Shown here: one piece after another, positions 1 to 64,000 of the stretch
Position numbering within the stretch: the stretch's first letter is position 1
How the letters are laid out: the number at the start of each line of letters is the position of its first letter
NCBI RefSeq assembly: GCF_030384885.1
Contig: NZ_CP128613.1
DNA from: Escherichia coli
GTDB taxonomy: Bacteria; Pseudomonadota; Gammaproteobacteria; Enterobacterales; Enterobacteriaceae
Direction: 5' to 3' (one strand)
DNA: 64,000 nt
Notes under the pieces: generated by a model
Database searches by the model: none
What the model was told of the DNA's origin: nothing
Seen by the model: the letters and a program-made list of their open reading frames with translations, nothing else
Position numbers and translations under genes: made by a program

Positions 1-1246
1 CCCAAATCACATCGTTCCAGTCGCGTGCGTTGACGTCATCATCGCAAACGATCACAAATTTAGTGTACATAAACTGGCGTAAGAACGACCAGACGCCCAT
101 CATGACGCGCTTCGCGTGTCCGGCGTACTGTTTTTTGATTGTCACTACCGCCAGACGATATGAACAGCCTTCCGGCGGCAGGTAAAAATCGACAATTTCC
201 GGGAACTGTTTTTGCAGAATCGGCACGAACACTTCGTTCAACGCTACGCCCAGTACCGCGGGTTCATCTGGCGGACGCCCGGTATAGGTGGAATGGTAAA
301 TCGCATCTTCACGCTGGGTAATATGCGTCACGGTGAATACCGGGAAACTATCGACTTCGTTATAGTAACCGGTGTGGTCGCCATACGGCCCTTCCGGCGC
401 CGTTTCACCTTGTTCGATATACCCTTCCAGCACAATCTCCGCACTGGCGGGCACTTCAAGGTCATTGGAGATACACTTCACCACTTCGGTCTTGGTGCCG
501 CGCAGCAATCCGGCAAACGCATATTCTGAAAGTGTATCCGGAACGGGCGTTACCGCACCGAGAATCGTTGCGGGATCAGCACCCAGCGCCACAGAAACCG
601 GGAAACGTTCGCCCGGATGTGCCGCGCACCACTCCTGATAATCTAGCGCGCCGCCGCGATGCGACAGCCAACGCATAATCAGTTTGTTTTTACCAATCAG
701 CTGCTGGCGATAAATACCCAGATTCTGCCGTTCTTTATTCGGGCCGCGCGTCACTGTCAGCCCCCAGGTAATCAGCGGCGCGGCATCTTCCGGCCAGCAG
801 GTCATAATGGGAATGCGATTGAGATCGACGTCATCGCCAGAGACGATTTTTTGTTGGCAGGGCGCACCACGCAGTCGCTTTGTCGGCATGTTCAATACTT
901 GTTTAAACTGCGGCAGTTTATCAAACAGGTCGCGGAAACCTTTTGGCGGCTCCGGCTCTTTCAGAAAAGCCAATAATTTACCCACTTCACGCAGCGCCGA
1001 AACATCTTCCTGCCCCATGCCCATCGCCACGCGCTTCGGCGTACCGAACAGGTTGCAAAGCACCGGCATTGAGTACCCTTTAGGGTTTTCGAATAACAGC
1101 GCAGGCCCACCTGCACGCAAAGTGCGGTCAGCAATTTCAGTGATTTCCAGATGCGGATCCACCGGGAGAGTGATACGTTTTAGCTCACCCTGCTGTTCAA
1201 GCAGCGTCAGGAAGTCGCGTAAATCGTTATATTTCATGGCATCCAT
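1..1246 (-). CDS. ubiD: 3-octaprenyl-4-hydroxybenzoate decarboxylase UbiD, partial (3' end runs off the window start)
   Basis: Reverse-strand translation from 1246 reads [16 protein letters not shown]..., matching the UbiD N-terminus; open frame continues to position 1; not in ORF track because no stop lies within the window. Confidence 0.88.
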
Positions 1247-1367
1247 TGTAGCCTCTTAATCTGCGCCCATTATACGGCGTTCATCTTTGCGATGCTGTAA
1301 ATTTGTTAAATTAGCGTGAACTCTGACGGTATAACGCAAACCGGGGAATATAATTAACTTAGCGTAA

Positions 1368-2680
<1,313 letters not shown>

Positions 2681-2721
2681 CCTGTACTCCATATGACAAC
2701 CGCCCTGACGGGCGGTTGAAT

Positions 2722-3498
2722 TTATTCTTCAGTTTTTTCGCTTTCTGCTTCAGCGTCGTTTTCCTCTTCCCGGTTTCGACCCTTACCAACGTAAAAGCGT
2801 GAGAAGAAGACACCAATTTCAAACAAGCAGTACATCGGGATCGCCAGCAGCGTTTGCGAGAAGACATCCGGCGGCGTCAGCAACATCCCGACGACGAATG
2901 CGCCAACCAGCACATACGGACGTTTTTTGCGTAAGTCTTCTGGCGAGGTAATCCCCATCCAGCACAGCAACACAATTGCCACCGGCACTTCAAAGGAGAC
3001 ACCAAACGCCATAAACAACGCCATAACGAAGCTTAAATAGCTGGCGATGTCGGTGGATACCTGTACCCCTTCCGGCGCGGTATTGGCAAGGAAGCCAAAT
3101 GCCAGAGGAAAGACCACAAAGTAGGCGAACGCCATGCCGATATAAAACAACAGAGAGCTGGAAACCAGCAGCGGCACCACCAGGCGACGTTCATGCTTAT
3201 ACAGCGCTGGGGCGATAAACGCCCACACCTGATAGAGAATCACCGGCGCTGACAGAATCAGCGACACCATAAAGGTCAGCTTGATCGGCGTAAAGAACGG
3301 TGAGGCCACGTCGGTGGCGATCATCGTTGAACCTTGCGGCAACTGCTTGATCAATGGCGCGGATACCAGGTGATAGATGTCATTGGCGAAATAGACCAGA
3401 CACAGGAATATCACGATCACCGCGATAATGCAGTTCAGCAGACGCTTACGCAGCTCAATCAGGTGCGTGATAAGCGGTTGAGTATCTTCTACAGACAT
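2722..3498 (-). CDS. tatC: Twin-arginine translocase subunit TatC
   Basis: 258 aa multi-pass membrane protein [21 protein letters not shown]... Confidence 0.95.
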
Positions 3499-3500
3499 GT

Positions 3501-4016
3501 TTACGGTTTATCACTCGACGAAGGGGAAGGTGCAGCGGTTTTCGGTTCAGCGTCCGCAGCTGGTTTTACCGCCGGCTCTGGCGTGGTTTCTGGCTTCTGT
3601 TGCGGCGAACTGGCCTGCGTTTGTGCAGCGGCAGGCGTTACGCCTTCATGCGCAGCTTCATTATCTTTCACCACCGGGTTATGGATGGTGTGCGCTTCAT
3701 CGCTCGCCTTTTCAGGATCGTTTGCAACGTAGGAACGCTTCATCGACTCCGCGGCCTGGCGTAGTTCATCCATCGACGCTTTCAGTTCGGGCGTCAGGTT
3801 AGTGAGGCTCGCCTTTTCAACCTTTTTCAGGCTGTCCTGAAACTCCTGGAGTTTTAACTCCTGGGTCAGTTCGTTCTGCACCGTTGTCGCCAGTGAACGC
3901 AACGCGCGAATCCAGCCAGCTACCGTTTTTACCGCCACAGGCAGTCGTTGCGGCCCCAGAACGACGAGGCCGATGATGAACACCAATAGCAGTTCGCTAA
4001 AACCGATATCAAACAC
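3501..4016 (-). CDS. tatB: Twin-arginine translocase subunit TatB
   Basis: 171 aa [26 protein letters not shown]... Confidence 0.95.
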
Positions 4017-4019
4017 GGA

Positions 4020-4289
4020 TTACACCTGCTCTTTATCGTGGCGCTTCGCGTCTTCTGTTTTAGCCTGTTCCTGATTCGTATCCGCCTGCTTATCGGCGAT
4101 AGTTTTCGCAGTAAAATCAGCATCCTGACTGGTTTTATCCTGCTTTGGTTCATCATCGCTCATTGCTTTTTTAAAGCCTTTGATCGACGCACCAAGATCG
4201 GAACCGATGGAGCCGAGCTTTTTGGTGCCAAAAAGCAGTACAACGATGACGGCAATAATCAATAACTGCCAAATACTGATACCACCCAT
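4020..4289 (-). CDS. tatA: Twin-arginine translocase subunit TatA
   Basis: ORF 4020..4331; start trimmed to Met15 ([27 protein letters not shown]...), giving the 89 aa TatA. Confidence 0.9.
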
Positions 4290-4367
4290 ACATGTTCCTC
4301 TGTGGTAGATGATGATTAAACAAGGCCGCATTATACGTTACACGGCCCGCCTTGAGCGATGAAAAAA

Positions 4368-6610
<2,243 letters not shown>

Positions 6611-6623
6611 TTCCGGTCTCCTG

Positions 6624-7379
6624 TCAGAACTTATAACCACGATGCAGCGCCACAACCCCTGCCGTCAGGTTGTAATAGTCGACACTTTCGAATCCAGCAT
6701 CCTGCATCATAGCTTTCAGGGTGTCCTGATCGGGATGCATGCGGATAGATTCAGCAAGATAACGGTAGCTGTCAGCGTCGTTCGCGACCAGTGAGCCAAT
6801 ACGCGGCAGCACATGGAAGGAGTAAGCGTCATAGGCCTTACTTAACGGCTCGATAATCGGCTTCGAGAACTCAAGCACCAGCAGTCGGCCGCCAGGTTTC
6901 AGAACGCGATACATTGAACGCAGAGCTTTATCTTTGTCAGTGACGTTACGCAGACCAAACGAAATGGTGATGCAATCAAAGGTGTTATCCGGGAACGGCA
7001 GCGCCTCAGCGTTCGCCTGAACATACTCAACGTTGCCAATCACACCAATATTACGCAGCTTCTCGCGGCCCATTTTGAGCATGGATTCATTGATATCAGC
7101 AAGGACCACTTTGCCAGTTTCACCCACCAGGCGGGAGAATTTCGCTGTCAGGTCGCCAGTACCGCCTGCCAGATCCAGCACGGTCTGCCCGCGGCGTACG
7201 CCACTGCAATCAATCGTGAAGCGTTTCCACAAACGATGTATGCCAAAAGACATCAAATCATTCATGACATCGTATTTCGATGCCACGGAATGGAAAACGT
7301 GGGCGACCATATCCGCTTTTTGTTCCTTCGCGACGGTCTGAAAACCAAAGTGCGTCGTTTCTTGTGACTTATCCACCAT
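6624..7379 (-). CDS. ubiE: Ubiquinone/menaquinone C-methyltransferase UbiE
   Basis: 251 aa [41 protein letters not shown]...; SAM-binding LDLAGGTGD motif. Confidence 0.95.
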
Positions 7380-7473
7380 CTCAATGCCTGCTCATCAAAA
7401 AATTGTTCCAGAAGTGTAACAGATTGGGCGTCGATGCCCTAGATTTCTACCCGGCTTAACTACCCCCAATGGG

Positions 7474-8901
7474 CTAGCGCGACTGCTGATTATATTCATC
7501 ATCGCGTTGATAAGCTTCATCATTCGGCTGCTCCGGTACCGACCGCAGTCGATACTCTTCATCCTGGCTCACCGCTTGTTCAGCCAAATCCGGATTAATC
7601 TCGCGTTTAATTTCTACTCCTAAACCGCGAAACGCTTCTGCCTGCGCCAGCACATTTCCGCGACCTGAAGAGAGTTTTTTCATTGCCTGGCGATAGTTGT
7701 CCTGTGCTTTGTCCAGACTTTGACCAATCGCGGACATATCATCGACAAACAAGCGCATTTTGTCGTACAACTTGCTGGCGCGATCGGCTATTTTCTGGGC
7801 GTTACGACTTTGATGCTCATAGCGCCAGAGGTTGGCGATAGTGCGCAGCGCCACCAGCAGCGTGGTCGGGCTAACCAGCATGATATTGTTTTTCAACGCT
7901 TCGGTGATCAGCTCCGGCTGGCGGTCAAGCGCCAGTAAAAAAGCGGGTTCAACGGGAATAAACATCAGCACGTAATCCAGGGTTCGCAGCCCCGGCAGCT
8001 GTTGATAATCTTTGCGTCCCAGCAAACGGATATGGTTACGCACCGACGCGATATGTTCCTGTAGCGCGCTTTCGCGGGTGTAGTCGTCTTCTGCGTTGAA
8101 ATAGCGTTCATAGGCGACCAGTGTCATTTTTGCGTCGATCACCACATCTTTGCCCTGCGGCAACCGCACGATGACATCCGGCTGCATCCGCGAGCGGGCG
8201 TCATTTTCGATGCTGACCTGGGTTTCATATTCATACCCTTCACGCAGACCGGAAGCCTCCAGCACACGCGTCAATACTACCTCGCCCCAGTTGCCCTGGG
8301 TTTTATTGTCGCCTTTCAGCGCACGCGTCAGGTTGATCGCTTCCTGGGCCATTTGCGCGTTGAGCTGCTGGAGATTGCGTATTTCGTGAGTCAGGGTATG
8401 GCGTTCTTGTGCTTCTTTACCGAAACTGTCCTGAACCTGACGACGAAAACCGTCCAGTTGTTCACGTAGTGGCGACAACAGGCTGTTCAGACTCTGACGG
8501 TTTTGCTCATCAACCCGGCGATTGCTGTGCTCGAAAATACGGTTGGCGAGGTTTTCAAACTGCTCACTGAGGCGCTGTTCGCTGTTGATCATTTGGCGAA
8601 TTTTATCGTCAGCATGTTGCTGTACGGCCTCCATTCGCGTGGTGACTTCACGCAGATCCGCCTCCAGCGAGGTGTTAATGCTTTGCAGACTGCGCACTTC
8701 ATTATTGAGTAACTCGCACTCAGCACGCCAATGTTCGCTTTGGGTAATTTGTTGTTTTGCCGCACTTAACTCCGCGATCATCTCTTCACGTTCAGCGAAT
8801 TGCTCGGCTTTTTGCTGCGCATGCTGATAACTGGCAATCAGCCAGCCAATCGCCACGCTCACCAACGCAATAACTGCGTAAACCATGATTGAGATATCCA
8901 C
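7474..8901 (-). CDS. rmuC: DNA recombination protein RmuC
   Basis: ORF 7474..8994; product trimmed to a GTG start (VDISIMVYAVIALV...) giving the 475 aa RmuC length; coiled-coil-rich N-terminus. Confidence 0.85.
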   Translation of the reverse strand: MDISIMVYAVIALVSVAIGWLIASYQHAQQKAEQFAEREEMIAELSAAKQQITQSEHWRAECELLNNEVRSLQSINTSLEADLREVTTRMEAVQQHADDKIRQMINSEQRLSEQFENLANRIFEHSNRRVDEQNRQSLNSLLSPLREQLDGFRRQVQDSFGKEAQERHTLTHEIRNLQQLNAQMAQEAINLTRALKGDNKTQGNWGEVVLTRVLEASGLREGYEYETQVSIENDARSRMQPDVIVRLPQGKDVVIDAKMTLVAYERYFNAEDDYTRESALQEHIASVRNHIRLLGRKDYQQLPGLRTLDYVLMFIPVEPAFLLALDRQPELITEALKNNIMLVSPTTLLVALRTIANLWRYEHQSRNAQKIADRASKLYDKMRLFVDDMSAIGQSLDKAQDNYRQAMKKLSSGRGNVLAQAEAFRGLGVEIKREINPDLAEQAVSQDEEYRLRSVPEQPNDEAYQRDDEYNQQSR

Positions 8902-9018
8902 AACGCCTCCAGCCTCATTACTTACCCGCACAAAATAGAATTGTGCTGTACAAACGTCCAGTTTGAAAGAAGTTTCCTGCGAGGCGCTACGCAAAACGAT
9001 CCTTAATTTTTATTATTT

Positions 9019-9056
9019 TATCCCACAATATGAGACGTAGTTTATATTGTGGGATA
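9019..9056. promoter_or_regulatory. 13-bp inverted repeat (TATCCCACAATAT / ATATTGTGGGATA) in the rmuC / IclR-gene divergent intergenic region; candidate operator
   Basis: Inverted repeat read directly from the sequence, about 60 bp upstream of the IclR-family gene start. Confidence 0.4.
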
Positions 9057-9113
9057 TATCACCTTTTCCCCACGTCATTATGTGGAACACTTCAGCAATA
9101 TCATCAGGAGAAA

Positions 9114-9884
9114 CGTATGGCAGATACCTCTTCAACCACCGCTGGCGCACAAACGTTATTACGCGGGCTGGCGGTTCTTAATGCTGTTTATAACGGCTGC
9201 CATGACCTGAAAAGTATCGGCGAGTTCACCGGCACGACCCGGAGCACAACCCATCGTTTAGTCACCGTTCTGGTGGAACAACGCTACCTGCGCCACGTCC
9301 CAACGCAGGGCTACCAACTGGGCGCCAAACTGATCGAATTCGGTGCCAGAGCGCTGGAAAGCACCTCGCTGTACGAAATTGCGCTGCCCGTTTTGCAGCG
9401 TCTGGCCCGTTACACCCTGGACACCGTGCATCTGGGGATCGTTGAAGGCGACGAAGTGCTGTATCTGGAGAAGATCAACAGTCAGCGTGGGCTGGAAATG
9501 CGCTCACGCCCAGGCCATCGCATGCCACTGGCAATCACCGGCATCGGCAAGGCATTGATCCTCAACCGAACAGAAGAAGAGTGGCGCACGCTGTTTAAGA
9601 CCTGTGGTGATGAAACAAAACTGGGCACATTTATTCAGAACATGCGTCGTTATGCCGCCAGTGGTTTTGCTTTTGATCTGGAAGAGAACGAGCCGACTAT
9701 CCGTTGCGTTGCAGCGCCGGTTTACAACGCCCGGGATGAAATTGTGGCGGCTATTTCTGTCGCCAGTACCACTACGTATATGTCACTGGCGCGTCTGGAA
9801 GAACTGGCACCTTACGTCAAATCCTGTGCAGAAGAGATATCCGCTGAACTGGGCTGGGGTAAGCACGTCCGCAAAAATAAATAA
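9114..9884 (+). CDS. IclR/KdgR-family transcriptional regulator
   Basis: ORF 9030..9884; start trimmed to MADTSSTTAGAQTLLRGLAVLNAV (RBS AGGAG upstream); N-terminal HTH plus IclR-type effector domain (about 256 aa). Confidence 0.8.
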   Translation, partial: RMADTSSTTAGAQTLLRGLAVLNAVYNGCHDLKSIGEFTGTTRSTTHRLVTVLVEQRYLRHVPTQGYQLGAKLIEFGARALESTSLYEIALPVLQRLARYTLDTVHLGIVEGDEVLYLEKINSQRGLEMRSRPGHRMPLAITGIGKALILNRTEEEWRTLFKTCGDETKLGTFIQNMRRYAASGFAFDLEENEPTIRCVAAPVYNARDEIVAAISVASTTTYMSLARLEELAPYVKSCAEEISAELGWGKHVRKNK

Positions 9885-9907
9885 ACCATGACTAAAGGAA
9901 ACGGCTA

Positions 9908-10912
9908 ATGTCGGGAAACACCTCATTTATTGCCCTGGACTGGGGAACGTCATCGCTTCGGGCATGGCGTTTTGGCGACTCACCAAATCCACAAGAAAAA
10001 CGTGAATTCCCGTGGGGGATCATGAAATTACCCTCCCAGGCAGCAACACGTGAGGACGCTTTCCACGATACGTTTTTACGTGTCTGCGGCGACTGGCTGG
10101 CACAATCCCCATGCCCGATTCTGGCTTGCGGCATGATCGGCAGTGCGCAAGGGTGGCAACCCGCAGCTTATTTACCTTGCCCGGTCACTCTCGAGGGTCT
10201 GGCAAAGCAGTTGACGCCTGTTATCTACCAGCAGCAGACAATGCTGCACATCATTCCCGGCGTGATTAAAGAAGGTGAAATGCCCGAAGTGATGCGTGGC
10301 GAAGAGACACAAATCTTCGGTGCTATCTCGATGGAACCGGCCCTGCAAAACGCGCTCCGCCAGGGTATGCCTGTGCTGATTGGCTTACCTGGCACACATG
10401 CGAAATGGGCGGTAGTTGAAAACAACACCATTACCGATTTTCGAACCTTTATGACAGGCGAGTTATTTGATGTTTTATCCCGCCATTCGATTCTCGGTGC
10501 CACCATGCGTTCGGGAGATGAACCGCACTGGGATGCCTTCGCCCACGGGCTGACAGCGGCACAAGAGCATCATCAGACCGGATTATTATCGACGCTGTTT
10601 TCGACCCGTTCGCGCCTGCTGACCAGTAATCTTACGCCGTCCTCACAGGGGGATTACCTTTCAGGATTACTGATAGGCCATGAATTATGCGGTCTGGCAT
10701 CCAGTTTGCTACGTGATTTACCCGCCACAACACCGATCGCCTTAATCGGTAGCGCCACTCTGAACAGCCGCTATTCACAAGCATTCAGCCACGTTTTTCC
10801 CGACAGACAGCTACACGCCATTCCTAATGCCACTGAACAGGGGTTATGGCGAATCGCCCACGCTGCCGGGCTACTCTCCACCAACGCCAGGGAATGTACT
10901 CATGCCATTTAA
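9908..10912 (+). CDS. 2-dehydro-3-deoxygalactonokinase (DgoK)-family sugar-acid kinase
   Basis: 334 aa; motifs ALDWGTSSLRAW, MRGEETQIFGA, GTHAKW...ITDFRTFMTGELF align with DgoK hallmark motifs. Confidence 0.8.
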   Translation: MSGNTSFIALDWGTSSLRAWRFGDSPNPQEKREFPWGIMKLPSQAATREDAFHDTFLRVCGDWLAQSPCPILACGMIGSAQGWQPAAYLPCPVTLEGLAKQLTPVIYQQQTMLHIIPGVIKEGEMPEVMRGEETQIFGAISMEPALQNALRQGMPVLIGLPGTHAKWAVVENNTITDFRTFMTGELFDVLSRHSILGATMRSGDEPHWDAFAHGLTAAQEHHQTGLLSTLFSTRSRLLTSNLTPSSQGDYLSGLLIGHELCGLASSLLRDLPATTPIALIGSATLNSRYSQAFSHVFPDRQLHAIPNATEQGLWRIAHAAGLLSTNARECTHAI

Positions 10913-11531
10913 TACGCTTTTGCAAAAAACCGGGTTAGTCGCCATTTTACGCGGCGTGAAACCGGATGAGATTGTCGCCATCGGTGAAAAGCTGTATGCC
11001 GCTGGATTTCGCCTGATTGAGATTCCCATGAACTCGCCGGAGCCGTTGCAAAGTATCAGTTTACTGCGCGACGCCCTGCCTAAGGACTGCCTGGTCGGAG
11101 CCGGAACGGTGCTTTCGGTGGAGCAAGTCGTCGCGGTTAAAGAGGCTGGAGGCCAGATTATCGTAATGCCGCATTGCGATACTGCGGTGATCCGTCGTGC
11201 CCGTGCGCTGGGTATGTATTGTGCGCCTGGCGTCGCTACGCCCACCGAAGCTTTTGCTGCCATTGAACATGGCGCCAATGCCATCAAGCTGTTCCCGGCT
11301 GAACAAATTACGCCTGAAGTCACCAAAGCCTGGCGTGCGGTTATTCCACAATCCGTTCCGATGTTACCGGTTGGCGGTATCACTCCAGACACAATGGCGC
11401 GTTATCTGAGCCACGGCGCAAACGGCTTTGGCCTCGGTTCTGCGCTATATCGCCCCGGCATGACGCCAGAGCAAGTCTATGAAAATGCAGTACTGTTTAT
11501 GAACGCATGGAACAATTTAAATAGCAAATAA
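10902..11531 (+). CDS. KDPGal/KDPG aldolase (DgoA/Eda-family)
   Basis: ORF 10827..11531; start trimmed to MPFNTLLQKTGLVAILRGV at 10902, overlapping the kinase stop (translational coupling); strong resemblance to DgoA. Confidence 0.8.
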   Translation: MPFNTLLQKTGLVAILRGVKPDEIVAIGEKLYAAGFRLIEIPMNSPEPLQSISLLRDALPKDCLVGAGTVLSVEQVVAVKEAGGQIIVMPHCDTAVIRRARALGMYCAPGVATPTEAFAAIEHGANAIKLFPAEQITPEVTKAWRAVIPQSVPMLPVGGITPDTMARYLSHGANGFGLGSALYRPGMTPEQVYENAVLFMNAWNNLNSK

Positions 11532-11555
11532 CTGATAAATAAGGATATAAAAGCA

Positions 11556-12530
11556 ATGATAAAACATCTTACCTTACCGAAAAAAATGGCTGCAATGGTA
11601 CTTCTTGCCGGCGCTGCCCTCAGCACTGCGCCTGTGCAGGCGGCCTCCTGGCCAACCAAACAGATCGAGTTAGTCGTACCCTACGCGGCCGGAGGCGGTA
11701 CGGATCTGGTTGCCCGTGCCTTTGCTGATGCCGCCAAAAACCATTTGCCCGTCAGCATCGGGGTTATCAATAAACCTGGCGGTGGCGGCGCTATCGGCCT
11801 GAGTGAAATCGCCGCTGCCCGCCCTAACGGTTACAAAATGGGTTTAGGCACGGTTGAACTGACCACCCTTCCCAGTCTCGGAATGGTGCGTTTTAAAACC
11901 AGCGACTTTAAACCCATTGCCCGTCTGAATGCGGATCCTGCGGCTATCACCGTCCGTGCCGATGCACCGTGGAATAGCTATGAAGAATTTATGACTTACG
12001 CCAAAGCGAATCCCGGAAAAGTACGCATTGGTAACTCAGGCACCGGAGCAATCTGGCATCTGGCGGCAGCTGCACTGGAAGACAAAACGGGCGTGAAGTT
12101 TTCTCATGTCCCATATGACGGCGCAGCCCCTGCCATTACAGGCCTGTTAGGCGGGCATATTGAAGCGGTTTCCGTAAGCCCAGGTGAAGTTATCAATCAT
12201 GTGAAAGGCGGCAAGCTGAAGACACTGGTAGTGATGGCGGATGAACGTATGAAAACCATGCCTGACGTCCCGACGTTAAAAGAGAAAGGCGTTGATCTCT
12301 CCATCGGCACCTGGCGCGGCCTGATTGTGTCGCAAAAAACGCCGCAGGATGTGGTTGATGTTCTGGCTAAGGCCGCAAAAGAGACGGCTGAAGAGCCTGC
12401 ATTCCAGGATGCTCTGCAAAAGTTGAATCTCAACTATGCATGGCTTGATGGTGCCAGCTTCCAGACCCAAATCAACGAACAGGAAAAGTACTTTGACGAG
12501 TTACTAACTCGGCTGGGCTTGAAAAAATAA
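11556..12530 (+). CDS. tctC: Tripartite tricarboxylate transporter substrate-binding protein (TctC/Bug family), periplasmic
   Basis: 324 aa with N-terminal signal peptide MIKHLTLPKKMAAMVLLAGAALSTAPVQA; TctC-like fold motifs. Confidence 0.8.
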   Translation: MIKHLTLPKKMAAMVLLAGAALSTAPVQAASWPTKQIELVVPYAAGGGTDLVARAFADAAKNHLPVSIGVINKPGGGGAIGLSEIAAARPNGYKMGLGTVELTTLPSLGMVRFKTSDFKPIARLNADPAAITVRADAPWNSYEEFMTYAKANPGKVRIGNSGTGAIWHLAAAALEDKTGVKFSHVPYDGAAPAITGLLGGHIEAVSVSPGEVINHVKGGKLKTLVVMADERMKTMPDVPTLKEKGVDLSIGTWRGLIVSQKTPQDVVDVLAKAAKETAEEPAFQDALQKLNLNYAWLDGASFQTQINEQEKYFDELLTRLGLKK

Positions 12531-12546
12531 TCCCGAGGTACGGTCG

Positions 12547-13053
12547 ATGAACACAAAACAGTCTGTTGCTCAACTCGCCGTACCGCACCGCAAGCGCTTT
12601 TCATCCACTGTGGTGGTGGCGCTGTTACTTTGTGTGGTTGCTGGCGCGGTGATAATTAATGCCGCTGATTTTCCAGCAACTGCCATTGAAACGGATCCCG
12701 GTGCAAGTGCCTTCCCTACTTTCTATGCCTGCGCTCTGATTGTGCTCGCTGTCTTACTGGTGATACGCGATCTTTTGCTGGCAAAACCAGTCCCTTGCGC
12801 CAACGCACAGGAAAAACCGGCATTCAGGAAAACGGCAACGGGAATTGCGGCAACCGCGTTTTATATTGTGGCGATGAGCTACTGCGGTTATCTCATTACT
12901 ACTCCTGTTTTCCTCATCGTCATTATGACGTTGATGGGCTACAGGCGATGGGTACTCACACCGGGTATTGCGCTGCTGTTAACGGCAATCCTCTGGTTGC
13001 TGTTTGTCGAAGCGTTACAGGTGCCATTGCCTGTCGGCACATTTTTCGAATAA
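12547..13053 (+). CDS. tctB: Tripartite tricarboxylate transporter small membrane subunit (TctB family)
   Basis: 168 aa, four hydrophobic segments; position between tctC and tctA. Confidence 0.7.
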   Translation: MNTKQSVAQLAVPHRKRFSSTVVVALLLCVVAGAVIINAADFPATAIETDPGASAFPTFYACALIVLAVLLVIRDLLLAKPVPCANAQEKPAFRKTATGIAATAFYIVAMSYCGYLITTPVFLIVIMTLMGYRRWVLTPGIALLLTAILWLLFVEALQVPLPVGTFFE

Positions 13054-13065
13054 CAGGGGCCTGCA

Positions 13066-14556
13066 ATGTTTGAAAGTGAACTTTTAACTCAGGGGTTTTC
13101 GACATTACTCAGTAATCCTCAGGCGCTGCTGTTTGCCACGTTTGGAGTGATACTGGGTATTATGATTGGCGCTCTGCCTGGCCTGACAGCGACCATGGGT
13201 GTGGCGATTTTGCTGCCTTTCACCTACGGCATGGAGCCTGTTTCTGGCTTGTTGATGATTTGCGGTGTCTTTTTTGGTGGTGTGTATGGTGGTTCTATCA
13301 CCGCAATTTTGCTCAAAATTCCCGGTACGCCTGCCGCCGCTGCCACCGCCATTGACGGTTATGAGTTAACGAAGCAGGGAAAAGCCGGGCTGGCATTAAG
13401 TGCCGCCACGTTCTCTTCTTTTAGCGGTGGAACGCTCAGCATTATCGTATTGATGTTTCTCTCTCCGGTACTTGCCAGTTGGGCGTTGAAATTTAGTGCC
13501 TCGGAGTCCTTCGCCCTGGCAACCTTCGGACTAAGTATTATTGCCAGTATTTCCGGTGAGTCACTGATTAAAGGGCTGATTGCCGGGGTTGGCGGATTAC
13601 TGATCGCAACGATAGGCCTCGATCCGATGGGCGGTTTTCCACGCTTTACGGGCGGGTTTGTGGAACTGATGAATGTGCCATTTATCCCGGTGATGATTGG
13701 TCTGTTTGCTGCTTCAGAAGCGTTCCGTTCTATGGAACAAAATCAGCATATTCGTCAGAGCGCGAACGTGGCTATCGGCAGTCTGTTACTGCCCTGGCAA
13801 ACGCTACGCCGCATCGCATTAACCATTTTGCGCTCATCAGGATTAGGGGTTTTTATCGGCATGATCCCCGGTGCGGGGGCAGATATTGCAGCTTTTGTTG
13901 CCTATAACGAAACTCGTCGTTTCAGTAAGACGCCTGAAAACTTTGGTAAGGGTGAGATTAAGGCGGTGGCCTCCTGTGAGGCAGGCGCGAATGGCTGCAC
14001 CGGTGGCGCATTGTTACCTATGCTGACGTTGGGGATCCCAGGCGATGCGGTAACTGCCATCATGCTGGGCGCGTTAACGTTACAAGGGATGCAGCCAGGC
14101 CCACTGATGTTTACCGACCACGGCGATATGGTTTATACGCTGTTTGTCGGCATGATCTTTTGTTACTTCATGCTGCTAGTTCTTGGACTGCTCTCTTTGA
14201 AAGTCATCGGTAACGTGGTGAAGATCCCCGGCAATATTCTCACGCCGATGATCCTCGCACTTTGTGTGGTCGGGACTTATGCGTTGAACAATAGCCTGTT
14301 TGATGTTGGCATTATGCTGATTGCAGGCGTGGTGGGCTATTTCATGCAAAAAGGGGGGTATCCGGCATCACCCGTAGTGCTGGCATTGATTATGGGGCCA
14401 ATGGCGGAAAGTAATTTTCGCCGTGCGCTGTCGCTTTCTGGTGGGTCACTCGACTTTCTGTATACCCGACCGATAACCCTGGCATTGCTGACACTGGCAG
14501 CCTTTACGCTACTGACGCCAATAATACGCAAAATTATGCGCTTACGGCGTCAGTAA
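13066..14556 (+). CDS. tctA: Tripartite tricarboxylate transporter large permease (TctA family)
   Basis: 496 aa polytopic membrane protein; TctA-like glycine-rich hydrophobic segments. Confidence 0.85.
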   Translation: MFESELLTQGFSTLLSNPQALLFATFGVILGIMIGALPGLTATMGVAILLPFTYGMEPVSGLLMICGVFFGGVYGGSITAILLKIPGTPAAAATAIDGYELTKQGKAGLALSAATFSSFSGGTLSIIVLMFLSPVLASWALKFSASESFALATFGLSIIASISGESLIKGLIAGVGGLLIATIGLDPMGGFPRFTGGFVELMNVPFIPVMIGLFAASEAFRSMEQNQHIRQSANVAIGSLLLPWQTLRRIALTILRSSGLGVFIGMIPGAGADIAAFVAYNETRRFSKTPENFGKGEIKAVASCEAGANGCTGGALLPMLTLGIPGDAVTAIMLGALTLQGMQPGPLMFTDHGDMVYTLFVGMIFCYFMLLVLGLLSLKVIGNVVKIPGNILTPMILALCVVGTYALNNSLFDVGIMLIAGVVGYFMQKGGYPASPVVLALIMGPMAESNFRRALSLSGGSLDFLYTRPITLALLTLAAFTLLTPIIRKIMRLRRQ

Positions 14557-14610
14557 TTGATATCGCTCCCCGACGTTGGGGAGTATGAGACTGATGACAA
14601 ACGCTAAATT

Positions 14611-14710
14611 GCCTGATGCGCTGCGCTTATCAGGCCTACCACAGAAATGCAATATATTGAATTTGCATGCTTTTGTAGGCCGGGTAAGGCGATCACGCCG
14701 CATCCGGCAT
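14611..14710. repeat. REP/BIME cluster (two inverted REP units: GCCTGATGCGCTGCGCTTATCAGGCCTAC ... GTAGGCCGGGTAAGGCGATCACGCCGCATCCGGCA)
   Basis: Characteristic enterobacterial REP palindromes read from the sequence. Confidence 0.6.
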
Positions 14711-14741
14711 GAACAAAGCACACGTTAACAACAATCGGAAT

Positions 14742-14768
14742 GCTCCCCTAAGCCAGGGAGCTTTTTTT
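14742..14768 (+). terminator. Hairpin (GCTCCC..GGGAGC) followed by T7 run; rho-independent terminator between the tct operon and the 3' end of udp
   Basis: Stem-loop plus U-tract on the + strand, immediately abutting the udp stop. Confidence 0.4.
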
Positions 14769-15531
14769 ATTTCAGCAGACGACGCGCCGCTTCCACCACG
14801 ATTTTCACCGCCTGGCTTTCGGTTTGTTTCATCGTCTCAGCATTCGGGATCTCTTGTTGGGTACGATTGACGATAACGCCCGCCACCATACCGGCACGAA
14901 GGCCCTGGCTTGCACACATGGTCAGCAGGGTTGCAGATTCCATTTCATAGTTCATTACGCCCATCGCCTGCCACTCTTCCATAGAACCTTTAAAGTGACG
15001 GACTACGCGACCAGAGTAAGTATCGTAACGTTCCTGACCCGGGTAGAAGGTATCAGAAGAAGCCGTCACACCAACGTGAGTGGTGGCACCAATTGACTTC
15101 GCCGCTTCAACCAGCGCGGTCGTACATTCGAAATCTGCGACAGCCGGGAACTCCAGCGGAGCGAAGTGCAGGCTCGCGCCATCCAGACGAACAGACGCCG
15201 TGGTCACCAGCACATCGCCGACATTGATATGCGGCTGGATAGCGCCCGTTGTACCGATACGCAGGAAGGTGCGAATGCCCAGCTGTGCCAGCTCTTCAAC
15301 CGCAATAGAGGTAGACGGGCCGCCGATACCGGTAGAGCAGACGATAACAGGTTTACCATCCAGCTCTGCACGCCAGGTGGTGAATTCGCGGTGAGATGCC
15401 AGCTTAACCGGCTTATCCATCAGCGCGGCGATCTTTTCCACACGATCCGGGTCGCCAGGGACGATGGCAAGCGTAGCCCCTTGTAAATCGTTTTTAGTGA
15501 GGCCGAGATGAAAAACATCAGACTTGGACAT
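14767..15531 (-). CDS. udp: Uridine phosphorylase
   Basis: ORF 14767..15537; start trimmed to [31 protein letters not shown] (253 aa). Confidence 0.95.
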
Positions 15532-15603
15532 ATACAACTCCTCTGTGAATCGGTTTAGTCAGAAGAAGCAAAAAGACACTTTACCGAAGGGTTTAACATT
15601 TTT

Positions 15604-15619
15604 TCGTGACACTCATCAC
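15604..15619. promoter_or_regulatory. CRP-like site (GTGA-N6-TCAC) in the udp promoter region, promoter-proximal
   Basis: cGTGAcactcaTCACc; spaced about 54 bp from the second site, consistent with the known tandem CRP arrangement of the udp promoter. Confidence 0.5.
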
Positions 15620-15657
15620 CTTGATGCAAATGCGTTGCATAAATTTACCCAGCAAAA

Positions 15658-15673
15658 GTGATGCGAATCACAT
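15658..15673. promoter_or_regulatory. CRP-like site in the udp promoter region, promoter-distal
   Basis: Reverse complement reads aTGTGAttcgcaTCAC. Confidence 0.5.
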
Positions 15674-15792
15674 AAATCACTCTTCATTCTGCATGACTGC
15701 ATAAAAGATGAGCCGATTCAGGCAATGTGATTTGTTGCATGCTGACTATAGTTAACATTGCGCAACATTTTTATAAGGGTACGGAGAATACC

Positions 15793-16605
15793 ATGGCAAC
15801 AACACAACAATCTGGATTTGCACCTGCTGCATCACCTCTCGCTTCGACCATCGTTCAGACCCCGGATGACGCGATTGTAGCAGGCATCACCTCTATCCCT
15901 TCACAAGGGGATAACATGCCTGCTTACCATGCCAGACCAAAGCAGAGCGATGGCCTACTACCAGTGGTCATTGTAGTGCAGGAAATTTTTGGCGTGCATG
16001 AACATATCCGCGATATTTGTCGCCGTCTGGCGCTGGAGGGGTATCTGGCTATCGCACCTGAACTTTACTTCCGCGAAGGCGATCCGAATGATTTTGCCGA
16101 TATCCCTACGCTGCTTAGCGGTCTGGTAGCAAAAGTGCCTGACTCGCAGGTGCTGGCCGATCTCGATCATGTCGCCAGTTGGGCGTCACGCAACGGCGGC
16201 GATGTTCATCGCTTAATGATCACCGGATTTTGCTGGGGTGGACGTATCACCTGGCTATATGCTGCGCATAACCCGCAACTGAAAGCGGCGGTGGCATGGT
16301 ACGGCAAACTGACAGGCGATAAGTCGCTGAATTCACCGAAACAACCTGTTGATATCGCAACCGATCTTAACGCGCCGGTTCTCGGCTTATATGGTGGTCA
16401 GGATAACAGCATTCCGCAGGAGAGCGTTGAAACCATGCGCCAGGCGCTGCGGGCTGCTAATGCGAAAGCAGAGATTATCGTCTACCCGGATGCCGGGCAT
16501 GCATTCAACGCCGATTATCGCCCGAGCTATCATGCTGAGTCGGCGAAAGATGGCTGGCAGCGTATGCTGGAGTGGTTTAAGCGGTATGGTGGGAAACGGA
16601 ATTAG
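15793..16605 (+). CDS. ysgA: Dienelactone hydrolase-family protein YsgA (DlhH)
   Basis: ORF 15727..16605; start trimmed to MATTQQSGFAPAASPLAS...; alpha/beta hydrolase motif GFCWGG. Confidence 0.85.
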   Translation: MATTQQSGFAPAASPLASTIVQTPDDAIVAGITSIPSQGDNMPAYHARPKQSDGLLPVVIVVQEIFGVHEHIRDICRRLALEGYLAIAPELYFREGDPNDFADIPTLLSGLVAKVPDSQVLADLDHVASWASRNGGDVHRLMITGFCWGGRITWLYAAHNPQLKAAVAWYGKLTGDKSLNSPKQPVDIATDLNAPVLGLYGGQDNSIPQESVETMRQALRAANAKAEIIVYPDAGHAFNADYRPSYHAESAKDGWQRMLEWFKRYGGKRN

Positions 16606-16996
16606 TTTCCTCTTATTCTATATTTGAGATGGTGAGTGAACGAATGCGTTTTGCTGCCATCTCTGTCCCCCAAAAAATAATCAGTATGAATTGATTGGAG
16701 AGCACGACTCCGCTATTTGACCTTAAGAAAGTCGGCAAGTCATAGTCATAAATGAGTCTCTTCACTGGCAGACACCTTAAAGATTTACCATCAACTCCCA
16801 TTCTCAAACAAACATTAATTATTATCAACACATTCACATTAATTATAAATTACCTCAGACCTTCCTGATAAAAAGATATTAAAGTGAAACATTTTGTTTT
16901 TCACATTTTAGTTCATCCCTTTTAGGCGTAAATAAAGGTAAAAAATAACAATACTATTTTTCTTTCACAAAAAAATTAACAAAAGGTTTTTCAAGG

Positions 16997-18145
16997 ATGA
17001 GTGATATTATCTACCTGACCATAACCGGAGAACAACACGGATGTATTTCCTCTCGTTGTGGAACGAGCACATCAATAGGTAATCGCTGGCAGATTGGTCA
17101 TGAAGATGAAATCTTCGCATTCTCGCTCTCTAATAGTATTACGAATACAGGAAAAGGGTCACATTTGCATGGCCTTAGTTTCTGTAAGTTGATTGACAAA
17201 AGCTCCCCGTTACTTATTAACGCTATTAACAATAACGAGCAGTTGTTCATGGAGTTTGACTTCTATCGGATCAATAGATTTGGTCGATGGGAGAAATATT
17301 ACAACATTCAACTCCGCGGCGCGCTCTTATCAGCAATCAATCACCTGTTTACGGAGAACAATCTGGATACAGAAACCATCACTGTCAGTTATGAATATAT
17401 ACTCTCCAGGCATCTGATTGCTAATACTGAATTTAGTTATTTGGCATTTCCCGATAACTACAATCGTCTGTTTATACCACGGCCAAAAACTAAAGATGAT
17501 AATGGCCTCAAAACACTCAATAGTAAAGCTGTTGGCAGACTGCTTGCTGCTGGCGGCATATACAATGGGAATATCGAAGGATTCAGGGAAACAGCAAACA
17601 AGTTGGGGGGAGATGCACCTGCTGGTTACGATCAAGTTATGGATAACAAAGGGTTACTCATCGCTGGTGCTTCAATAGTTGCTGGAGCAGTTCTGGGGAG
17701 AATGAGACTCCCTGATTTGGAATCACTTGAGCATTTCGGAGCCAGAGGAGCAGTATCAGGAAGACCATTTAATCCCGACCTTGCCGGTGGTCCAATAGAA
17801 AATCTGACGACAGATGGCGTAACAATCAACAGGGAAGGTATCGCTATTGTTGAAAAACACATAGCCAGATTTGGTCATGACCCTGTAAATGAAGTGATGA
17901 TCAATAGACTGAAAGACATTGAGAAAGGAAAAATCCCCCCAGAACAAGTAGATCTTAACTTCTATACTCATGAATGTCGGGAATATCAGCGTTACTGTAA
18001 TCTTGGTTGGGAAACAGGACAACCTGATGGTGACGCAGGCTATGCACTCTGGAATCATACGCATACTGCTACTCTAGAAGATTATAAACTTAAGGGAGAA
18101 CTTAATGACTTATACCACCAGGACGCACTTGACTATGATAACTGA
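16997..18145 (+). CDS. Hcp (T6SS tube protein TssD) N-terminal domain fused to a C-terminal extension of unknown function, Hcp-ET-like; not associated with a T6SS gene cluster
   Basis: 382 aa; residues 1-155 carry the Hcp hallmark ...HGLSFCKLIDKSSPLLINAINNNEQLFMEFDFYRI...; residues about 156-382 are an extension with no Hcp counterpart; RBS AAGGA upstream; AT-rich. Confidence 0.75.
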   Translation: MSDIIYLTITGEQHGCISSRCGTSTSIGNRWQIGHEDEIFAFSLSNSITNTGKGSHLHGLSFCKLIDKSSPLLINAINNNEQLFMEFDFYRINRFGRWEKYYNIQLRGALLSAINHLFTENNLDTETITVSYEYILSRHLIANTEFSYLAFPDNYNRLFIPRPKTKDDNGLKTLNSKAVGRLLAAGGIYNGNIEGFRETANKLGGDAPAGYDQVMDNKGLLIAGASIVAGAVLGRMRLPDLESLEHFGARGAVSGRPFNPDLAGGPIENLTTDGVTINREGIAIVEKHIARFGHDPVNEVMINRLKDIEKGKIPPEQVDLNFYTHECREYQRYCNLGWETGQPDGDAGYALWNHTHTATLEDYKLKGELNDLYHQDALDYDN

Positions 18146-18380
18146 AACTGAAATTAACATACTGAAAGTTATGGCTGAGAAAGATATAAACTGGAACTGG
18201 ATGAATCTCGATCGCACACTATCTATAAGGCAAATTCCAGGATTCGGTAATGTTGTTAACATTGTTAACAAATTAGCTAACGAGGGTTTGGTTATTATTG
18301 AGGATAGCGGACATAAGTCTATGCCTCACTACCACGTTACTGATAAGGGATACAATCTCGTGAAAAGTGAGAATAAATAA
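18105..18380 (+). CDS. Small protein overlapping the 3' end of the Hcp-fusion gene; candidate cognate immunity protein (alternative start at 18135)
   Basis: 91 aa ORF with GGGAG RBS; overlaps the upstream stop, typical of toxin-immunity pairs; no recognisable family. Confidence 0.5.
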   Translation: MTYTTRTHLTMITETEINILKVMAEKDINWNWMNLDRTLSIRQIPGFGNVVNIVNKLANEGLVIIEDSGHKSMPHYHVTDKGYNLVKSENK

Positions 18381-18528
18381 CGTAGCGTTGATTACTGAAC
18401 AAATCGCTCAGGATTATATTTTGCGAAAAAAATGATTCGGTTATTTCTGTGTCTGAACGGCCGCAGATAGCAAAATGGCTTCCGGTGATGGAAGCCATCA
18501 GATTATTGGCAAAGTGCGTGTTGTTCAT

Positions 18529-18559
18529 GCCGGATGCGGCGTGAACGCCTTATCTGGCC
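18529..18559. repeat. REP element (GCCGGATGCGGCGTGAACGCCTTATCTGGCC)
   Basis: REP consensus palindrome downstream of metE. Confidence 0.55.
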
Positions 18560-18666
18560 AACTAAATCTTGAAAATTCAATAAATTGAATAAATTATGTA
18601 GACTTGGTATCAGGCAGTTTTGCCTCTTTCATCGTACTGCAATTTACAGTGACTCGTTAATACTCA

Positions 18667-20928
18667 TCACCCCCGACGCAAATTCTGCGCCGCCTGCACC
18701 ATGTTCGCCAGTGCCGCGCGGGTTTCTGGCCAGCCGCGCGTTTTCAGACCACAGTCCGGGTTGACCCACAGACGCTCTGCCGGAATGCGTTTTGCCGCTT
18801 TCTTCAGCAGGGCTTCAATCCATTCCACGCTCGGTACGTTTGGCGAGTGAATGTCATAGACGCCAGGACCGATTTCATTTGGATAATCAAACTCTTCAAA
18901 CGACTCCAGCAACTCCATGTCGGAACGCGAGGTTTCGATTGTGATGACGTCTGCGTCCAGCGCCGCAATCGAATCCATGATGTCGTTGAACTCGCAGTAA
19001 CACATGTGAGTGTGGATTTGCGTGTCATCTTTCGCTACGGCAGCGTTGATACGGAAAGCCTCCACGCCCCACTGGAGATAGGCATCCCAGTCGCTGCGAC
19101 GCAGCGGTAAACCTTCGCGTAGCGCCGGTTCATCAATCTGGATGATGCCAATTCCAGCGGCTTCCAGATCGGCCACTTCATCACGAAGCGCCAGCGCAAT
19201 TTGTTTGGCGATGGTTTCACGGCTGACATCTTCACGCGGGAACGACCAGCAGAGAATGGTCACCGGGCCAGTCAGCATCCCTTTCACCGGTTTGTCGGTC
19301 AGCGATTGCGCATACTTTGCCCACTCCACGGTAATCGGTGCCGGGCGGCTAACGTCACCAATGACAATCGGCGGTTTCACGCAGCGGGAACCGTAGCTCT
19401 GTACCCAACCGTTTTGTGTAAAGACAAAACCGTCGAGGTGCTCACCAAAGTATTCCACCATGTCATTACGCTCGGCCTCACCATGCACCAGCACATCCAG
19501 ACCCAGACGTTCCTGCTCAACAATGGCCTGCTTGATATGTTCTGCAATGCCCGTACGATAGTTGTTGGCGTCGAGATTACCCTTTTTGAAATCCAGACGC
19601 AGGGTACGGATTTCTGTGGTTTGCGGGAAAGAGCCAATCGTGGTGGTCGGCCACGCGGGCAGTTTAAAACGCGCACGCTGGGCTTCAGCACGCACTTCAT
19701 AGACATTCGCACGCTGACTGTCCTGGGCGGTGATCGCCGCCAGACGCTTTTCTACTGCCGGATTATGTACACGAGTAGAGTGACGACGCGCCTGAATCGG
19801 TGCACTCCACTCTGCCAGAGCTGCCGTGTCACCACTGTTCAGCGCATCGCGCAGCAATGCCAGTTCATGGCATTTTTGCAGGGCGAAGGCAAACCAGCTT
19901 TTCACTTCTGCATCAAGACGCGTTTCCACGCTCAGGTCGATAGGGCTGTGCAGCAATGAGCAGGAAGATGCCACCCACAAATCACGTTTGCCGACAATGT
20001 CCTTAATTTGCGCATATTTCTCGGTAAGATCGGCGCGCCAGACGTTACGACCATTGATAAGACCCGCAGACAGCAGCCAGTCAGAAGGCAGACGCTTGTG
20101 CAGTTCAGCAACGTCATCTTTACCATGTACGAGATCGACATGCAGCCCCTGAACAGGCAGCGCAGTAATGGTGTCGAGGTTTGGCGTTACGCCTTCAAAA
20201 TAGGTGGTCAGCAGCAGTTTCACCTGGCCCTGGAGCGCGTCGTAAGCGGGTTTATAGGCGTCCAGCCACGCCTGCGGCAGTTCCAGCACCAGTGCGGGTT
20301 CGTCGATCTGTACCCACTCAATGCCACGTTTTGCCAGTTCTGCCAACACTTGCTGATAAACCGGCAGAATGTCGTTTAGCAGGCTCAGGCGATCAAACTG
20401 TTCACCTTTCACTTTACCCAGCCACAGGTAGGTAACCGGTCCCAGCAGCACGGGCTTGACCTTGTGGCCCAGCGCCAGCGCCTCGTCCACTTCCTCCAGC
20501 AGCTGCGTCCAGGTCAGTTTGAACTGTTGGCCTTTAACGAACTCCGGCACCATGTAGTGATAGTTGGTGTTAAACCATTTGGTCATTTCCGCTGCCGCCG
20601 CAGGTTCGCCAGTCGGCGCACGTCCACGACCAATACGGAACAGGGTGTCGATATCTACCGAACCATCTTTGTTCTGATGACGTGGCGGAACGTTACCCAG
20701 CAGCAGACTGGTGGTCAGTACATGATCGTACCAGGCAAAATCGCCCACCGGCAGCAGGTCGATACCCGCTTGCTTTTGTTGATCCCAGTGACGAGCACGC
20801 AGTTCACGCCCTACCGCCAGCAGTTCTTCACGCGTGGTGTTCCCGGCCCAATAACTCTCTTGCGCTTTTTTCAGCTCGCGACGCAGGCCAACGCGAGGGA
20901 AACCGAGGGTGTGATTCAATATTGTCAT
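18667..20928 (-). CDS. metE: Cobalamin-independent methionine synthase
   Basis: 753 aa [30 protein letters not shown]... Confidence 0.95.
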
Positions 20929-21163
20929 TTTTCTTCCTCTAATTATATGTAAATCCTATGGATTTTGAATTTAGGGAAGGCGGCAAGTTTATTCATCCCC
21001 GGGAGCTTACTGAAGTAAGTGACCGGGGTGAAGAAACGCAGCCAACGCACCATAAATTTAAAAGACGAAGGATTTTAGCCGTCCAGATGTTTACACATCC
21101 ATAATTGGCGGTTACTGTATATTCCTCAAGCGCAAATTATTCATGCCGAAGTGAAGGACTTTC

Positions 21164-22117
21164 ATGATCGAAGTAAAACACCTGAAAACGCTACAAGCGT
21201 TGCGGAACTGCGGCTCACTCGCAGCCGCTGCGGCGACGTTGCATCAAACGCAATCCGCCCTGTCTCACCAGTTTAGCGATCTGGAACAACGCCTTGGCTT
21301 CCGGCTATTTGTGCGTAAAAGCCAGCCGCTTCGGTTTACACCGCAGGGAGAAATCCTGTTGCAACTGGCGAATCAGGTGCTGCCGCAAATCAGCCAGGCA
21401 CTGCAAGCCTGCAATGAACCGCAGCAGACGCGCCTGCGCATTGCCATTGAGTGCCATAGCTGTATTCAGTGGCTGACGCCCGCGTTAGAAAATTTCCATA
21501 AGAACTGGCCGCAGGTGGAGATGGATTTTAAATCGGGCGTGACGTTTGACCCGCAGCCCGCGTTGCAGCAGGGTGAGCTGGATCTGGTGATGACCTCCGA
21601 TATTCTGCCGCGCAGTGGCCTGCATTATTCGCCGATGTTCGATTATGAAGTGCGTCTGGTGTTGGCACCTGACCATCCACTGGCGACAAAAACGCGAATC
21701 ACGCCGGAAGATCTCGCCAGCGAAACGCTGTTGATTTATCCGGTGCAGCGTAGCCGACTGGATGTCTGGCGGCATTTTCTTCAGCCCGCAGGCGTTAGCC
21801 CGTCACTGAAAAGCGTCGATAACACCTTGTTGTTGATTCAGATGGTTGCCGCGCGGATGGGCATCGCTGCGCTACCGCACTGGGTGGTGGAGAGTTTTGA
21901 ACGCCAGGGTCTGGTGGTCACCAAAACCCTGGGCGAAGGCTTGTGGAGCCGACTGTACGCCGCCGTGCGCGATGGCGAGCAGCGTCAGCCGATTACAGAA
22001 GCGTTTATTCGCTCAGCGCGCAATCACGCCTGCGATCATCTGCCGTTTGTGAAGAGCGCGGAGCGACCCACTTACGATGCACCCACAGTGAGGCCAGGAT
22101 CACCAGCGCGCCTGTAA
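21164..22117 (+). CDS. metR: LysR-family regulator MetR
   Basis: 317 aa [45 protein letters not shown]... Confidence 0.95.
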
Positions 22118-22904
22118 TAAACGTTGGCCAGTGCGGCTGTTGGTGCCAGATAGCCAGGTTAACCAACAGCCCTGCCGGAACGTGCATATTATTCATAATG
22201 CCCAGCGTTCCGGCGTCCACCTGAGTCGCGCCGTAGTTCCACATAAAGTAGCCAATACCGGAAGCCACCACGCCAAGAAACACCAGAATGCCCCATTGCA
22301 GCGTGGTTTGCGGCATTTTCTGCGCATTTCCCAGCAAGAACCATGCAATCACCGCCACCAGGAACGCGCCAAGATAGAACCACGCAAAGGCGTTATGCTG
22401 CGGCATCGGGCGAGTTTCCATCAGGCGTTTGTAACCCACCATGCCGATGGCAAAAGTGATATTGGAGAGTTGTACCAGTAACAGGCCGGTCCAGAAGTGG
22501 TCGGTGACCTGATCATAGCGAATAATTCCGGCACCAATCACCGCCAACAAGGCGCTAAAAGCATAGCCCCAGCGCAGACGGCGCTTACTCATGATGTCAT
22601 AAATCAGCGTGATGTAGAGCGGAGTCAGTACGGTGAACAGCAACAGCTCGGAGACCGTCAGGTAGAGATAGGCGCGAAAACTCAGCATATACATCACGCC
22701 AAGCTGCATCGCGCCCACCAGCATATACAGGCCAACCGTTTTCAGGCTATTGCCACGGGTACGCAGAAACGGCAGAAACACGAGTGCCGCCAGGCCAACG
22801 CGCACCAGCACTGCAAAATAGCTATCGACGTGCCCCGCAAGGTACTCGCCATAAAAGCTAAAGGAGAAGGCCCACAGAATCGTGGTGATGATAAGTAGCG
22901 CCAC
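22005..22904 (-). CDS. yigM: Biotin transporter YigM (BioP), EamA/DMT family
   Basis: 299 aa 10-TM protein; 3' end overlaps the metR 3' end convergently by 113 bp. Confidence 0.85.
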
Positions 22905-22979
22905 AATGGAAAACTCTTTGATTAACGAGTATCCATTGTAGCGAAGTATCAGGTTGACAACTGACCAAATAAAGAACGA

Positions 22980-23780
22980 TTACGATAAATAGAGTTTACG
23001 CAGATAATGCGGCACCGCGTCTTCGGCATTAGTACCAATCACTTCCAGCTCCGGATGCAGATCTTTCAGACGCTGGTGCGCACTGCCCATAATGCAGCCT
23101 TTACCTGCCATCGACAGCATTTCGGCGTCGTTCATCCCGTCACCAAAGGCAATACAATCTTTCAGACTGTAGCCCAGTTTCTTCGCCACCGCTTCCAGGG
23201 CATGGCCTTTTGAAACGCCGCCCGCCATCACTTCCAGACAAGTTAGGGTAGAGAAACTGACATTGACGCGATCGCCCCAACGAGCGTTGATTGCCTGTTC
23301 CAGCGGCAGCAGTTGTTCATGAGAATCACAGGTGAAGAACACTTTACTGACGCCTTCCGGATCCAGTAATCCTGGCTCATACAGCGCATACTTGAACACC
23401 GCTTCTTTAAAAAAGCGCATCTCTTCCGGGCGGTGGCGATTCATAAACCATTCGTCGTCGCGATAAACGTTAGTAATGATGTCCGGGTTGTCGTTGACCA
23501 CGCCAAACAGATCGCTGGCAATGTCGCGATCCAGGTTATGAGCAAAAATCAGATTGCCATCCAGATCGTGAACACGCGCGCCATTGGAGGTAATCATGTA
23601 AGACTTAATCTCCAGATTATCGCGAATTTGCCCTACATCAACGTGGTGGCGACCGGTCGCAAACACAAAGTTAATGCCGCGCGCGGTGAGGAGCTTCAGA
23701 GTTTCTTTGGCGTAAGGGGATAACGTATGGTCGGGAGAAAGTAACGTGCCATCTAAATCAGACGCAACAACCTGGTACAT
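22980..23780 (-). CDS. yigL: HAD-family phosphatase YigL
   Basis: ORF 22980..23906; start trimmed to MYQVVASDLDGTLLSPDHTL (266 aa; HAD DxDGT motif). Confidence 0.85.
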   Translation of the reverse strand: MYQVVASDLDGTLLSPDHTLSPYAKETLKLLTARGINFVFATGRHHVDVGQIRDNLEIKSYMITSNGARVHDLDGNLIFAHNLDRDIASDLFGVVNDNPDIITNVYRDDEWFMNRHRPEEMRFFKEAVFKYALYEPGLLDPEGVSKVFFTCDSHEQLLPLEQAINARWGDRVNVSFSTLTCLEVMAGGVSKGHALEAVAKKLGYSLKDCIAFGDGMNDAEMLSMAGKGCIMGSAHQRLKDLHPELEVIGTNAEDAVPHYLRKLYLS

Positions 23781-23787
23781 AAGAAAT

Positions 23788-24810
23788 TTAAACCTCTGTA
23801 GAGCGGTTTCCGCTGGGTGAGTTATGCCTGTTGAAAAAATCAACAATGGCGTGGAGCGCGACTGAGCGCATTGCGTCCTTTTCAAAAAGGATCTCATGGT
23901 ACGCACCTTTAATTACCAGCGGTCGTCCTCCTTCGACAGGATGGCCCGCAGCGGTGCGGAGTTCACAAAAACGGTCGTGCATGCGGTTATCCACCACGCG
24001 TTCCTCTTCAGCCTGCAAGAGAAGCGTTGGCGTGGCGTCATCACCCGCACCGGCTAACACCTGTTCGCCAGCCAGAATACTTTCGCGTACCCAATGGTAG
24101 GTCGGCCCACCGACGCGAATCGTTGGGTCATCAGCATAGAAGCGTAAGTTACGTCGATATCGCTGTCTGCTGTGGGTCAGTACGTTGATAGCAAACGGCA
24201 ACGCGCGCCAGCGCCCGGTGCCTATTGCATAGCCATCACGGAAACGTGGATGTGCTTCGGCCCAGTTAAGGATCTGCCGCGCCATAAATGACGGCATACG
24301 AATCACGATCCCAAACATTGGTGCAGTTAGCGCAATGGCGTCACATACACCTGGATGGCGTTGCAGAAATAACGTGGAGATCGCACCGCCCATCGAATGT
24401 GCCAGTATATAGCGCTTACGCCACGGACCGGGCTGGACCTCCTGTTGCCAGAATGCCGCCAGATCATCAACATAATCATTGAAGCGATTAACATGCCCAA
24501 GATGCGGATCGGCTAACAGGCGACCGGAACGTCCCTGCCCGCGATGGTCGATGATTAAGACATCAAACCCCAAATGGAACAGGTCGTAGGCCAGTTCCGC
24601 ATATTTTACGTAGCTCTCAATACGCCCCGGGCAGATGACTACCACCCGGTCATGGTGCTGTGCGCGAAAACGGACAAAGCGCACCGGAATGTCATCTACA
24701 CCAGTAAACTCTGCTTCATCACGCTGACGCCAGAAATCAGTCAGCGGTCCCATGGTAAAAGCAGCAAACGCGTTTTCTCTTGTTTCCCAGTCTTTTTGCT
24801 GCTGAAACAT
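23788..24810 (-). CDS. pldB: Lysophospholipase L2
   Basis: 340 aa MFQQQKDWETRENAFAAFTMGPLTDFWRQRDEAEF...; lipase GHSMGG motif. Confidence 0.9.
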   Translation of the reverse strand: MFQQQKDWETRENAFAAFTMGPLTDFWRQRDEAEFTGVDDIPVRFVRFRAQHHDRVVVICPGRIESYVKYAELAYDLFHLGFDVLIIDHRGQGRSGRLLADPHLGHVNRFNDYVDDLAAFWQQEVQPGPWRKRYILAHSMGGAISTLFLQRHPGVCDAIALTAPMFGIVIRMPSFMARQILNWAEAHPRFRDGYAIGTGRWRALPFAINVLTHSRQRYRRNLRFYADDPTIRVGGPTYHWVRESILAGEQVLAGAGDDATPTLLLQAEEERVVDNRMHDRFCELRTAAGHPVEGGRPLVIKGAYHEILFEKDAMRSVALHAIVDFFNRHNSPSGNRSTEV

Positions 24811-24920
24811 CGGGTAATCTGCCTCTTAAACCACGTAAAATCGTTTTTTTAAGCGTGCCTGACACAACGCTTCGACAGTAGCGTATTGTGGCACAAAAAT
24901 AGACACACCGGGAGTTCATC

Positions 24921-25541
24921 ATGACCTTAGAATGGTGGTTTGCCTACCTGCTAACATCAATCATTTTAAGCCTGTCGCCAGGCTCTGGTGCAATCAACAC
25001 CATGACCACCTCGCTCAACCACGGTTATCGTGGTGCGATGGCGTCTATTGCCGGTTTGCAGACGGGGCTGGCAATACATATTGTGCTGGTTGGCGTGGGT
25101 TTAGGAACGCTATTTTCCCGCTCAGTGATTGCGTTTGAAGTGTTGAAGTGGGCAGGTGCAGCTTATTTGATTTGGCTGGGAATACAGCAGTGGCGCGCCG
25201 CTGGCGCAATTGATCTTAAATCGTTGGCCTCAACCCAATCACGCCGACATTTGTTCCAGCGCGCAGTTTTTGTGAATCTCACCAATCCCAAAAGTATTGT
25301 GTTTCTGGCGGCGCTCTTTCCGCAATTCATCATGCCGCAGCAGCCGCAACTGATGCAGTATATCGTGCTCGGCGTCACCACTATTGTGGTCGATATTATT
25401 GTGATGATCGGTTACGCCACCCTCGCCCAACGGATCGCATTATGGATAAAAGGGCCAAAACAGATGAAGGCGCTGAATAAGATTTTCGGCTCGTTGTTTA
25501 TGCTGGTAGGAGCGTTGTTGGCATCGGCGAGACATGCGTGA
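24921..25541 (+). CDS. rhtB: Homoserine/homoserine-lactone efflux protein RhtB (LysE family)
   Basis: 206 aa [31 protein letters not shown]... Confidence 0.9.
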
Positions 25542-25549
25542 AAAATAAT

Positions 25550-25579
25550 GTCGGATGCGGCGTAAACGCCTTATCCGAC
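25550..25579. repeat. REP element between convergent rhtB and rhtC
   Basis: GTCGGATGCGGCGTAAACGCCTTATCCGAC palindrome. Confidence 0.5.
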
Positions 25580-25602
25580 TTACTCTGATGACGCGTCTGG
25601 CA

Positions 25603-26223
25603 TCAACGCGAAATAATCAAATGAATGCCAAATCCGGCAAATAACGCCCCGGCAAAACCATCAATCCACTTCGCCAGACGTTGATAACCACGGCGCATTT
25701 GCGGTAGAGCAAACAGGCTGGCAACCACCGTAAACCACGCCAGCGTTTCGACAATAATCAACGCGAAAATGCCCCAGCGCTCAGTGGTGCCGACGTTCTC
25801 ACCAACAAACAATGAGAATACCGAACCAAAGTAGATAATCGCTTTCGGATTGGCGAGATTAGTCAGTAATCCTTTGAGGAAACTACGCCCGCTTTTCGCC
25901 AGCTCGACCTGTGGCGCAGGCGCAGAAACAGCCTCTTTTTTCAGCGCGCCACGCAGCATCTGGTAACCCATCCAGCAAAGATACAGGCCACCGCCCACCA
26001 TAATCAGCGTATGCAGCCAGGCCATTTTTTCGATAATCAAATGCAGGCCAAGCAACGCGATCCCTGCCCAAACCATTACGCCGCAGGTAATGCCCAGCAC
26101 GCCCATCATCGCCTCTTTACGGGAACGACTGACAGCGGTCTGAGAAACAAAGAAGAAATCGGGACCGGGGCTCATAAGCGCCACAATATGAACCATGGCA
26201 ACGGTGAGGAATAACATCAACAT
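25603..26223 (-). CDS. rhtC: Threonine efflux protein RhtC (LysE family)
   Basis: 206 aa MLMLFLTVAMVHIVALMSPGPDFFFVSQTAVSRSRKEAMMGVLG... Confidence 0.9.
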   Translation of the reverse strand: MLMLFLTVAMVHIVALMSPGPDFFFVSQTAVSRSRKEAMMGVLGITCGVMVWAGIALLGLHLIIEKMAWLHTLIMVGGGLYLCWMGYQMLRGALKKEAVSAPAPQVELAKSGRSFLKGLLTNLANPKAIIYFGSVFSLFVGENVGTTERWGIFALIIVETLAWFTVVASLFALPQMRRGYQRLAKWIDGFAGALFAGFGIHLIISR

Positions 26224-26286
26224 ACAATTGACTCGCGGAGAAATCGTTTACGGAGTCTTCATCCTGGCACTTTTTTATGCTGCTGA

Positions 26287-28116
26287 CTACTCTTCGTCAT
26301 CGCCATCGACATGCGCACGGATAAGTGCCATAAACGGTTTGCCAAAGCGTTCCAGCTTGCGCATCCCAACGCCGTTAACGCTGAGCATTTCGCTGGCGGA
26401 GATCGGCATCTGTTCCGCCATCTCAATCAAGGTCGCATCGTTAAACACCACATACGGCGGGACATTACTTTCATCGGCAATCGATTTACGCAGTTTGCGT
26501 AATTTAGCGAACAGTTTACGATCGTAATTGCCGCCGAACGATTTCTGCATCGCCTTCGGTTTAAGCGCCACAATACGCGGCACGGCAAGTTGTAAAGAGG
26601 ATTCGCCGCGCAACACAGGCCGTGCGGCTTCTGTCAGTTGTAATGCCGAATGCTGGGCGATGTTTTGCGTCACCAGACCGAGGTGGATCAACTGGCGGAT
26701 TACGCTCACCCAGTGCTCATGACTTTTATCGCGACCCATGCCGTAGACTTTCAGTTTGTCATGACCATAGTCGCGGATTCGCTGGTTATTGGCGCCGCGA
26801 ATCACTTCCACTACATAGCCCATACCAAAACGCTGATTCACACGACCAATGGTGGAAAGCGCAATCTGCGCATCGGTTGAACCATCGTATTGTTTCGGCG
26901 GATCGAGGCAGATATCGCAGTTCCCGCACGGCTCCTGCCGCCCTTCGCCAAAGTAGTTCAGCAGCACCAGACGACGGCAAGTTTGCGCTTCGGCAAACGC
27001 GCCCATCGCATTGAGTTTATGGCGCTCGATATCCTGCAACTGCCCCTGCGGCTTCTCTTCCAGACAACGGCGCAGCCACGCCATATCAGCCGGATCGTAA
27101 AACAGCATCGCTTCCGCGGGCAGGCCATCACGCCCGGCGCGACCGGTTTCCTGATAATAGGATTCGATATTGCGTGGAATATCAAAGTGAACCACGAAGC
27201 GGACGTTAGGCTTGTTGATGCCCATGCCGAACGCTACCGTCGCCACCACAATTTGCAGGTCATCACGCTGGAATTTTTCCTGCACGTCCGCACGGACATC
27301 GTTTTCAAGCCCGGCGTGATAAGCCGCTGCGCTGATACCCTTGCTTTGCAGACGTGCGGCGGTGTCTTCTACTTTCGCACGACTATTACAGTAAATAATC
27401 CCCGACTTACCGCGTTGTTCCTGCACGTAGCGCATCAACTGATCGAGCGGTTTGAATTTCTCCATCAGCATGTAGCGAATGTTCGGGCGATCAAAACTGC
27501 TGATTTGAATCAGCGGATCGTTCAGCCCCAGCAGGCGCACGATATCCTGCCGCGTGGTGTCGTCGGCGGTGGCGGTTAGCGCCATAAACGGCAGAGTAGG
27601 AAAACGCTGACGCAGCTGACCGAGCGCGGCGTATTCCGGGCGGAAATCGTGCCCCCATTGGGAGATACAGTGCGCTTCATCAACGGCTAATAACACTGGA
27701 TTCCAGTGCGCCAGATGCTCAAGGAAGTTATCCAGCATCAGGCGTTCCGGCGCGATATACAGCAGGCGGATTTGCCCGGTGCGGCAGCCTGTCATTACTT
27801 CAAGCTGCTGCTCGCGGGTTTGCGTCGAGTTAAGGCACGCCGCCGCCACGCCGTTGGCCTGTAGCTGATCCACCTGATCTTTCATCAACGAAATCAGTGG
27901 TGAAACAACCACGGTAAGACCGTTTAGCAGTAAGGCAGGAATTTGATAGCAAAGGGATTTTCCGCCACCAGTGGGCATGACGACCAGGCAATCGCTACCG
28001 GAAAGTACGGTGTCGATAATCTCTTCCTGGCCGGGGCGAAACTGTTGGTAGCCAAAGGTTTCTTGTAAAACCTGTTTAGCCCCGGACTCCAGATTCAACA
28101 CTTCCGCCTGCGCCAC
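26287..28116 (-). CDS. recQ: ATP-dependent DNA helicase RecQ
   Basis: 609 aa [35 protein letters not shown]...; DEAH box, zinc-binding and HRDC regions. Confidence 0.95.
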
Positions 28117-28247
28117 ATTAACCCCGATTGCCTGAAATAAAAACAGGCGCTATTTTCAGCGCCTGCGCGAGAAACTGCAATGCTTTTAGTCTCTGAGAGG
28201 GTAATCCTGGATGCTGGATTCCAGTTTTGCCTTTCAATCAACTCACA

Positions 28248-29117
28248 TTAGAACAAGTCGTTCAGCATAACCCCCACACCCACACGGGTCTGGTTAAAGT
28301 TATAGTCGATGAGCGATTCGCCATAACCGCTGTAAACCTGGGTATAAAGGCGCACATGCCTGGTGATCGGGTAACTTAAGCCTAACTCCGCACCACCGTA
28401 ACCGGTGTTCCAGTTGTACTGTCCTTTCGCACTCAGCACCGCATCACCCAGGTGATAGCCGATTTTAAGCTGGTAGTAACCCATATATTTGGTGATATCT
28501 GGGTTATCGTCAGTATTCCCCACCACATACCACGGCTTCACCTCTACCAGCCAGTTACCGTTTTCTGCCATCAGACGGGTATAAAGGCGGTTCCAGCTGC
28601 GGGAAGTCGGGTCTGAACGCCCGTTAGAGTCGTGGTTATAACCCATCTCCACATCGCGCAGCGTCCAGCCAGCAAAGCGGTAATCTGTGGCAAAACCAAG
28701 GAACAATTGCGGTTCGTAGTTGGTTTCACGAAACGGTGAAGACTCTTCGCTATTGGACAGTTGCCACCAGGATTTTTGCGTGTAAGAAGCTCCCAACACC
28801 GAATTTGGCCCCAATATTCCGCGCCACAGCGGAAATGCCAGGCTCAACTGGAATTTCACTTCATCCTTACGCGCGTTTTCCGCCCAGTCATAACTGGCGA
28901 TCGCTTCTTTGTTCAGATCGCTGGTTTGGGTGTAGATGAGGTAGTTGGTGTCATAAGGATAGAGCGTGAAAGGATTGTCATGCTCCTGCAGCATATTCGC
29001 AATAATACTGCCACGCACCGCAGGCGCGTCATGCACCTCTTTTACCGTTGCCTCTTGCGCATACACTGCCATTGGCAACATAAACACCGGCAACAACCAG
29101 CCCTGCAGAGTCCGCAT
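28248..29117 (-). CDS. pldA: Outer-membrane phospholipase A
   Basis: 289 aa with signal peptide MRTLQGWLLPVFMLPMAVYA. Confidence 0.95.
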   Translation of the reverse strand: MRTLQGWLLPVFMLPMAVYAQEATVKEVHDAPAVRGSIIANMLQEHDNPFTLYPYDTNYLIYTQTSDLNKEAIASYDWAENARKDEVKFQLSLAFPLWRGILGPNSVLGASYTQKSWWQLSNSEESSPFRETNYEPQLFLGFATDYRFAGWTLRDVEMGYNHDSNGRSDPTSRSWNRLYTRLMAENGNWLVEVKPWYVVGNTDDNPDITKYMGYYQLKIGYHLGDAVLSAKGQYNWNTGYGGAELGLSYPITRHVRLYTQVYSGYGESLIDYNFNQTRVGVGVMLNDLF

Positions 29118-29281
29118 CGGTCGTGTTCTCCGTAACGAATTATTGATTAGATGAATATTTTTCTGCGGGCTATTTTACATACTTAACTCCTTTGCCGTTA
29201 GTTATCCCTTCCTAAAGTAGAAACCAACAAAAAAGAAGCATAAAATCAACATTTCATTAACCAATGAAGTGTAAGGATGAT

Positions 29282-29749
29282 ATGTCTGCCGTACTGACCG
29301 CTGAACAAGCCCTGAAATTAGTGGGTGAGATGTTTGTTTATCACATGCCATTTAACCGTGCGTTAGGGATGGAACTGGAGCGTTACGAAAAAGAGTTCGC
29401 ACAGCTGGCCTTTAAAAATCAGCCAATGATGGTGGGTAACTGGGCGCAAAGCATTTTGCACGGCGGGGTCATTGCGTCGGCGCTGGATGTCGCCGCAGGT
29501 CTGGTGTGCGTGGGAAGTACCTTAACCCGCCACGAAACCATCAGTGAAGATGAACTACGCCAGCGGCTATCGCGGATGGGGACCATTGATCTTCGCGTCG
29601 ATTATCTGCGCCCAGGCAGGGGCGAGCGTTTTACTGCTACCAGTAGTCTGTTGCGTGCAGGCAATAAAGTCGCCGTTGCCCGCGTTGAATTACACAATGA
29701 AGATCAGCTTTATATTGCCAGTGCCACCGCCACCTATATGGTAGGTTGA
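29282..29749 (+). CDS. yigI: Hotdog-fold thioesterase YigI
   Basis: ORF 29264..29749; start trimmed to [25 protein letters not shown] (155 aa). Confidence 0.85.
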
Positions 29750-29800
29750 TAACGTAAAAGCAGGTAAACTGCTTTTACCCATAAAAAATGAGTTTTTCCA

Positions 29801-30691
29801 ATGGATATCAAACAAACGCGGCAGGGCGTATTACTCGCTCTTGCCGCTTATTTTATTTGGGGTATTGCGCCAGCGTACTTCAAGCTGATTTACTACGTGC
29901 CCGCCGATGAGATCCTGACGCATCGCGTGATCTGGTCGTTTTTCTTTATGGTGGTGCTGATGAGCATTTGCCGCCAGTGGTCCTATTTAAAAACGCTGAT
30001 TCAGACACCACAGAAAATTTTTATGCTGGCAGTCTCTGCCGTGCTGATTGGTGGCAACTGGCTACTGTTTATCTGGGCGGTGAACAATCACCATATGCTG
30101 GAAGCGAGCCTTGGTTACTTTATTAACCCGCTGGTGAACATTGTGCTGGGGATGATTTTCCTCGGCGAGCGATTCCGCCGGATGCAATGGCTGGCGGTGA
30201 TTCTGGCGATATGTGGTGTATTGGTCCAGCTCTGGACTTTTGGTTCGCTGCCAATCATCGCGCTGGGGCTGGCGTTTAGTTTTGCCTTCTACGGCCTGGT
30301 ACGCAAGAAAATTGCCGTTGAAGCGCAAACCGGCATGTTAATCGAAACCATGTGGCTGCTGCCCGTGGCGGCGATTTACCTGTTTGCTATTGCCGACAGC
30401 TCAACCAGCCATATGGGGCAAAACCCGATGTCGCTGAATTTACTGCTGATCGCCGCCGGTATTGTCACCACCGTGCCACTGTTATGTTTTACCGCAGCAG
30501 CTACACGCTTACGACTCTCAACATTAGGCTTTTTCCAGTACATTGGGCCGACGCTAATGTTCCTGTTGGCAGTGACGTTTTATGGTGAAAAACCGGGAGC
30601 CGATAAGATGGTGACTTTCGCCTTTATTTGGGTAGCGCTGGCAATTTTTGTGATGGATGCGATTTATACGCAGCGTAGAACGTCCAAATAA
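29801..30691 (+). CDS. rarD: EamA/DMT-family transporter RarD
   Basis: 296 aa MDIKQTRQGVLLALAAYFIWGIAPAYFKLIYYVPADEILTHRV... Confidence 0.9.
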   Translation: MDIKQTRQGVLLALAAYFIWGIAPAYFKLIYYVPADEILTHRVIWSFFFMVVLMSICRQWSYLKTLIQTPQKIFMLAVSAVLIGGNWLLFIWAVNNHHMLEASLGYFINPLVNIVLGMIFLGERFRRMQWLAVILAICGVLVQLWTFGSLPIIALGLAFSFAFYGLVRKKIAVEAQTGMLIETMWLLPVAAIYLFAIADSSTSHMGQNPMSLNLLLIAAGIVTTVPLLCFTAAATRLRLSTLGFFQYIGPTLMFLLAVTFYGEKPGADKMVTFAFIWVALAIFVMDAIYTQRRTSK

Positions 30692-30785
30692 AAAATAAAT
30701 ATATTCTGAAAAAATATGCCGACTCTTGCATGAGAGTGGGCATATTGCCATGCTGACAGGAGACTCACACAAGGATGTAAAATTT

Positions 30786-31166
30786 ATGTTGCGTATATTT
30801 ATCCCAACATCTAACGGTAAGATTTCCAGACGTCGTTATATATTTTCATTTATTTTAATAAATTTCATTTTTGCCTTTCTTATTATCTTTTTTAACGATG
30901 GGGACGCAGGTTTTCTTGTTATTGTCTCTACCATCGCACTCCATTATCTCGTCATCAACATGAATTGCCAACGACTCCGTGATAGTGGTTTCATATATAT
31001 AAAAACTTATATTTTTGGTACATTAGCAGTATATATCATCTCTATCATCACAATGATAGCCGAACATTTTGATTGTTCAGGCAATGGTTCGATGATTTTT
31101 TTGATTTGTTATTTTTCCACTTTCAGTATGCTAATGCTTGCACCTACTGATTCATCAAAACAATAG
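30786..31166 (+). CDS. yigG: Small inner-membrane protein YigG (start uncertain; alternative start at 30726)
   Basis: ORF 30726..31166; internal Met gives [24 protein letters not shown]... (126 aa); AT-rich, hydrophobic. Confidence 0.55.
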
Positions 31167-31179
31167 TTATGGAGTATTT

Positions 31180-31560
31180 ATGAGTAAGGAATATATGAAC
31201 GATGGTTCATTAAGTGAAAAATGGAAATATCGCTTTAGTTTTTATGATCAACATGGCTTTCCTGGATTCTGGGGGGCAACACCAGAATATAAAGCAGCAT
31301 TTAAAGCATTAAAAGTAAGACAACGATTAACTATTCAAATTAATTTCATTGCTTTCTTCTGTTCCTGGATCTATCTATTTGTTCTGGGTTTATGGAAAAA
31401 AGCAATTATAGTTCTATTACTTTGCATTCTATCTCTATTTGTTGGTGCACTAATTGGCGTTAACATTTTGGGAATTGCCGTAGCAGCCTATGTTGCTGTT
31501 AACACGAACAAATGGTTTTATGAGAAAGAGGTAAAAGGGTTAAATACCTGGAGCCTTTGA
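31180..31560 (+). CDS. yigF: Small inner-membrane protein YigF (DUF2628)
   Basis: ORF 31138..31560; internal Met gives MSKEYMNDGSLSEKWKYRFSFYDQHGFPGFWGA... (126 aa). Confidence 0.6.
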   Translation: MSKEYMNDGSLSEKWKYRFSFYDQHGFPGFWGATPEYKAAFKALKVRQRLTIQINFIAFFCSWIYLFVLGLWKKAIIVLLLCILSLFVGALIGVNILGIAVAAYVAVNTNKWFYEKEVKGLNTWSL

Positions 31561-31602
31561 ATAACTGGTGGCTTAGCCGGGCTAAACCACCACTCTCGTT
31601 TT

Positions 31603-32553
31603 TTACAACCAGTTCTTCCGTTTAAAGTACAGATACGGTGCCAGGCCCGCGAGGATCATAAAGATAATCGCGCCTGGGTAGCCGAAGCTCCACTTCAGTT
31701 CCGGCATAAACTCAAAGTTCATCCCGTAGCTGGAAGCGACCAGCGTCGGTGGCAGGAACACCACGGATACCACCGAGAAGATTTTGATGATGCGGTTCTG
31801 CTCGATATTGATAAAGCCCATCGCCGCCTGCATCAGGAAGTTCACCTTCTGGAACAGGGATTCGTTATGCGGCAGCAGGGATTCGATATCTCGCAGGATT
31901 TCACGCGCCTGCTCCAGTTGCCCACCCGGTAAGCGTGCTTTACGTACCAGGAAGTTGAGCGCGCGCTGGGTATCCATCAGACACAGGCGAACTTTCCAGC
32001 CGATATCTTCCAGCTCCGCCAGTGTGGAGAGTGCTTCGTCGTACTCATCGCCCTGATGCCCTTCCATAATTACCCGGCTCAACTGCTCCAGGTCGCTGTA
32101 GATATTTTCAATTTCATCTGCCAACTGTTCGATTTTGGTTTCGAACAGATCCAGCAGCAGCTCGTAGGCGTTACCGTCCACCATTGACTGGCTACGGGCG
32201 CGCATACGATACAGACGAAAAGCGGGCAGTTCACGCTCACGCAGAGTAAACAGACGACCATCACGGATGGTAAATGCCACAGTGGAGTTACCGGCGTGAT
32301 CTTCCGCATCTTCAAAGAAGAAGAAGGAGTGAATATGCAGGCCGTCATCGTCTTCAAAGAAACGTGCAGATGCTTCGATGTCTTCCAGTTCCGGGCGGGT
32401 TGCCAGGCTCTGGCCAAGTTCAGATTGTACGCGCAGTCGCTCGTCGTCATCCGGTTCGACAAGATCAATCCATACTGCATTTACAAGGGGTTGTGACTCT
32501 TCGACTTCCAGCCGGGTCAGTCGGTTATTTTCCAGTTGAAATGCGCTCAGCAT
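31603..32553 (-). CDS. corA: Magnesium/cobalt transporter CorA
   Basis: ORF 31603..32568; start trimmed to [15 protein letters not shown] (316 aa); GMN motif ([11 protein letters not shown]). Confidence 0.95.
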
Positions 32554-32922
32554 GACCGGGACTCCCAATGCTTAAAATATCGGACAGTTCGGTGGGCACA
32601 CAGAAACAAATTGGGTTTCAGACCATTAAACAGCCTGACTCAGCGCGACGGGAAAAATTGAGGTCGCTGACAACCGCTAAGGCTATCAGCAAAAAGGGAT
32701 AGCCTTAGGAGTTGATCCTGAATGACAGGATAGTGAGCCAGTATCTACTGGGTGTGTCCAAGGCGAATGTCCTCTTAGAGTGATCGTGCGCGCATGTTAC
32801 GCCAGCAAAATTTTGCCGTCAACACGCAACAGAACACCACAGAACAATAGTTGAACTTCGCGCTTTTTGGTACTCGTCAAGGTCGCTAACAGGATAAAAA
32901 AATCCCACATCCAGGACCTATA

Positions 32923-33687
32923 ATGGCGCATCGGCTACTCATTGGTAAAGGAATGATCACCTTGAATCTCAAACGGATTTTTCTCGCCCTCACCTTACTT
33001 CCCTTGTTTGCTGTTGCCGCTGATGATTGCGCATTATCAGATCCGACACTGACCGTACAGGCGTATACCGTTAATCCTCAAACAGAGCGGGTGAAAATGT
33101 ACTGGCAAAAAGCCAATGGCGAAGCGTGGGAAACGTTACATGCGCTGCTGACGGATATTAATAGTCAGGGTCAGGTGCAAATGGCGATGAACGGCAGCAT
33201 CTATGATGAAAGCTATGCGCCGCTCGGTTTGTACATCGAAAACGGTCAGCAGAAGGTGGCGTTAAATCTCGCTTCAGGTGAAGGGAATTTCTTTATCCGT
33301 CCTGGCGGTGTGTTTTATGTCGCGGGAGATAAAGTCGGTATCGTTCGTCTGGATGCCTTTAAAACCAGTAAAGAGATTCAGTTCGCGGTGCAGTCAGGGC
33401 CAATGTTGATGGAAAACGGCGTAATTAATCCGCGTATTCATCCCAACGTCGCCTCACGCAAAATTCGTAACGGTGTTGGGATTAATAAACAAGGGAACGC
33501 CGTGTTTTTGTTGAGCCAGCAGGTGACAAATTTTTATGATTTTGCCTGTTATGCCAAAGCGAAACTGAACGTTGAGCAACTGCTTTATCTTGATGGCACG
33601 ATTTCACATATGTATGTGAAAGGCGGGGCAATCCCGTGGCAACGCTATCCTTTTGTTACCATGATTTCCGTCGAGCGGAAAGGTTAA
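32923..33687 (+). CDS. yigE: DUF2233-family secreted protein YigE
   Basis: 254 aa with signal-like N-terminus, recognised as YigE. Confidence 0.8.
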   Translation: MAHRLLIGKGMITLNLKRIFLALTLLPLFAVAADDCALSDPTLTVQAYTVNPQTERVKMYWQKANGEAWETLHALLTDINSQGQVQMAMNGSIYDESYAPLGLYIENGQQKVALNLASGEGNFFIRPGGVFYVAGDKVGIVRLDAFKTSKEIQFAVQSGPMLMENGVINPRIHPNVASRKIRNGVGINKQGNAVFLLSQQVTNFYDFACYAKAKLNVEQLLYLDGTISHMYVKGGAIPWQRYPFVTMISVERKG

Positions 33688-33769
33688 GCATTGTACACTC
33701 GAGGAGGCCAGACAAACTGGGACTGGCTACACAGCTGGAAAATCATCAGATAAATGAAGGGAAACAAAA

Positions 33770-34672
33770 ATGAAAAAAACGCTCGCAACGTTATTTTTAT
33801 TAACGTGTCTGGGATCATCATCCGCCTATGCGGATAACGCTTTGATTTTACAAACTGATTTTAGCCTGAAAGATGGTGCCGTCTCGGCGATGAAAGGGGT
33901 CGCATTCGGCGTTGACCATAATCTTAAAATCTTTGATTTAACACACGAAATTCCACCGTATAACATCTGGGAAGGCGCTTATCGCCTGTATCAGACTGCC
34001 AGTTACTGGCCGCAAGGTTCGGTGTTTGTTAGCGTGGTCGATCCGGGCGTAGGCACTGACCGTAAATCGGTAGTGCTGAAAACCAAAAACGGTCAGTACT
34101 TCGTTTCACCAGATAACGGTACGCTCACTTTGGTGGCACAAACTCTGGGTATTGATAGCGTCCGGGAAATCGATGAAAAAGCTAACCGCCTGAAAGGTTC
34201 TGAAAAGTCATATACCTTCCACGGTCGTGACGTGTATGCCTACACCGGTGCACGCCTGGCTTCCGGGGCGATCACGTTCGAACAGGTGGGGCCAGAGCTT
34301 CCTGCAAAAGTTGTCGAACTTTCTTATCAGAAAGCAAAAGCAACAAAAGGTGAAGTGAAGGGAAATATCCCGATTCTCGATATTCAGTATGGCAACGTCT
34401 GGAGCAATATCAGCGACGAGTTGCTGAATCAGGCAGGAATCAAACTCAACGACACGTTGTGTGTGACCATTTCCGAAGGTTCCCAGAAAAAATACGAAGG
34501 GAAAATGCCGTATGTCGCAAGCTTCGGCGATGTGCCGGAAGGCCAGCCGATGGTGTATCTGAACAGCTTGTTGAATGTTTCCGTGGCGCTGAATATGGAT
34601 AATTTCGCGCAGAAACATCAGGTTGCGTCTGGTGCTGACTGGAATATTGATGTGAAGAAGTGCGCTAAGTAA
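33770..34672 (+). CDS. Secreted DUF62-family protein (SAM hydroxide adenosyltransferase / SAM hydrolase fold) with N-terminal signal peptide
   Basis: 300 aa; signal peptide MKKTLATLFLLTCLGSSSAYA; DUF62 hallmarks ILQTDFSLKDG, VVDPGVGTDR, VSPDNGTLT, TFHGRDVYAYTGARLASG. Confidence 0.75.
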   Translation: MKKTLATLFLLTCLGSSSAYADNALILQTDFSLKDGAVSAMKGVAFGVDHNLKIFDLTHEIPPYNIWEGAYRLYQTASYWPQGSVFVSVVDPGVGTDRKSVVLKTKNGQYFVSPDNGTLTLVAQTLGIDSVREIDEKANRLKGSEKSYTFHGRDVYAYTGARLASGAITFEQVGPELPAKVVELSYQKAKATKGEVKGNIPILDIQYGNVWSNISDELLNQAGIKLNDTLCVTISEGSQKKYEGKMPYVASFGDVPEGQPMVYLNSLLNVSVALNMDNFAQKHQVASGADWNIDVKKCAK

Positions 34673-34681
34673 GGTGCTGAT

Positions 34682-34712
34682 GCGGGATGCGGTGTGGCGC
34701 ACCGCATCCCGC
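34682..34712. terminator. Strong 13-bp-stem hairpin (GCGGGATGCGGTG-TGGCG-CACCGCATCCCGC) between the convergent DUF62 gene and uvrD; likely bidirectional terminator
   Basis: Perfect inverted repeat read from the sequence between two convergent stop codons. Confidence 0.55.
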
Positions 34713-34726
34713 AACGGAATCGTAAA

Positions 34727-36889
34727 TTATACCGTCTCCAGCCGGGCGTAAGCCGCCACCAGCCATTTAATACCCTGGCCCTGAAATGCCACCTGCAAAC
34801 GACTATGTTCGCCGCTGCCTTCCATATTGACGATAGTCCCTTCACCAAACTTGGCGTGTCGTACGCGCTGGCCGAGTTTGTAACCGCTGTCGTTCTCAAC
34901 CATCGGCGTACCCATACGCTGATGGCTGACCGGGCGGCTTACCGTAGCGCGTAAACGCACCTCTTCCACACACTCTTCCGGCAACTCGCCAATAAAACGC
35001 GACGGGCGATGGTAAACCTCTTTGCCATACAGACGCCGGGTTTCCGCGTAGGTCAGCGTCAGTTTCTGCATCGCGCGGGTTACGCCAACGTAGGCCAGAC
35101 GGCGTTCTTCTTCCAGACGCCCGCCTTCATCCAGCGACATCTGGCTTGGGAACATGCCCTCTTCCATACCGACAATAAACACCTGCGGGAATTCCAGACC
35201 TTTCGCCGAGTGTAGCGTCATCAGCTGTACCGCATCCTGCCAGGTATCCGCCTGCCCTTCACCTGCTTCCAGTGCCGCATGGGAGAGGAACGCCTGCAGC
35301 GGCATTAAATCTTCGTCTTCTTCGTTGTAGCTGAACTGGCGCGTTGCCGTCACCAGTTCCTCTAAGTTTTCGATACGCGTCTGGCCTTTTTCGCCCTTCT
35401 CCTGCTCGTACATGGTGCGCAGGCCGGAGTCTTTAATTACCCGATCAGTCTGTACATGCAGCGGCATATCGGCAGTTTCTTGCGCTAAGGCGTCGATCAG
35501 TTCCATAAACCGTTGCAAAGCGCTGGCAGCACGTCCGGCGAGGGCTTTTTCCTGCAACAGTTCACGACATGCCTGCCAGAGTGTTAACTGGCGATCGCGC
35601 GATGTCTGACGTACCACGTCCAGCGTCCGGTCACCAATACCCCGCGTTGGCGTATTGACCACACGCTCAAAGGCCGCGTCGTCGTTACGGTTGGCAATCA
35701 GGCGCAGATACGAGAGCGCATCTTTGATTTCCTGGCGTTCGAAGAAGCGCATCCCGCCATAAATACGGTACGGCATACTGGCTTGTAATAACGCCTCTTC
35801 CAGTACACGCGACTGGGCATTGCTGCGATAGAGAATGGCGCACTCGGCGAGCGCCCCGCCGTTATCCTGCCAGGTCTTGATACGGTTAACCACAAAACGC
35901 GCTTCGTCGAGTTCGTTAAAAGCGCAATAGAGGGAAATCGGCTCACCGTCCGCGCCATCGGTCCACAACTTTTTACCCAAACGCCCGTTGTTGTTTTCAA
36001 TCAGGGCGTTCGCCGCGCTCAGAATGTTGCTAGTGGAGCGGTAGTTTTGCTCCAGACGAATGGTTTCGGCACCGGGGAAATCATTGAGGAAACGCTGAAT
36101 ATTCTCTACCTGCGCCCCACGCCAGCCGTAGATTGACTGGTCGTCATCGCCAACGATCATCACTTTGCCAGTATCGCCCGCCAGCAGGCGGATCCACGCA
36201 TACTGAATGTTGTTGGTATCCTGGAATTCGTCTACCAGGATATTGGTAAAACGTTCGCGGTAGTGTTGCAGGATATGCGGCTTGTTAAGCCACAGTTCGT
36301 GGGCGCGTAGCAGTAGTTCAGCGAAGTCTACCAGGCCCGCGCGGTCGCACGCTTCCTGATACGCCTGGTACACCTTCTGCCAGGTCTGCTCCACCGGATT
36401 ACCGTAGCTTTGAATATGATGCGGACGCAGCCCTTCATCTTTCTGGCTGTTGATGTACCACATTGCCTGGCGCGGCGGCCACTGCTTCTCGTCGAGGTTC
36501 ATGGCTTTGATCAGACGCTTAAGCAGGCGCAGCTGGTCTTCGCTGTCGAGGATCTGGAAATCCTGCGGCAGGTTGGCGTCCATATGGTGCGCACGCAGCA
36601 GACGGTGTGCCAGCCCGTGGAAAGTGCCGACCCACATACCGCCCTGACTGGTGCCCATCAGTTGCCCGATACGATGGCGCATTTCCGCCGCCGCTTTGTT
36701 GGTAAATGTCACCGCCATAATCGAGTACGGCGAGCAGTTTTCCACGCTCATCAGCCAGGCGATACGATGCACCAGTACGCGCGTCTTACCACTGCCCGCG
36801 CCCGCCAGCACCAGAAGGTTGCTGCGTGGCGCGGCCACCGCTTCGCGCTGTTTGTCATTAAGGCTGTCGAGCAGGTAAGAAACGTCCAT
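34727..36889 (-). CDS. uvrD: DNA helicase II UvrD
   Basis: ORF 34727..37075; start trimmed to MDVSYLLDSLNDKQREAVAAPRSNLLVLAGAGSGKTRVL (720 aa). Confidence 0.95.
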   Translation of the reverse strand: MDVSYLLDSLNDKQREAVAAPRSNLLVLAGAGSGKTRVLVHRIAWLMSVENCSPYSIMAVTFTNKAAAEMRHRIGQLMGTSQGGMWVGTFHGLAHRLLRAHHMDANLPQDFQILDSEDQLRLLKRLIKAMNLDEKQWPPRQAMWYINSQKDEGLRPHHIQSYGNPVEQTWQKVYQAYQEACDRAGLVDFAELLLRAHELWLNKPHILQHYRERFTNILVDEFQDTNNIQYAWIRLLAGDTGKVMIVGDDDQSIYGWRGAQVENIQRFLNDFPGAETIRLEQNYRSTSNILSAANALIENNNGRLGKKLWTDGADGEPISLYCAFNELDEARFVVNRIKTWQDNGGALAECAILYRSNAQSRVLEEALLQASMPYRIYGGMRFFERQEIKDALSYLRLIANRNDDAAFERVVNTPTRGIGDRTLDVVRQTSRDRQLTLWQACRELLQEKALAGRAASALQRFMELIDALAQETADMPLHVQTDRVIKDSGLRTMYEQEKGEKGQTRIENLEELVTATRQFSYNEEDEDLMPLQAFLSHAALEAGEGQADTWQDAVQLMTLHSAKGLEFPQVFIVGMEEGMFPSQMSLDEGGRLEEERRLAYVGVTRAMQKLTLTYAETRRLYGKEVYHRPSRFIGELPEECVEEVRLRATVSRPVSHQRMGTPMVENDSGYKLGQRVRHAKFGEGTIVNMEGSGEHSRLQVAFQGQGIKWLVAAYARLETV

Positions 36890-36947
36890 TGGCACCGCCG
36901 CGTAAAAATAGGTTGGGCGGAGAAGCGCAACGCCCTCCGCCAAAAAG

Positions 36948-36963
36948 CTGGGTATATATACAG
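36948..36963. promoter_or_regulatory. LexA (SOS) box upstream of uvrD
   Basis: Reverse complement CTGTATATATACCCAG fits CTGT-N8-ACAG, about 60 bp upstream of the uvrD start. Confidence 0.7.
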
Positions 36964-36972
36964 ATTTGCTGA

Positions 36973-37689
36973 TTATATCAGCGAGGTCAGAGATGCCAAC
37001 CGGGAAATTTCCAGATGCGGGAGTAAACGGCTGTCCCAGGTTTGCATCAGATCGCCATTTTCCGGTCTGATCCAACAGGCCTGCATTCCGCTGCGAATTG
37101 CCCCACCCACGTCAGTGGTGAGATCGTCCCCAACATGTAAGATCTCGCCGATCGGCACGTTGAGTTTTTCCGCCGCCAGGAAGTACATATCGCTGAACGG
37201 TTTCGAGCGCCCGTGCGGACCAGCGCGCAGCACAAACTCAAAATAATCCCCCAAACCAAACAGCTCCGGCTGGGCGTTACCGTTGGTGATCGCCACCAGC
37301 GGCCATTTCTTCGCCAGCTGTTTTAAGGTGTCGTGCGTTTGCTGCGGAACGTCGATCCGGCTACGCCATTTGGCAAAGTTGATCATTGCCGCGTGTGCGC
37401 CTGCACTGGCTTCTTCTGCGCTCAGCCCGGCGTCGAGCATCGCTTGTTCTATTGAGCGAAAACGCCAGCGCGTCACATCATGATAAATCTCGGGTTCCGC
37501 TTCCCGTACCGCCTGACGCAGACGTTGCAGATCTTCATTCTGGAAGCTGCGCAGCGCCGGATGGTAATTTTGCACAAAGGTAAGCGCCTCCTGCTCAGTG
37601 CGCAAAATCACCGGACGGTTATCGTAAAGGGTATCATCCAGGTCAAAGGTGAGCGCCGAGATGCGCCCCAAAGGCCGGTAAAAACGCAT
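36973..37689 (-). CDS. yigB: HAD-family phosphatase YigB (riboflavin pathway)
   Basis: 238 aa [30 protein letters not shown]... Confidence 0.85.
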
Positions 37690-38585
37690 TATTTCCCCCG
37701 TTTGGCGCGTGGATGCGCCGCATCGTACACCGAGGCAAGGTGTTGAAAATCAAGATGAGTATAGATTTGCGTGGTAGAAAGGTTGGCATGACCCAGCAGC
37801 TCCTGTACACCACGAAGATCACCGCTCGACTCCAGCATATGCGTAGCGAACGAGTGACGTAATTTATGCGGGTGAACGTGATTATTCAGCCCTTGTTTGA
37901 TGCCCCATTCGGCAAAACGTTTCTGCACATTACGCGCGGAGATGCGCTTGCCCAGTTTCGACAGGAAAAGCGCATCGTCTTCGCTTCCAAACAGGTCACG
38001 CAAATCAAGCCAGTGCTCAATCCACGCCACAGCGTTGCGACCAATCGGCAGGCGGCGCTCTTTGCTGCCTTTCCCCATCACCCACACTTCACCGGACTCC
38101 AGGTCGAGGTGTTTGATATCGAGCCCCACCAGTTCGGAAAGACGCAGACCCGCGCCGTACATCACTTCCAGCATTGCCCGATCGCGCACGGCGAGGGGAT
38201 CGTTGATATCAATATCCAGCAGCCGATTTATATCATCGACGTCGATATTTTTCGGCAGATGACGCGGCGCTTTCGGTGCCGAAACACCTTTTGCCGGGTT
38301 AGCTTTGAGTTCGTTCTGGCTGACCAGCCAGTCAAAAAAGCTACGTAGTGCAGAGAGGCGTAATGCGAGGCTTGCCGCGACCAGCCCTTTACGGCGACTG
38401 CGTACTGCAAAATTGCGCACCATCGTCACATCACATTGCTGCCAGCTTTGCAGGCCGTTTTCGCTGGCAAAATTGATGATCGCCTCAAGCTGGCGCTGGT
38501 AGTTAAGCAGGGTTATCGGGCTAAGCTGACGCTCCACGCTCAGATAACGTAGGTAGCGTTCTACATCGGTGTGTAAATCGGTCAT
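37689..38585 (-). CDS. xerC: Site-specific tyrosine recombinase XerC
   Basis: 298 aa [37 protein letters not shown]...; C-terminal R..HxxR..Y catalytic region. Confidence 0.95.
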
Positions 38586-39289
38586 ACGCGTTCAATCCAA
38601 CGCTCCAGAAGCTCCGGCAACATCAGCGCAATTTCATGAAGTAACTGCGTTCCCTGCCCTTGTTGATAGTGACTGGCATCGCGGCTGGTGAACAGCACGA
38701 CACCCAAATCAGCATCGCTTCCCAGCATCGACATCGCCACCGATCCCACCGCTTTCGCTTCCGGTAGCACCACCAGCAGCTCCGGTCCGTTAAGCGGCCC
38801 AAGATAGTGCTGTTCCTGCCCCAGACGCTGAATACGCAGCGGTTCGAAAGACTGACGGCTTAATGCGAGATGAGTGTGGTTCGACGGCGCACCTAAGCGC
38901 CAGCGATCCGGAAACAGGCGCAGACTCGCACCTGCCAGGCCGAGATCGCGCGCCCAGCGGTGAAAACGCATCAGCATATCGTCGAGACTGCTGGCGGCGG
39001 TGAGACTACGCTGCAGGTAAAGTAAGCGATAGAACAAGCCTTCGTTGGCGATAGCCTGTTCCATCAACAGCGCCATGTTCTCTTCCAGAACATGAATATG
39101 ATGACGTGCGCGGGCCATGTGCCACTCGACCAACGAAACGGTGCCGCGTACCGGATGCGGCACACGTATCGCTTCTACTGCGCGCGCATTGCGGATAAAA
39201 AACTCAGGATTTTTAATCAGATAATCGACAACCGCCCGGTCATCTAGCTCCGTGAGTGTTTCCTGCAGTTCTTCCCCTGGTTGCTTCAT
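38582..39289 (-). CDS. yigA: DUF484-family protein YigA
   Basis: 235 aa; conserved position between dapF and xerC. Confidence 0.8.
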
Positions 39290-40110
39290 AGATGAATAAA
39301 TCCGTCGTAGACATGTACCGCCGGGCCAGTCATATATAACGGGTGACCCGGACCTTTCCAGGCGATATCAAGACGACCGCCGGGGAGTTCCACGCGTACT
39401 TCTTCGGCCAGCAAACCTTGCTGAATCCCTACCGCCACCGCCGCACACGCGCCGCTGCCGCAGGCCTGGGTTTCTCCTGCCCCACGCTCATAAACGCGTA
39501 AACGAATATGCTCGCGCTTAACCACTTGCATAAAACCGATATTAGCGCGCTCCGGAAAACGTTCGTGGCTTTCCAGAACAGGACCAAGCGTTTCTACCGC
39601 TGCAGTATCGACATCATCAACCTGAATCACGCAGTGCGGATTTCCCATCGACACCACGCCGCATAAGATTGTCTGCTCGGCGGCGCGCATAATATAGGTC
39701 TTTTCCGCTTTGTTAGCGCGAAATGGCACGGCAGAAGGTTCGAAGTTGGGTTCGCCCATATTTACGCGCACCAGATCGTCATCGGTGACGGTCAGAACCA
39801 TCCGCCCGTTGGCAGTGCTGACGCGGATATCGCGCTTATTGGTCAGCCCTTTCAGGCGCACAAAGCGGGCAAAGCAGCGCGCGCCGTTGCCGCACTGCGC
39901 CACTTCACTGCCATCAGCATTGAAAATGCGATAGTGAAAATCCAGTTCCGGATCATACGGTGGCTCAACCACCAGCAGTTGGTCAAACCCTATCCCCAGG
40001 TGCCGATCCGCCAGGCGACGAATCAGTTCTGGTGAAAAAAAGACATTCTGCGTTACCGCGTCGACGACCATAAAATCGTTGCCAAGGCCATGCATTTTCG
40101 AGAACTGCAT
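39286..40110 (-). CDS. dapF: Diaminopimelate epimerase
   Basis: ORF 39286..40113; start at second Met, [21 protein letters not shown] (274 aa). Confidence 0.95.
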
Positions 40111-40146
40111 CATTTACTCCAATCACGCGGGTACAGAAACTGACTT

Positions 40147-40350
40147 TTAGTAATTCACCTGGGATGGACCATCGCCAGTGGCGCGATCGTTTTTATCCGG
40201 CACCGTGGATTGCGTTTGCGTCTCTACCGGTTTGGTCGGTGGCGGTGCGTTTTTATCTGCAGGCGGGAAATAGAGCGGACCTTTCAGACCGCAGCCCGTC
40301 AGGCTGAAGAGAGTAAGTAATACAGTGAGTGCCTTAAACACGTTTTTCAT
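40147..40350 (-). CDS. yifL: Small lipoprotein YifL (LptM)
   Basis: 67 aa MKNVFKALTVLLTLFSLTGCGLKGPLYFPPADK... with lipobox LTGC. Confidence 0.85.
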   Translation of the reverse strand: MKNVFKALTVLLTLFSLTGCGLKGPLYFPPADKNAPPPTKPVETQTQSTVPDKNDRATGDGPSQVNY

Positions 40351-40538
40351 TATGGATTGCCTGTAAAGTTCATCGCTTTCTGCTTTCTATCATCGCAGGA
40401 GAAGACGTAAAAGCAAGCGTTTAGCGACTCTTTATGAAGTCTGAAAAATGAGGAATTGCTGCGAGTATAACGCTTACACGTGGTGATTTATGTTTTGCTG
40501 GTAGTTTCGTGATCGGCACCTCGCGCCAGGATGGCTTT

Positions 40539-42017
40539 ATGCACTATCGCAATGTGGTTTGTTTGTTGTCTTGTTCGTTATTCTTATCCCCGGCATGGGG
40601 ATGTCGGCTTTCCGCGCCTGAACATAATATTTACCAGAAACAGGGAAAAGGCGTGGTGTACCTGCGCCCTTATAAAGAAACAAATCTTTCTCTACCTGAC
40701 GTGAATTACAAGAGTTTGCGTCGTTTACCTAATTTATTAATAGACGCAACAACACAAGATGAATGGAATAAAGAACCACCTCTGACTGATCTAACAACTG
40801 ACAACCTCTATGAGGGCGCACAAGCCTGGTATCCCCATTACTCCTGGCATAGCGATGGTCGCTATATCCTCTACGCGGGTGAAGTAGTGCAAAATCCTCA
40901 CGACGCACCACCCGTCGATATCGCCTCATTCAAGGCATGGGGAGATTTTGCCGCGGATAAACACAGTCTCTATTTTGAAGGCAAGCGCACCGATAACAAT
41001 GGCGGGGGAAATAGCTTAGATATCAAAACACTGCATCAGGTGGAATTCCGGCCTCCCTGGGATCCTGACTTACTGGGGCTGATATTACGTGACGCTAATT
41101 TCTTGTATATCAATGGGCATCGCCTCGCAGATCCCGATAGTTTCCGTGTGCTGGCACAAAAGTCATGGGATCAGCGAGGAAAGTTTTCTACCGCGTTTAA
41201 TCCCTGTGTGGCTATGCCATTTGGCCCTTGGGATACCCTGGCTCGTACACGGACCAAAATCCTGATCAACGGCGAACAGCTTGATGCCGACCCGGACACC
41301 TTTTCCGTCGTGCGCTGGATGCCCGGCTCACTCTTGACCTGGCGTGATAAAAACGGGCTACAGCGTAAAGTCCTCGACAAGGAAAATCTGGCGTGGGATG
41401 AAGATTTAACAAAGCACTGTCTGGATTTTTCTCTGCTGGAAAAGAAAGTGTTCTGGCGTAAAGGGCCTGCTTGTAAACAGGAAGAAGTACCGGGGCTCGA
41501 TCCTGAACAGTTCCACCCCATCAGTGATGCTGTCGCCCAGTATCAGGATTCGCTTTATACCATCATCGAAACAGAGTCTGGTGACCGCAACCTGGAGATC
41601 GTAAAACTTGATGATCCCAATCTTATTATCAACAAACGTTTCAACGCCGGGAAACGCCATGGCTATTTACTTACGCGTGCCGAAGGGTGGCCAAACCATT
41701 CCGGTTTACACGTGTTTGAATCTGACGGACCGCTGATCTTACTGGATAACCACTCTCCGGATGAACGCGAAGCCCATCTTGATGACCATCCCTTTTTGCG
41801 CAGATGGTATGCCCGCGATAACCGCTACGTTTACAGCTTTGATGGCGCGCAGCTCTGGCGATACCGCACCGCGGATCCGAAACAAGTTCGCTTAATCTGG
41901 AAGGAACAACATTCGGGATATGGCTATGGCGTAAATTACAAAACGGGATATCTGGACGGAAAAATTACCGATGACGGCGAATTTATTCCTGCCCCGCGCA
42001 ATGAGGCGACAAAATGA
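40539..42017 (+). CDS. Secreted repeat protein, paralog 1 (DKNYY-like repeats; unknown function)
   Basis: ORF 40509..42017; start trimmed to MHYRNVVCLLSCSLFLSPAWG (signal-like); internal repeats such as DANFLYINGHRLADPDSFRV / TKILINGEQLDADPDTFSVV. Confidence 0.65.
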   Translation: MHYRNVVCLLSCSLFLSPAWGCRLSAPEHNIYQKQGKGVVYLRPYKETNLSLPDVNYKSLRRLPNLLIDATTQDEWNKEPPLTDLTTDNLYEGAQAWYPHYSWHSDGRYILYAGEVVQNPHDAPPVDIASFKAWGDFAADKHSLYFEGKRTDNNGGGNSLDIKTLHQVEFRPPWDPDLLGLILRDANFLYINGHRLADPDSFRVLAQKSWDQRGKFSTAFNPCVAMPFGPWDTLARTRTKILINGEQLDADPDTFSVVRWMPGSLLTWRDKNGLQRKVLDKENLAWDEDLTKHCLDFSLLEKKVFWRKGPACKQEEVPGLDPEQFHPISDAVAQYQDSLYTIIETESGDRNLEIVKLDDPNLIINKRFNAGKRHGYLLTRAEGWPNHSGLHVFESDGPLILLDNHSPDEREAHLDDHPFLRRWYARDNRYVYSFDGAQLWRYRTADPKQVRLIWKEQHSGYGYGVNYKTGYLDGKITDDGEFIPAPRNEATK

Positions 42018-43342
42018 AAGGTCAAATAATCACAGTTGCACTCATCCTGTTGGGGCACACATTTCTGACACCTGCTGTACAGGCCATAGGGTTCGACTAT
42101 TACAATGATCACGGTGTTATGTCTTACGGTAAAGGTTATGGGGAGGATGAGAAAATTATTGCCCAATTTCCGAAGATGAACAGAGCCGATTTGCGCCTTG
42201 TGACAAATATATCCGGGAAGCGGGAGTTAGTGGAAGGCTATATACCCACCGATGAAATAAGCATAAAAAATGAGGAATACCACTGGGTGACAGACGGCCA
42301 CGTTATTCTCTGGCGTGGCAAAATCGTTAGCAATCCACCGGGAACACCCACTGTCGATATTGCCAGCTTTCAAGCTATGGGCCGCTTCGCGGTCGATAAA
42401 TATAGCCTCTATTTTGACGGACAGCGCACCGAAAGTAATAGCGGCGCGTCACGTGTTGATCTGGCGACACTAAAAGCTATCGAAGGTAACTCTACCACGC
42501 TGGTGGATAGTAAAAATCTCTACTTGTCCGGTCGACGTCAGGGGAGCAGCAGTAATGTTACTGTATTAGAAAAAAGATGGTGGGGTATTAATCCACGTCT
42601 TATGAGTGTAAACAGAAATTTGTATTCCAATGATCTGCTTATCCGCAGTGGGCAGAATATTTATTTAAATGGCGTTCACCTTACGGCAAATGCAGACTCA
42701 TTTGAGATAATTCGCTGGATACCTCATTCACTGCTGGTTTTTCGCGACAATAAGGGTATGCATCGTTATCCCTTTGGTCAATTATCAGGCAAGGCAATAC
42801 CCGTAGATGATGACGTCTCTTTTGAAGTAGGGGAAAGTCGCGTTCGCTGGCGTAAACAGCTCACGCCCGACCGTCAGTGGAGCCAGTGGATAGACCTACC
42901 AAGTATTGAACCTGAACAATTTCATCTGATTACTGACAATATTGCGCAGTATAAAGATCGGCTGTATGTAACAAAATTATCGACTTTTGGTGAAGACCAG
43001 CTTGAAATAATCCCGCTGGATTCGCCAGACCTGGTCATTGATCACTCATTTAATCGCGGCAAACAGCATGCTTACTTTATCCACCAATTACGGTCACGCA
43101 AGAGCGTGCAAATTATTCCAACTAACAGCCCGCTAACTAAAAACGATCGCTTTGCTTATGACGATCGCAATGTTTATACATGGACCGATACAGAGGTAAG
43201 GATTACACCCTCCCCCTGCCCAGCGAAAACATACGTCAGAGAAAAGAATGTCCGTGAAATTCATAACAGCGACATTATTATTCCGGTGACGGAGGAATCG
43301 TGCCGGAACGCAGCAGCAGACGGGCAAACTTTGAAGCCCTGA
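42014..43342 (+). CDS. Secreted repeat protein, paralog 2 (DKNYY-like repeats; unknown function)
   Basis: 442 aa; signal peptide [24 protein letters not shown]; start ATG overlaps the upstream stop (ATGA); shares blocks VDIASF.A.G.FA.DK.SLYF.G.RT and EPEQFH.I.D..AQY.D.LY with paralog 1. Confidence 0.7.
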
Positions 43343-43389
43343 CACCATGCCGCTATACTGCCGCCATCACCTTAAAACAGGAAACAACA

Positions 43390-43710
43390 ATGAACGACAG
43401 TGAATTTCATCGCCTGGCTGATCAACTCTGGCTGACCATTGAAGAGCGTCTGGATGACTGGGATGGCGACAGCGATATCGACTGCGAAATCAACGGCGGT
43501 GTGCTGACCATTACCTTTGAAAATGGCAGCAAAATCATTATCAACCGTCAGGAACCGCTGCACCAGGTTTGGCTGGCAACCAAACAGGGCGGCTACCATT
43601 TTGATCTGAAAGGCGACGAATGGATTTGCGACCGTAGCGGCGAAACCTTCTGGGATTTGCTGGAACAGGCGGCAACGCAGCAAGCGGGTGAAACAGTCAG
43701 TTTCCGCTAA
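43390..43710 (+). CDS. cyaY: Frataxin homolog CyaY
   Basis: ORF 43300..43710; start trimmed to [37 protein letters not shown] (106 aa). Confidence 0.95.
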
Positions 43711-43749
43711 GATTGCATGCCGGATAAGCCTCGCTTTCCGGCACGCTCA

Positions 43750-46296
43750 TCACGAAAAATACTGCTGTAATAGCGGCGTGTCGTGATCCTGATTGGCAGG
43801 CGGCATGTTGCCGATAGATTTGGTGCGGAACGGAATCACCTGTTCACGACCATCAACCGTCACAATTTGATAGAACTGCGGCAGGTTGAAGTTGATGAAG
43901 CTTGAGCCGTAGGTAAAACGGTCGTGCGATGACGAGTAGAAGCGACTGACGTCACGCACCAGCTCCTCTTTGCTGCCTTCGCAGTGGTGATACACCTCAA
44001 CCCGGTTGCTTTCGTCGAGAATGTAGATATTAAAGCCATTCTCGTCTTGCGTTTCTTCGAAGAAGAACTGGATGATCCCTTCGCTGGCAAAGCCGTCCAC
44101 CACCGCCGGTAATTTGACGTGATTGGTTTCAACCTGCACTGACAGGCCGTGCAGTTTGTTATGCGAAATAGCGCCATAAAACTCGATGGCATTTTCCAGT
44201 TTCTGTACCGATACATTCAGGCGTTCGAAGAATAAGCCCCAAGTTTGACCAGAAACGCGCAGCGCCTTGAAGCGCCCGGTTTCCTGGCGGGTGCTGGACA
44301 GACGCAGTTCAATGCACTCAGAAACCAGTTGCTGCACGCGAGTACGGATTAAGCCGCGCAGATGCTGGCTGTAGCAGAAGACTTCCACGCTATCTGGCGG
44401 TGCGGCGTCCTGATGCATTTTGCCGAGAATAGTTTTCAGGGCTTCGATCATCGACTGCTCGCCGTTGAAGTGCAGCGTACGCACTTCGTTCCACGAGTTG
44501 CGGTACAGCAGGTCAACGCTACCTACCAGGCAATTTTGGTTTTCGCCAAAGCTGAAGACGTCCAACTTACGGAAATCAAAATGCACCACCTGATTGCGGA
44601 ACGCAGCTGTCGGGTCATATTCCAGGTTAACGATAATCGCCAGATGGCGAATTTCACACGGGCTGTAGAGCGCTTTTGGCGTCGGTGCAGGCAGGCGCAG
44701 CGGGAAATGGTGCGACACATCGGCGACCATCTCCTGCAACTTAGGCAAATCGACAATGCCGTTGCCTTTAATATACAAGCGGGTGCGCGAGGTCAGCAGG
44801 CCGTTAAACCATGCCCACGCCACCAGTTTATTCAGGTAACGGTTATATTCCAGCGGCTGATGGCTGATGATCGACTCAATATTTGGCGCGCGGTTATACA
44901 GATACCAACCTGAACGGTTAGCCCGGCCCGGCGGCACATAAATAAAGGTCAGATTCGGTTCCGAGAGATCGGGCGAAATCTGCGGGTTTACCAGCGTCAC
45001 TTTACCTGGCAATGCTTCAAACGCAGCGTACAGTTTACGCGTCAGAACACCGATATCCTGTGGGCTGGCGGAGACGCTAAGGTTATTGCGACGCGCAAAG
45101 CGGATCAGATTACGGTAGCTCTGCATCATTGCATCGAGCAGCTCGTTGTGCGCCTCACGCACCTGATCAATCTTCCAGTTAGCGCGGTTATCGAGCATTG
45201 CAAGACGACCATCGTCCCATTCCCACTCTTTCACTAACTGGGTTAGCACTTCACGACGCCAGCCTACACAGGCGCGTTCACGGCTGAGTTTTTCGCACAC
45301 TTTTAAATAGAAGCAGCGACGCACTAAATCCAGACGGGTGAAATCTTCAATCGCCGTCAGGTATTCAGTAACACGCTCCAGCATCATGCAGTACGGATCG
45401 AGACCAAACGATACAATCTCGCCGTCGTGCAAACGCTGTTTGATATCTTTCGCCAGCAGACGTGGGTTCGGGTATTCCCAGGAATAGGCTTCCAGCAGCA
45501 GTGTTTTCAGCACCGCTTTGTATGGGGAATCGATACTCTTATAGAGCTGCCAAAGGCTGGCACCAAAGTACTCTTCGGCAGAAAGTGAGCTTAAGCCGCC
45601 GAGATCCAGCCATTCATTAGGAGTAAGCACGCCCTGCGCGTAAAGCGTCATCACATAGTCGTCGTAATGCTCTTCTTCGTCACACGGCACCATATTCCAC
45701 AGAATACGCTTACCCGCGAGACGCACGGCAGTGCGATAAAATTCGTCAAGCAGCAGTATATGCTGGGTGGAGCCACAATCTTCGCCCCCCAGGCTGCCGC
45801 TTTCATTATGACGGAAGCGATTTTCATCAATCAGGAAGAAGCTAACTTCCACGCCCAGCGAGGCGGCCCAGCTTTCCAGCAGGCTGCATTTACGTTGTAG
45901 TAACTGGCGCTCTTCGCTATCAAGCCAGGATTGATGACAGACCCAGATATCCAGGTCAGAGGAACAACTTTGCCCTACGGACGAGGTGCTGCCCATGGTG
46001 TATACACCAGTAATTGGAAGCTCACCTTTCGGCGGATCCTGTACTGACATTCCACGATACAGTTCAAGCTCGTTCAGGTAGTGGCGTTGAGTTTCATCAG
46101 GCGTGTAAAGGCAAATGCCTTTGGGAACGTTACCATCAAGGTAACCCGGCATTAGCGGATGGTGATAGTGCAACAATGTCGGCAGTAGACTGTAGACCTG
46201 CTGGAATGCAGGCCCCATAGCAGCAAGCGCGCGATCCACACGCAATTGATTTATGGCATCCAGTCTCTGTTTCAGAGTCTCAATATAGAGGTACAA
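43750..46296 (-). CDS. cyaA: Adenylate cyclase (class I)
   Basis: 848 aa ...[30 protein letters not shown]...; initiation codon is TTG (ttg tac ctc tat att gag on the reverse strand). Confidence 0.95.
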
Positions 46297-46682
46297 GACG
46301 TATCGCCTGATTTGCTACCCGTCATGACTGTGATTCCGCCAACATCAACGGTAACACGCGGCATTCGGGATATTTCGTATGTCAAAGGTAACCGTTACCA
46401 CTTTTCGCGCCTGGTTTTTTTAGTTTCACGACGAAAAAATGGTCTAAAACGTGATCAATTTAACACCTTGCTGATTGACCGTAAAGAAAGATGCGCTACA
46501 TACAAGTGTAGCACCGTTTATTCTCTGTAAATTCCTTATTACGACGGCGTGAAACGCCTGTCAGGATCCACTGCCAGACCTCATTTTACGGTTTGCGCAG
46601 GCGTCTACGTTTCACCACAACACTGACATCGCTCTGGCAAGGATGTTAGGATGGACCACGGATGATAATGACGGTAACAAGC

Positions 46683-47624
46683 ATGTTAGACAATGTTTTA
46701 AGAATTGCCACACGCCAAAGCCCACTTGCACTCTGGCAGGCACACTATGTCAAAGACAAGTTGATGGCGAGCCATCCGGGCCTGGTCGTTGAACTGGTAC
46801 CGATGGTGACGCGCGGCGATGTGATTCTTGATACGCCGCTGGCGAAAGTAGGCGGAAAAGGCTTATTTGTTAAAGAGCTGGAAGTCGCGCTCCTCGAAAA
46901 TCGCGCCGATATCGCCGTACATTCAATGAAAGATGTGCCGGTTGAATTCCCGCAAGGTCTGGGGCTGGTCACTATTTGCGAGCGTGAAGATCCTCGCGAT
47001 GCATTTGTGTCCAATAACTATGACAGTCTGGATGCGTTACCGGCAGGCAGTATCGTCGGGACGTCCAGTTTACGTCGCCAGTGCCAACTGGCTGAACGCC
47101 GCCCGGACCTGATTATCCGCTCCCTGCGCGGCAACGTCGGCACTCGCCTGAGCAAACTGGATAACGGCGAATACGATGCCATCATTCTTGCCGTAGCCGG
47201 ACTAAAACGTTTAGGTCTGGAGTCACGCATTCGCGCCGCACTGCCACCCGAGATTTCTCTTCCGGCAGTAGGGCAAGGTGCGGTAGGTATTGAATGCCGC
47301 CTTGATGATACTCGCACTCGCGAGCTGCTTGCCGCGCTGAATCACCACGAAACTGCACTGCGTGTTACCGCAGAACGCGCCATGAATACCCGTCTCGAAG
47401 GCGGATGTCAGGTGCCAATTGGTAGCTACGCCGAGCTTATTGATGGCGAAATCTGGCTGCGTGCGTTGGTCGGCGCGCCGGACGGTTCGCAGATTATTCG
47501 CGGTGAACGCCGCGGTGCGCCGCAAGATGCCGAACAAATGGGGATTTCGCTGGCAGAAGAGCTACTGAATAACGGCGCGCGCGAGATCCTTGCTGAAGTC
47601 TATAACGGAGACGCCCCGGCATGA
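46683..47624 (+). CDS. hemC: Porphobilinogen deaminase (hydroxymethylbilane synthase)
   Basis: ORF 46662..47624; start trimmed to [20 protein letters not shown] (313 aa). Confidence 0.95.
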
Positions 47625-48361
47625 GTATCCTGGTCACCCGCCCGTCTCCCGCAGGAGAAGAGTTAGTGAGCCGTCTGCGCACACTGGGGCAGGTGGCCTG
47701 GCATTTTCCGCTGATTGAGTTTTCTCCGGGTCGACAATTACCGCAACTTGCTGATCAACTGGCAGCGCTGGGAGAGAGCGATCTGTTGTTTGCCCTCTCG
47801 CAACACGCGGTTGCTTTTGCCCAATCACAGCTGCATCAGCAAGAGCGTAAATGGCCCCACCTACCCACTTATTTTGCCATTGGACGGACCACCGCACTGG
47901 CGCTACATACCGTAAGCGGACAGAAGATTCTCTACCCGCAGGATCGGGAAATCAGCGAAGTCTTGCTACAATTACCTGAATTACAAAATATTGCGGGCAA
48001 ACGTGCGCTGATATTACGTGGCAATGGCGGTCGTGAGCTAATTGGGGATACCCTGACGGCGCGCGGTGCTGAGGTCACTTTTTGTGAATGTTATCAACGA
48101 TGCGCAATCCATTACGATGGTGCAGAAGAAGCGATGCGCTGGCAATCCCGCGAGGTGACGACGGTCGTTGTTACCAGCGGTGAAATGTTGCAGCAACTCT
48201 GGTCGCTGATCCCACAATGGTATCGTGAGCACTGGTTACTACGCTGCCGACTATTGGTCGTCAGTGAGCGTTTGGCGAAACTCGCCCGGGAACTGGGCTG
48301 GCAAGACATTAAGGTCGCCGATAACGCTGACAACGATGCGCTTTTACGGGCATTACAATAA
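47621..48361 (+). CDS. hemD: Uroporphyrinogen-III synthase
   Basis: 246 aa [34 protein letters not shown]...; 4-bp overlap with hemC. Confidence 0.9.
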
Positions 48362-48382
48362 CTCTCATAACAGGAAGCCATA

Positions 48383-49570
48383 ATGACGGAACAAGAAAAA
48401 ACCTCCGCCGTGGTTGAAGAGACCAGGGAGGCCGTGGACACCACGTCACAACCTGTCGCAACAGAAAAAAAGAGCAAGAACAACACCGCATTGATTCTCA
48501 GCGCGGTGGCTATCGCTATTGCTCTGGCGGCGGGCGTCGGTTTGTATGGCTGGGGTAAACAACAGGCCGTCAATCAGACTGCCACCAGCGATGCCCTGGC
48601 TAACCAACTTACGGCACTGCAAAAAGCCCAGGAGAGCCAAAAAGCCGAGCTGGAAGGCATTATCAAGCAACAAGCTGTACAGCTTGAGCAAGCGAATCGT
48701 CAGCAAGAAACGCTGGCAAAACAGCTGGATGAAGTCCAACAAAAGGTCGCGACTATTTCCGGCAGCGATGCTAAAACCTGGCTGCTGGCCCAGGCTGATT
48801 TCCTGGTGAAACTCGCCGGAAGGAAGCTGTGGAGCGATCAGGACGTCACGACCGCTGCAGCGTTGCTGAAAAGTGCAGATGCCAGCCTGGCGGATATGAA
48901 TGACCCGAGTCTGATTACCGTTCGTCGGGCAATTACCGATGATATCGCCAGCCTTTCTGCGGTATCGCAGGTGGATTATGACGGCATCATCCTTAAGCTG
49001 AATCAGCTTTCTAATCAGGTAGATAACCTGCGTCTGGCCGATAATGACAGCGATGGTTCACCAATGGATTCCGACGGTGAAGAGCTTTCCAGTTCCCTCA
49101 GCGAATGGCGTATCAATCTACAAAAAAGCTGGCAGAACTTTATGGACAACTTCATTACGATTCGCCGTCGTGATGACACCGCCGTACCACTGTTAGCACC
49201 GAATCAGGATATCTATCTGCGCGAAAATATTCGCTCCCGCCTGCTGGTCGCGGCACAAGCCGTACCGCGTCATCAGGAAGAGACTTACCGCCAGGCGCTG
49301 GAGAATGTCTCCACCTGGGTACGTGCTTACTACGATACTGATGATGCCACCACCAAAGCGTTCCTCGACGAGGTGGACCAGTTAAGCCAGCAAAATATCT
49401 CGATGGATCTCCCGGAAACCCTGCAAAGCCAGGCGATGCTGGAAAAACTGATGCAGACCCGCGTGCGTAACCTGCTGGCACAACCGGCAGCAGGGACAAC
49501 GGAAGCTAAACCTGCACCTGCACCTGCACCGCAAGCTGATACTCCGGCAGCCGCGCCGCAAGGAGAATAA
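48383..49570 (+). CDS. hemX: HemX family membrane protein
   Basis: 395 aa; N-terminal TM segment then Q/A-rich coiled coil; conserved position. Confidence 0.9.
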
Positions 49571-49572
49571 CC

Positions 49573-50769
49573 ATGCTAAAAGTGTTATTGCTCTTTGTGT
49601 TGCTGATTGCGGGGATCGTGGTCGGCCCGATGATTGCCGGTCATCAGGGTTACGTGCTGATCCAGACCGATACCTACAATATCGAAACCAGCGTCACGGG
49701 CCTGGCGATCATTTTGATTCTGGCGATGGTAGTGCTGTTTGCCATTGAGTGGCTACTGCGGCGGATCTTCCGCACAGGCGCACACACCCGTGGGTGGTTT
49801 GTCGGACGTAAGCGTCGCCGTGCCCGTAAGCAGACCGAACAGGCGCTGCTGAAACTAGCGGAAGGCGATTATCAGCAAGTTGAAAAGCTGATGGCGAAAA
49901 ATGCCGATCACGCTGAACAACCGGTGGTGAACTATCTGCTGGCTGCCGAAGCCGCGCAACAACGCGGTGATGAAGCACGCGCCAACCAACATCTGGAACG
50001 CGCAGCGGAGCTGGCCGGCAACGACACAATTCCGGTAGAAATCACCCGTGTACGTCTGCAACTGGCCCGTAATGAAAACCATGCAGCACGTCACGGCGTT
50101 GATAAGCTGCTGGAAGTTACGCCACGCCATCCGGAAGTATTACGTCTGGCGGAACAGGCGTATATCCGCACTGGTGCATGGAGTTCGCTGCTGGATATCA
50201 TCCCATCAATGGCAAAAGCCCACGTTGGCGATGAAGAGCATCGTGCAATGCTGGAACAACAGGCATGGATTGGCCTGATGGATCAGGCGCGTGCCGATAA
50301 CGGTAGCGAAGGTTTGCGTAACTGGTGGAAAAACCAAAGCCGGAAAACGCGTCATCAGGTGGCGTTACAGGTGGCAATGGCGGAACATCTTATTGAATGT
50401 GACGATCATGATACTGCCCAGCAAATTATCATCGACGGCCTGAAACGCCAGTATGACGATCGCCTGCTGCTGCCGATCCCGCGTCTGAAAACCAATAACC
50501 CGGAACAGCTGGAAAAAGTGCTGCGCCAACAGATCAAAAACGTGGGCGATCGCCCGTTGTTGTGGAGCACACTGGGTCAGTCGCTGATGAAGCACGGCGA
50601 ATGGCAGGAAGCATCGCTCGCCTTCCGCGCGGCGCTGAAACAACGTCCGGACGCCTACGATTACGCATGGCTTGCCGACGCGCTGGACAGACTGCACAAG
50701 CCGGAAGAAGCCGCAGCGATGCGTCGCGATGGCTTGATGTTAACGTTGCAGAACAACCCGCCACAGTAG
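49573..50769 (+). CDS. hemY: HemY protein (TPR-containing inner-membrane protein)
   Basis: 398 aa MLKVLLLFVLLIAGIVVGPMIAGHQGYVLIQTDTYNIETS... Confidence 0.9.
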   Translation: MLKVLLLFVLLIAGIVVGPMIAGHQGYVLIQTDTYNIETSVTGLAIILILAMVVLFAIEWLLRRIFRTGAHTRGWFVGRKRRRARKQTEQALLKLAEGDYQQVEKLMAKNADHAEQPVVNYLLAAEAAQQRGDEARANQHLERAAELAGNDTIPVEITRVRLQLARNENHAARHGVDKLLEVTPRHPEVLRLAEQAYIRTGAWSSLLDIIPSMAKAHVGDEEHRAMLEQQAWIGLMDQARADNGSEGLRNWWKNQSRKTRHQVALQVAMAEHLIECDDHDTAQQIIIDGLKRQYDDRLLLPIPRLKTNNPEQLEKVLRQQIKNVGDRPLLWSTLGQSLMKHGEWQEASLAFRAALKQRPDAYDYAWLADALDRLHKPEEAAAMRRDGLMLTLQNNPPQ

Positions 50770-50780
50770 CTCTTTCTCAC

Positions 50781-50805
50781 CCGGAGGCAAGCACCTCCGG
50801 GGCCT
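50781..50805 (+). terminator. Hairpin CCCGGAGG-caagca-CCTCCGGG immediately after hemY; putative rho-independent terminator
   Basis: Inverted repeat followed by a T-rich stretch. Confidence 0.45.
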
Positions 50806-50816
50806 TTCTGATATAT

Positions 50817-51013
50817 AAAAAAACGCCTGCTCTTATTACGGAGCAGGCGTTAAAACAGGTCTGTATGACAACAAGTGGGTGCTTCACTCAACGTTGTGTC
50901 CATGGTGTCTGATGAGGCATAAGCGACATCTGTCAGTGGACGATAAGCACCGTAAACGGCTCTGCGTCATTCCGGAGTTTATGAGGCACTAAGGCGAACA
51001 TAAGAGATGGAAT
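50817..51013 (-). ncRNA. glmZ: Small RNA GlmZ (SraJ/RyiA), regulator of glmS
   Basis: Reverse strand reads GTAGATGCTCATTCCATCTCTTATGTTCGCCTTAGTGCCTCATAAACTCCGGAATGACGCAGAGCCG... and ends in terminator GCCTGCTCCGTAATAAGAGCAGGCGTTTTTTT; matches GlmZ as recalled and its known hemY-aslA intergenic position; exact 5' end within a few nt. Confidence 0.8.
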
Positions 51014-52898
51014 GAGCATCTACTCGTTTATTATGCCACAGAGAACCGGGAAATAACATCCCTTAACACTTGTTATGAGATAATTCTGTAATCCTCTTTG
51101 CTTCCTGAGTAATAACTTCCTGAGTGAATATTTCTCCTGCGCACGATTCTACACATATATATAATGAATAATAAAAGTCATTCAATTAATAACATATATA
51201 TTAATTGCCGTTAAAACTAAAAACAGCATCAATAATCAACGCGATATAACATCACCGCCTTACATATCACCTGCGCCAGAGGTAGGATTGAAAACGCTCT
51301 CCTGATTTTCCAATTCATTATCTGGATAAATAAATAATTTATTTTTATCACTATTATTTATGCAATCATCCTGTCAGGGAGAAGGATCTCAATTATCAAT
51401 GCTTAATTACGTCAACATTTTGACGACATGAAACCGGAGCATTTTGCATGGAATTTTCGTTTTCACCCAAACTTCTTGTTGTGGCTGTCGCCGCCGCTCT
51501 TCCACTCATGGCCAGCGCAGCAGATACCCCGTCAACCGCCACCGCACGCAAAGGCTTTGCCGGATACGATCACCCAAACCAGTATCTGGTTAAACCGGCG
51601 ACCACTATTGCCGACAACATGATGCCGGTGATGCAGCATCCTGCACAAGACAAAGAAACCCAGCAGAAACTGGCGGAACTTGAGAAAAAAACCGGTAAGA
51701 AACCGAACGTGGTTGTTTTCTTGCTGGATGATGTGGGCTGGATGGACGTTGGCTTTAACGGCGGCGGCGTGGCGGTGGGTAACCCTACACCAGATATCGA
51801 CGCCGTTGCCAGCCAGGGGCTGATTTTAACTTCGGCGTATTCTCAACCGAGTTCTTCCCCAACCCGCGCCACGATTCTCACCGGACAATACTCCATCCAC
51901 CACGGCATTCTGATGCCGCCAATGTACGGGCAACCGGGCGGTCTGCAAGGGTTAACCACGCTGCCACAGTTGCTGCACGATCAGGGCTACGTCACCCAGG
52001 CTATCGGGAAATGGCATATGGGGGAAAACAAAGAGTCGCAGCCGCAGAACGTTGGCTTTGATGATTTCCGCGGCTTTAACTCGGTATCTGATATGTATAC
52101 CGAATGGCGTGATGTTCATGTCAACCCGGAAGTCGCCCTGAGCCCGGATCGTTCTGAATACATCCAAAAACTGCCGTTCAGCAAAGATGACGTTCATGCC
52201 GTGCGCGGCGGTGAACAGGAAGCCATTGCCGACATTACGCCGAAATATATGGAAGATCTGGATCAACGCTGGATGGAATATGGCGTTAAGTTCCTCGACA
52301 AGATGGCGAAGAGCGATAAGCCTTTCTTCCTCTACTACGGCACTCGCGGCTGTCACTTCGATAACTACCCAAATGCGAAATATGCGGGTAGCTCTCCGGC
52401 GCGCACCTCTTACGGCGACTGCATGGTGGAGATGAACGATATCTTCGCCAATCTGTATAAAGCACTGGAGAAAAACGGTCAGCTTGATAACACGCTGATT
52501 GTGTTCACCTCTGATAACGGTCCGGAAGCTGAAGTTCCGCCGCACGGTCGCACGCCGTTCCGCGGTGCGAAAGGTTCTACATGGGAAGGCGGCGTTCGTG
52601 TGCCAACCTTCGTTTACTGGAAAGGGATGATCCAACCGCGTAAATCTGACGGTATTGTCGATCTGGCGGATCTCTTCCCTACGGCGCTGGATCTGGCAGG
52701 ACATCCTGGAGCGAAAGTGGCGAATTTAGTGCCGAAAACCACCTTTATTGATGGTGTGGACCAGACATCTTTCTTCCTGGGAACAAATGGTCAGTCTAAC
52801 CGTAAGGCCGAGCACTACTTCCTCAATGGCAAACTTTCTGCTGTGCGTATGGATGAGTTCAAGTATCACGTCCTGATCCAGCAACCGTACGCGTATAC

Positions 52899-54148
<1,250 letters not shown>

Positions 54149-54400
54149 CCACTACATACCCAGAGCGGGTATCAGGGTGGATTCACCGGCACTGTAATGC
54201 AAACGGCGGGATCGTCGGTGTTTAACCTGTACACCGATCCGCAGGAAAGCGACTCTATCGGCGTGCGCCATATCCCAATGGGTGTACCGCTACAGACCGA
54301 AATGCACGCGTATATGGAGATCCTGAAAAAATATCCGCCGCGCGCGCAGATTAAATCTGATTAAGCCGGCGCTATCGCTACATCGGGCCACACTGACCTT

Positions 54401-54504
54401 GCCGGATGCGGCGTGAACGCCTTATCCGGCCTACAAGCCTTGCAAATTCAATAAATTGCAGCGTCCTGTAGGCCGGATAAGATGCGTCAGCATCACATCC
54501 GGCA
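54401..54504. repeat. REP/BIME cluster between aslA and aslB
   Basis: GCCGGATGCGGCGTGAACGCCTTATCCGGCCTAC ... GTAGGCCGGATAAGATGCGTCAGCATCACATCCGGC. Confidence 0.55.
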
Positions 54505-54538
54505 ATCAACCGCAGGCGGTCACAAAATGGCTGCTTTT

Positions 54539-55774
54539 TTACTTATTCACCACCATCAAATGCGCCTGCATAATGTCGCTGGCCGGACGACCGTGCGCCA
54601 GCAAATCAGCCATTGCTTTAAGATATGGCGGTAGATAGCGGAAATAACGCTGATACCCGGCACACAAGTAATTTAGCCCCGGCTTACCGCTGGCATCGAG
54701 CATAAAGCGGTGTTTCGGGCAGCCTCCCCAACATGCTTTTAACACGTTACAACTGCGACACTGCGCCGGTAACTGCTTAAATTTATTTTCTCCAAACACC
54801 TGCTGCTGCGGGGAATCTACCATTTCTGCAATTGTTTGCTGAAGCATATTCCCCAGTCGATATTGCGGATAAACATAGTGATCGCAGGCGTAAACGTCGC
54901 CGTTGTGTTCGACAATCACCGAGCGTCCACAGGTCGGCTGATGATGGCAAACCGCACCCGGCGCACCGACAAAATTGGCAAACGCCCATTCGGTATTCAT
55001 CACGAAAATCTTGCCGACGTCACGTTTGATCCAGTGGTCAAAAATTGCCACCAGAAACTCACCGAACTCATCGGGGCGCACCGACCATTCTGTCAGTTCC
55101 CCCTGAATATCACCAGGCGCATGTAATTTCAGTCCATTGCGGGCAGCTGTTTCATCAGCCAGGCGCTCCACCACCGGAATAAACTGGATGAACTCCACGC
55201 CTGCATTGCACAAAAAATCATAAACCTGTAACGGTTGCTGCGCGCTGGTGCGGTTGACACAGACCAGCACGTTATAGTCGACATGATGTTTTTGCAGGAG
55301 CGTCAGGGCACGCATCACCAGCTTATGCGTGGGTCTGCCACCTTTGGTCACGCGATATTGATTGTGGATCTCAGCCGGACCGTCCAGCGATAACCCAACC
55401 AGAAAATGATTTTCTGCCAGAAATGAACACCATTCATCATCGAGCAGCACACCGTTAGTCTGAAAGCTGTTACTTACCTTCCTACCAGCACCATATTTCG
55501 CCTGTAGCGCCACGGCACGGCGGTAAAAATCCAGCCCGAGTAACGTTGGTTCGCCGCCCTGCCAGGTAAAAGCCACTTCGTTTTGGGGTTCGCTGGCAGC
55601 GATATAGTGACGGACATACGCTTCCAGCGTGTCATCGTCCATATGCGCAACTGGCTTTTCGCGGTAAAGGGATTGTTTTTCGAGATAAAAACAGTAGTCA
55701 CAGTTCAGATTACAATCGGAACCGCTTGGTTTCGCCATCACATGAAAAGCACGCGTTGGAACCTGTTGCAGCAT
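54539..55774 (-). CDS. aslB: Anaerobic sulfatase-maturating enzyme AslB (radical SAM)
   Basis: ORF 54539..55804; start trimmed to MLQQVPTRAFHVMAKPSGSDCNLNCDYCFY (CxxxCxxC radical SAM motif); 411 aa. Confidence 0.9.
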   Translation of the reverse strand: MLQQVPTRAFHVMAKPSGSDCNLNCDYCFYLEKQSLYREKPVAHMDDDTLEAYVRHYIAASEPQNEVAFTWQGGEPTLLGLDFYRRAVALQAKYGAGRKVSNSFQTNGVLLDDEWCSFLAENHFLVGLSLDGPAEIHNQYRVTKGGRPTHKLVMRALTLLQKHHVDYNVLVCVNRTSAQQPLQVYDFLCNAGVEFIQFIPVVERLADETAARNGLKLHAPGDIQGELTEWSVRPDEFGEFLVAIFDHWIKRDVGKIFVMNTEWAFANFVGAPGAVCHHQPTCGRSVIVEHNGDVYACDHYVYPQYRLGNMLQQTIAEMVDSPQQQVFGENKFKQLPAQCRSCNVLKACWGGCPKHRFMLDASGKPGLNYLCAGYQRYFRYLPPYLKAMADLLAHGRPASDIMQAHLMVVNK

Positions 55775-55885
55775 GGTCGCTCCTTGCCTGAAGTCATCCT
55801 TCAATACGTTAAGGGCGAAATCATACCGTGTAGCAATGAGTGATTACGGGCGTTTATTGCGAAGGGAGAGTGATGAAATGCACAG

Positions 55886-55912
55886 AAAACAAAAAACCCC
55901 GCCGAAGCGGGG
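55886..55912 (-). terminator. Rho-independent terminator of the tRNA operon (CCCCGCTTCGGCGGGG + U-run on the reverse strand)
   Basis: GC-rich hairpin followed by T-run immediately 3' of tRNA-Pro. Confidence 0.55.
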
Positions 55913-55920
55913 TTCAAAAT

Positions 55921-55997
55921 TGGTCGGCGAGAGAGGATTCGAACCTCCGACCCACTGGTCCCAAACCAGTTGCGCTACCAAGCTGCGCTACTCGCCG
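55921..55997 (-). tRNA. proM: tRNA-Pro (anticodon UGG)
   Basis: Reverse complement CGGCGAGTAGCGCAGCTTGGTAGCGCAACTGGTTTGGGACCAGTGGGTCGGAGGTTCGAATCCTCTCTCGCCGACCA; cloverleaf with UUUGGGA anticodon loop. Confidence 0.95.
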
Positions 55998-56039
55998 AAA
56001 TACTGCTTTTTGAATTTTTAGTTCAATTCTTTAAAGTCG

Positions 56040-56126
56040 TGGTGCGAGGGGGGGGACTTGAACCCCCACGTCCGTAAGGACACTAACACCTGAAGCTAGC
56101 GCGTCTACCAATTCCGCCACCTTCGC
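56040..56126 (-). tRNA. leuT: tRNA-Leu (anticodon CAG), 87 nt with long variable arm
   Basis: Reverse complement GCGAAGGTGGCGGAATTGGTAGACGCGCTAGCTTCAGGTGTTAGTGTCCTTACGGACGTGGGGGTTCAAGTCCCCCCCCTCGCACCA. Confidence 0.95.
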
Positions 56127-56146
56127 ATTGTCACAACTTCTAATAA

Positions 56147-56223
56147 TGGGGTGGCTAATGGGATTCGAACCCACGACAACTGGAATCACAATCCAGGGCT
56201 CTACCAACTGAGCTATAGCCACC
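56147..56223 (-). tRNA. hisR: tRNA-His (anticodon GUG) with G-1
   Basis: Reverse complement GGTGGCTATAGCTCAGTTGGTAGAGCCCTGGATTGTGATTCCAGTTGTCGTGGGTTCGAATCCCATTAGCCACCCCA. Confidence 0.95.
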
Positions 56224-56280
56224 ACTACAAATCTTGTTACGCGGTATTACTACCACCGCAGCTCAAGCGCCGGGACTAAA

Positions 56281-56357
<77 letters not shown>

Positions 56358-56459
56358 TTAGCGCCGTTGCGGGGGTGGATAATACGGACTTCCCACCCCT
56401 CTGTCTAGTCCCTTTTTAAATAAATTGCGCGTTTGGTTACGGTTTGTGCGTTTTGCTGC

Positions 56460-57845
56460 TTATTCCTCCAGTTTATGCGCTTTACCGTGGCGATTAAGCC
56501 CAAAAACTTTATAAATTGCCGTCACCGCCAGCATAAAGATGATGCCGACAAACAGCGACATACGCGTATCTTCATTAAAGTACATGCCGATCAAAACGCA
56601 AATCAGGAATGCCATTGTTACGTAGTTGGCCCACGGGAACAGGATTGAGCGGAACGGATGGCTGGCAATCGCCGCTTTGTGCGCTCGACGAAAACGCAAC
56701 TGGCTAATCAAAATCACAAACCATGGCACCATCCCCGGAAGCACGCTGGCACTGTAGACATAGACAAACACACGCTGTGGATTGGGAATGATGTAGTTCA
56801 GGCATGAGCCAATTAACAGAATAGCAATTGATACCGCCACGCCTGCAACCGGAACACCTTGACGGGAAACTTTCGCCATCGCCGCCGGTAACTGACGGTT
56901 TTTCGCCAGCGCATAGAGCATACGTCCGCAACTGTACATGCCGCTGTTACAGCCAGAGAGCGCAGCCGTCAGCACCACAAAGTTGATAATACCCGCCGCT
57001 GCGGTAATGCCGATTTTGGCGAAAGTCAGTACGAACGGGCTGCCGTTGCTGCCAATTTCATTCCACGGGAAGATGGTGACAATAACGAAAATCGCACCTA
57101 CGTAGAAAATCAGGATTCGCCACAGCACTTTGCCAACGGCACTGCGCAGTGTCACCTGCGGATTCTTCGCTTCACCGGCCGTAATGCCAATCAGCTCCAC
57201 GCCCTGGTAAGACGCCACCACGATACACAATGCGGTCAGGAACCCTTTCCAGCCACCCGCAAAGAAACCGCCATGCTCTGTGAGATTGCTAAAACCAATC
57301 GACTGCCCGCCATTGCCAAAGCCAAAGAAAATCACGCCCAGGCCAATGACAATCATCACGATAATCGTGGTGACTTTGATCATCGCGAACCAGAATTCGA
57401 TTTCACCGTACAACCGCACCGCCGCCAGATTCGCCAGTGCCACCAGCGCCACCGCGATCAATGCCGGTATCCATTGCGCCATCTCCGGGAACCAGAACTG
57501 GACATAAACGCCAATGGCGGTGATTTCTGAGATCCCCACCGCCATCCACATAAACCAATAAGACCAGGCGGTGAGATAGCCAAAGAACGGGCTCATATAA
57601 CGATGCGCATAAACGGCGAACGAACCGGTAACCGGTTCGAGGAACAACATTTCGCCCATTGAACGCATGATGAAAAAGACGAACAGCCCGGCGATGATAT
57701 AGGCCAACAATACGGATGGCCCGGCCCATTTCAGGGTACTGGCGGCCCCCATAAACAGGCCGACGCCAATGGTGCCCCCCAGGGCGATGAGTTCGATATG
57801 TCGAGCTTCCAGCCCACGCTGTAGCTCTGGTTTGTTATCTGCCAT
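56460..57845 (-). CDS. yifK: Amino-acid permease YifK (APC family)
   Basis: 461 aa [36 protein letters not shown]... Confidence 0.9.
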
Positions 57846-57993
57846 AAATCCTCGTGTTGTGTTTGCATGCTTTCCGGTGTTACCGGTTATCGTTATGGGT
57901 ACATCGAGTGTTGCGAATGTTTTCGTAATTCAGGAGAAATGGCAAATAAAGCATTAAAAATTTGAATGCTTTGTGTAATAAAAAGACAGGCAG

Positions 57994-58017
57994 GCGACGA
58001 AGTGACCACTCCGTCGC
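57994..58017 (-). terminator. Hairpin (GCGACG...CGTCGC) with downstream U-rich tract on the reverse strand; candidate terminator after wecG
   Basis: Inverted repeat plus T-rich run read on the reverse strand. Confidence 0.35.
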
Positions 58018-58035
58018 TTTACAGAGAGAGGAAAA

Positions 58036-58776
58036 TCAGAGGTTGCCGGTGTAATGCCAGCGTAAATAACGCAGCAAACGAAGCTGACGCTTAATGCGGC
58101 TCGGCTGCGAAAGCAGGCGGTAGAGCCACTCCAGCCCCAGCGTTTGCCAGATTTTCGGTGCGCGTTTCACGTGACCGGTGAAAACATCGTAAGTCCCGCC
58201 AACGCCCATATACAGCGCATCCGGATGCACCAGACGGCAGTCGCGCATGAAGATCTCCTGCTTTGGCGATCCCATCGCAACGGTGACGATTTGCGCTCCG
58301 CTGGCATGAATGCGTTCAAACAGCGCCTGACGCTGCTCGGGTTTAAAATAACCATCCTGACTGCCAACGATATTCACATTCCACTGGTTGCGCAGTTTAG
58401 CTTCCGTCTGTGCCAGCACTTCAGGTTTACCGCCCACAAGAAATACCGGCGTCCCTTCTTTACCTGAACGCGCCATCAGCTCTTCCCAGAGATCGGCCCC
58501 GGCAACGCGGGAAACCTGCGCCTGCGGGTACTTTTTACGTACTGAACGTACAACGCTGATGCCATCAGCATATTTAAATTCGGCAGCGTTAATTAACTCC
58601 CTGACCTCGGCGTTATCTTCAATGGTCAGCATTTTTTCGGCATTAATGGCAACCAGCGTTCCCTGCTTAAGCTGCCCGTCAGCAAACAGATAATCGAGGG
58701 CGTGCTGCATATCACGCCAACCAATCAACTGTAAGCCACGCAGCGTATAGGTCGGTGCTGTGGTGTTGTTATTCAT
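58036..58776 (-). CDS. wecG: UDP-ManNAcA transferase WecG (ECA biosynthesis)
   Basis: 246 aa [31 protein letters not shown]... Confidence 0.9.
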
Positions 58777-58778
58777 TG

Positions 58779-60131
58779 TTATCCTTCAACCTGCGTCCGG
58801 AGCGATGATTTTGTACGTTTATGAATGAGTCCGGCGCTTTCAAAAAGCCAGTACAACAGTTTTGCGATCATCAGACATGCGCCGAAGACCACGATAAAAA
58901 AGACAACGCGTGAGACAAACGAATCCAGCCCTTCACGCGCCAGCACGATCATATTGAAGATCGCCCCGAAGCAGAAACTGTGCAATATCGCAGCCTTATA
59001 GCGATTAGTTTCGCGATTGCCCAGTTCATACAGCCAGTCGAACCATTTGATGATCAGTCCAACCACAATCGCCCCGAGCGGGATGAACAACGCGCCGCCC
59101 ATAACAACCAGTGAGCCTATAAGCGTAGGCGAGATCGCCAGCCCGGAGTGGTTATTCAGCACTTCCCAGGTAAAGTAGTTGGCGGAGTTCAGTACCATAC
59201 TCGGGCGACCCGGCCACAGCCAGGAAGGGATAAAGACATAGAAATCGCGGACAATGGGAGCCAGGCCCTGGAAGTCGATGTTGTCGTAGTTCTGCAACAG
59301 CAATGCCAGATTCTCCCACGGTGAAAAGGTATCGCGGGTGAGATAGAGAAACGTATAGAACGCTTCATCGCCGCTCACATTCATTCCATAGCGTTTTAGC
59401 GCCAGCCAGAACATGCCCACAATCCCCAGCACGCCCGCCGCCGCCAGCATCCACAACGAAATCCAGCCGCGAATAATGCCAATAAACAGGAAGATAGCGA
59501 ATGCGATGATGATATTGGCGCGAGTGCCGCCGACAATCATATAAGTCAGCAAGCCAAAGGCGACCGTGCTGACGAGGAAAAACAGCCACGCTTTGCTGTC
59601 CTGGCGCAGAAAGTAGACCACCAGCATTGCTGGGATGAAAAAGTAAAAGAAGCGCTTTAACGCCACGCCGGAGACTTCACTGGAGAAGATCTGACTGTAG
59701 GAGTTAAGCCGGAACAGCAAAAATCCGTTGTGCATGAAGAAGATGCCGACGCTCACCAGTGCAATGCCCATCAGAATCACCCATGTGAGATTGGTCTCCA
59801 CGCGGTTCATGGTAAACAATGGGCGGCGCGGTACATCGGTAGTGCGTTTGCGTAGGCGGGTTTTGTAAGTGACGTAGTAAACCGCATAGAAGCAGCCCGC
59901 AGAAAGCAACGCCTGTAACAAGATTTCTGGCGGCGCGACACCAACATCAAAGCGAAATACCAGCACGCTGGTCAGCGGAAAGCCGAAGAAAAAGGTGAGC
60001 AAAAACAGCAATGAAAAGAAGACATTGAAGTTAAAGCGCACACGGCGAAACTCAAACCAGGTCAGCGTGGCGATAAACAGCGTGCAGAGCAGCCAGACAA
60101 CAAACAAGCCACTGAATTGCAGCAGACTCAT
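58779..60131 (-). CDS. wzyE: Enterobacterial common antigen polymerase WzyE
   Basis: 450 aa polytopic membrane protein. Confidence 0.9.
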
Positions 60132-61207
60132 GCGACCTCCCCGGCGGCAATCGCCAACGCCCGCTGCCAGCCTTGCAGATAGTTCGGGCTAAAGAAGGCA
60201 ATGGTGTTTTTATCCACCGACGCCAGCTGGCGCTGCGCTTCACGCACAATATCCTCGTTGAGATCGTCGGTAGTAAACAGCACCGGCAAATGCTGTTCCG
60301 TCATATCCTGCCAGAACGGATTTTCCCGGTTAAGCACACAAGGAATACCCGCCTGAATCAGTAAGCACAGCGTACCAATGCCCTGCTGGCGGGCAAAAAT
60401 AAAGTAACCGAGATCGCACTGACGAAGTAGCGCCAGATAGGCATCAAATTCCAGTTTTTCGCTCAGAACTTGCAGATTTTCTTCGCTGAATAACGCCAGC
60501 CCCGCCAGGCGAACTTCATTGATATATGCATCGTTATTGGGTGGATATCCCATCGGCACCACGACTTTTACCGTATCGCCAAATTGCTGATGAACGGCGC
60601 GTAAGGCGGCGACATGCTCATTGCTGCGGTCACCGGAGTTCCCCACCAGAATGGTCATTTTCCCTTCACGTTGGCGATCGTTCGCCATCGTATTGAGAGA
60701 AGGGTCCATCCGCGTCGGGAAGTACAGCAGTTCGCCCCGCACCTTTGGATGCGTTTTGGCAAAAAAACTCAAATCACCGCGGGTGGCAAATACACAGCCG
60801 ACTCGCTTTTGCGCCAGGCGACGCAACGGGTAAAAAAGCTTATATCTCAAGCCACTGGAAAGCTCATACAGGTCTGCCCCCCAGATATGCCAGAAAAACT
60901 GGCTGGGCTTAATGCCACCACTCAGCAGAGCCAGCCACAGTTTGGGATTGAACTGACCGTGGAAAAAAAATCGCTGCTGACGGTTAGCTTTTGCTTTCGC
61001 GATGACCGCTTCCGCCAGCGATTTTTTCCCAGGGAAAAATTGCACAGAAAGCGCCGGACAGCTATCACTTAAGCCATCGTCCTTGCCAACAACCATAAAC
61101 TCGCGCGCATGCTCGCTCGTCGCGGCCAGCACGTCGTTGAAAAACCGCAAAACGGTTTGGTTATGGTGAGGGATATCCGATCCCAGTACGTGAATCAGTA
61201 CAGTCAT
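60128..61207 (-). CDS. wecF: TDP-Fuc4NAc:lipid II Fuc4NAc transferase WecF
   Basis: 359 aa [33 protein letters not shown]... Confidence 0.9.
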
Positions 61208-62454
61208 GCCCGCCTACGCCAGAGTAAAAACACGCCACAACAAAGAGAAAAATAGACGATATAGGTTGCCATATAGGCCTGCGCCGCGCCCAGTGCACCA
61301 TGCGCAGGGATTAGCCAGTGGGCAAATACCATCAATAAAGTGAACTGGCTGACTTCCGCCAGAATATAAAACCGCAGTGACGCTTTGGCGATCACCAGAT
61401 AACCAAAGACATAAGCGCCCACTTTTAACACATCACCCACTAACTGCCAGGCAAAGAGATCGCGCATAGCGGTAAATTTATTCGACAACAGCAGCCAGAT
61501 AGCAAAATCACGCAGCAACCAGACGGTAAAACTCGCCGCCGCCACTGCCGGTAAGACGAATTTCAGCGATTTAACCACTTCCCGGGTGATATCGCGCTTT
61601 TCCGTTAGCCGCGACAACGTGGGCAGCAAATATACGCTGAACGATGCCGTAATAAATTGCAGGTAGGCATCGGAAATACTGCTCACCCCTTGCCAGATCC
61701 CCACTTCATCCCAGCTATACTGCGCCGCCAACAGTTTACGCATCATGATGTACGCAACGGGCAAGGTCACCGACGTAATCAACGCCATGAGCGTAAATTT
61801 GCTCAACTGCCCTGCCAGGCCGTTATCCCAGCAGGGTTTCAGATAGCTTAACGGGATGGCACCACGTTTGATCAACATGATGACGGCAGGAATCACCACC
61901 AACGCGGGAATCAACGCCAGCCCCAGCAACGCCCCTTCATAACCACCCAAACGGTAACTGACGTAGTACGCGAGAACGCCAATCAAGCTACCGACAATCA
62001 GCGATAACGCATTACCAGCGGCATCGCGAAAGCCTTTCATCAACGCCAGTAACAGGTTGCCCCAGGCGATCCCCATTTGCACCAACGCCACTAAACGCAC
62101 CAGCCCCTGATAGTCGGTATTACCAAACAATCCCTGGCTAATTGGCGCTGCCGCCAGCACAAAAACCAGCGCCATCAGCGTAGAGAAGCCAAGCACCATC
62201 GCTGATGAAGTACCGACCACGCGGCGCAGCTGCTGCGGATTATCATGGTACTGGGCAACGTATTTGGTTACGCCGTTAAAGATGCCTGCCCCAGCAAGCA
62301 CGCCGAGCACGGTAATTAACTGGCGGAAATTTGCCGCCAGCCCAAGCCCCGCCGGACCAAATGACACCGCCAGCAACTTACCGACCAGTAACCCGGCACC
62401 AATCTTGACCAGTGTACTGGCCGCCGTCCACAAGGACGCTTTTGCCAACGACAT
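61204..62454 (-). CDS. wzxE: ECA lipid III flippase WzxE
   Basis: 416 aa 12-TM MOP-family flippase. Confidence 0.9.
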
Positions 62455-62455
62455 A

Positions 62456-63586
62456 TCAGGAGAAGTAGTTCAACAAGGTCGCAATTACCGTGCGCTGATT
62501 GACGGGCGACAGGTTGTAGAACAACGGCAGGCGCAGCAGGCGCTCGCTCTCTTTGGTGGTGTAGCGTTCTTCACCGTGGAACTCACCAAAGCGTTCCCCC
62601 GCAGGGCAACCGTGCAGCGGAATGTAATGGAACACCGCCATGATTTCCGCTTCTTTCAGAAAGTTAATCAACGCGCTCCGGTCATCAATATCCCGCAGTT
62701 TAATGTAGAACATATGCGCGTTCTGCACGCAGCCATCCGGAATCGATGGTAGCTCGATACGCCCGGCTTTCGCCAGAGGCGCTAACGCATCGTAGTAGTT
62801 TTGCCACAGCGCCAGACGTTGCTGGTTGATACGATCCGCAGCTTCCAGTTGCGCCCACAGGTACGCAGCTTGCAGATCGGACATCAAATAGCTGGAGCCA
62901 ATATCGCGCCAGGTATATTTATCGACCTGACCACGGAAGAACTGGCTGCGGTTTGTGCCTTTTTCACGGATGATCTCGGCTCGTTCGATTAACGCTTTAT
63001 CGTTAATCAGCGTCGCGCCGCCTTCACCGCCCGCCGTGTAGTTTTTGGTTTCATGGAAGCTAAAGCAGCCAATATGACCAATGGTTCCCAGCGCACGCCC
63101 TTTATAAGTGGACATCACGCCCTGAGCGGCATCTTCCACCACAAACAGATTATGCTTTTTCGCCAACGCCATAATGGTGTCCATTTCACAGGCCACGCCT
63201 GCGTAATGCACCGGCACGATAACGCGCGTTTTGTCAGTGATCGCCGCTTCAATCAGCGTTTCGTCGATGTTCATGGTGTCCGGGCGAACATCCACAAAGA
63301 CGATTTTCGCGCCACGCAGCACAAAGGCATTGGCGGTGGAGACAAAGGTGTAGCTCGGCATGATCACTTCATCGCCAGGCTGGATATCGAGCAGCAGCGC
63401 CGCCATCTCCAGAGAAGCGGTGCAGGACGGCGTCAGTAACACTTTGGCGCTGCCAAAACGTTGCTCCAGCCACTGCTGGCAGCGACGGGTAAAACCGCCA
63501 TCGCCACACAGTTTGCCGCTACCCATTGCCGACTGCATATAGTCGAGTTCGGTTCCCACCACCGGCGGTGCGTTAAATGGAATCAT
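62456..63586 (-). CDS. wecE: dTDP-4-amino-4,6-dideoxygalactose transaminase WecE
   Basis: 376 aa MIPFNAPPVVGTELDYMQSAMGSGKLCGDGGFTRRCQQWLEQ... (DegT/PLP aminotransferase). Confidence 0.9.
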   Translation of the reverse strand: MIPFNAPPVVGTELDYMQSAMGSGKLCGDGGFTRRCQQWLEQRFGSAKVLLTPSCTASLEMAALLLDIQPGDEVIMPSYTFVSTANAFVLRGAKIVFVDVRPDTMNIDETLIEAAITDKTRVIVPVHYAGVACEMDTIMALAKKHNLFVVEDAAQGVMSTYKGRALGTIGHIGCFSFHETKNYTAGGEGGATLINDKALIERAEIIREKGTNRSQFFRGQVDKYTWRDIGSSYLMSDLQAAYLWAQLEAADRINQQRLALWQNYYDALAPLAKAGRIELPSIPDGCVQNAHMFYIKLRDIDDRSALINFLKEAEIMAVFHYIPLHGCPAGERFGEFHGEERYTTKESERLLRLPLFYNLSPVNQRTVIATLLNYFS

Positions 63587-63590
63587 GTGA

Positions 63591-64000
63591 TCACCTGTAT
63601 AACCAGTACGCGGTGCTTTCTACATTCGCACCACTTTGTATGTATCGTTTAAGCGCGGCGGTGTTGCCCATCTGGGTCGCCACCCGCAAAGTTGTTTTAC
63701 CGCGAGCATACGCCCAGTTTAGCGCCGTTTGCATCAGCTCAGCACCTGCACCGCGTCCAGCCAGCAGGCCAATTCGTGTATCTGTCGCATTGAGTTCCCG
63801 TAAAGAGACATAGCCGCGAATATCGCCGGACGCCGCACGTAAAATCAGACATTGATGATCAAAGGTGCCGCGCACGGCATTTTCAATCCACTGCGCATAA
63901 AAGCGACCGCTGGCGTCAGGCGCATACCATGGCGCACGAAAACGGCTTTGCGCAAATGCGGCGCTGGCTAACTGACGTAATGCGGGAATATCTGTCTCTT
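63591..64000 (-). CDS. wecD: dTDP-fucosamine acetyltransferase WecD (RffC), partial (5' end beyond window end)
   Basis: Reverse frame is open from 64000 down to stop at 63591 (...[64 protein letters not shown]...); ORF track shows only the Met-initiated C-terminal 94 aa. Confidence 0.85.

Follow-up and report, generated by a model that had tools for sequence, protein, structure and literature searches.

A transporter, kinase and aldolase operon between rmuC and udp of Escherichia coli, possibly serving the catabolism of a pre-formed 2-keto-3-deoxy-hexonate

Introduction

Which compound is taken up by a six-gene operon that separates rmuC and udp in part of the Escherichia coli population, and what becomes of it in the cell? 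The locus lies in a 64,000-nucleotide stretch of E. coli contig NZ_CP128613.1 (assembly GCF_030384885.1), hereafter called the window. An earlier note, based on the sequence alone, had proposed that the operon imports a ready-made 2-keto-3-deoxy acid, which is then phosphorylated and cleaved. The operon is real, conserved and already annotated, and all its parts belong to known families.

Extent and gene content of the insert

The flanking genes, as annotated by RefSeq, are:

7474-8901, minus strand, rmuC
14767-15531, minus strand, udp

In K-12 DH1, these genes are neighbours with a spacer of 140 bp (K-12 annotation), of which 43 bp are cleanly swapped, in the junction alignment, for a 5.8 kb insert on the plus strand. 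Its limits, window positions 8997-14768, were set by BLASTN junctions against K-12 DH1 and UPEC 536. The six-gene, same-strand cluster described earlier is thus confirmed, as is the overlap of the kinase and aldolase genes at 10902-10912, for which RefSeq annotates the same ends:

9117-9884, plus strand, IclR-family transcriptional regulator, 255 aa (PF01614, E 3.6e-37; PF09339, E 9e-8; RefSeq start)
9908-10912, plus strand, DGOK-family sugar-acid kinase, 334 aa (PF05035, E 1.6e-89)
10902-11531, plus strand, DgoA-type class I aldolase, 209 aa (NF006600), its start overlapping the kinase stop by 11 nt
11556-12530, plus strand, TctC/Bug-type periplasmic substrate-binding protein, 324 aa (PF03401, E 2.5e-55)
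12547-13053, plus strand, TctB small membrane subunit, 168 aa (PF07331, E 1.5e-20)
13066-14556, plus strand, TctA large permease subunit, 496 aa (PF01970, E 1.3e-151)

No sign of a mobile island (integrase, tRNA or direct-repeat boundaries, deviant base composition) was found: the junctions show no flanking repeats in the alignment with K-12 and 536, and the GC content of the insert (50-56%) is similar to that of its flanks. Downstream of tctA, the following elements were read from the sequence:

14566-14583, plus strand, hairpin CTCCCC-GACGTT-GGGGAG, directly 3' of tctA (compared with 536)
14611-14709, no strand assigned, BIME made of two inverted REP elements (14611-14639 and 14676-14709)
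14742-14769, plus strand, intrinsic terminator-like hairpin GCTCCC..GGGAGC followed by a T run, at the operon end and abutting the udp stop

The cluster had been described as bounded by REP/BIME repeats, which holds at the udp end and fails on the rmuC side, where no REP is present and a 12-bp perfect inverted repeat (9019-9056) is found instead. The REP stretch (14585-14742) has a median of 5 matching places per E. coli genome, and the BIME stretch gives weak Rfam matches to naRNA4 and ES036, below thresholds. In the junction alignment, these repeats are missing from the same cluster of UPEC 536, in which the terminator is intact (GCTCCCCGAAGTTGGGGAGC, then T7), the hairpin at 14566-14583 corresponding to its left half. 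The BIME was inserted in the lineage of the window strain.

Regulator and candidate operator

The regulator combines an N-terminal HTH_IclR domain (PF09339) and a C-terminal IclR effector domain (PF01614), which places it in the IclR family. Its best NCBIfam matches, BhcR (141 bits) and KdgR (126 bits), both fall far under the cut-offs, that of the KdgR equivalog NF011671 being 275 bits. The gene most likely starts at ATG 9117, which is preceded by AGGAGA and is the RefSeq start; the longer ORF from 9030 probably does not begin at the real start. Upstream of the regulator gene lies:

9019-9056, no strand assigned, candidate operator, perfect 12-bp inverted repeat TATCCCACAATA-N14-TATTGTGGGATA

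UPEC 536 has the same two arms around an altered spacer, and the region upstream of the regulator gene contains related TCCCA..TGGGA / ATATTGTGG motifs in Phytobacter, Enterobacter and Brenneria. The palindrome is probably bound by the IclR-family regulator as its operator, and is unlike the KdgR box.

Kinase and aldolase

The kinase matches the DGOK family PF05035 over the full length of the model (positions 1-281 of 281), in agreement with the DgoK-like assignment first made. It is only 34% identical to the characterised core E. coli DgoK and matches the solved structures of DgoK homologues PDB 3r1x (E 1e-37) and 3t69 (E 1e-35). The search of solved structures gave no liganded homologue from which a preference for KDGal over KDG could be read.

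The resemblance of the aldolase to DgoA was likewise borne out, with 322.9 bits against a cut-off of 207 for NF006600 (KDPGal aldolase); the Eda models give at most 135 bits, under their cut-offs. It shares 46% identity with E. coli DgoA and 29% with Eda, and alignment with the former shows that the equivalents of the Schiff-base Lys126, the catalytic Glu37 and Arg14 are kept. At the positions linked to stereoselectivity, it is of the DgoA type, with LVAIL (beta-1, A11/I12) and V (beta-7, V154), where Eda has P19/V20 and T161. Residues I12 and V154 have been shown experimentally to set KDPGal versus KDPG stereoselectivity (PMC4915726). By these residues, the aldolase bears the catalytic and stereochemical signature of a KDPGal enzyme.

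Transporter

TctC, TctB and TctA are encoded together, with PF03401, PF07331 and PF01970 on three adjacent genes, so that the uptake system is indeed a tripartite tricarboxylate transporter (TTT), as had been claimed. The binding protein has a signal-peptide-like N-terminus, read from the sequence, ending VQA|A at residue 29. Among solved structures, it matches PDB 4x9t (E 6e-100) and the Vibrio TTT-C 25hk (E 2e-64). G24, G183 and T225 are among the contact residues of TTT-C that it retains (8 of 11), and it has an NSGTGAIWHL loop that is invariant in its clade and missing from TTT-C.

The family name alone would suggest a transporter of citrate or another tricarboxylate with unrelated neighbour genes, since the founding Salmonella TctCBA system transports citrate. 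However, transporter, kinase and aldolase co-occur across phyla, and in the island they are tightly spaced within one operon, with the 11-nt overlap. Moreover, the binding protein has a Gly in place of the Pro through which BugD and MatC contact the backbone of the ligand, and E. coli B REL606, famously unable to use citrate aerobically, carries the cluster intact. A citrate transporter, therefore, has hardly any likelihood left.

Distribution and selection

Across E. coli, the cluster is present in 1,454 of 5,426 complete genomes (27%), counted as those covering at least 80% of the kinase-to-binding-protein segment, and absent from 73%. The cluster is no rarity among E. coli, laboratory B strains included: carriers include BL21, REL606, Nissle, ST131 and UPEC 536, and K-12 is without it. 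E. whittamii carries it at the same site, where island and flanks have diverged to the same degree, which likewise speaks against a mobile island. None of the six genes is interrupted or changes in length between the window strain, UPEC 536 and E. whittamii, lineages that differ by 4-7% in DNA. Their dN/dS ranges from 0.02 to 0.25 (up to 0.44 for tctB, on few changes), and their dS resembles that of the flanking core genes.

The window genome also holds a complete core dgoRKADT, with DgoD encoded about 155 kb from the island. The dgoRKAD genes are found in 93% of E. coli genomes, 405 genomes having no megablast match to them. Because the kinase and aldolase of the island are intact, of equal length and under purifying selection, they are not decaying redundant copies. 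The same evidence bears on the cluster as a whole, which could be seen as a functionless remnant of an older pathway in the course of being lost: it is missing from most genomes and, unlike its relatives in other bacteria, includes neither dehydratase nor reductase. With six intact ORFs of constant length, the low dN/dS values and the number of genomes carrying it, this is very improbable.

Related loci and competing substrates

Eighty-one loci, centred on relatives of the binding protein at 48-99% identity, were compared. A PF01081 aldolase is present in 71 and a kinase in about 70, the latter from three unrelated lineages (DGOK, 47; a second DGOK clade, 9; PfkB, 16). What is conserved as a unit is therefore transporter, kinase and aldolase. 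DGOK-type kinases are always paired with I/V-type aldolases, the I12/V154 signature being kept in 57 of 57 cases, and PfkB kinases always with the T154 type (V12 with a single exception).

The absence of a dehydratase, noted at the outset, was confirmed for all ORFs in 8997-14768, and 75 of the 81 loci have no enolase-superfamily or Edd/IlvD-type gene within 10 kb, nor is any other recurrent neighbour dehydratase-like. Only four loci have a true orthologue of DgoD, at 60-63% identity to that of E. coli; DGOK-aldolase-DgoD-TctCBA operons occur in Bordetella genomosp. 4, Kerstersia, Martelella and Sinirhodobacter.

Such operons bring in a first competing explanation, high-affinity uptake of D-galactonate, in which the TTT would import the acid, the DgoR-induced core DgoD would dehydrate it, and the operon would add kinase and aldolase capacity. 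As dgoD is part of the complete core dgoRKADT of the window genome, the dehydratase could be supplied in trans. The closest relatives of the kinase (44-47%) and aldolase (59-61%) outside Enterobacterales belong to the DgoD-containing operons of Kerstersia and Bordetella, a kinship in sequence that supports galacto-type chemistry, and D-galactonate uptake has been predicted for a similar TTT-IclR-dgoK locus (PMC5507952). Nevertheless, the operon would then lack a step of its pathway, and its kinase and aldolase would duplicate the co-induced core DgoK and DgoA, yet the two island genes show purifying selection in three lineages; the rarity of nearby dehydratases in the related loci also speaks against it. 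The DgoD-linked binding proteins, furthermore, differ at a ligand-contact residue. The equivalent of F19, which is essential for binding in Vibrio TTT-C (PMC13390454), is residue 43, a Y or F in E. coli and in kinase-only loci and a T in the DgoD-linked proteins (only four sequences), and position 167 is mostly Y instead of W in these four. We consider D-galactonate unlikely as the substrate.

The second explanation is a gluco-series or uronate substrate, the module being the tail of a DEH-type pathway (4-deoxy-5-keto-uronate to KDG, to KDPG, then cleavage). The reductase-less E. coli copy would take up KDG, or DEH/DKI would be handled by host enzymes, and the kinase and aldolase, although named after galactonate, would act on KDG/KDPG or accept either epimer. 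In 32 proteobacterial loci, the module comes with an orthologue of the DEH reductase A1-R (an SDR, 58-99% identity), an enzyme that makes KDG and not KDGal. The module-adjacent SDR of Rhodoferax matches the Sphingomonas DEH reductases A1-R/A1-R' over its full length at E 6.5e-106, the next-best SDR being at E-34. In Stutzerimonas, an IclR-DGOK-aldolase-TctCBA-SDR operon has the SDR as its final enzyme gene, and in Kluyvera the same SDR stands beside a PL17-like alginate lyase. In Bacilli, this transporter is accompanied by KDG-type kinases of the PfkB family and by T-type aldolases. The predicted pocket residues of the binding protein, common to these locus types, are nearly identical in reductase-paired loci to those of E. 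coli, and Vibrio TTT-C, its nearest liganded relative, binds unsaturated alginate products. In addition, the selectivity of E. coli DgoA for KDPGal is only about 200-fold (values quoted in PMC4915726).

The I12/V154 signature of every DGOK-linked aldolase argues, on the other side, for KDPGal-type stereochemistry. The island has no reductase, hence no complete DEH module (an A1-R-type SDR or equivalent together with transporter, kinase and aldolase), and the Kluyvera GntR-SSF-SDR segment, the only A1-R-like query, has no DNA-level match in any complete E. coli genome. For KDG, moreover, E. coli is already equipped with KdgT, KdgK and Eda. We consider a gluco-series or uronate substrate unlikely as well.

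Proposed function

With about an even chance of being right, we propose a self-contained catabolic operon for a 2-keto-3-deoxy-hexonate that enters the cell already formed. The operon would probably be repressed by its own IclR-family regulator, sitting on the 9019-9056 palindrome and probably released by the acid or its phosphate, the direction of regulation being inferred. The periplasmic TctC-type protein would bind the acid, and TctB and TctA would transport it through the inner membrane. The DGOK-family kinase would phosphorylate it at C6, and the DgoA-type Schiff-base aldolase would split the phosphorylated product into pyruvate and D-glyceraldehyde-3-phosphate.

The enzyme signature points to 2-keto-3-deoxy-D-galactonate (KDGal) as the likeliest substrate. 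Counting against it, no abundant source of free D-KDGal in nature is known to us. KDG or related compounds, or both epimers in place of KDGal alone, are a live alternative, because the module is paired elsewhere with a DEH reductase. According to a review of KDGal catabolism that draws on work in K-12 (PMC11219438), E. coli is not induced by external keto-deoxy-hexonates to take them up; a separate set of regulator, transporter, kinase and aldolase would fill this gap.

Of the readings considered, the one with the most support is that a 2-keto-3-deoxy acid is taken up already formed and needs no dehydratase. This central idea of the earlier note is favoured by the scarcity of dehydratases in the related loci, the three kinase lineages and a pocket that differs from that of the four DgoD-linked relatives; the complete dgoRKADT of the genome leaves some likelihood to D-galactonate.

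A bolder view, to which we assign a low probability, is that the kinase and aldolase of the module do not serve galactonate and belong to a widespread, undescribed TTT/A1-R-type DEH reductase/DGOK/DgoA-like route by which soil, freshwater and gut bacteria use 4-deoxy-5-keto-uronates and 2-keto-3-deoxy-hexonates, with KDG-active or epimer-promiscuous enzymes. In the gut or urinary tract, the E. coli copy would then scavenge KDG, KDGal, keto-deoxy-hexonates from the host or DEH-type products of cross-feeding. If so, current database names would give the wrong stereochemistry, and a second activity would have to be added to the DGOK family.

Comparison with known systems

The operon can be compared with the E. 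coli dgoRKADT operon for D-galactonate catabolism (the De Ley-Doudoroff tail), in which a DGOK-family kinase gene is likewise followed by an overlapping DgoA-type aldolase gene, with the same catalytic and stereochemical residues and the same expected products (pyruvate and glyceraldehyde-3-phosphate). It differs in having a TTT instead of the MFS transporter DgoT, an IclR regulator instead of the GntR-type DgoR, and no DgoD; identities are only 34% (kinase) and 46% (aldolase), and the window genome has both systems. With the E. coli KDG regulon (KdgR, KdgT, KdgK, Eda), the operon would share its logic, namely the uptake of a ready-made 2-keto-3-deoxy-hexonate, phosphorylation, cleavage and an IclR-family repressor. 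The regulon genes are, however, scattered, with the KdgT permease, a PfkB kinase and a T161-type aldolase, whereas the island is a single operon with a binding-protein-dependent TTT, a DGOK kinase and a V154-type aldolase.

The DGOK-aldolase-DgoD-TctCBA operons of Bordetella and Kerstersia, and the Salinivirga GalR-TTT-dgoK locus, for which galactonate is predicted (PMC5507952), draw on the same transporter, kinase, aldolase and regulator families as the island. Operons of the Bordetella/Kerstersia type also encode a dehydratase, which the island does not, and a 2-hydroxyacid dehydrogenase. The alginate DEH pathway (the TTT of Vibrio sp. C42, PDB 25HK; A1-R, then KDG kinase and KDPG aldolase) has a homologous binding protein, but the E. 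coli island includes neither lyase nor reductase, and the kinase and aldolase of the island carry the galacto-type signature. Finally, the citrate transporters Salmonella TctCBA and Bordetella BctCBA have the same tripartite architecture and C-B-A gene order; they are encoded with a two-component regulator, whereas the island transporter is accompanied by an IclR regulator and sugar-acid enzymes.

Gene Content and Boundaries of the Locus

Six plus-strand genes lie between rmuC and udp. The earlier note had read them as encoding an IclR regulator, DgoK-like and DgoA-like enzymes, and a TctCBA transporter, and Pfam or NCBIfam matches to all six products support this. On these matches, the family assignments are unambiguous.

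7474-8901, minus strand: rmuC (RefSeq)
9117-9884, plus strand: IclR regulator gene (IclR_C, E 3.6e-37, plus HTH_IclR)
9908-10912, plus strand: kinase gene (PF05035 DGOK, full length, E 1.6e-89)
10902-11531, plus strand: aldolase gene (NCBIfam NF006600 KDPGal aldolase, 323 bits against a cut-off of 207)
11556-12530, plus strand: periplasmic binding protein gene (TctC, E 2.5e-55)
12547-13053, plus strand: small membrane subunit gene (TctB, E 1.5e-20)
13066-14556, plus strand: large permease gene (TctA, E 1.3e-151)
14767-15531, minus strand: udp (RefSeq)

As the intergenic gaps measure 23, -11, 24, 16, and 12 nt, the six genes can be regarded as one operon, and the negative value corresponds to the kinase/aldolase overlap (10902-10912) already noticed on first reading. 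RefSeq gives the same six genes, under the same names, in E. coli 2013C-4282, which is 100% identical to the window. The regulator had initially been started at 9030, but this long ORF is probably wrong, RefSeq and the AGGAGA-N5-ATG context both favouring 9117.

The adjacency of rmuC and udp in K-12 given in the earlier note was borne out by strain DH1, where a 140-bp spacer separates them; in the junction alignment, 43 bp of this spacer are replaced by 8997-14768 of the window. This alignment revealed no flanking direct repeats, integrase, or tRNA at the junctions, and the GC content of the insert resembles that of its flanks. A mobile island was ruled out, given the clean junctions, the normal GC content, and the presence of the cluster at the same site, with the same divergence, in E. 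whittamii.

The cluster had also been described as bounded by REP/BIME repeats, which is true of the udp side (14611-14639 and 14676-14709) but not of the rmuC side, where an inverted repeat is found instead. The REP/BIME stretch has a median of five matches per genome. It is absent from the UPEC 536 copy of the cluster, in which tctA is followed by one hairpin with a T-run, a single, undisturbed terminator. In the window, the BIME (two inverted REPs) is inserted into this tctA/udp terminator hairpin (14566-14769) and splits it, so that half of it remains at 14566-14583 and a hairpin with a T run has re-formed at 14742-14769.

The best curated NCBIfam matches of the regulator are BhcR and KdgR, both far below their cut-offs. 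The rmuC-side repeat is a perfect 12-bp inverted repeat, TATCCCACAATA-N14-TATTGTGGGATA, at 9019-9056, and is a candidate operator. Its arms are unchanged in UPEC 536, where the spacer is mutated, and Phytobacter, Enterobacter, and Brenneria have related motifs (TCCCA..TGGGA / ATATTGTGG) ahead of their regulator genes. Upstream of the operon, a consensus scan of the plus strand found no sigma-70 site, and a relaxed scan yielded 8-of-12 matches at most and no convincing sigma-70 promoter; therefore, no promoter is named. Rfam scanning returned only REP-derived matches, all sub-threshold, and no riboswitch or leader.

Distribution, Age, and Selection

The kinase-to-binding-protein segment is present, at a coverage of at least 80%, in 1,454 of 5,426 complete E. 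coli genomes; nearly all of these contain a single copy, which is chromosomal in all cases but one. Carriers include ST131, ST95 strain IHE3034, UPEC 536, APEC O1, Nissle 1917, and ATCC 8739, together with the B strains REL606, C41(DE3), and BAP1 (the latter two being BL21(DE3) derivatives); the operon is missing from K-12. With this distribution, the cluster is neither rare nor confined to phylogroup B2.

E. whittamii carries the cluster in an unbroken alignment through the flanks (93.3% identity), and in Phytobacter it also adjoins udp. All six genes are intact and of equal lengths in the window strain, UPEC 536, and E. whittamii. Across these three, dN/dS is 0.02 for tctA, 0.02-0.07 for the binding protein, 0.04-0.05 for the aldolase, 0.07-0.09 for the regulator, 0.12-0.25 for the kinase, and 0.25-0.44 for tctB (on about 10 changes). 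The synonymous divergence of the cluster genes is like that of rmuC, udp, and ubiE. Taken together, the intact genes, low dN/dS, and flank-like synonymous divergence indicate a cluster that is old in Escherichia, kept by selection, and lost from most lineages, rather than a recent import; intact genes and dN/dS values also exclude a decaying remnant.

Several observations concern the surrounding region. In REL606 (L099, 38280-50000), IclR, TctB, Udp, and YsgA have the same protein sequences as in UPEC 536 (L002), and UbiJ and UbiB the same as in K-12, a pattern which suggests that the B lineage acquired a B2-like segment with the operon by recombination, a breakpoint being near rmuC/ubiE. The window strain's allele of the whole region 4000-16600 is unusually divergent and rare: allele identity across rmuC, the operon, and udp is ~95% with K-12 as well as with B2 strains, and 93% with E. 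whittamii, and records matching at 99% or more number two for the whole of 8900-14800, 12 for the kinase-to-binding-protein segment, and 14 for the rmuC segment. In Phytobacter massiliensis (L004/L051, 5546-12801), ubiE and udp flank the operon and rmuC is missing from the interval, so that in this genus rmuC is elsewhere or absent. A second variable slot, ysgA-metE, is located ~2 kb from the operon (window 16600-18400, GC 34-44%). It holds a 382-aa ORF (16997-18145; 'tssD (Hcp), frameshifted' in RefSeq), then a small hypothetical gene; it is empty in K-12, and contains a cysteine hydrolase and DUF2877 in UPEC 536 and REL606, with fdrA and carbamate kinase in addition in REL606.

Kinase and Aldolase

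The relevant compounds are 2-keto-3-deoxy-D-galactonate (KDGal), its C4 epimer KDG, and their phosphates, KDPGal and KDPG. The aldolase shares 46% identity with E. coli DgoA and 29% with Eda, and retains R14, E37, and the Schiff-base K126 in the alignment. Where Eda has P-V (strand beta-1) and T161, this aldolase has A-I and, at the V154 position, V; mutagenesis has shown that these sites control KDPGal versus KDPG stereoselectivity (PMC4915726). Nevertheless, the KDPGal selectivity of E. coli DgoA is only about 200-fold, that of Eda being about 40,000-fold (values quoted in PMC4915726). The kinase is only 34% identical to DgoK of the core D-galactonate operon, dgoRKADT.

Judged by identity, the closest enzyme relatives are those of operons that include DgoD, the D-galactonate dehydratase (kinase 44-47%, aldolase 59-61%), the values for reductase-linked operons being 37-40% and 49-60%. 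Owing to this relationship and to the enzyme signature, D-KDGal is the best guess for the substrate.

Related Loci in Other Bacteria

Eighty loci around relatives of the binding protein (48-99% identity) were collected, one genome per species, and all ORFs were clustered; counts are out of 81, the window included.

Occurrence of module components in the 81 loci
TctA: 75
TctB: 74
PF01081 aldolase: 71
IclR regulator: 69
DGOK kinase: 47
PfkB kinase: 16
Second DGOK clade: 9

Kinase type and aldolase signature are coupled: a DGOK-type kinase is always paired with an I12/V154 aldolase (57 cases), and a PfkB kinase always with a T154-type aldolase, in which position 12 is V in every case except one (15 cases, all Bacilli). 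Exactly the same arrangement of six genes is found in Buttiauxella, two Klebsiella species, Phytobacter, Brenneria, and Candidatus Dactylopiibacterium.

Dehydratases are scarce. In four of the 81 loci (Bordetella genomosp. 4, Kerstersia, Martelella, and Sinirhodobacter), the operon itself includes a true DgoD orthologue, 60-63% identical to the E. coli protein; in 75, tblastn searches with DgoD and Edd gave no match within 10 kb. ORF clustering, sequence reading, and NCBIfam searches on a few candidates revealed no other recurrent dehydratase-like neighbour, the direct queries being DgoD and Edd. Given this scarcity and the co-occurrence of the other components, the transporter, kinase, and aldolase constitute the conserved functional unit, and clusters that start from the aldonate form a distinct minority.

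Some loci carry additional genes. An SMP30/gluconolactonase-like protein is encoded directly 3' of tctA in 19 loci (e.g., L008, 12184-13098). In Enterobacter hormaechei (L006), Citrobacter amalonaticus (L018), and Lelliottia (L021), an iron-type alcohol dehydrogenase and a distant second DGOK form a divergent pair, and a second IclR gene follows tctA. The second DGOK clade is the sole kinase in clostridial versions of the module. In Defluviitalea phaphyphila, TTT-DGOK2 lies on a contig too short to relate to the alginate locus, and the paper is silent on it.

Binding Protein and Imported Compound

The transporter belongs to the tripartite tricarboxylate transporters (TTT). A citrate role is very unlikely: the genomic context argues against it, and the cluster is carried by REL606, whose phenotype is Cit-.

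The best structural relative of the binding protein is PDB 4x9t (E 6e-100), deposited as an uncharacterised protein and presumably a ligand-free structural-genomics entry. The second is 25HK (E 2e-64), TTT-C of Vibrio sp. C42, a protein whose ligands are unsaturated products of alginate degradation and which does not bind citrate, glucuronate, or malate (PMC13390454). The E. coli protein keeps 8 of the 11 TTT-C contact residues, including G24, G183, and T225, which set TTT-C apart from binders of small acids (PMC13390454), and has the canonical Bug-type NSGTGAIWHL loop that TTT-C is without. The 39 predicted pocket positions are near-identical across all context types, with one clear exception. 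The equivalent of TTT-C F19, a residue whose replacement by alanine abolishes binding (PMC13390454), is T in the four DgoD-linked proteins and Y/F in the E. coli, kinase-only, reductase-linked, and PfkB-linked ones; position 167 is mostly Y in the DgoD-linked proteins, instead of W. An aromatic platform would be better suited to a sugar acid in cyclic hemiketal form than to a linear aldonate, the comparison involving four DgoD-linked sequences.

These features bear on the possibility that the operon imports D-galactonate, which the core DgoD would dehydrate. A full dgoRKADT is present in the genome of the window, about 155 kb away, dgoRKAD occurs in 5,020 of the 5,426 genomes, and a similar locus has been predicted to be a galactonate importer (PMC5507952). 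However, this would leave a kinase and an aldolase under selection redundant and conflicts with the pocket difference of the DgoD-linked binding proteins, so that we consider it unlikely. We give roughly even chances to the operon importing a pre-formed 2-keto-3-deoxy-hexonate, which would be fed directly to the kinase, the product then passing to the aldolase with no dehydratase step. Under this reading, every gene of the operon is needed. Growth of K-12 on 2-oxo-3-deoxygalactonate was reportedly obtained by Cooper in 1978 only after regulatory mutations. According to a review citing work in K-12, E. coli does not respond to external keto-deoxy-hexonates by inducing their uptake (PMC11219438).

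Association with DEH Reductases

An SDR gene accompanies the operon in 32 proteobacterial loci, either in divergent orientation upstream of it or at its end; the kinase of these loci is always a DGOK and the aldolase always of the I/V type. The Rhodoferax SDR matches the Sphingomonas reductases A1-R and A1-R', which act on DEH (a 4-deoxy-5-keto-uronate), over all 258 residues (E 6.5e-106; next-best SDR, E-34). The SDR of clostridial loci differs from this A1-R-like one. In Stutzerimonas, the SDR gene follows tctA in the same operon, and is itself followed by a GlcG/HbpS-like protein gene (L097, 9001-10228). In Kluyvera, the same SDR occurs with a PL17-like alginate lyase, a GntR regulator, and a sodium:solute symporter, a context that supports its being a real DEH reductase; in Kluyvera ascorbata (L096, 4138-9777) these form a compact enterobacterial locus, whose GntR-SSF-SDR segment (6226-9777) has no DNA-level match in any complete E. 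coli genome. The E. coli island contains no reductase gene.

The C4 configuration of KDG is opposite to that of KDGal. The product of DEH reductase is KDG (PMC8778563), and the pairing of this reductase with KDPGal-type enzymes is stereochemically inconsistent. By our own reasoning from Fischer projections, none of the common 4-deoxy-5-keto-uronates released by lyases would yield D-KDGal on reduction, DEH giving KDG and DKI giving L-KDGal. Consequently, either the DgoA-like and DGOK enzymes accept KDG and KDPG, or the reductase acts on another substrate here. That the substrate is KDG or a DEH-like compound, the 'galactonate' names being wrong or too narrow, seems rather improbable. L-KDGal, which would originate from direct reduction of pectin-derived DKI, was ruled out on similar stereochemical grounds, as it has a KDG-like C4 and would release L-glyceraldehyde-3-phosphate. 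The family of Sphingomonas A1-K and A1-A is not stated in the papers on them. Solving the stereochemical puzzle of the reductase in the operon's relatives may expose a mis-annotated enzyme activity and would correct many automatic annotations.

Significance and Comparison with Known Systems

Every component belongs to a known family, already named by annotation pipelines. Full-text literature searches turned up no experiments on the E. coli cluster, the sole mention being tctA among the differentially expressed genes of one atypical EPEC strain. Almost all of E. coli metabolism was worked out in K-12, and REL606 is the ancestor of the long-term evolution experiment. A nutrient-uptake operon conserved in about a quarter of the species, and intact in ExPEC, the probiotic Nissle 1917, expression hosts such as BL21, and REL606, has been missed by K-12-centred biochemistry. 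If its substrate is a keto-deoxy sugar acid, it would represent a dedicated route for metabolites usually deemed purely intracellular intermediates, and would point to cross-feeding on the pathway intermediates of other microbes. It is easy to test within a few weeks, in isogenic B and K-12 backgrounds for which deletion strains exist.

Among known systems, the logic of the island would be that of the KDG regulon (KdgR, KdgT, KdgK, and Eda), but here one operon combines a DgoK/DgoA pair with a TTT transporter and an IclR regulator of its own. The lack of a dehydratase, an MFS permease, and a GntR regulator sets it apart from the dgo operon type, and the lack of a reductase from DEH modules.

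Follow-up and report, generated by a model that had tools for sequence, protein, structure and literature searches.

A perfect inverted repeat of 38 bp lies between two divergent genes, rmuC on the minus strand (ATG at 8886) and a gene for an IclR-family regulator (ATG at 9117). As judged from sequence comparison, its symmetry is very probably that of an operator with two boxes in tandem, to which the regulator would bind ahead of its own gene. The repeat is part of a 64-kb stretch of Escherichia coli DNA that is 100% identical to strain 2013C-4282, analysed as a whole and referred to here as the window. Identified from the sequence and by a repeat search, its two arms, TATCCCACAATAT (9019–9031) and ATATTGTGGGATA (9044–9056), are complementary at 13 of 13 positions and enclose a 12-nt spacer, with the right arm ending 60 nt before the regulator ATG. 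An earlier note on this DNA had described half-sites with an N12 spacer, located in the divergent rmuC/IclR-gene region about 60 bp before the regulator start, and both the arms and their location are as it claimed. It had also proposed the repeat as a candidate operator of the adjacent regulator, a prediction supported here by a motif shared across genera, by the ranking of PWM scores, by an invariant recognition helix and by the lack of hairpin covariation. The operator unit itself has to be redrawn: the two strong outer half-sites are seen, but the functional unit appears to be a pair of adjacent 15-bp boxes and not the 13-N12-13 repeat.

Symmetry of this extent is rare. Across 60 first-order Markov simulations of the 64-kb window, perfect inverted repeats with 13-nt arms and no more than 30 nt between them numbered 0.07 per 64 kb, and three of the 60 simulations had any. 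The real window has two perfect inverted repeats with arms of at least 13 nt, the one at 9019–9056 and one other at 34681–34713. The latter is G+C-rich, with 14-nt arms (TGCGGGATGCGGTG and CACCGCATCCCGCA) and a 5-nt loop; located about 10 nt past a TAA triplet, it resembles a hairpin of the terminator or REP type but lacks a clear T-run.

The two boxes, together with the neighbouring elements and the genes downstream, are listed in Table 1. Their centres, at 9028 and 9047, are 19 bp apart and lie 89 and 70 nt before the ATG. In E. coli the outer half-sites are strong (TCCCACA and TGTGGGA) and the inner ones weak (GAGA, and GTTT instead of TCCC); owing to the degeneracy of the inner half-sites, the site looks like one long 13-N12-13 repeat, and the 13-nt arms are complementary because both match one motif in opposite orientation. 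On alignment of the Escherichia sequences the arms, the GAGA (which is invariant) and the GTTT are conserved, and within the repeat only 9036–9039 vary freely, which is what one would expect of a linker separating two boxes contacted by protein. The core of the right arm (9044–9054) is invariant in 7 of 7 aligned Escherichia sequences, the last two bases of the arm differing in E. whittamii and E1V33. A PWM for Box 1 derived from other genera places 9021–9035 at the top of the 64-kb window (15.8 bits, with the next unrelated site at 10.2), and a PWM for Box 2 constructed without E. coli does the same for 9040–9054 (20.9 versus 14.7 bits). With centres about two helical turns apart, two dimers of one tetramer would share one face of the DNA, and the regulator is proposed to bind in this way, as a tetramer with one dimer on each box.

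Table 1 Features of the regulator control region and of the genes that it precedes (positions in the window).
Feature	Position	Strand	Remarks
A/T-rich tract TTAATTTTTATTATTTT	9003–9019		Between the K-12 homology breakpoint (~8996/8997) and Box 1; varies among Escherichia
Left arm TATCCCACAATAT	9019–9031		Contains the strong outer half-site of Box 1; TCCCAC core kept across genera
Box 1, TCCC-ACAATAT-GAGA (TCCCACAATATGAGA)	9021–9035	+	15-bp imperfect palindrome; proposed site of one regulator dimer
Inter-box linker	9036–9039		CGTA here; TGGA, TGAA, CAGA, CTGT and CTGA in other Escherichia
Box 2, GTTT-ATATTGT-GGGA (GTTTATATTGTGGGA)	9040–9054	+	Degenerate palindrome; proposed site of the second dimer
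Right arm ATATTGTGGGATA	9044–9056		Includes Box 2's strong outer half-site, as well as TGTGG, the upstream half of the CRP-like site
CRP-like 22-bp site TATTGTGGGATATATCACCTTT, TGTGG-GATATA-TCACC	9045–9066		Centre 9055/9056; overlaps the outer half of Box 2
Candidate −10 hexamer AACACT	9086–9091	+	Of the putative class II CRP-dependent promoter; 3/6 bases match
IclR-family regulator gene, 255 aa	9117–9884	+	First gene of the operon; Shine-Dalgarno AGGAG at 9106–9110
2-Dehydro-3-deoxygalactonokinase-like (dgoK-like) gene	9908–10912	+	
2-Dehydro-3-deoxy-6-phosphogalactonate aldolase (dgoA-like) gene	10902–11531	+	
tctC	11556–12530	+	
tctB	12547–13053	+	
tctA	13066–14556	+	

At least ten genera have the same motif at the equivalent position, ahead of orthologous regulator/dgoK/dgoA clusters, and a two-box site accompanies every regulator ortholog examined, with a box spacing of 19–20 bp in the orthologs. 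Most genera have a good palindrome, TCCCACATATnGGGA, as Box 1; Box 2, 19–20 bp on, is weaker, with the form (G/T)(T/C)TT-N7-GGGA. Relatives read TCCCAC-ATA-TAGGGA, where Box 1 of E. coli has one mismatch in the inner half; T, C, C and G are invariant at the core of the alignment. Sharing this layout at the rmuC or ubiE to udp locus are E. whittamii, Escherichia sp. E1V33, Phytobacter (with ubiE as the called upstream neighbour of the cluster), Pseudocitrobacter and three Klebsiella species, as well as a further enterobacterium with a regulator that is 72% identical. A paralogous type of cluster, present in Citrobacter amalonaticus, Serratia odorifera and two further contigs, is preceded by the same two boxes, as is the cluster of Brenneria tiliae. 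Encoded after tctA in the paralogous cluster is a second IclR-family protein, and it is this one to which the E. coli regulator is more closely related (60–64% identity); the two-box site is located upstream of the first IclR-family gene.

Outside the enterobacteria, a Pseudomonas species encodes a regulator 58% identical to that of E. coli, 4 kb from a dgoK-dgoA-dgoD-MFS operon. Box 1 in the promoter of this operon is the very 15-mer seen in E. coli, TCCCACAATATGAGA, and Box 2 follows at 20 bp. The outer half-site of the Pseudomonas Box 2, TTGAGA, is at the same time the −35 element of a 10/12 sigma-70 match (TTGAGA-18-TATAGT), so that Box 2 on the −35 hexamer gives a classic repressor geometry. 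The Burkholderia ortholog has the boxes in a weak version only and is left out of the argument. Matching the persistence of the motif is that of the recognition helix, (R/K)STTHRL, which is nearly invariant among the orthologous regulators, S, T, H, R and L being the same in all of them.

The boxes belong to a recognizable class. Motifs of the IclR family have the form GKTYCRYW3-4RYGRAMC (Suvorova and Gelfand 2021, PMC8222616), and tandem palindromes with centres 18–22 nt apart, described in 94 orthologous groups, are explained there by tetramers whose two dimers bind the same face of the DNA. Three marks of the tandem group 1 sites of that study are present, namely the box palindrome, a second box at 18–22 nt and a position next to a co-inherited IclR-family gene. 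The likeness to group 1 operators extends to the 15–17-bp palindrome with a YCRY...RYGR core and an A/T centre (WTTYCRY-W3-RYGRAAW as published, ATCCCAC-ATA-TAGGGAT in the relatives here) and to the tandem arrangement, with centres 19–20 bp apart upstream of the regulator's own cluster. The differences are the third base of the half-site, which is C (TCCC) instead of T (TTYC), and the inner half-sites, both of which are degenerate in E. coli. At least one group in the supplement of the same paper regulates dgoK, the kdgR/dgoR group of alphaproteobacteria, whose motif is GTT-11-AAC. Repressors of the IclR family are typically tetrameric when bound to DNA, with ligand favouring a non-binding dimer (PMC5814911).

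The regulation proposed here is in this respect conventional, the IclR-type tandem operator being of a kind already catalogued by comparative genomics. TtgV, as a dimer of dimers, is said to bind about 35–42 bp containing two adjacent imperfect palindromes and to be released by its effector. The present site likewise consists of two adjacent imperfect palindromes for a proposed dimer of dimers, and effector release is proposed here too; the TtgV operator, however, covers the −10 and −35 elements of its target promoter, whereas the present boxes are upstream of the inferred promoter and overlap the CRP site.

An inverted repeat of this length may also owe its symmetry to the nucleic acid itself, as a transcript-end hairpin, a 5′-UTR stem-loop or a cruciform, and not to a bound protein; a transcript-end hairpin was one of the outcomes that the earlier note had named as speaking against an operator. 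As RNA, the repeat would fold with −20.3 kcal/mol (z = −5.3) on the plus strand and −16.1 kcal/mol (z = −3.5) on the minus strand, and a promoter-like match on the minus strand (9104–9077) could transcribe through the repeat. Against this, no gene ends here on either strand, the stem is A/T-rich and is followed by no U-tract, the terminator scan makes no call, and the inferred start site is downstream of the repeat; Rfam gave no match above threshold, only two sub-threshold chance matches. Changes in the arms are uncompensated (C to T in ST131/Eco889 and A to T in SCPM-O-B-8794, left arm), and the decayed locus of strain HS-02 has a 1-nt deletion in one arm only. Over the 13 pairs in 18 aligned sequences, 67.5% of cells pair, compared with 66.9% in column shuffles (a level reached by 210 of 500 shuffles), and the covariation score of 0.130 compares with 0.124 after shuffling, with no excess of compensatory changes. 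The other genera lose the complementarity of the 13-nt outer arms and keep the box motif. Uncompensated arm changes and covariation equal to the shuffled control argue for a protein site, and we consider a hairpin extremely improbable.

No more credible is a relic of the arrival of the accessory segment, for instance a site of recombination or one of the terminal repeats of a small mobile element. The repeat is only about 22 bp inside the end of K-12 homology and the cluster occurs in just 27% of complete E. coli genomes, both of which would suit such an origin. Yet a 156-nt region is present once per genome in 1456 of 1456 carriers, the other end of the segment (14557–14770) has REP-like sequences and a terminator in place of a matching copy, and the cluster contains no integrase or transposase. 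The same boxes are also found before dgoK clusters in unrelated contexts (Brenneria, Pseudomonas, Citrobacter and Serratia), and at least five genera have the cluster at one and the same locus. As a single copy in the window, the repeat does not have the character of a dispersed element of the repetitive extragenic or MITE type. A likeness to a DnaA box (TTATCCCACA compared with TTATCCACA) was discarded by eye, as an extra C breaks the register.

Sharing bases with Box 2 is a CRP-like site, of which 8 of 10 core bases (TGTGG-N6-TCACC) match TGTGA-N6-TCACA. Its CRP-consensus score, which comes from an ad hoc consensus weighting and not from a curated matrix, is the second best in the window; ranked first and fourth are two sites that served as a positive control, located before the CRP-regulated gene udp. 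These two strong sites, within 15602–15675 and 52 bp apart, fit the tandem-CRP layout of CytR-regulated promoters, and the CRP-like site ranked third in the window is at 46447–46468 (AAACGTGATCAATTTAACACCT). In all enterobacterial orthologs a TGTG-N6-TCAC element follows right after Box 2 and is the best CRP-like site of each, and in clusters of the same type it is 60–62 nt from the ATG. The site at 9045–9066 is therefore one that we regard as probably genuine, on the strength of score and conservation.

The presence of this site raises the question of whether the adjacent regulator binds the repeat at all, or whether another factor alone, such as CRP or a nucleoid protein, does so. The overlap of the right arm with a high-scoring CRP-like site and the A/T-rich character of the region would agree with this, but the left arm with Box 1 has no CRP-like partner half-site, and Box 1 is kept in Pseudomonas, where the CRP-like element is absent. 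The motif, moreover, is found strictly together with regulators of this orthologous group, and these have an invariant recognition helix. Binding by another factor alone is thus very unlikely, and the tandem operator of the adjacent regulator is the reading that we retain.

Downstream of the CRP-like site, a hexamer with A2 and T6 lies 30–35 nt past the centre of the site in all orthologs (AATACT, CAGAAT, CAAAAT and others), with a weak likeness to a −10 element. From this spacing we propose a class II CRP-dependent promoter, a type with the CRP site centred near −41.5 and the −10 hexamer about 30 nt past that centre; transcription would begin near 9097–9098 and give a 19-nt leader. A promoter inside the operator (ATCCCA-17-TATATT) reaches a similar simple-PWM score and was ranked lower, because the conserved CRP-like site would then sit on the start site. 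The earlier note had remarked that palindromes bound by IclR-family proteins typically overlap the proteins' own promoters; the present one is in the regulator's control region, but it probably stays clear of the core promoter hexamers, just upstream of the CRP-like site and overlapping it. On the minus strand, 9077–9104 contains a sigma-70-like match towards rmuC (ATGATA-16-CATAAT, 9/12) that may have arisen by chance; if it is a real promoter, transcription from it would pass through the operator.

In the regulation that we propose, CRP bound at 9045–9066 would drive the class II promoter of a six-gene operon (regulator, dgoK-like, dgoA-like and tctCBA). As long as inducer is absent, both boxes would be filled by the regulator, leaving no room for CRP or for the C-terminal domain of the RNA polymerase alpha subunit, so that the operon, and with it the regulator's own gene, would be repressed. 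A sugar-acid effector, likely to be 2-keto-3-deoxygalactonate or D-galactonate, would then release the regulator. Taken whole, this model of a tandem two-box operator with CRP-exclusion repression of its own operon, for which tetramer binding, repressor role, mechanism, start site and effector are all predicted, is in our judgement likely to be right. For repression by CRP exclusion as such, we see the case as evenly poised. Box 2 overlaps the CRP-like site in Escherichia and merely abuts it in other genera, where the site begins 2–4 nt past the box, and exclusion may consequently not hold generally.

This difference may have a history. Tentatively, and with more doubt than belief, we suggest that an 8-bp shift in Escherichia relative to the other genera fused the outer half-site of the regulator with the upstream half-site of CRP, leaving TTGTGGGA (9047–9054) to be read by two proteins. 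A double constraint on the fused half-site would explain the invariant 9044–9054 core as against the drifting left arm. If the fusion is true, a layout of adjacent sites has been turned into a switch of direct competition between regulator and CRP, and the perfect 13-bp symmetry is an incidental product.

The same regulator on both boxes, about 50–70 bp before the start, could conversely recruit RNA polymerase or aid CRP when the sugar-acid effector is present. PobR, PcaU and MhpR are IclR-family activators, and the BhcR and PcaR/PcaU families contain activators. By NCBIfam the present regulator has similarity to BhcR and to the PcaR/PcaU/PobR subfamily; its boxes are upstream of the inferred promoter and not on the −10 element or the start, the interval of 44–77 bp before the start is also one where activators bind, and Box 2 in most genera abuts rather than overlaps the CRP-like site. 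Three-box sites are known for PcaU-like activators (PMC8222616). In Escherichia, however, Box 2 and the CRP core have TGTGG (9048–9052) in common, making joint binding hardly possible, and the offset from operator to CRP-like site differs by about 8 bp between Escherichia and the other genera, a difference that should be incompatible with an activator making fixed contacts. The −35 hexamer of the Pseudomonas promoter is covered by Box 2. The regulator is also the first gene of its operon, as in the repressor-controlled core operon dgoRKADT. An activator or co-activator role is for these reasons unlikely, and repression is the role that we favour.

The six genes are separated by gaps of 12–24 nt or overlap, which suggests one operon with one control region, and the regulator gene and the five genes downstream (9908–14556) probably form a single transcription unit. 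Matches of the regulator to the NCBIfam models for BhcR, KdgR, PcaR/PcaU and IclR are all below the equivalog cut-offs (for KdgR, 126 bits against a cut-off of 275), and its nearest PDB relatives are IclR-family structures, with E-values of 1e-22 or weaker. Literature searches on this E. coli cluster and its regulator found nothing specific.

The core D-galactonate operon of E. coli, dgoRKADT, has the gene for the GntR-family repressor DgoR in first place, and is CRP-dependent and responsive to sugar acid. The accessory operon resembles it in that the regulator gene comes first and in that a 2-dehydro-3-deoxygalactonokinase, an aldolase and a transporter are encoded. The two are unlike in the family of the regulator (GntR in the core operon, IclR in the accessory one), in the operator sequence, in the transporter (the MFS protein DgoT as opposed to TctCBA) and in the dehydratase, which the accessory cluster lacks, and the IclR-type boxes are absent upstream of dgoR. 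With a kinase and an aldolase and no dehydratase (dgoD), the accessory cluster may serve a 2-keto-3-deoxy sugar acid that is taken up directly, or may rely on the core DgoD.

The combination of an IclR-family sugar-acid repressor and CRP in one promoter region has a parallel in the pectinolysis promoters of Dickeya, where the repressor KdgR and CRP bind to adjacent or overlapping sites. The KdgR box, RWWGAAACGNCGTTTCAKKA (PMC8222616, Table 1), is however a motif of a different type, belonging to group 2. In the alphaproteobacterium Salinivirga fredricksonii HL-109, a predicted IclR-family 'GalR' is associated with dgoK and a TTT transporter, with D-galactonate as the proposed substrate and effector (PMC5507952). 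As far as that account goes, the genes associated (IclR-family regulator, dgoK and TTT-family transporter) are the same as here; the likeness is one of gene association alone, the HL-109 regulator being an alphaproteobacterial prediction for which the part of the source consulted gives no operator.

Between rmuC and udp, the six-gene cluster is present in 1456 of 5426 complete E. coli genomes (27%), once in each. Among the carriers are extraintestinal pathogenic lineages (536 and ST131) and E. coli B, a derivative of which has the cluster with the perfect repeat, so that experiments could be done in a standard laboratory lineage. K-12 is without the cluster and has udp directly before rmuC; homology with its udp-rmuC spacer ends at ~8996/8997, about 22 bp from the repeat. 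The occupation of the same locus in at least five genera points to an old, repeatedly lost locus rather than to a recent insertion. An example of such loss is E. coli HS-02, in which the cluster is a decayed remnant with a control region that is 84% identical and has indels, no annotated regulator gene and a truncated udp.

About a quarter of complete E. coli genomes carry this uncharacterised accessory operon, for which the repeat offers a concrete candidate control region. Reporter fusions built on the operator and its likely CRP dependence could be used to find the inducing sugar acid. Once known, the inducer would also show what one of the few TTT-family transporters of E. coli takes up.

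The operator appears to stand alone in the DNA that was scanned. In the window, the half-site with up to two mismatches has no copy beyond the two arms, and with up to three mismatches there are 18 matches for 13.4 expected, all of them except the two arms at exactly three. The earlier note had suggested a search for the same motif upstream of the kinase and tctC genes, and this gave no match there. The PWM scan of the window brought up no other tandem site. Nor did one emerge from 50 kb of the same strain's DNA surrounding the core dgoRKADT operon; upstream of dgoR, Box 1 scores reach 3.1 bits at best. Within the window and these 50 kb, the regulator is predicted to control only its own operon.

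Beyond the last gene of the operon, the segment from the tctA stop to the udp stop (14557–14770) contains REP/BIME-like sequences, for example GCCTGATGCGCTGCGCTTATCAGGCCTAC and GTAGGCCGGGTAAGGCG...GCATCCGGCA, and a udp terminator hairpin that differs from that of K-12. Further along the window, between ysgA and metE, is a frameshifted pseudogene of tssD (type VI secretion tube protein), at about 16997–18144.

Follow-up and report, generated by a model that had tools for sequence, protein, structure and literature searches.

The 261-bp gap (window positions 15532–15792) that separates udp from the divergent gene ysgA in the Escherichia coli DNA analysed here, a stretch of 64,000 bases that we call the window, very probably holds the orthologue of the characterized E. 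coli udp promoter, a CRP–CytR–CRP module of the CytR regulon. This identity follows from the alignment of the gap with its K-12 counterpart without a single indel, from the unchanged CRP half-sites and from the CytR operator lying between them. The control region is thus already known, an ordinary characterized promoter with a few natural base changes. What is said below of protein binding, of where transcription starts and of how udp is regulated in this strain is presumed by extension from the sequence or from the literature on K-12. The features of the locus are the following:

14767–15531, minus strand: udp, encoding uridine phosphorylase (254 amino acids), with its ATG at 15531; so named in a RefSeq record identical over this region.
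15538–15543, minus strand: Shine–Dalgarno sequence GAGGAG of udp, 6 nt upstream of the ATG at 15531, read from the sequence.
15578–15583, minus strand: putative −10 hexamer TAAAGT of udp, read from the sequence and from class II geometry.
15602–15623, minus strand: proximal CRP site (CRP-1), CAAGGTGATGAGTGTCACGAAA in the udp sense, centred at 15612.5, with an exact GTGA-N6-TCAC.
15623–15641, minus strand: CytR operator, composed of the distal half-site TATGCAAC (15641–15634), the spacer GCA and the proximal half-site TTTGCATC (15630–15623).
15654–15675, minus strand: distal CRP site (CRP-2), TTATGTGATTCGCATCACTTTT in the udp sense, centred at 15664.5, the top matrix score in the window.
15723–15744, minus strand: weak CRP-like and CytR-like element on the ysgA side, CAGCATGCAACAAATCACATTG, containing the octamer CATGCAAC; 5.2 bits with the CRP matrix.
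15793–16605, plus strand: ysgA, dienelactone hydrolase family, divergent from udp, from the RefSeq annotation; K-12 orthologue b3830.

Annotation was taken from E. coli 2013C-4282 (NZ_CP027579.1), a genome with 100% identity to the window over 9000–15793. The ysgA start codon at 15793 is borne out by the codon-position pattern of substitutions. The udp product matched the Pfam family PNP_UDP_1 (E = 1.9e-40) and differs from K-12 Udp by H240Q and one extra C-terminal lysine, nothing else, while 32 of the 33 nucleotide differences between the two udp genes fall at third codon positions; the gene is under purifying selection, as judged from these sequences. The window itself contains neither crp nor cytR; an intact cytR (341 codons, 1026 nt) is encoded in NZ_CP027579.1.

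An exact search of the window for GTGANNNNNNTCAC returned two matches, at 15606–15619 (GTGACACTCATCAC) and 15658–15671 (GTGATGCGAATCAC). An earlier note on this DNA had placed two GTGA-N6-TCAC motifs upstream of udp within 15604–15673, and both matches do lie inside that range and are the only two in the 64 kb. Their centres, 15612.5 and 15664.5, are found 81.5 bp (proximal) and 133.5 bp (distal) upstream of the udp ATG; they are separated by 52 bp, or five helical turns, rather than by the approximately 54 bp that the note had given, and 30 bp remain between the two 22-bp sites. Shuffled sequence is expected to yield 0.78 matches to GTGANNNNNNTCAC per 64 kb, and two per window were found in 16 of 100 shuffles, so the number of matches is unremarkable as a count. 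A pair of matches no more than 100 bp apart has an expectation of about 0.001 (an estimate from the shuffle rate), which makes the 52-bp pair unusual.

The note had proposed CRP and CytR matrix scans together with an alignment to the characterized udp promoter. For CRP we used a symmetrized 22-bp matrix with approximate scores, built from 20 classic sites of the standard compilations; its consensus came out as the accepted AAATGTGATCTAGATCACATTT, and the training sites themselves scored between 3.5 and 19.0 bits (median 14.2). The distal site, which is also the sole one-mismatch match to TGTGA-N6-TCACA in the window, scored 15.5 bits (15.5–16.0 by strand scored) and ranked first of 63,979 positions; the proximal site, at about 10.6 bits, ranked sixth of 63,979, both being within the range of known sites on this matrix. 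In 300 dinucleotide shuffles the distal score was reached in 20%, the proximal score was reached about 6.5 times per window, i.e. the proximal site alone does not score above chance in this comparison, and a CRP-like pair at a spacing of 40–65 bp arose in 5 of the 300. By itself, the matrix evidence is supportive but modest. As matrix statistics alone do not prove function, orthology to the K-12 promoter was used as the deciding evidence.

The gap aligned ungapped with the udp–ysgA region of K-12 MG1655, with 254 of 261 positions identical and seven substitutions. The two regions share the locus, the divergent order of udp and ysgA and the length of the gap, all four CRP half-sites and their 52-bp centre spacing, a CytR operator with a 3-bp half-site spacing, and an identical core promoter, leader and Shine–Dalgarno sequence. 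Each CRP spacer has one substitution, as do the proximal CytR half-site and the CRP-1 flank, and the remaining three lie between or upstream of the sites. The distal site thus departs from its K-12 orthologue (TTATGTGATTTGCATCACTTTT) at one spacer base, and the proximal site has an A-to-G change in its spacer and another change in its flank; matrix scores in the window were slightly below those of K-12 for both (16.0 versus 17.2 for the distal and 10.5 versus 10.95 for the proximal site). All seven substitutions are located within 15610–15694; the 70 udp-proximal and the 98 ysgA-proximal base pairs have none.

This alignment also bears on whether the two palindromes might be functionless chance matches. 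Such a reading could appeal to the shuffles, in which single matrix scores of this size and windows with two exact matches (16 of 100) are both found, but it is scarcely credible for matches that lie 52 bp apart, are both intergenic and flank a published CytR operator, that are orthologous to experimentally characterized sites, and whose half-sites do not vary among E. coli haplotypes, unlike the spacer bases beside them. On the grounds of orthology and conservation we exclude it.

Between the CRP sites the sequence reads GTAAATTTATGCAACGCATTTGCATCAAGGTG, and here lies the CytR operator (15623–15641), which the earlier note had not pointed out. The claim of the note that this is the known two-CRP-site architecture for CRP/CytR control of udp is supported by the operator and by the identical CRP half-sites. 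In a scan against the octamer consensus GTTGCATT, the distal half-site had one mismatch and the proximal half-site two, both lying between the CRP sites. Structural work has used the natural CytR operator of K-12 udp, GTAAATTTATGCAACGCATTTGCGTCATGGTG, in which 3 bp separate the two octamer half-sites (bioRxiv 10.1101/2021.02.28.433298). Relative to the published 32-mer, the window carries two changes. One (GCG to GCA) affects the proximal CytR half-site, inside the operator; the other (T to A, window position 15621) falls just beyond it. The former turns the TTTGCGTC of K-12 into TTTGCATC and restores the central TGCA of GTTGCATT; the K-12 proximal half-site falls outside the two-mismatch threshold of the octamer scan. 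The proximal half-site of the window abuts the CRP-1 22-mer, in accordance with the rule that a CytR operator sits no more than 5 nt from a CRP operator (PMC3454398).

The same layout is known from the other tandem-CRP promoters of the CytR regulon, i.e. deoP2, nupG, tsx, cdd, ppiA and rpoH, in which CytR likewise has an asymmetric operator between two CRP sites and represses by anti-activation (PMC3454398). The promoters differ in the spacing of their CytR half-sites (0 bp in deoP2, 3 bp in udp and 9 bp in nupG; bioRxiv 10.1101/2021.02.28.433298) and in their use of CRP, activation reportedly involving one CRP site at udp, where two serve in repression, and two at nupG, tsx and cdd (PMC3454398). 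For udp, a distance of 30–31 bp between the CRP sites is conserved in Enterobacteriales and Vibrionales (PMC3454398), and the 30 bp of the window agree with this value.

With respect to the core promoter, the plausible −10 (TAAAGT) and class II geometry (15612.5 minus 41.5) would put the udp start near 15571. The CRP centres would then lie at −41.5 and −93.5; we take the published positions of the udp CRP sites to be about −41 and −93. CRP-1 overlaps the −35 position, whose sequence (CGAAAA) is poor. A sigma-70 consensus scan of 15480–15850 found no consensus-like promoter, a result that is uninformative for activator-dependent promoters. The missing sigma-70-like promoter, the poor −35 and the overlap with CRP-1 would fit a class II CRP-dependent promoter. 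An RNA-element reading of the gap was dropped, as an Rfam search (E ≤ 1) returned no family there.

In K-12, cAMP–CRP alone activates udp, CytR bound cooperatively with CRP represses it, and cytidine frees CytR (PMC3454398). If the module of the window works in the same way, a cAMP–CRP dimer would occupy the proximal site (15602–15623) at high cAMP and, overlapping the weak −35, would activate polymerase in class II fashion, with a second CRP dimer on the stronger distal site (15654–15675) five helical turns upstream. A CytR dimer on the operator within the 30-bp gap would touch both CRP dimers and mask the CRP surfaces that polymerase requires, thus acting by anti-activation. Binding of cytidine to CytR would break the CytR–CRP contacts and bring back CRP-dependent transcription of udp.

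The CRP sites, above all the distal one, might also or mainly serve ysgA, making the gap a shared bidirectional control region. The distal centre precedes the ysgA ATG by 128.5 bp, about as much as it precedes the udp ATG (133.5 bp), and the 98 bp on the ysgA side, completely conserved in eight E. coli haplotypes, include the weak CRP-like and CytR-like element at 15723–15744, unchanged in all eight, whose octamer CATGCAAC has a single mismatch to the CytR consensus. We nevertheless regard control of ysgA as improbable. The third element scores only 5.2 bits and may be a chance match, consensus scanning revealed no ysgA promoter, ysgA is not among the nine listed members of the CytR regulon (PMC3454398), and the geometry fits udp exactly, with the CRP centres at −41.5 and −93.5 as set from the plausible −10.

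Beyond ysgA, an intact 382-amino-acid ORF (16997–18380) matches Pfam Hcp (T6SS_HCP) at residues 6–135 only and has a C-terminal extension of approximately 245 amino acids; from its sequence it looks like an Hcp–toxin fusion. It is followed by a 91-amino-acid ORF with no Pfam match, which could be an immunity gene. The pair is located in the ysgA–metE interval, which measures 39 bp in K-12. The Hcp gene carries the label 'tssD, frameshifted' in NZ_CP027579.1 and is shorter there by 1 nt; the window and that record are thus not identical in the strict sense.

Of 5426 complete E. coli genomes, 5425 contain the gap and its module. The 83-bp module is identical to that of the window in 17 genomes, 95–99% identical in 82 and 90–95% identical in 5324. 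Eight haplotypes spanning this range of identity were aligned, among them K-12, EDL933 and strains that have or lack the islet-type udp; since they were chosen by divergence in the module, the contrast between the module and its surroundings is biased. No indels occurred among them. The CRP half-sites and the distal CytR half-site were invariant in all eight, as were the core promoter (100% identical, including the putative −10 stretch) and the ysgA-proximal 98 bp, and the leader held a single change, one base beside the udp ATG, in one strain. Variable positions were confined to the CRP spacers, the stretches between sites and the proximal CytR half-site (TTTGCATC, TTTGCGTC or TTTTCGTC). Both flanks of the gap appear to be under strong constraint, the coding divergence of about 4% notwithstanding.

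The allele of the window is rare. By exact 30-mer counting among the 5426 genomes, the haplotype of the window occurs in 18, TTTGCATCATGG in 146 and the haplotype of K-12 in 3161; the intergenic allele was found at ≥ 99% identity in 18 of the 5426. As to the proximal CytR half-site, 3161 of these genomes carry the K-12 type and 164 the TTTGCATC types, most of the rest having other types. The neighbouring core genes of the window are about 4% different from K-12. Core blocks flanking udp (window 4234–23980) showed 96.5%, 95.7% and 96.2% identity to K-12. Taken together, this suggests an uncommon and deeply branching E. coli lineage as the source of the window.

Such a rare allele raises the question of whether the module, while functional, has had its set-point shifted in this lineage, towards tighter CytR repression or altered induction relative to K-12. 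In this allele the TGCA core is back in the proximal CytR half-site, and the spacers of both CRP sites, whose matrix scores are slightly lower, are changed; five of the seven gap substitutions fall inside the 74-bp module (6.8%) and none in the 70-bp core promoter and leader; and the haplotype is found in only 18 of 5426 genomes, as against 3161 for that of K-12. Against the background divergence of about 4%, however, drift at unconstrained positions could account for five changes in 74 bp, and the changes may be neutral ones in spacers. CytR also has a low intrinsic DNA specificity, CytR–CRP contacts dominating the formation of the complex (PMC3454398), and its isolated DNA-binding domain favours the operator only about fourfold over nonspecific DNA (bioRxiv 10.1101/2021.02.28.433298). 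A shifted set-point is therefore unlikely in our judgement. We hold it similarly doubtful, if conceivable, that the module is a natural hotspot of regulatory polymorphism in which the better, TGCA-containing proximal CytR half-site of the rare allele could set a different threshold for udp induction by nucleosides. If this were true, selection would act on the strength of the CytR operator, with the CRP half-sites and core promoter staying fixed.

On the other side of udp, an islet of approximately 5.8 kb (about 8997–14768) separates rmuC from udp. It stands in place of 43 bp of K-12 sequence, the terminator hairpin of K-12 udp included; the match to K-12 is lost one base past the point at which K-12 udp has its stop and is regained 96 bp upstream of rmuC. 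The window differs from K-12 in having an extra Lys codon in udp and the islet in place of the terminator. Being at the 3′ end of udp, the islet leaves the promoter untouched, so the earlier statement that the insertion had left it intact holds, if trivially. The CRP cores are the same in genomes with and without the islet.

The islet encodes an IclR-family regulator, a 2-dehydro-3-deoxygalactonokinase, a KDPGal aldolase and a TctC/TctB/TctA tripartite tricarboxylate transporter, and is present in 1452 of the 5426 complete E. coli genomes, the ST131-type copy being only about 96% identical. At its edge (14742–14772), the udp end reads CTGCTGAAATAA versus CTGCTGTAA in K-12, with the Lys codon added before the stop. 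A hairpin beside the udp stop (14742–14761) has its T run on the plus strand and no T tail in the udp direction, and on account of this T run is read as the terminator of the tct operon. REP-like palindromic elements are found at 14610–14720, on the udp-side edge of the islet, where Rfam matches to two REP-derived families, naRNA4 and ES036, stayed below threshold at 14632–14714. At the opposite end, a perfect 12-bp inverted repeat (ATCCCACAATAT ... ATATTGTGGGAT; 9028–9066) lies upstream of the islet IclR-type regulator gene. The second-best CRP matrix score in the window (9045–9066, 14.6 bits) falls in this repeat, which is more plausibly the operator of the IclR-type regulator itself than a CRP site.

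As the orthologue of the K-12 promoter, the module matters little beyond its correct annotation. The natural variation of the proximal CytR half-site may offer a small test set for the respective contributions of CytR–DNA and CytR–CRP contacts, and udp keeps its textbook CRP/CytR control region despite the adjoining 5.8-kb islet.

Follow-up and report, generated by a model that had tools for sequence, protein, structure and literature searches.

What is the AT-rich DNA that lies between ysgA and metE in this Escherichia coli chromosome, how did it come to be there, and what does it encode? We addressed this question in a window of 64,000 nucleotides, the whole stretch of DNA that was analysed here, in which both genes are found. 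A preliminary description had taken ysgA and metE for immediate neighbours in K-12, which is correct, as their convergent ends are separated by 39 bp in MG1655. [quoted passage not shown]

Extent and junctions of the islet

The left core flank is ysgA (15793–16605, plus strand), a gene of the dienelactone hydrolase family. Homology to K-12, and to empty-site genomes generally, is lost from position 16596 (last match 16595), within the final ysgA codons: the last three differ, and the YGGKKSL* terminus of the K-12 protein becomes YGGKRN* in the window. It is regained at 18669, in the stop codon of the right core flank metE (18667–20928, minus strand), which reads TGA in the window and TAA in K-12. 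The foreign segment defined by these junctions (16596–18668) measures 2,073 bp and replaces about 55 bp of K-12, namely the ysgA tail, the 39-bp spacer including its terminator hairpin, and the second base of the metE stop codon. The islet proposed earlier at 16606–18560 does exist, but its edges had to be moved outward, by about 10 bp on the left and about 108 bp on the right.

The left segment (16596–16806) is confined to islets that carry the Hcp-ET module only and is missing from copies located at the end of the tkt1 island, a larger occupant of the same site; the alignment to islet version L003 begins within ysgA, while that to L004 (APEC O1 type) begins only at 16807. The right end (18631–18666) is common to L003, L004 and L006, the last of which lacks the Hcp-ET gene. 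A search of the islet and its borders revealed neither direct or inverted repeats at the flanks nor an integrase or a tRNA, and a transposition or integration signature was rejected on this ground. A 16-nt repeat common to the islet and metE was also rejected as a signature, being at chance level (E = 0.88). The islet has the appearance of a replacement that came in through recombination in the adjoining core genes, and not of a cut-and-paste insertion.

Base composition and non-coding elements

The GC content of the islet is 0.393–0.397, against 0.515 over the whole window; the neighbours ysgA and metE have 0.539 and 0.555. This is the lowest-GC 2-kb stretch in the 64 kb, about 4 sd under the mean, and 0.08% of sliding windows are as low. 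Windowed GC (0.393 vs 0.515) agrees with the preliminary description, which had noted about 2 kb of visibly AT-rich DNA, and supports a foreign base composition. The leader upstream of the Hcp-ET gene (16807–16996, plus strand) is present in all islet versions and is presumed to be the promoter or regulatory region. Its A/T tract (16840–16996), already pointed out at the outset, has a GC content of 24% and ranks among the lowest 0.08% of 157-bp windows. A promoter and terminator scan gave site numbers no higher than in shuffled sequence, and the promoter scan matched no plus-strand promoter within the leader.

On the metE side, a hairpin followed by a U-run is found at 18475–18498 on the minus strand (10-bp stem, -16 kcal/mol, z = -4.5), close to the position of about 18477–18500 given previously, and is conserved across all islet versions. 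Because UUUUGC comes after the stem on the minus strand, the hairpin looks like a terminator of metE, and it likely plays this role in islet-bearing strains. It is followed by a 132-bp segment (18499–18630) that is extra relative to the other islet versions and that contains a REP element (core 18523–18559) folding at -22 kcal/mol (z = -4.9). About 100 bp around the REP recur in 5,425 of 5,426 complete E. coli genomes, at a median of 11 places per genome, and an Rfam search returned nothing beyond sub-threshold matches to REP-derived families, among them naRNA4. The REP that had been placed at 18529–18559 is thus real, but it does not mark the metE-proximal edge of the islet; it lies inside this secondary 132-bp segment, which is a later insertion and not an islet boundary.

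The Hcp-ET gene encodes a tube protein extended by a putative toxin domain

The larger gene of the islet (16997–18145, plus strand) is intact in the window, encodes a protein of 382 aa and is labelled tssD in RefSeq; the identical protein is present on 503 public contigs. Its first 147 residues (16997–17437, plus strand) form an Hcp/TssD tube-protein domain, with matches to Pfam T6SS_HCP (PF05638; 7e-14 over aa 6–135), to NCBIfam TIGR03344 (121.6 bits, cut-off 58.9) and to PDB Hcp chains (2e-13). This N-domain is 41% identical to a 159-aa Hcp from the aspV T6SS cluster of the nearest complete genome. The extension beyond the Hcp domain comprises 235 aa and starts with a linker read from the sequence (aa 148–246; 17438–17734, plus strand), for which Pfam and NCBIfam searches gave no family match and which holds a Gly/Ala-rich hydrophobic stretch, LLIAGASIVAGAVLGRM (aa 220–236; 17654–17704). 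The fragment that was modelled starts at aa 237, and its first 10 residues have a pLDDT below 50.

The remainder, from about aa 247 to 382 (17735–18142, plus strand), is a putative killing domain, for which AF2 predicts an all-alpha fold (pLDDT 92.9). Ten of its residues are invariant (H288, R291, R304, D319, Y323, H325, E329, R332, W352 and H356). Homologues (473 representatives) carry it as their extreme C-terminus in 131 of 142 cases, in proteins of up to 5,214 aa, and the carriers include S-type pyocin (7/35), PAAR, Rhs, Cloacin/ColA_N and WXG100 proteins. The domain terminates S-type pyocins in several Pseudomonas species, and on ColE1-type plasmids of E. coli and Klebsiella it forms the end of a bacteriocin gene, with a small gene and a lysis gene behind it. 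Comparisons with Pfam and PDB gave it neither a family nor a relative of solved structure, and none of the five published Hcp-ET toxin clans is matched by the window protein (Pfam, E <= 10). At NCBI, fragments of the E. coli gene go by the names 'colicin' or 'HNH endonuclease'; the HNH endonuclease or colicin DNase reading that these names invite was rejected, since no such profile matches and an all-alpha fold is predicted. A literature search for 'DUF8093' found no papers.

From these homologies we infer that the C-terminal domain of the Hcp-ET protein is a toxin that kills or arrests target bacteria. Its activity would most likely be that of a metal-dependent nuclease. The case for a 'non-HNH' DNase of the pyocin S3 type is circumstantial; the S3 killing domain is listed without a Pfam accession in S1 Table of Sharp et al. 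(PMC5536347), and the window domain has none either and ends S-type pyocins. The killing domain is also the sole element of the islet that is potentially new. We raise as a possibility, held tentatively, that its roughly 136 aa represent an uncharacterised all-alpha toxin fold with an invariant His/His-Glu-x-x-Glu/His/Asp cluster, deployed across phyla and neutralised by a small winged-helix immunity protein. The cross-phyla part of this proposal draws on colicin-like bacteriocins, S-type pyocins, Hcp/PAAR/Rhs proteins, T7SS-type WXG100 proteins and cyanobacterial toxin-antitoxin pairs. If it were true, and if the domain were not a pyocin S3-type DNase, it would amount to a new and widespread antibacterial activity and a new mode of toxin-immunity recognition, and E. 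coli would provide a tractable two-allele study system with orphan immunity genes.

Toxin tip and putative immunity gene vary together, and the toxin gene is often broken

The toxin tip and the putative immunity gene behind it form a polymorphic module (17800–18380, plus strand), over which identity to the other allele drops from 95–100% to 59–86%. Between the two alleles the small protein is 59% identical and the N-terminal 270 aa of the toxin about 97% identical. In the other allele, the DNA ahead of the orphan immunity gene was checked for a remnant of the window-type toxin tip, and none was found.

Several toxin copies are damaged. A C6 homopolymer in the window (17935–17940, plus strand) is C5 in the nearest complete genome, 2013C-4282, and its copy is annotated as a frameshifted pseudogene for this reason; the difference could be an assembly error. 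The toxin gene has a nonsense codon in APEC O1:K1:H7 and an IS3 insertion in O145, and it is reduced to fragments in UTI89 and in Shigella species. Intact copies are found in strains 536, WCHEC4533 and MLI114. The small gene is unbroken in every copy examined. Because many toxin copies are broken, the Hcp-ET module may often be inactive.

This pattern bears on a different reading of the locus, according to which the module is silent or decaying in the window strain itself, as silenced AT-rich DNA or as a toxin that is not secreted, and only the immunity gene matters, protecting against toxin-firing neighbours. The breakage of the toxin gene, which occurred independently in many lineages, combined with the integrity of the small gene, is what such a history would leave behind, and the window immunity allele survives as an orphan copy in about 728 genomes; yet the window copy is itself intact, as are those of the three strains above, and the recurrence of its exact protein on 503 contigs does not suggest decay. 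Likewise, the one-base difference from the nearest genome falls in a homopolymer and may not be real, although the T6SS cluster of that genome does have a frameshifted VasL-domain gene. The extremely AT-rich leader would suit silencing by H-NS, as suggested at the outset; H-NS represses a further orphan hcp operon, hcp2B in APEC (PMC5874247). On balance we find decay in the window strain unlikely and retain an orphan effector-immunity module as our reading.

Occupancy of the site and origin of the islet

We then considered the site in 5,426 complete E. coli genomes. The empty K-12 junction is present in 3,537 of them (65%) and the Hcp-ET gene in 846 (~16%). The left junction of the window occurs in 363 genomes and its toxin-tip and immunity allele in 118, while the second allele, with a trailing orphan copy of the window immunity gene, accounts for about 728. 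At least five occupancy states were seen; the cargo seen apart from the Hcp-ET module serves metabolism, with genes for transketolase, PTS, carbamate kinase and the like. The islet carriers examined have the toxin gene together with one or two immunity genes. Our survey confirms the accessory nature of the islet, which K-12 and 65% of complete genomes lack; its genes are not core to essentially all E. coli. The site is variable, as had been suggested. However, to call it a hotspot for effector/immunity cassettes is an overstatement, since a single effector family was seen there, with two toxin-tip/immunity alleles and an orphan immunity gene.

Could the segment instead be ancestral E. coli DNA, deleted in K-12-like lineages, with the empty junction as the derived state? 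Deletion would agree with borders that have no target-site duplications, inverted repeats, integrase or tRNA, and with the 35% of genomes that have something at the site. It would also agree with the sharing of the right-end hairpin and the last 36 bp among several occupancy states, one of them without the Hcp-ET gene. The empty junction, however, possesses a well-formed terminator and a ysgA tail of its own, and in strain 4/0 a K-12-type terminator and a 45-bp fragment of the ysgA 3' end sit on the metE side of the tkt island, which shows insertion into a K-12-type site. Together with an islet GC 12 points under that of the flanks and with a related pair of Hcp-ET and small genes at another locus of the CP081105.1 chromosome, adjoining mnmE, this makes ancestral DNA an improbable explanation, and horizontal acquisition remains our preferred one.

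The 81-aa gene as putative immunity gene

The small gene (18135–18380, plus strand) encodes 81 aa and shares its first 11 nt with the end of the toxin gene; the overlap is 4 nt in the other allele. The protein is a predicted winged helix-turn-helix, with an AF2 model of topology H-b-H-H-b-b-H (pLDDT 92.8), and gene and toxin tip vary in concert. In Microcoleus, a 136-aa toxin homologue that stands alone is followed by an overlapping gene, whose product combines an N-terminus resembling the small protein (E = 3e-7) with a HicB-like antitoxin domain. Similarity to the immunity proteins of plasmid bacteriocins was looked for by BLASTP, and none was found. The 81-aa protein is most likely the immunity protein of the Hcp-ET toxin, and the effector/immunity-type content first ascribed to the islet is borne out, at the level of sequence, by domain homologies, gene overlap and co-variation.

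NCBI names the small protein 'MarR family transcriptional regulator', a label that is probably wrong. That it is indeed a MarR-like transcription factor, with the Hcp extension as a non-toxic adaptor or cargo-binding domain, is very improbable: besides the name, this reading has the predicted winged-helix fold and weak matches to MarR/PadR chains on its side, but those matches (E of 0.025 or higher) and the MarR profile score (14 bits, cut-off 90) are poor, the protein has just 81 aa and lacks the MarR dimerisation helices, its divergence parallels that of the toxin tip, and the C-terminal domain ends bacteriocins in colicin-type operons with lysis genes as well as PAAR, Rhs and WXG100 toxins.

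Proposed mode of action and significance

Hcp-ET effectors of E. coli are described in reviews as antibacterial toxins delivered by T6SS2, with immunity genes downstream (PMC6730261, PMC6099711). The nearest complete genome has an aspV T6SS cluster with tssA-M, VgrG, Rhs and two Hcp genes, in which one VasL-domain gene is frameshifted. We propose that the 382-aa protein would join, or ride on, the Hcp tube of a T6SS whose genes lie elsewhere, in the nearest genome this aspV-linked cluster, and would then be fired into neighbouring bacteria. There the C-terminal domain, the same that arms colicin-like bacteriocins, S-type pyocins, PAAR and Rhs proteins, would kill or arrest them, while the overlapping 81-aa winged-helix protein would bind and neutralise the toxin in the producer and its kin. 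Joint exchange of toxin tip and immunity gene by recombination would have given rise to the two alleles, and the toxin gene has been inactivated again and again while immunity genes persist. Between strains, the islet probably moves by homologous recombination in the flanking core genes.

The islet is largely ordinary, since Hcp-ET effectors are a known class and the site is a published hotspot. What our analysis adds is the record of a small, self-contained module, predicted to serve interbacterial competition, at a known plasticity site of E. coli. It also gives a predicted identity, that of an Hcp-toxin/immunity unit, to the metE-proximal 'hypothetical' ORFs of the tkt1 island of ExPEC. Because about 16% of complete genomes carry the toxin gene, and those examined have one or two immunity genes, strains may fall into compatibility groups for the Hcp-ET toxin. 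Bacteriocins and secretion-system effectors commonly carry the killing domain, but it has neither a family assignment nor a solved structure, and the proteins that contain it are inconsistently named 'colicin', 'HNH endonuclease' or 'TssD'.

Comparison with known systems

The window locus has several features in common with the Hcp-ET effectors of Enterobacteriaceae: an Hcp tube domain at the N-terminus joined to a toxin (here putative) at the C-terminus, an immunity gene (here putative) immediately downstream, of which duplicates or orphans are possible, and a gene that may stand outside a T6SS cluster; the aspV-linked cluster of the nearest genome is a further point of agreement. Unlike those effectors, its toxin domain falls outside the five published clans. 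The window protein is not Hcp-ET1, an experimentally shown DNase from O104:H4, because the ysgA-metE site is empty in the chromosome of O104:H4 strain 2011C-3493. It may be among the approximately 350 sequences catalogued by Ma et al. (2017, Virulence 8:1189).

The site itself has been published as the place where the 16-kb tkt1 genomic island of B2 ExPEC/APEC strains is inserted (Li et al., 2012; PMC3349570), and the island at metE-ysgA is listed as GR 29 elsewhere (PMC12928451). In B2 strains, the Hcp-ET gene and two small genes make up the metE-proximal end of this island, where APECO1_2644-2646 were given merely as hypothetical ORFs (PMC3349570). The window shares the chromosomal site with the island but consists of the 2-kb effector module alone, joined to ysgA by a different left junction and without the metabolic genes of the island (tkt1, ptsG-like, hxlB, arcC and yahEFG-like).

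A third comparison is with the nuclease-type colicins and klebicins and the S-type pyocins, which have cognate immunity proteins (Sharp et al., 2017; PMC5536347). Here the killing domain of plasmid bacteriocins is 46–49% identical to that of the window. These bacteriocins are 'S-type pyocin domain' proteins of about 750 aa, encoded on small ColE1-type plasmids and followed by an overlapping gene of about 90 aa and a lysis gene. They use receptor-binding and translocation domains, whereas the window protein has a T6SS tube protein as carrier, and their immunity proteins show no BLASTP-detectable similarity to the 81-aa protein. Rhs and CdiA polymorphic toxin loci differ from the window locus in that the carrier here is Hcp, only two alleles were seen and no orphan toxin-tip fragment is kept. 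The organisation is nevertheless the one known from Rhs and CdiA: toxin tip and immunity gene change as one block, identity falls abruptly at its junction, and an immunity gene is kept downstream of the newer module.

Borders and composition of the islet

In K-12 MG1655, ysgA and metE are convergent and separated by only 39 bp, corresponding to a hairpin terminator, so that the adjacency given in the preliminary description was correct. In the window, which also carries udp (minus strand), ysgA (15793-16605, plus strand) and metE (18667-20928, minus strand) flank a foreign segment. Sequence comparison with K-12 placed the left break at 16595/16596, where it alters the final three ysgA codons, and the right break at 18668/18669, within the metE stop codon (TGA in the window, TAA in K-12). 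The segment therefore measures 2,073 bp (16596-18668); the interval initially proposed, 16606-18560, did capture foreign DNA but was slightly too short. The left break was confirmed by a population search, as the match of empty-site genomes to a probe starting at 16480 ends at probe position 112-116. As anticipated, the islet is AT-rich (GC 0.393 against 0.515 for the window, the lowest value of any 2-kb stretch in it), and its tract at 16840-16996, a candidate for H-NS silencing in the preliminary description, has a GC content of 24%, which ranks among the lowest 0.08% of 157-bp windows. Comparison of multiple genomes showed that it is accessory and not core, as also expected: 3,537 of 5,426 complete genomes carry the K-12-type empty junction.

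The hairpin and the REP element reported at the metE-proximal edge (near 18477-18500 and 18529-18559) are both real and lie at 18475-18498 and 18523-18559. The hairpin is kept in all islet-type right ends and is followed by a U-run on the minus strand, indicating that it replaces the K-12 metE terminator. The 132-bp segment bearing the REP is missing from strain RIVM_C036569, from the APEC O1 type and from the islet version without Hcp-ET, and was thus inserted later, in the lineage of the window. A second REP separates udp from the Tct permease gene. The REP-containing repeat is present in two copies of opposite orientation (14632-14747 and 18499-18630, 79% identity over 101 bp), the lineage-specific metE-side copy directly following the terminator hairpin. 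In Rfam, each matches naRNA4 below threshold, and the copy at 14632-14747 also matches ES036/CssrF at that level.

A modular insertion site

The left junction of the window, with an islet holding the Hcp-ET module only, is common to 363 of the 5,426 genomes. In B2 strains, this module makes up the end nearest metE of the 16-kb tkt1 island, whose insertion between metE and ysgA has been published with the module's ORFs as hypothetical (PMC3349570); the same region is GR 29 in another study (PMC12928451). In other states, the site lacks the Hcp-ET module and holds tkt, PTS and carbamate-kinase cargo. One such state has an islet-type right end directly after an 8.5-kb metabolic module, and in another a K-12-type terminator and a 45-bp ysgA 3'-end fragment adjoin metE. 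In tkt-island strains without the Hcp-ET module, represented by strain 4/0 (9001-9084 of the extracted locus), the metE-side island end is this 45-bp copy followed by the terminator, which indicates that the metabolic island entered within the ysgA tail and gave ysgA a new 3' end. Islands of the 4/0 type appear to account for roughly 13% of genomes, as estimated from the even spacing of listed rows. Given these varied states, the interval is a modular plasticity region. The preliminary view of an AT-rich effector/immunity-type islet at a variable site was right in substance, though a hotspot specific for such cassettes was an overstatement, with only one effector family found.

No repeats, integrase or tRNA were found at the islet borders and both break points fall at the ends of core genes, which points to transfer by homologous recombination in the flanks. 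Chromosome CP081105.1 has a related pair of Hcp-ET and small genes, flanked by an MFS transporter gene and mnmE, so the two-gene unit is a cassette in its own right.

The Hcp-ET protein and its probable killing domain

The first islet gene (16997-18145, plus strand) encodes a 382-aa protein. Its N-terminal part (aa 1-147) is an Hcp/TssD tube domain, according to matches in Pfam (7e-14) and NCBIfam (TIGR03344, 121.6 bits for a cut-off of 58.9) and to crystal structures of Hcp in the PDB. A linker of ~100 aa containing a Gly/Ala-rich hydrophobic stretch leads to a C-terminal domain of ~136 aa, which has no match in Pfam, NCBIfam or PDB sequences. An exhaustive HMMER scan recovered 473 representative homologues of this domain, 345 of them below 1e-10. 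We examined 142 representatives, with lengths from ~105 to 5,214 aa, and the domain ends at most 20 residues from the C-terminus in 131. The N-terminal parts of 35 carriers include S-type pyocin (7), PAAR (3), LysM (3), RHS repeats (2-3), Cloacin (2), ColA_N and WXG100 domains. Small ColE1-type plasmids in E. coli and Klebsiella encode a ~750-aa bacteriocin that ends with this domain, and downstream of the bacteriocin gene come an overlapping ~90-aa gene and then a colicin lysis gene, the order of a classical colicin operon. In Microcoleus, it is a stand-alone 136-aa protein. Judging from this distribution of carriers, the C-terminal region is most probably a polymorphic-toxin killing domain.

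The small gene encodes a putative immunity protein

The second gene (18135-18380, plus strand) overlaps the first. We favour the ATG at 18135 as its start, in agreement with RefSeq and with alignment to the other allele, giving 81 aa and an 11-nt overlap. Homologues form 38 clusters, all in Enterobacteriaceae, and are named MarR-family regulators by NCBI. The AlphaFold2 model (pLDDT 92.8) has a winged-helix topology, and profile matches to MarR/PadR structures are weak (E 0.025 or higher). The context is consistent with an immunity protein: the position of the gene is tied to that of the toxin gene, its divergence parallels that of the toxin tip, and an orphan copy persists after the other allele. 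In addition, the protein resembles (E = 3e-7) the N-terminal half of a 160-aa Microcoleus protein whose gene immediately follows that of the toxin homologue. In Microcoleus vaginatus (CP031705.1, 3001-3893 of the extracted locus), the two genes overlap and the C-terminal half of the 160-aa product is a HicB-like antitoxin domain, apparently a toxin-antitoxin use of the same pair.

Alleles and broken copies

Between the ysgA junction and ~17800, the islets of the window and RIVM_C036569 share 95-100% identity, which then drops to 86%, 73%, 72% and 59% through the toxin tip. RIVM_C036569 encodes, in this order, a 377-aa toxin, its cognate 85-aa small protein and a second small protein whose gene is 86% identical to that of the window, where the toxin gene is followed by this second type only. 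The toxin gene is present in 846 of the 5,426 complete genomes: 118 have the tip and immunity allele of the window (at least 95% identity) and ~728 the other allele with the orphan gene.

The toxin gene has been disrupted independently several times: 2013C-4282, the nearest complete genome, has a C5/C6 frameshift, APEC O1:K1:H7 a nonsense codon, O145 an IS3 insertion and Shigella sonnei an IS1 junction, and other Shigella species and UTI89 retain fragments. It is intact in strains 536, WCHEC4533 and MLI114 and in the window, whose exact 382-aa protein occurs on 503 public contigs. The C6 run at 17935-17940 is C5 in the otherwise identical 2013C-4282, and this copy is consequently annotated as a frameshifted pseudogene; the difference reflects either true inactivation by slippage or an error in assembling the homopolymer.

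Other genes in the window, accessory or possibly so

According to the annotation of a near-identical genome, two adjacent "DKNYY family protein" genes (~40537-43340) lie between lptM and cyaY. K-12 is not known to have genes there, so they may be another small accessory insertion. The same annotation places a SAM hydrolase / SAM-dependent halogenase family gene (~33768-34670) between yigE and uvrD. A second accessory islet (9117-14556, GC 0.526, not atypical) lies between rmuC and udp, which are adjacent in K-12 and O104:H4. It encodes an IclR regulator, 2-dehydro-3-deoxygalactonokinase, KDPGal aldolase and a Bug/TctB/TctA tripartite transporter; Li et al. (2012) mention a ~5-kb islet here, with 6 ORFs (PMC3349570).

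Delivery, fold and relation to known toxins

There are no T6SS genes in the 64-kb window. In 2013C-4282, a T6SS cluster adjoins tRNA-Asp (aspV) and contains tssA-C, E-H, J, K, M, icmH/DotU, VgrG, Rhs and two Hcp genes. Of the two Hcp proteins, the 159-aa one shares 41% identity with the Hcp-ET N-domain and the other 28%. Functionality of the system in this lineage is uncertain, since the VasL-domain gene (40151-41561 of the extracted cluster) is annotated as frameshifted and the VgrG-Rhs end is closely followed by a group II intron and an ISAs1 pseudogene. Delivery of E. coli Hcp-ET toxins is reported to depend on T6SS2 in reviews of Ma et al. (2017) (PMC6730261, PMC6099711). The window gene is not Hcp-ET1, as the ysgA-metE site is empty in O104:H4.

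The AlphaFold2 model of the killing domain, built from 40 homologues (pLDDT 92.9, pTM 0.86), is helical apart from two short beta bridges close to the N-terminus. Invariant residues (full-length numbering) are H288, R291, R304, D319, Y323, H325, E329, R332, W352 and H356. The H...D...H-E-x-x-E...H pattern on the modelled helices suggests a metal site. "HNH endonuclease", the NCBI name on toxin-gene fragments, is unsupported by profiles or the predicted fold. The domain may correspond to the pyocin S3 domain termed "non-HNH DNase", which stands without a Pfam accession in Sharp et al. (PMC5536347), a lack of assignment common to both. The metE-ysgA site and the class of Hcp-ET effectors have been described before. 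Novelty could come only from the toxin domain and its winged-helix partner, both uncharacterised.

What the first reader, a model, noticed from the sequence alone, without database searches (positions are those of the whole stretch)
16997..18145. Orphan Hcp-extension fusion protein (T6SS tube protein with a C-terminal domain of unknown function), no T6SS cluster nearby
The 382-aa product has a clear Hcp/TssD N-terminal domain (…HGLSFCKLIDKSSPLLINAINNNEQLFMEFDFYRI…, residues about 1-155) followed by about 225 residues with no Hcp counterpart. Hcp proteins with extended toxin domains are a known class of T6SS effectors, but this C-terminal domain matches no family I can recognise. It contains a Cys/His-rich patch (…NFYTHECREYQRYCNLGWETGQPDGDAGYALWNHTHTATLEDY…) that could be a catalytic or metal-binding site. 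Both flanks (ysgA, metE) are backbone genes and no T6SS structural genes lie within the window.
Basis: partly seen in the sequence, partly recalled or inferred. Interest (0 to 1): 0.85.

Follow-up and report, generated by a model that had tools for sequence, protein, structure and literature searches.

The report
Hcp-fused bacteriocin-type toxin with immunity gene
This E. coli gene fuses a type VI secretion tube protein to a killing domain that also arms colicin- and pyocin-like bacteriocins, and a small immunity gene follows it; the kind is known, but the toxin's fold and true target are still unsolved.

Summary
Window 16997-18145 (+) is an intact 382-aa ORF with a significant N-terminal Hcp/TssD domain (residues 1-147) and about 235 further residues. 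It lies in a 2.06-kb low-GC islet between ysgA and metE, and the 64 kb holds no other T6SS gene.

The C-terminal part is not an orphan domain. Residues ~245-378 form a toxin module found at the extreme C-terminus of Rhs, PAAR, very large and S-type-pyocin/colicin-like proteins (553 clusters at 50% identity, 215 species). It very probably equals the carocin D/S3 and pyocin G/SX2 cytotoxic domain.

It has no Pfam or PDB match. Its confident AlphaFold model is all-alpha, not HNH, with no structural neighbour. The overlapping 81-aa ORF (18135-18380) belongs to a winged-helix family that follows the toxin in 69 of 72 loci, so it is the likely immunity protein.

His325, Glu326, Glu329 and His356 are invariant across the 56 aligned sequences.

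The PCN033 orthologue was already studied as "Hcp3", and Hcp-toxin fusions are a described class. This one is neither Hcp-ET1 nor Hcp-ET3/4. The nearest sequenced strain has T6SS core genes elsewhere.

Verdict: a new member of a known kind, of moderate interest.

The parts
16606..18666 (.). Low-GC islet inserted between the end of ysgA and the stop codon of metE. It carries the toxin and immunity genes.
   Evidence: GC is 0.32-0.45 against 0.52-0.57 in the flanks. The site is empty in E. coli 55989 (39 bp). The whole segment is covered at 80% or more in 384 of 5,426 complete E. coli genomes.
16606..16996 (+). AT-rich non-coding leader upstream of the fusion gene. The promoter was not identified.
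   Evidence: Sequence read. The consensus scan gave only weak sigma-70-like sites, not more than in shuffles.
16997..18145 (+). Hcp-toxin fusion gene (382 aa), the orthologue of PCN033 hcp3.
   Evidence: ORF. The protein is about 97-98% identical by eye to PCN033 WP_001280045.1 (sequences printed). The published hcp3 primers T11 and T12 match the ends of the PCN033 gene exactly.
16997..17437 (+). Hcp/TssD tube-protein domain (residues 1-147).
   Evidence: TIGR03344 E=2.9e-35, above the curated cut-off. PF05638. PDB Hcp chains. It is 65% identical to the Hcp domain of UTI89 Hcp-ET3-4 up to residue 171.
17510..17716 (+). Conserved Gly-rich, hydrophobic linker module (residues ~172-240, ...GRLLAAGGIYNGN...GLLIAGASIVAGAVLG...). 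Its function is inferred only; it may be a membrane-entry or spacer segment.
   Evidence: It is shared with proteins that carry unrelated N-terminal domains. It also precedes a different toxin in P0235.
17729..18130 (+). Toxin core (residues ~245-378), a member of the bacteriocin / polymorphic-toxin cytotoxic domain family.
   Evidence: 553 cluster representatives at E<=1e-3, nearly all with the match at their C-terminus. Invariant residues. AlphaFold2 model with pLDDT 92, all-alpha. No PDB neighbour.
17969..18064 (+). Conserved motif block from H325-E326-x-x-E329 to W352-N-x-x-H356.
   Evidence: The column counts show that H325, E326, E329, W352 and H356 are each present in 56 of 56 sequences. 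They also show that C327 and C334 are not conserved.
17934..17939 (+). C6 homopolymer. It is C5 in RefSeq NZ_CP027579.1, which makes that copy a frameshifted pseudogene.
18135..18380 (+). 81-aa candidate immunity gene. Its start overlaps the end of the toxin gene by 11 nt. It has a winged-helix fold.
   Evidence: RefSeq annotates it as WP_000627418.1. It groups by BLAST with the ORF downstream of the toxin in 43 other loci, from enterics to cyanobacteria. An iterative search joins 69 of 72 loci. The family profile hits PadR/MarR-type structures at E~1e-4. The AlphaFold2 model has pLDDT 92.5 and a winged-helix topology.
18523..18559 (-). REP-type repeat at the right edge of the islet.
   Evidence: Weak naRNA4/REP match, 32 bits, below the gathering score. 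Sequence read.

Best explanation

**Architecture (shown by sequence analysis)**
- Residues 1-147 are an Hcp tube-protein domain.
- A junction conserved among Hcp-toxin fusions follows, then a Gly-rich hydrophobic linker (~172-240).
- Residues ~245-378 are a toxin domain. The same domain ends Rhs, PAAR and very large toxins, and it is the killing domain of colicin-type and S-type-pyocin bacteriocins.
- The 81-aa winged-helix protein encoded immediately downstream belongs to the family that follows this toxin almost everywhere.

**Mechanism (inferred)**
- A few fusion subunits are built into the Hcp tube of a T6SS encoded elsewhere in the genome, and are fired into neighbouring bacteria.
- The toxin domain reaches the target cytoplasm. 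There it acts as a metal-dependent enzyme on nucleic acid or on the translation apparatus, using the invariant His/Glu/Asp cluster (H288, D319, H325, E326, E329, H356).
- The producer and its kin are protected because the immunity protein binds and blocks the toxin.

**What remains open**
The substrate is unresolved. Published relatives were reported as DNases (carocin D and carocin S3). [quoted passage not shown]
For: - **Hcp domain:**
- **Modular break typical of polymorphic toxins:** the protein is 65% identical to UTI89 Hcp-ET3-4 up to residue 171, then unrelated. The UTI89 protein carries Pyocin_S and Col-Pyo_DNase domains instead.
- **Toxin core at the extreme C-terminus of many protein types:** 553 cluster representatives, attached to at least 50 unrelated N-terminal regions. 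These include Rhs, PAAR and colicin-like proteins.
- **Classical bacteriocin operons:** activity-immunity-lysis operons on small plasmids of E. coli and Klebsiella carry the domain at 47-48% identity, E about 1e-28 to 1e-29.
- **A P. aeruginosa pyocin:** an S2-type pyocin next to toxA carries it. Its immunity protein ends in TEKKYGIV, exactly what the published ImSX2 reverse primer encodes.
- **Carocin S3 immunity:** it is 90 aa, overlaps the killer gene by 4 bp, starts MINFKAM and ends YGL. This fits the bacteriocin-branch immunity group.
- **Conserved toxin-immunity pairing:** a short ORF follows the toxin, often overlapping by 1-4 nt, in nearly all of 79 loci. In 69 of 72 loci it belongs to one family on iterative search.
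- **Immunity fold:** winged helix.
- **A T6SS is available:** the chimeric query found 3 places in NZ_CP027579.1 against 1 for the fusion gene alone.
- **Published experiments on relatives:** toxicity, immunity and nuclease-type import are reported for pyocin G, pyocin SX2 and carocin S3.
Against: - Nothing was assayed for this protein: not secretion, toxicity, or neutralisation by the downstream ORF.
- In PCN033, deleting hcp3 did not reduce killing of E. coli W3110; hcp2 did. The hcp3 mutant was instead reduced in PK-15 cell invasion and in replication within macrophages.
- The link to the named bacteriocins rests on primer-encoded termini and on descriptions, not on their full sequences. 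I could not retrieve those sequences.
- Homology between the window-type immunity group (A) and the bacteriocin immunity group (B) is weak in a direct profile-profile test (hhalign P=0.0014, probability 17%).
- The nearest RefSeq copy is frameshifted. Some close alleles are broken by a stop codon or an IS element.
- No promoter was identified.
Confidence: 0.8

Rival explanations
1. It is Hcp-ET1, the published HNH-DNase Hcp fusion of STEC and O104:H4 strains, and works as a beta-beta-alpha-metal finger DNase.
For: PGAP names C-terminal fragments of this gene 'HNH endonuclease' or 'colicin'. Hcp-ET1 is also an orphan hcp followed by an immunity gene.
Against: - Reviews assign Pfam HNH (PF01844) or colicin E7/E9-type domains to Hcp-ET1. 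This protein and 56 relatives give no HNH hit: none reaches E<=0.001, and one member hits HNH_4 at 0.08.
- The confident model places His325 in a helix and is all-alpha.
- E. coli 55989, a named Hcp-ET1 carrier, has an empty ysgA-metE junction.
- The 'HNH' label appears to be inherited annotation. [quoted passage not shown]
Confidence: 0.04
2. It is mainly a host-interaction or structural Hcp ('Hcp3'). On this view the C-terminal domain serves adhesion, invasion or intracellular survival rather than killing bacteria.
For: In PCN033 the hcp3 deletion lowered PK-15 invasion (restored by complementation), replication in macrophages and colonisation in mice. It did not lower killing of W3110.
Against: - The same C-terminal domain is the killing domain of bacteriocin operons with lysis genes and of Rhs and PAAR toxins.
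- It is always paired with a small downstream gene. That pairing has no role in a host-directed factor.
- The domain also occurs in free-living cyanobacteria and planctomycetes.
- One prey strain under one condition does not exclude antibacterial activity.
Confidence: 0.08
3. The cassette is a decaying, non-functional remnant in this lineage. It is kept only because the immunity gene protects against neighbours that still fire the toxin.
For: - The RefSeq copy of the nearest strain is frameshifted in a C-tract.
- Three of the handful of alleles inspected are disrupted: N96 by a stop codon, MFDS1022581 by IS2, and EC2641 by IS903B.
- Several close relatives lack the PCN033-type tssC and tssM genes.
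- Fragments of the gene are common in databases.
Against: - The window copy is intact, with the same C6 tract as four other alleles checked.
- The exact 382-aa sequence is recorded on at least 1,000 contigs.
- A single-base loss in a homopolymer of one long-read assembly may be a sequencing error.
- The nearest strain does carry T6SS core genes.
Confidence: 0.1
4. The downstream 81-aa winged-helix protein is a MarR/PadR-type transcription regulator of the islet, not an immunity protein.
For: Some database sources name it 'MarR family transcriptional regulator'. Its profile hits PadR/MarR structures, with weak winged-helix Pfam hits.
Against: - At 81 aa it lacks the dimerisation helices of MarR and PadR regulators.
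- It is translationally coupled to the toxin gene.
- It co-varies with the toxin domain whatever the N-terminal carrier or phylum.
- In the bacteriocin branch, the gene in the equivalent position is an experimentally shown immunity protein: ImG, ImSX2 and CaroS3I.
Confidence: 0.06

Closest known systems
Hcp-ET effectors of Enterobacteriaceae (Ma et al. 2017, Virulence 8:1189; read only through reviews and citing papers)
   Same: - An N-terminal Hcp domain with a C-terminal toxin extension of more than 60 aa.
- An immunity gene directly downstream.
- Often encoded as an orphan islet between backbone genes.
- The Hcp domain and junction are 65% identical to UTI89 Hcp-ET3-4.
   Different: - The toxin domain is none of the Pfam-recognisable domains tested here. 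HNH, Pyocin_S plus colicin DNase, DUF2235 and any papain-like family all failed to give a Pfam hit.
- I could not read the primary paper, so I cannot say whether this protein is listed there among unclassified Hcp-ETs.
Hcp3 of porcine ExPEC PCN033 (Peng et al. 2016, PMC4882540)
   Same: It is the true orthologue: same locus between ysgA and metE, 382 aa, and about 97-98% identical by eye. The published primers match the PCN033 gene exactly.
   Different: That study treated it as an Hcp paralogue whose 'other half showed no homology'. It reported host-cell phenotypes. The toxin and immunity nature of the cassette was not recognised there.
Cytotoxic domain of carocin D / carocin S3 (Pectobacterium) and pyocin G / pyocin SX2 (P. 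aeruginosa), with their ~85-90-aa immunity proteins
   Same: - The domain has no Pfam family, and its predicted structure is unlike known bacteriocin nucleases.
- Bacteriocin operons that carry the window's domain at 45-48% identity have 85-90-aa immunity genes overlapping by 1-4 nt.
- The termini of ImSX2 and CaroS3I, deduced from published primers, fit these immunity proteins.
   Different: - Delivery differs. Here the domain is fused to Hcp through a Gly-rich linker. In the bacteriocins it follows receptor-binding, TonB-box and Pyocin_S (inner-membrane translocation) domains.
- The window's immunity protein belongs to a different subgroup (A) from the bacteriocin immunities (B). Only weak direct profile similarity links the two.
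- Identity with the named proteins is inferred, not shown by full-length alignment.
Rhs / PAAR / CdiA-type polymorphic toxin systems
   Same: The same C-terminal toxin domain and the same downstream immunity family occur on Rhs-core, PAAR and >5,000-aa proteins. The domain swaps at a conserved junction.
   Different: The carrier here is the tube protein Hcp rather than a spike-associated (PAAR/Rhs) or type V carrier.

Membership tests
Hcp / TssD (T6SS tube protein) | Sequence match to the Hcp family model above the curated threshold. | tested here: met
   TIGR03344 gives 121.6 bits against a cut-off of 58.9, over residues 1-147. PF05638 gives E=7e-14. PDB Hcp chains match.
Hcp / TssD (T6SS tube protein) | Forms hexameric rings and is exported by a T6SS. 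| not testable with these tools
   This needs biochemistry or a secretome. The only indirect point is that T6SS core genes exist in the nearest genome.
Hcp-ET (specialised Hcp effectors) | Hcp domain followed by a C-terminal extension of more than 60 aa that is a toxin domain. | tested here: met
   The extension is about 235 aa. Its last ~134 aa are homologous to the killing domains of bacteriocin operons and of Rhs and PAAR toxins.
Hcp-ET (specialised Hcp effectors) | A cognate immunity gene immediately downstream. | tested here: met
   An 81-aa ORF overlaps the 3' end of the toxin gene. Its family is linked to the toxin in 69 of 72 loci. Neutralisation itself was not tested.
Hcp-ET (specialised Hcp effectors) | T6SS-dependent delivery and interbacterial killing. 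| not testable with these tools
   The only experimental datum is negative: the PCN033 hcp3 deletion did not lose killing of W3110.
Hcp-ET1 (HNH-DNase clan) | C-terminal HNH / His-Me finger domain (PF01844 or colicin-DNase type). | tested here: not met
   No Pfam hit at E<=10 for the protein. Among 56 relatives none reaches E<=0.001. The AlphaFold2 model is all-alpha with no beta-hairpin. No His-Me finger appears among the fold-search hits.
Hcp-ET3 / ET4 (Pyocin_S + colicin DNase) | Presence of Pyocin_S (PF06958) and/or Col-Pyo_DNase. | tested here: not met
   UTI89 Hcp-ET3-4 has both domains. The window protein has neither and shows no similarity beyond residue 171.
Carocin D/S3 and pyocin G/SX2 cytotoxic domain | Sequence homology of the toxin core to the cytotoxic domain of nuclease-type bacteriocins that lack a Pfam cytotoxic family. 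| tested here: met
   tblastn to plasmid bacteriocin genes gives 44-49% identity over ~130 aa, with E from 1e-24 to 1e-29. The operon structure is confirmed. The P. aeruginosa pyocin L093 carries it.
Carocin D/S3 and pyocin G/SX2 cytotoxic domain | Those bacteriocins are the named ones (carocin D, carocin S3, pyocin G, pyocin SX2). | tested here: inconclusive
   - The evidence is indirect only.
- The ImSX2 reverse primer encodes ...TEKKYGIV, identical to the end of the L093 immunity protein.
- The CaroS3I primers encode MINFKAM... and ...YGL. The protein is 90 aa with a 4-bp overlap, like the group-B immunities.
- Full sequences were not retrievable.
Carocin D/S3 and pyocin G/SX2 cytotoxic domain | Immunity protein homologous to ImG, ImSX2 or CaroS3I. 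| tested here: inconclusive
   jackhmmer from the window ORF reaches the bacteriocin immunities (E from 1e-17 to 1e-4 in a 72-sequence set). Direct hhalign of the two groups gives only P=0.0014 and probability 17%.
Carocin D/S3 and pyocin G/SX2 cytotoxic domain | Nuclease, or other cytoplasmic toxic activity, blocked by the immunity protein. | not testable with these tools
   The literature is contradictory. Carocin D and carocin S3 were reported as DNases. Pyocin SX2 showed no DNase activity but inhibited transcription-translation in vitro.
PT1 DNase domain (Nachmias et al.) | Homology to the PT1 toxin whose complex with PIM1 was crystallised. | tested here: not met
   The family profile finds nothing significant among PDB sequences. 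The fold searches give no neighbour. This assumes the PT1-PIM1 structure is in the PDB copy searched.

The most novel reading that the evidence does not exclude
The domain may be a new enzyme fold. It is a four-helix core carrying an invariant H...D...Y-x-H-E-x-x-E...W-x-x-x-H constellation. Its real target may not be bulk DNA but a component of the translation apparatus, such as a specific tRNA or rRNA site, as the pyocin SX2 result hints. On this reading the same domain-immunity pair has been passed between T6SS (Hcp, PAAR, Rhs), bacteriocin and giant-toxin carriers, from enterobacteria to cyanobacteria and planctomycetes. The E. coli Hcp fusion would then be the most tractable system for solving the mechanism and structure of a widespread toxin family that Pfam lacks.
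Probability: 0.35. Interest if true: 0.6.

Novelty: new member of a known kind. Interest (0 to 1): 0.4.

Why it matters
- **Annotation:** a megablast match to this cassette is found in about 16% of complete E. coli genomes, including the B2 strains 536, S88 and ATCC 25922. It is routinely labelled just 'tube protein TssD' plus 'hypothetical protein' or 'MarR regulator'. Recognising it as an effector-immunity pair corrects that.
- **Reinterpreting 'Hcp3':** the published PCN033 Hcp3 phenotypes should be read again in this light.
- **Open biochemistry:** the toxin domain has no Pfam family and no solved structure, and reports on its activity conflict (DNase versus translation inhibition). It nevertheless occurs in 215 species across several phyla.
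- **Linking the literatures:** joining the Hcp fusion, the Rhs and PAAR toxins and the carocin/pyocin G bacteriocins in one family gives an easy E. coli handle on the mechanism. It also shows how one toxin-immunity module moves between diffusible and contact-dependent weapons.

Tried and rejected
1. **Hcp-ET1 identity.** Rejected: there is no HNH signal, the model is all-alpha, and the ysgA-metE and aroP-pdhR sites of 55989 are empty. I did not locate Hcp-ET1 itself.
2. **Hcp-ET3/4 identity.** Rejected by direct comparison with UTI89_C0121.
3. **PT1 of Nachmias et al.** No PDB sequence or fold match, and the reported catalytic His spacing (H44, H48) does not fit.
4. **Pyocin S3 'non-HNH DNase'.** I considered this because it also lacks a Pfam profile. 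I could not obtain the sequence. The pyocin G and SX2 papers say their domain is homologous to no other pyocin, so I did not adopt it.
5. **Papain-like or Cys-dependent activity.** Rejected because both cysteines are unconserved.
6. **Defence-system and phage libraries.** No hits.
7. **Motif strings in the literature.** No paper holds them. The supplements of the pyocin papers held no sequences.
8. **Second protein-database search.** It returned only short, generically named proteins and gave no 'carocin' or 'pyocin G' label.
9. **Alternative N-terminal domains (DUF8093 and a 142-aa domain).** I tested whether they are cryptic Hcp domains. hhalign probability was below 1%.
10. **Promoter and terminator scan, and Rfam.** Nothing beyond a REP element.
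11. **Papers I could not read.** Ma et al. 2017 is not held. The cap on papers was reached before I could read the carocin S2 mutagenesis paper (PMC8878655) or the 2026 Kleanthous review.
Full report

Yes. The ORF listing returns a single uninterrupted ORF at 16997..18145 on the + strand (382 aa, ATG start). The N-terminal part is an Hcp domain by three independent tests:
- NCBIfam TIGR03344 (TssD) matches residues 1-147 at E=2.9e-35, with 121.6 bits against a curated cut-off of 58.9.
- Pfam T6SS_HCP gives E=7e-14.
- Solved Hcp structures match, for example 6a2v at E=2e-13.

The remaining ~235 residues match nothing in Pfam (not even at E<=10), NCBIfam, PADLOC, PHROGs or the PDB sequence set.

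The window is E. coli. It is identical to RefSeq NZ_CP027579.1 (strain 2013C-4282, human stool) over the 2,071 bases compared, apart from one base. The annotation of that record confirms ysgA on the left and metE on the right. It also shows no other T6SS gene in the 64 kb.

The genes sit in a 2.06-kb islet (16606-18666) with GC 0.32-0.45, against 0.52-0.57 in the flanks. In E. coli 55989 the islet is absent and ysgA and metE are 39 bp apart.

There is one caveat. The RefSeq copy has C5 where the window has C6 (17934-17939), so PGAP flags that copy as frameshifted. The window and four other alleles checked (PCN033, MFDS1022581, N96, GF43) have C6.

**2. What is the C-terminal half?**

A search of 1.84 billion cluster representatives with residues 172-382 found 553 proteins at E<=1e-3, of which 72 were at E<=1e-30. 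In nearly all of them the match covers residues ~245-378 of the query and lies at the extreme C-terminus of the hit.

The hits range from ~130 aa to more than 5,000 aa and carry at least 50 unrelated N-terminal regions. Among those scanned were:
- an Rhs protein with YD repeats and an RHS core;
- a PAAR protein;
- proteins with LysM-like segments;
- colicin-like proteins with Gly-rich, TolA-like N-termini.

Database names and the AlphaFold-DB hits agree. They include 'S-type pyocin domain-containing', 'colicin', 'klebicin D activity protein', 'PAAR domain-containing', 'RHS repeat-associated', and a 2Fe-2S iron-sulfur (ferredoxin-type) domain protein from Pectobacterium. This is the signature of a polymorphic-toxin C-terminal domain.

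The family is well conserved: 42% mean column identity over 56 diverse members. The invariant residues, in protein numbering, are R256, G281, H288, F292, D319, Y323, H325, E326, E329, W352, H356 and A358. LWNN-x-HTATLEDY. The two cysteines are peculiar to the enterobacterial branch (Leu in 40 of 56 and Arg in 29 of 56 elsewhere). The His and Glu residues are universal.

**3. Fold**

AlphaFold2 on the 56-sequence alignment gave a confident model (mean pLDDT 92.1, pTM 0.84). It is essentially all-alpha, with four long helices at core residues 44-55, 61-74, 82-100 and 111-127. His325 lies inside the third helix.

The 'HNH endonuclease' and 'colicin' names that PGAP gives to fragments of this gene are therefore not supported by sequence or by the model. 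[quoted passage not shown]

**4. Link to known bacteriocins**

tblastn against plasmids found the domain (44-49% identity over ~130 aa, E from 1e-24 to 1e-29) as the C-terminus of 'S-type pyocin domain' proteins. These lie on small ColE1-type plasmids of Klebsiella (5,783 bp) and E. coli (6,995 and 7,301 bp) and on larger plasmids of other genera.

The two plasmids I opened have textbook colicin operons: an activity gene (747 or 780 aa), a small ORF of 90 or 87 aa, and a lysis gene.

In P. aeruginosa the domain ends a 711-aa pyocin with the pyocin S2 N-terminus (the M11VITH15 TonB box). The gene lies next to toxA and is followed by an 85-aa 'immunity protein'.

The literature describes exactly such a cytotoxic domain.
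[quoted passage not shown] Their immunity proteins are 85-90 aa.

I could not retrieve those sequences, but three details tie them to this family.
- The published ImSX2 reverse primer encodes ...TEKKYGIV. These are the last eight residues of the P. aeruginosa immunity protein found here.
- The CaroS3I primers encode MINFKAM... and ...YGL. The protein is 90 aa and its gene overlaps the killer gene by 4 bp. The E. coli plasmid immunity has the same length and a similar start and end (MIDFERM...KKYGIN, 90 aa).
- A review lists carocin S3 among nucleases 'with undetectable domains'.

I rate this identification at about 0.8.

**5. The downstream gene**

RefSeq annotates an 81-aa protein at 18135-18380 (WP_000627418.1). 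Its ATG lies 11 nt inside the end of the toxin gene.

A scan of one genome per species (100,044 species) found 215 species that encode the toxin domain. They include Enterobacterales, Pseudomonas, Burkholderiales, Xanthomonadales, many cyanobacteria, Planctomycetes, Bacteroidota, Alphaproteobacteria and Acidobacteriota. In the 79 loci fetched, a short ORF (mostly 77-96 aa) almost always follows the toxin, often overlapping it by 1-4 nt.

These ORFs sort as follows.
- By BLAST, 43 of them group with the window's ORF (group A). They range from enterics to cyanobacteria.
- A further 24, all behind bacteriocin-type proteins, form group B.
- An iterative search started from the window's ORF reaches 69 of 72.
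- A direct profile-profile comparison of A and B is only weakly positive (P=0.0014, probability 17%). I therefore call their common origin probable, not shown.

The group-A profile hits PadR/MarR-type winged-helix structures at E about 1e-4. It gives weak winged-helix Pfam hits but matches no dedicated family. AlphaFold2 gives a confident helix-helix-helix-strand-strand-helix model, with pLDDT 92.5.

Conserved, translationally coupled linkage to one toxin domain, whatever the carrier or phylum, is what defines an immunity gene. The group-B counterparts ImG, ImSX2 and CaroS3I are experimentally shown immunities.

**6. Relation to published Hcp fusions**

Hcp proteins with C-terminal toxins (Hcp-ET) are an established class. 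I know it here only through reviews, because the primary paper is not held.

The window protein shares its Hcp domain and the junction (...NTEF-x-YLAFP-x2-YN-x-LFIP-x-PK) with UTI89 Hcp-ET3-4 at 65% identity up to residue 171. After that the two are unrelated. The UTI89 protein continues with Pyocin_S and Col-Pyo_DNase domains.

Hcp-ET1 is described as carrying a Pfam HNH or colicin E7/E9-type domain. This protein does not, and the named Hcp-ET1 carrier 55989 has no insert at this locus. So this is a further Hcp-ET variant with a different toxin.

Its PCN033 orthologue (about 97-98% identical by eye, same locus) is the published 'Hcp3'. Primers T11 and T12 of that study match the two ends of the gene exactly. 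[quoted passage not shown] It found reduced cell invasion, reduced replication in macrophages and reduced colonisation in the mutant, but no loss of killing of E. coli W3110.

**7. Distribution in E. coli, and the missing T6SS**

- 848 of 5,426 complete genomes have a megablast match to the gene plus its downstream ORF.
- 813 of these cover at least 80% of the query.
- 123 are at 95% identity or more (this allele). Most of the rest are at 80-90%. A 377-aa form with a diverged C-terminal tip is in the same 90% protein cluster.
- Some alleles are broken by a stop codon or by an IS element.

To ask whether the strain has a T6SS at all, I joined the fusion gene to 1-kb pieces of tssC and tssM from the PCN033 cluster at aspV and searched again. 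NZ_CP027579.1 then showed three places, against one for the fusion gene alone. The nearest sequenced strain therefore has homologous T6SS core genes elsewhere. Several of its closest relatives at this locus showed only one place.

**8. How it most likely works**

*Shown:* the domain architecture, the family membership of the toxin core, the conserved toxin-immunity linkage, and the presence of T6SS genes in the nearest genome.

*Inferred:*
- The fusion is incorporated into the Hcp tube. Incorporation is probably sub-stoichiometric, alongside a canonical Hcp, because six 25-kDa extensions cannot fit in one ring lumen. A citing preprint proposes the same.
- It is fired into neighbouring cells.
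- The toxin acts in the target cytoplasm through the invariant His/Glu/Asp cluster.
- The winged-helix protein blocks it in the producer.

The conserved Gly-rich hydrophobic linker (residues ~172-240) is a separate module. It joins the toxin to two other N-terminal domains that are not detectably Hcp, and it precedes a different toxin in another protein. It may take the role that the Pyocin_S inner-membrane translocation domain plays in the bacteriocins. That is speculation.

The substrate is open. Carocin D and carocin S3 were reported as DNases. Pyocin SX2 showed no DNase activity but halved reporter output in a transcription-translation assay.

**9. Verdict**

The protein is an orphan Hcp-toxin fusion. 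However, the toxin is a member of a widespread family already met in bacteriocins, the gene's orthologue has been published, and the class is known.

What remains interesting is the toxin domain itself. It has no Pfam family and no solved structure. Its confidently predicted fold has no structural neighbour, and the biochemical reports on it conflict.

I file it as a new member of a known kind, with interest 0.4.

Noticed in passing
window 9117-14556: An IclR regulator, a 2-dehydro-3-deoxygalactonate kinase and aldolase, and a Bug/TctB/TctA tripartite tricarboxylate transporter lie between rmuC and udp. E. coli 55989 has udp directly next to rmuC, so this is a second accessory insert near the finding.
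   Followed up: no
window ~40538-43341: Two adjacent 'DKNYY family protein' genes lie between lptM and cyaY. This is an unusual insert in a conserved backbone region.
   Followed up: no
window 17934-17939 (also yigF, ~31180-31559): The window has C6 where RefSeq NZ_CP027579.1 has C5, which turns that copy into a 'frameshifted' pseudogene. The same RefSeq record also flags yigF as frameshifted. This suggests homopolymer errors in that assembly rather than real decay.
   Followed up: partly
window 18523-18559: A REP-type repeat sits at the right end of the islet (weak naRNA4 match, below gathering). It explains the tens of thousands of megablast places in the first search.
   Followed up: yes
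proteins P0013, P0022, P0235 (relatives; window residues 172-240 = 17510-17716): In other Enterobacterales the Gly-rich linker plus toxin is fused to DUF8093 (PF26362) or to an unannotated 142-aa domain. Neither is detectably Hcp-like (hhalign probability below 1%). In P0235 the linker alone precedes a different C-terminal toxin. What secretes these proteins is unknown.
   Followed up: partly
loci L042-L046 (Microcoleus and related cyanobacteria), ORFs starting 1 nt before the toxin stop: Here the immunity homologue is 160 aa. A group-A winged-helix part is followed by a C-terminal part that looks HicB/UPF0150-like by eye. I did not test this.
   Followed up: no
locus L093 (P. aeruginosa, next to toxA), 2312-6330: An S2-type pyocin carries this cytotoxic domain and is followed by its 85-aa immunity gene. 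After that come an orphan colicin-immunity gene, two fragments of a pyocin S6-type cytotoxin and an S6 immunity gene. It looks like a graveyard of swapped killing modules.
   Followed up: partly
locus L002 (PCN033) 1898-3046 and window 18135: The published hcp3 deletion removes the whole 1,149-bp ORF. Primer P10 starts just after the stop codon, so the deletion also removes the start codon of the overlapping immunity gene. This matters for interpreting that mutant and its complementation.
   Followed up: partly
locus L007 (E. coli 55989) 825-2161, next to corA: A 'DUF943 family protein' and a 'YPO3983 family protein' pair is inserted beside corA in 55989. One paper proposes DUF943 as the immunity partner of a colicin M-like T6SS toxin. 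The window's corA region lacks this insert.
   Followed up: no
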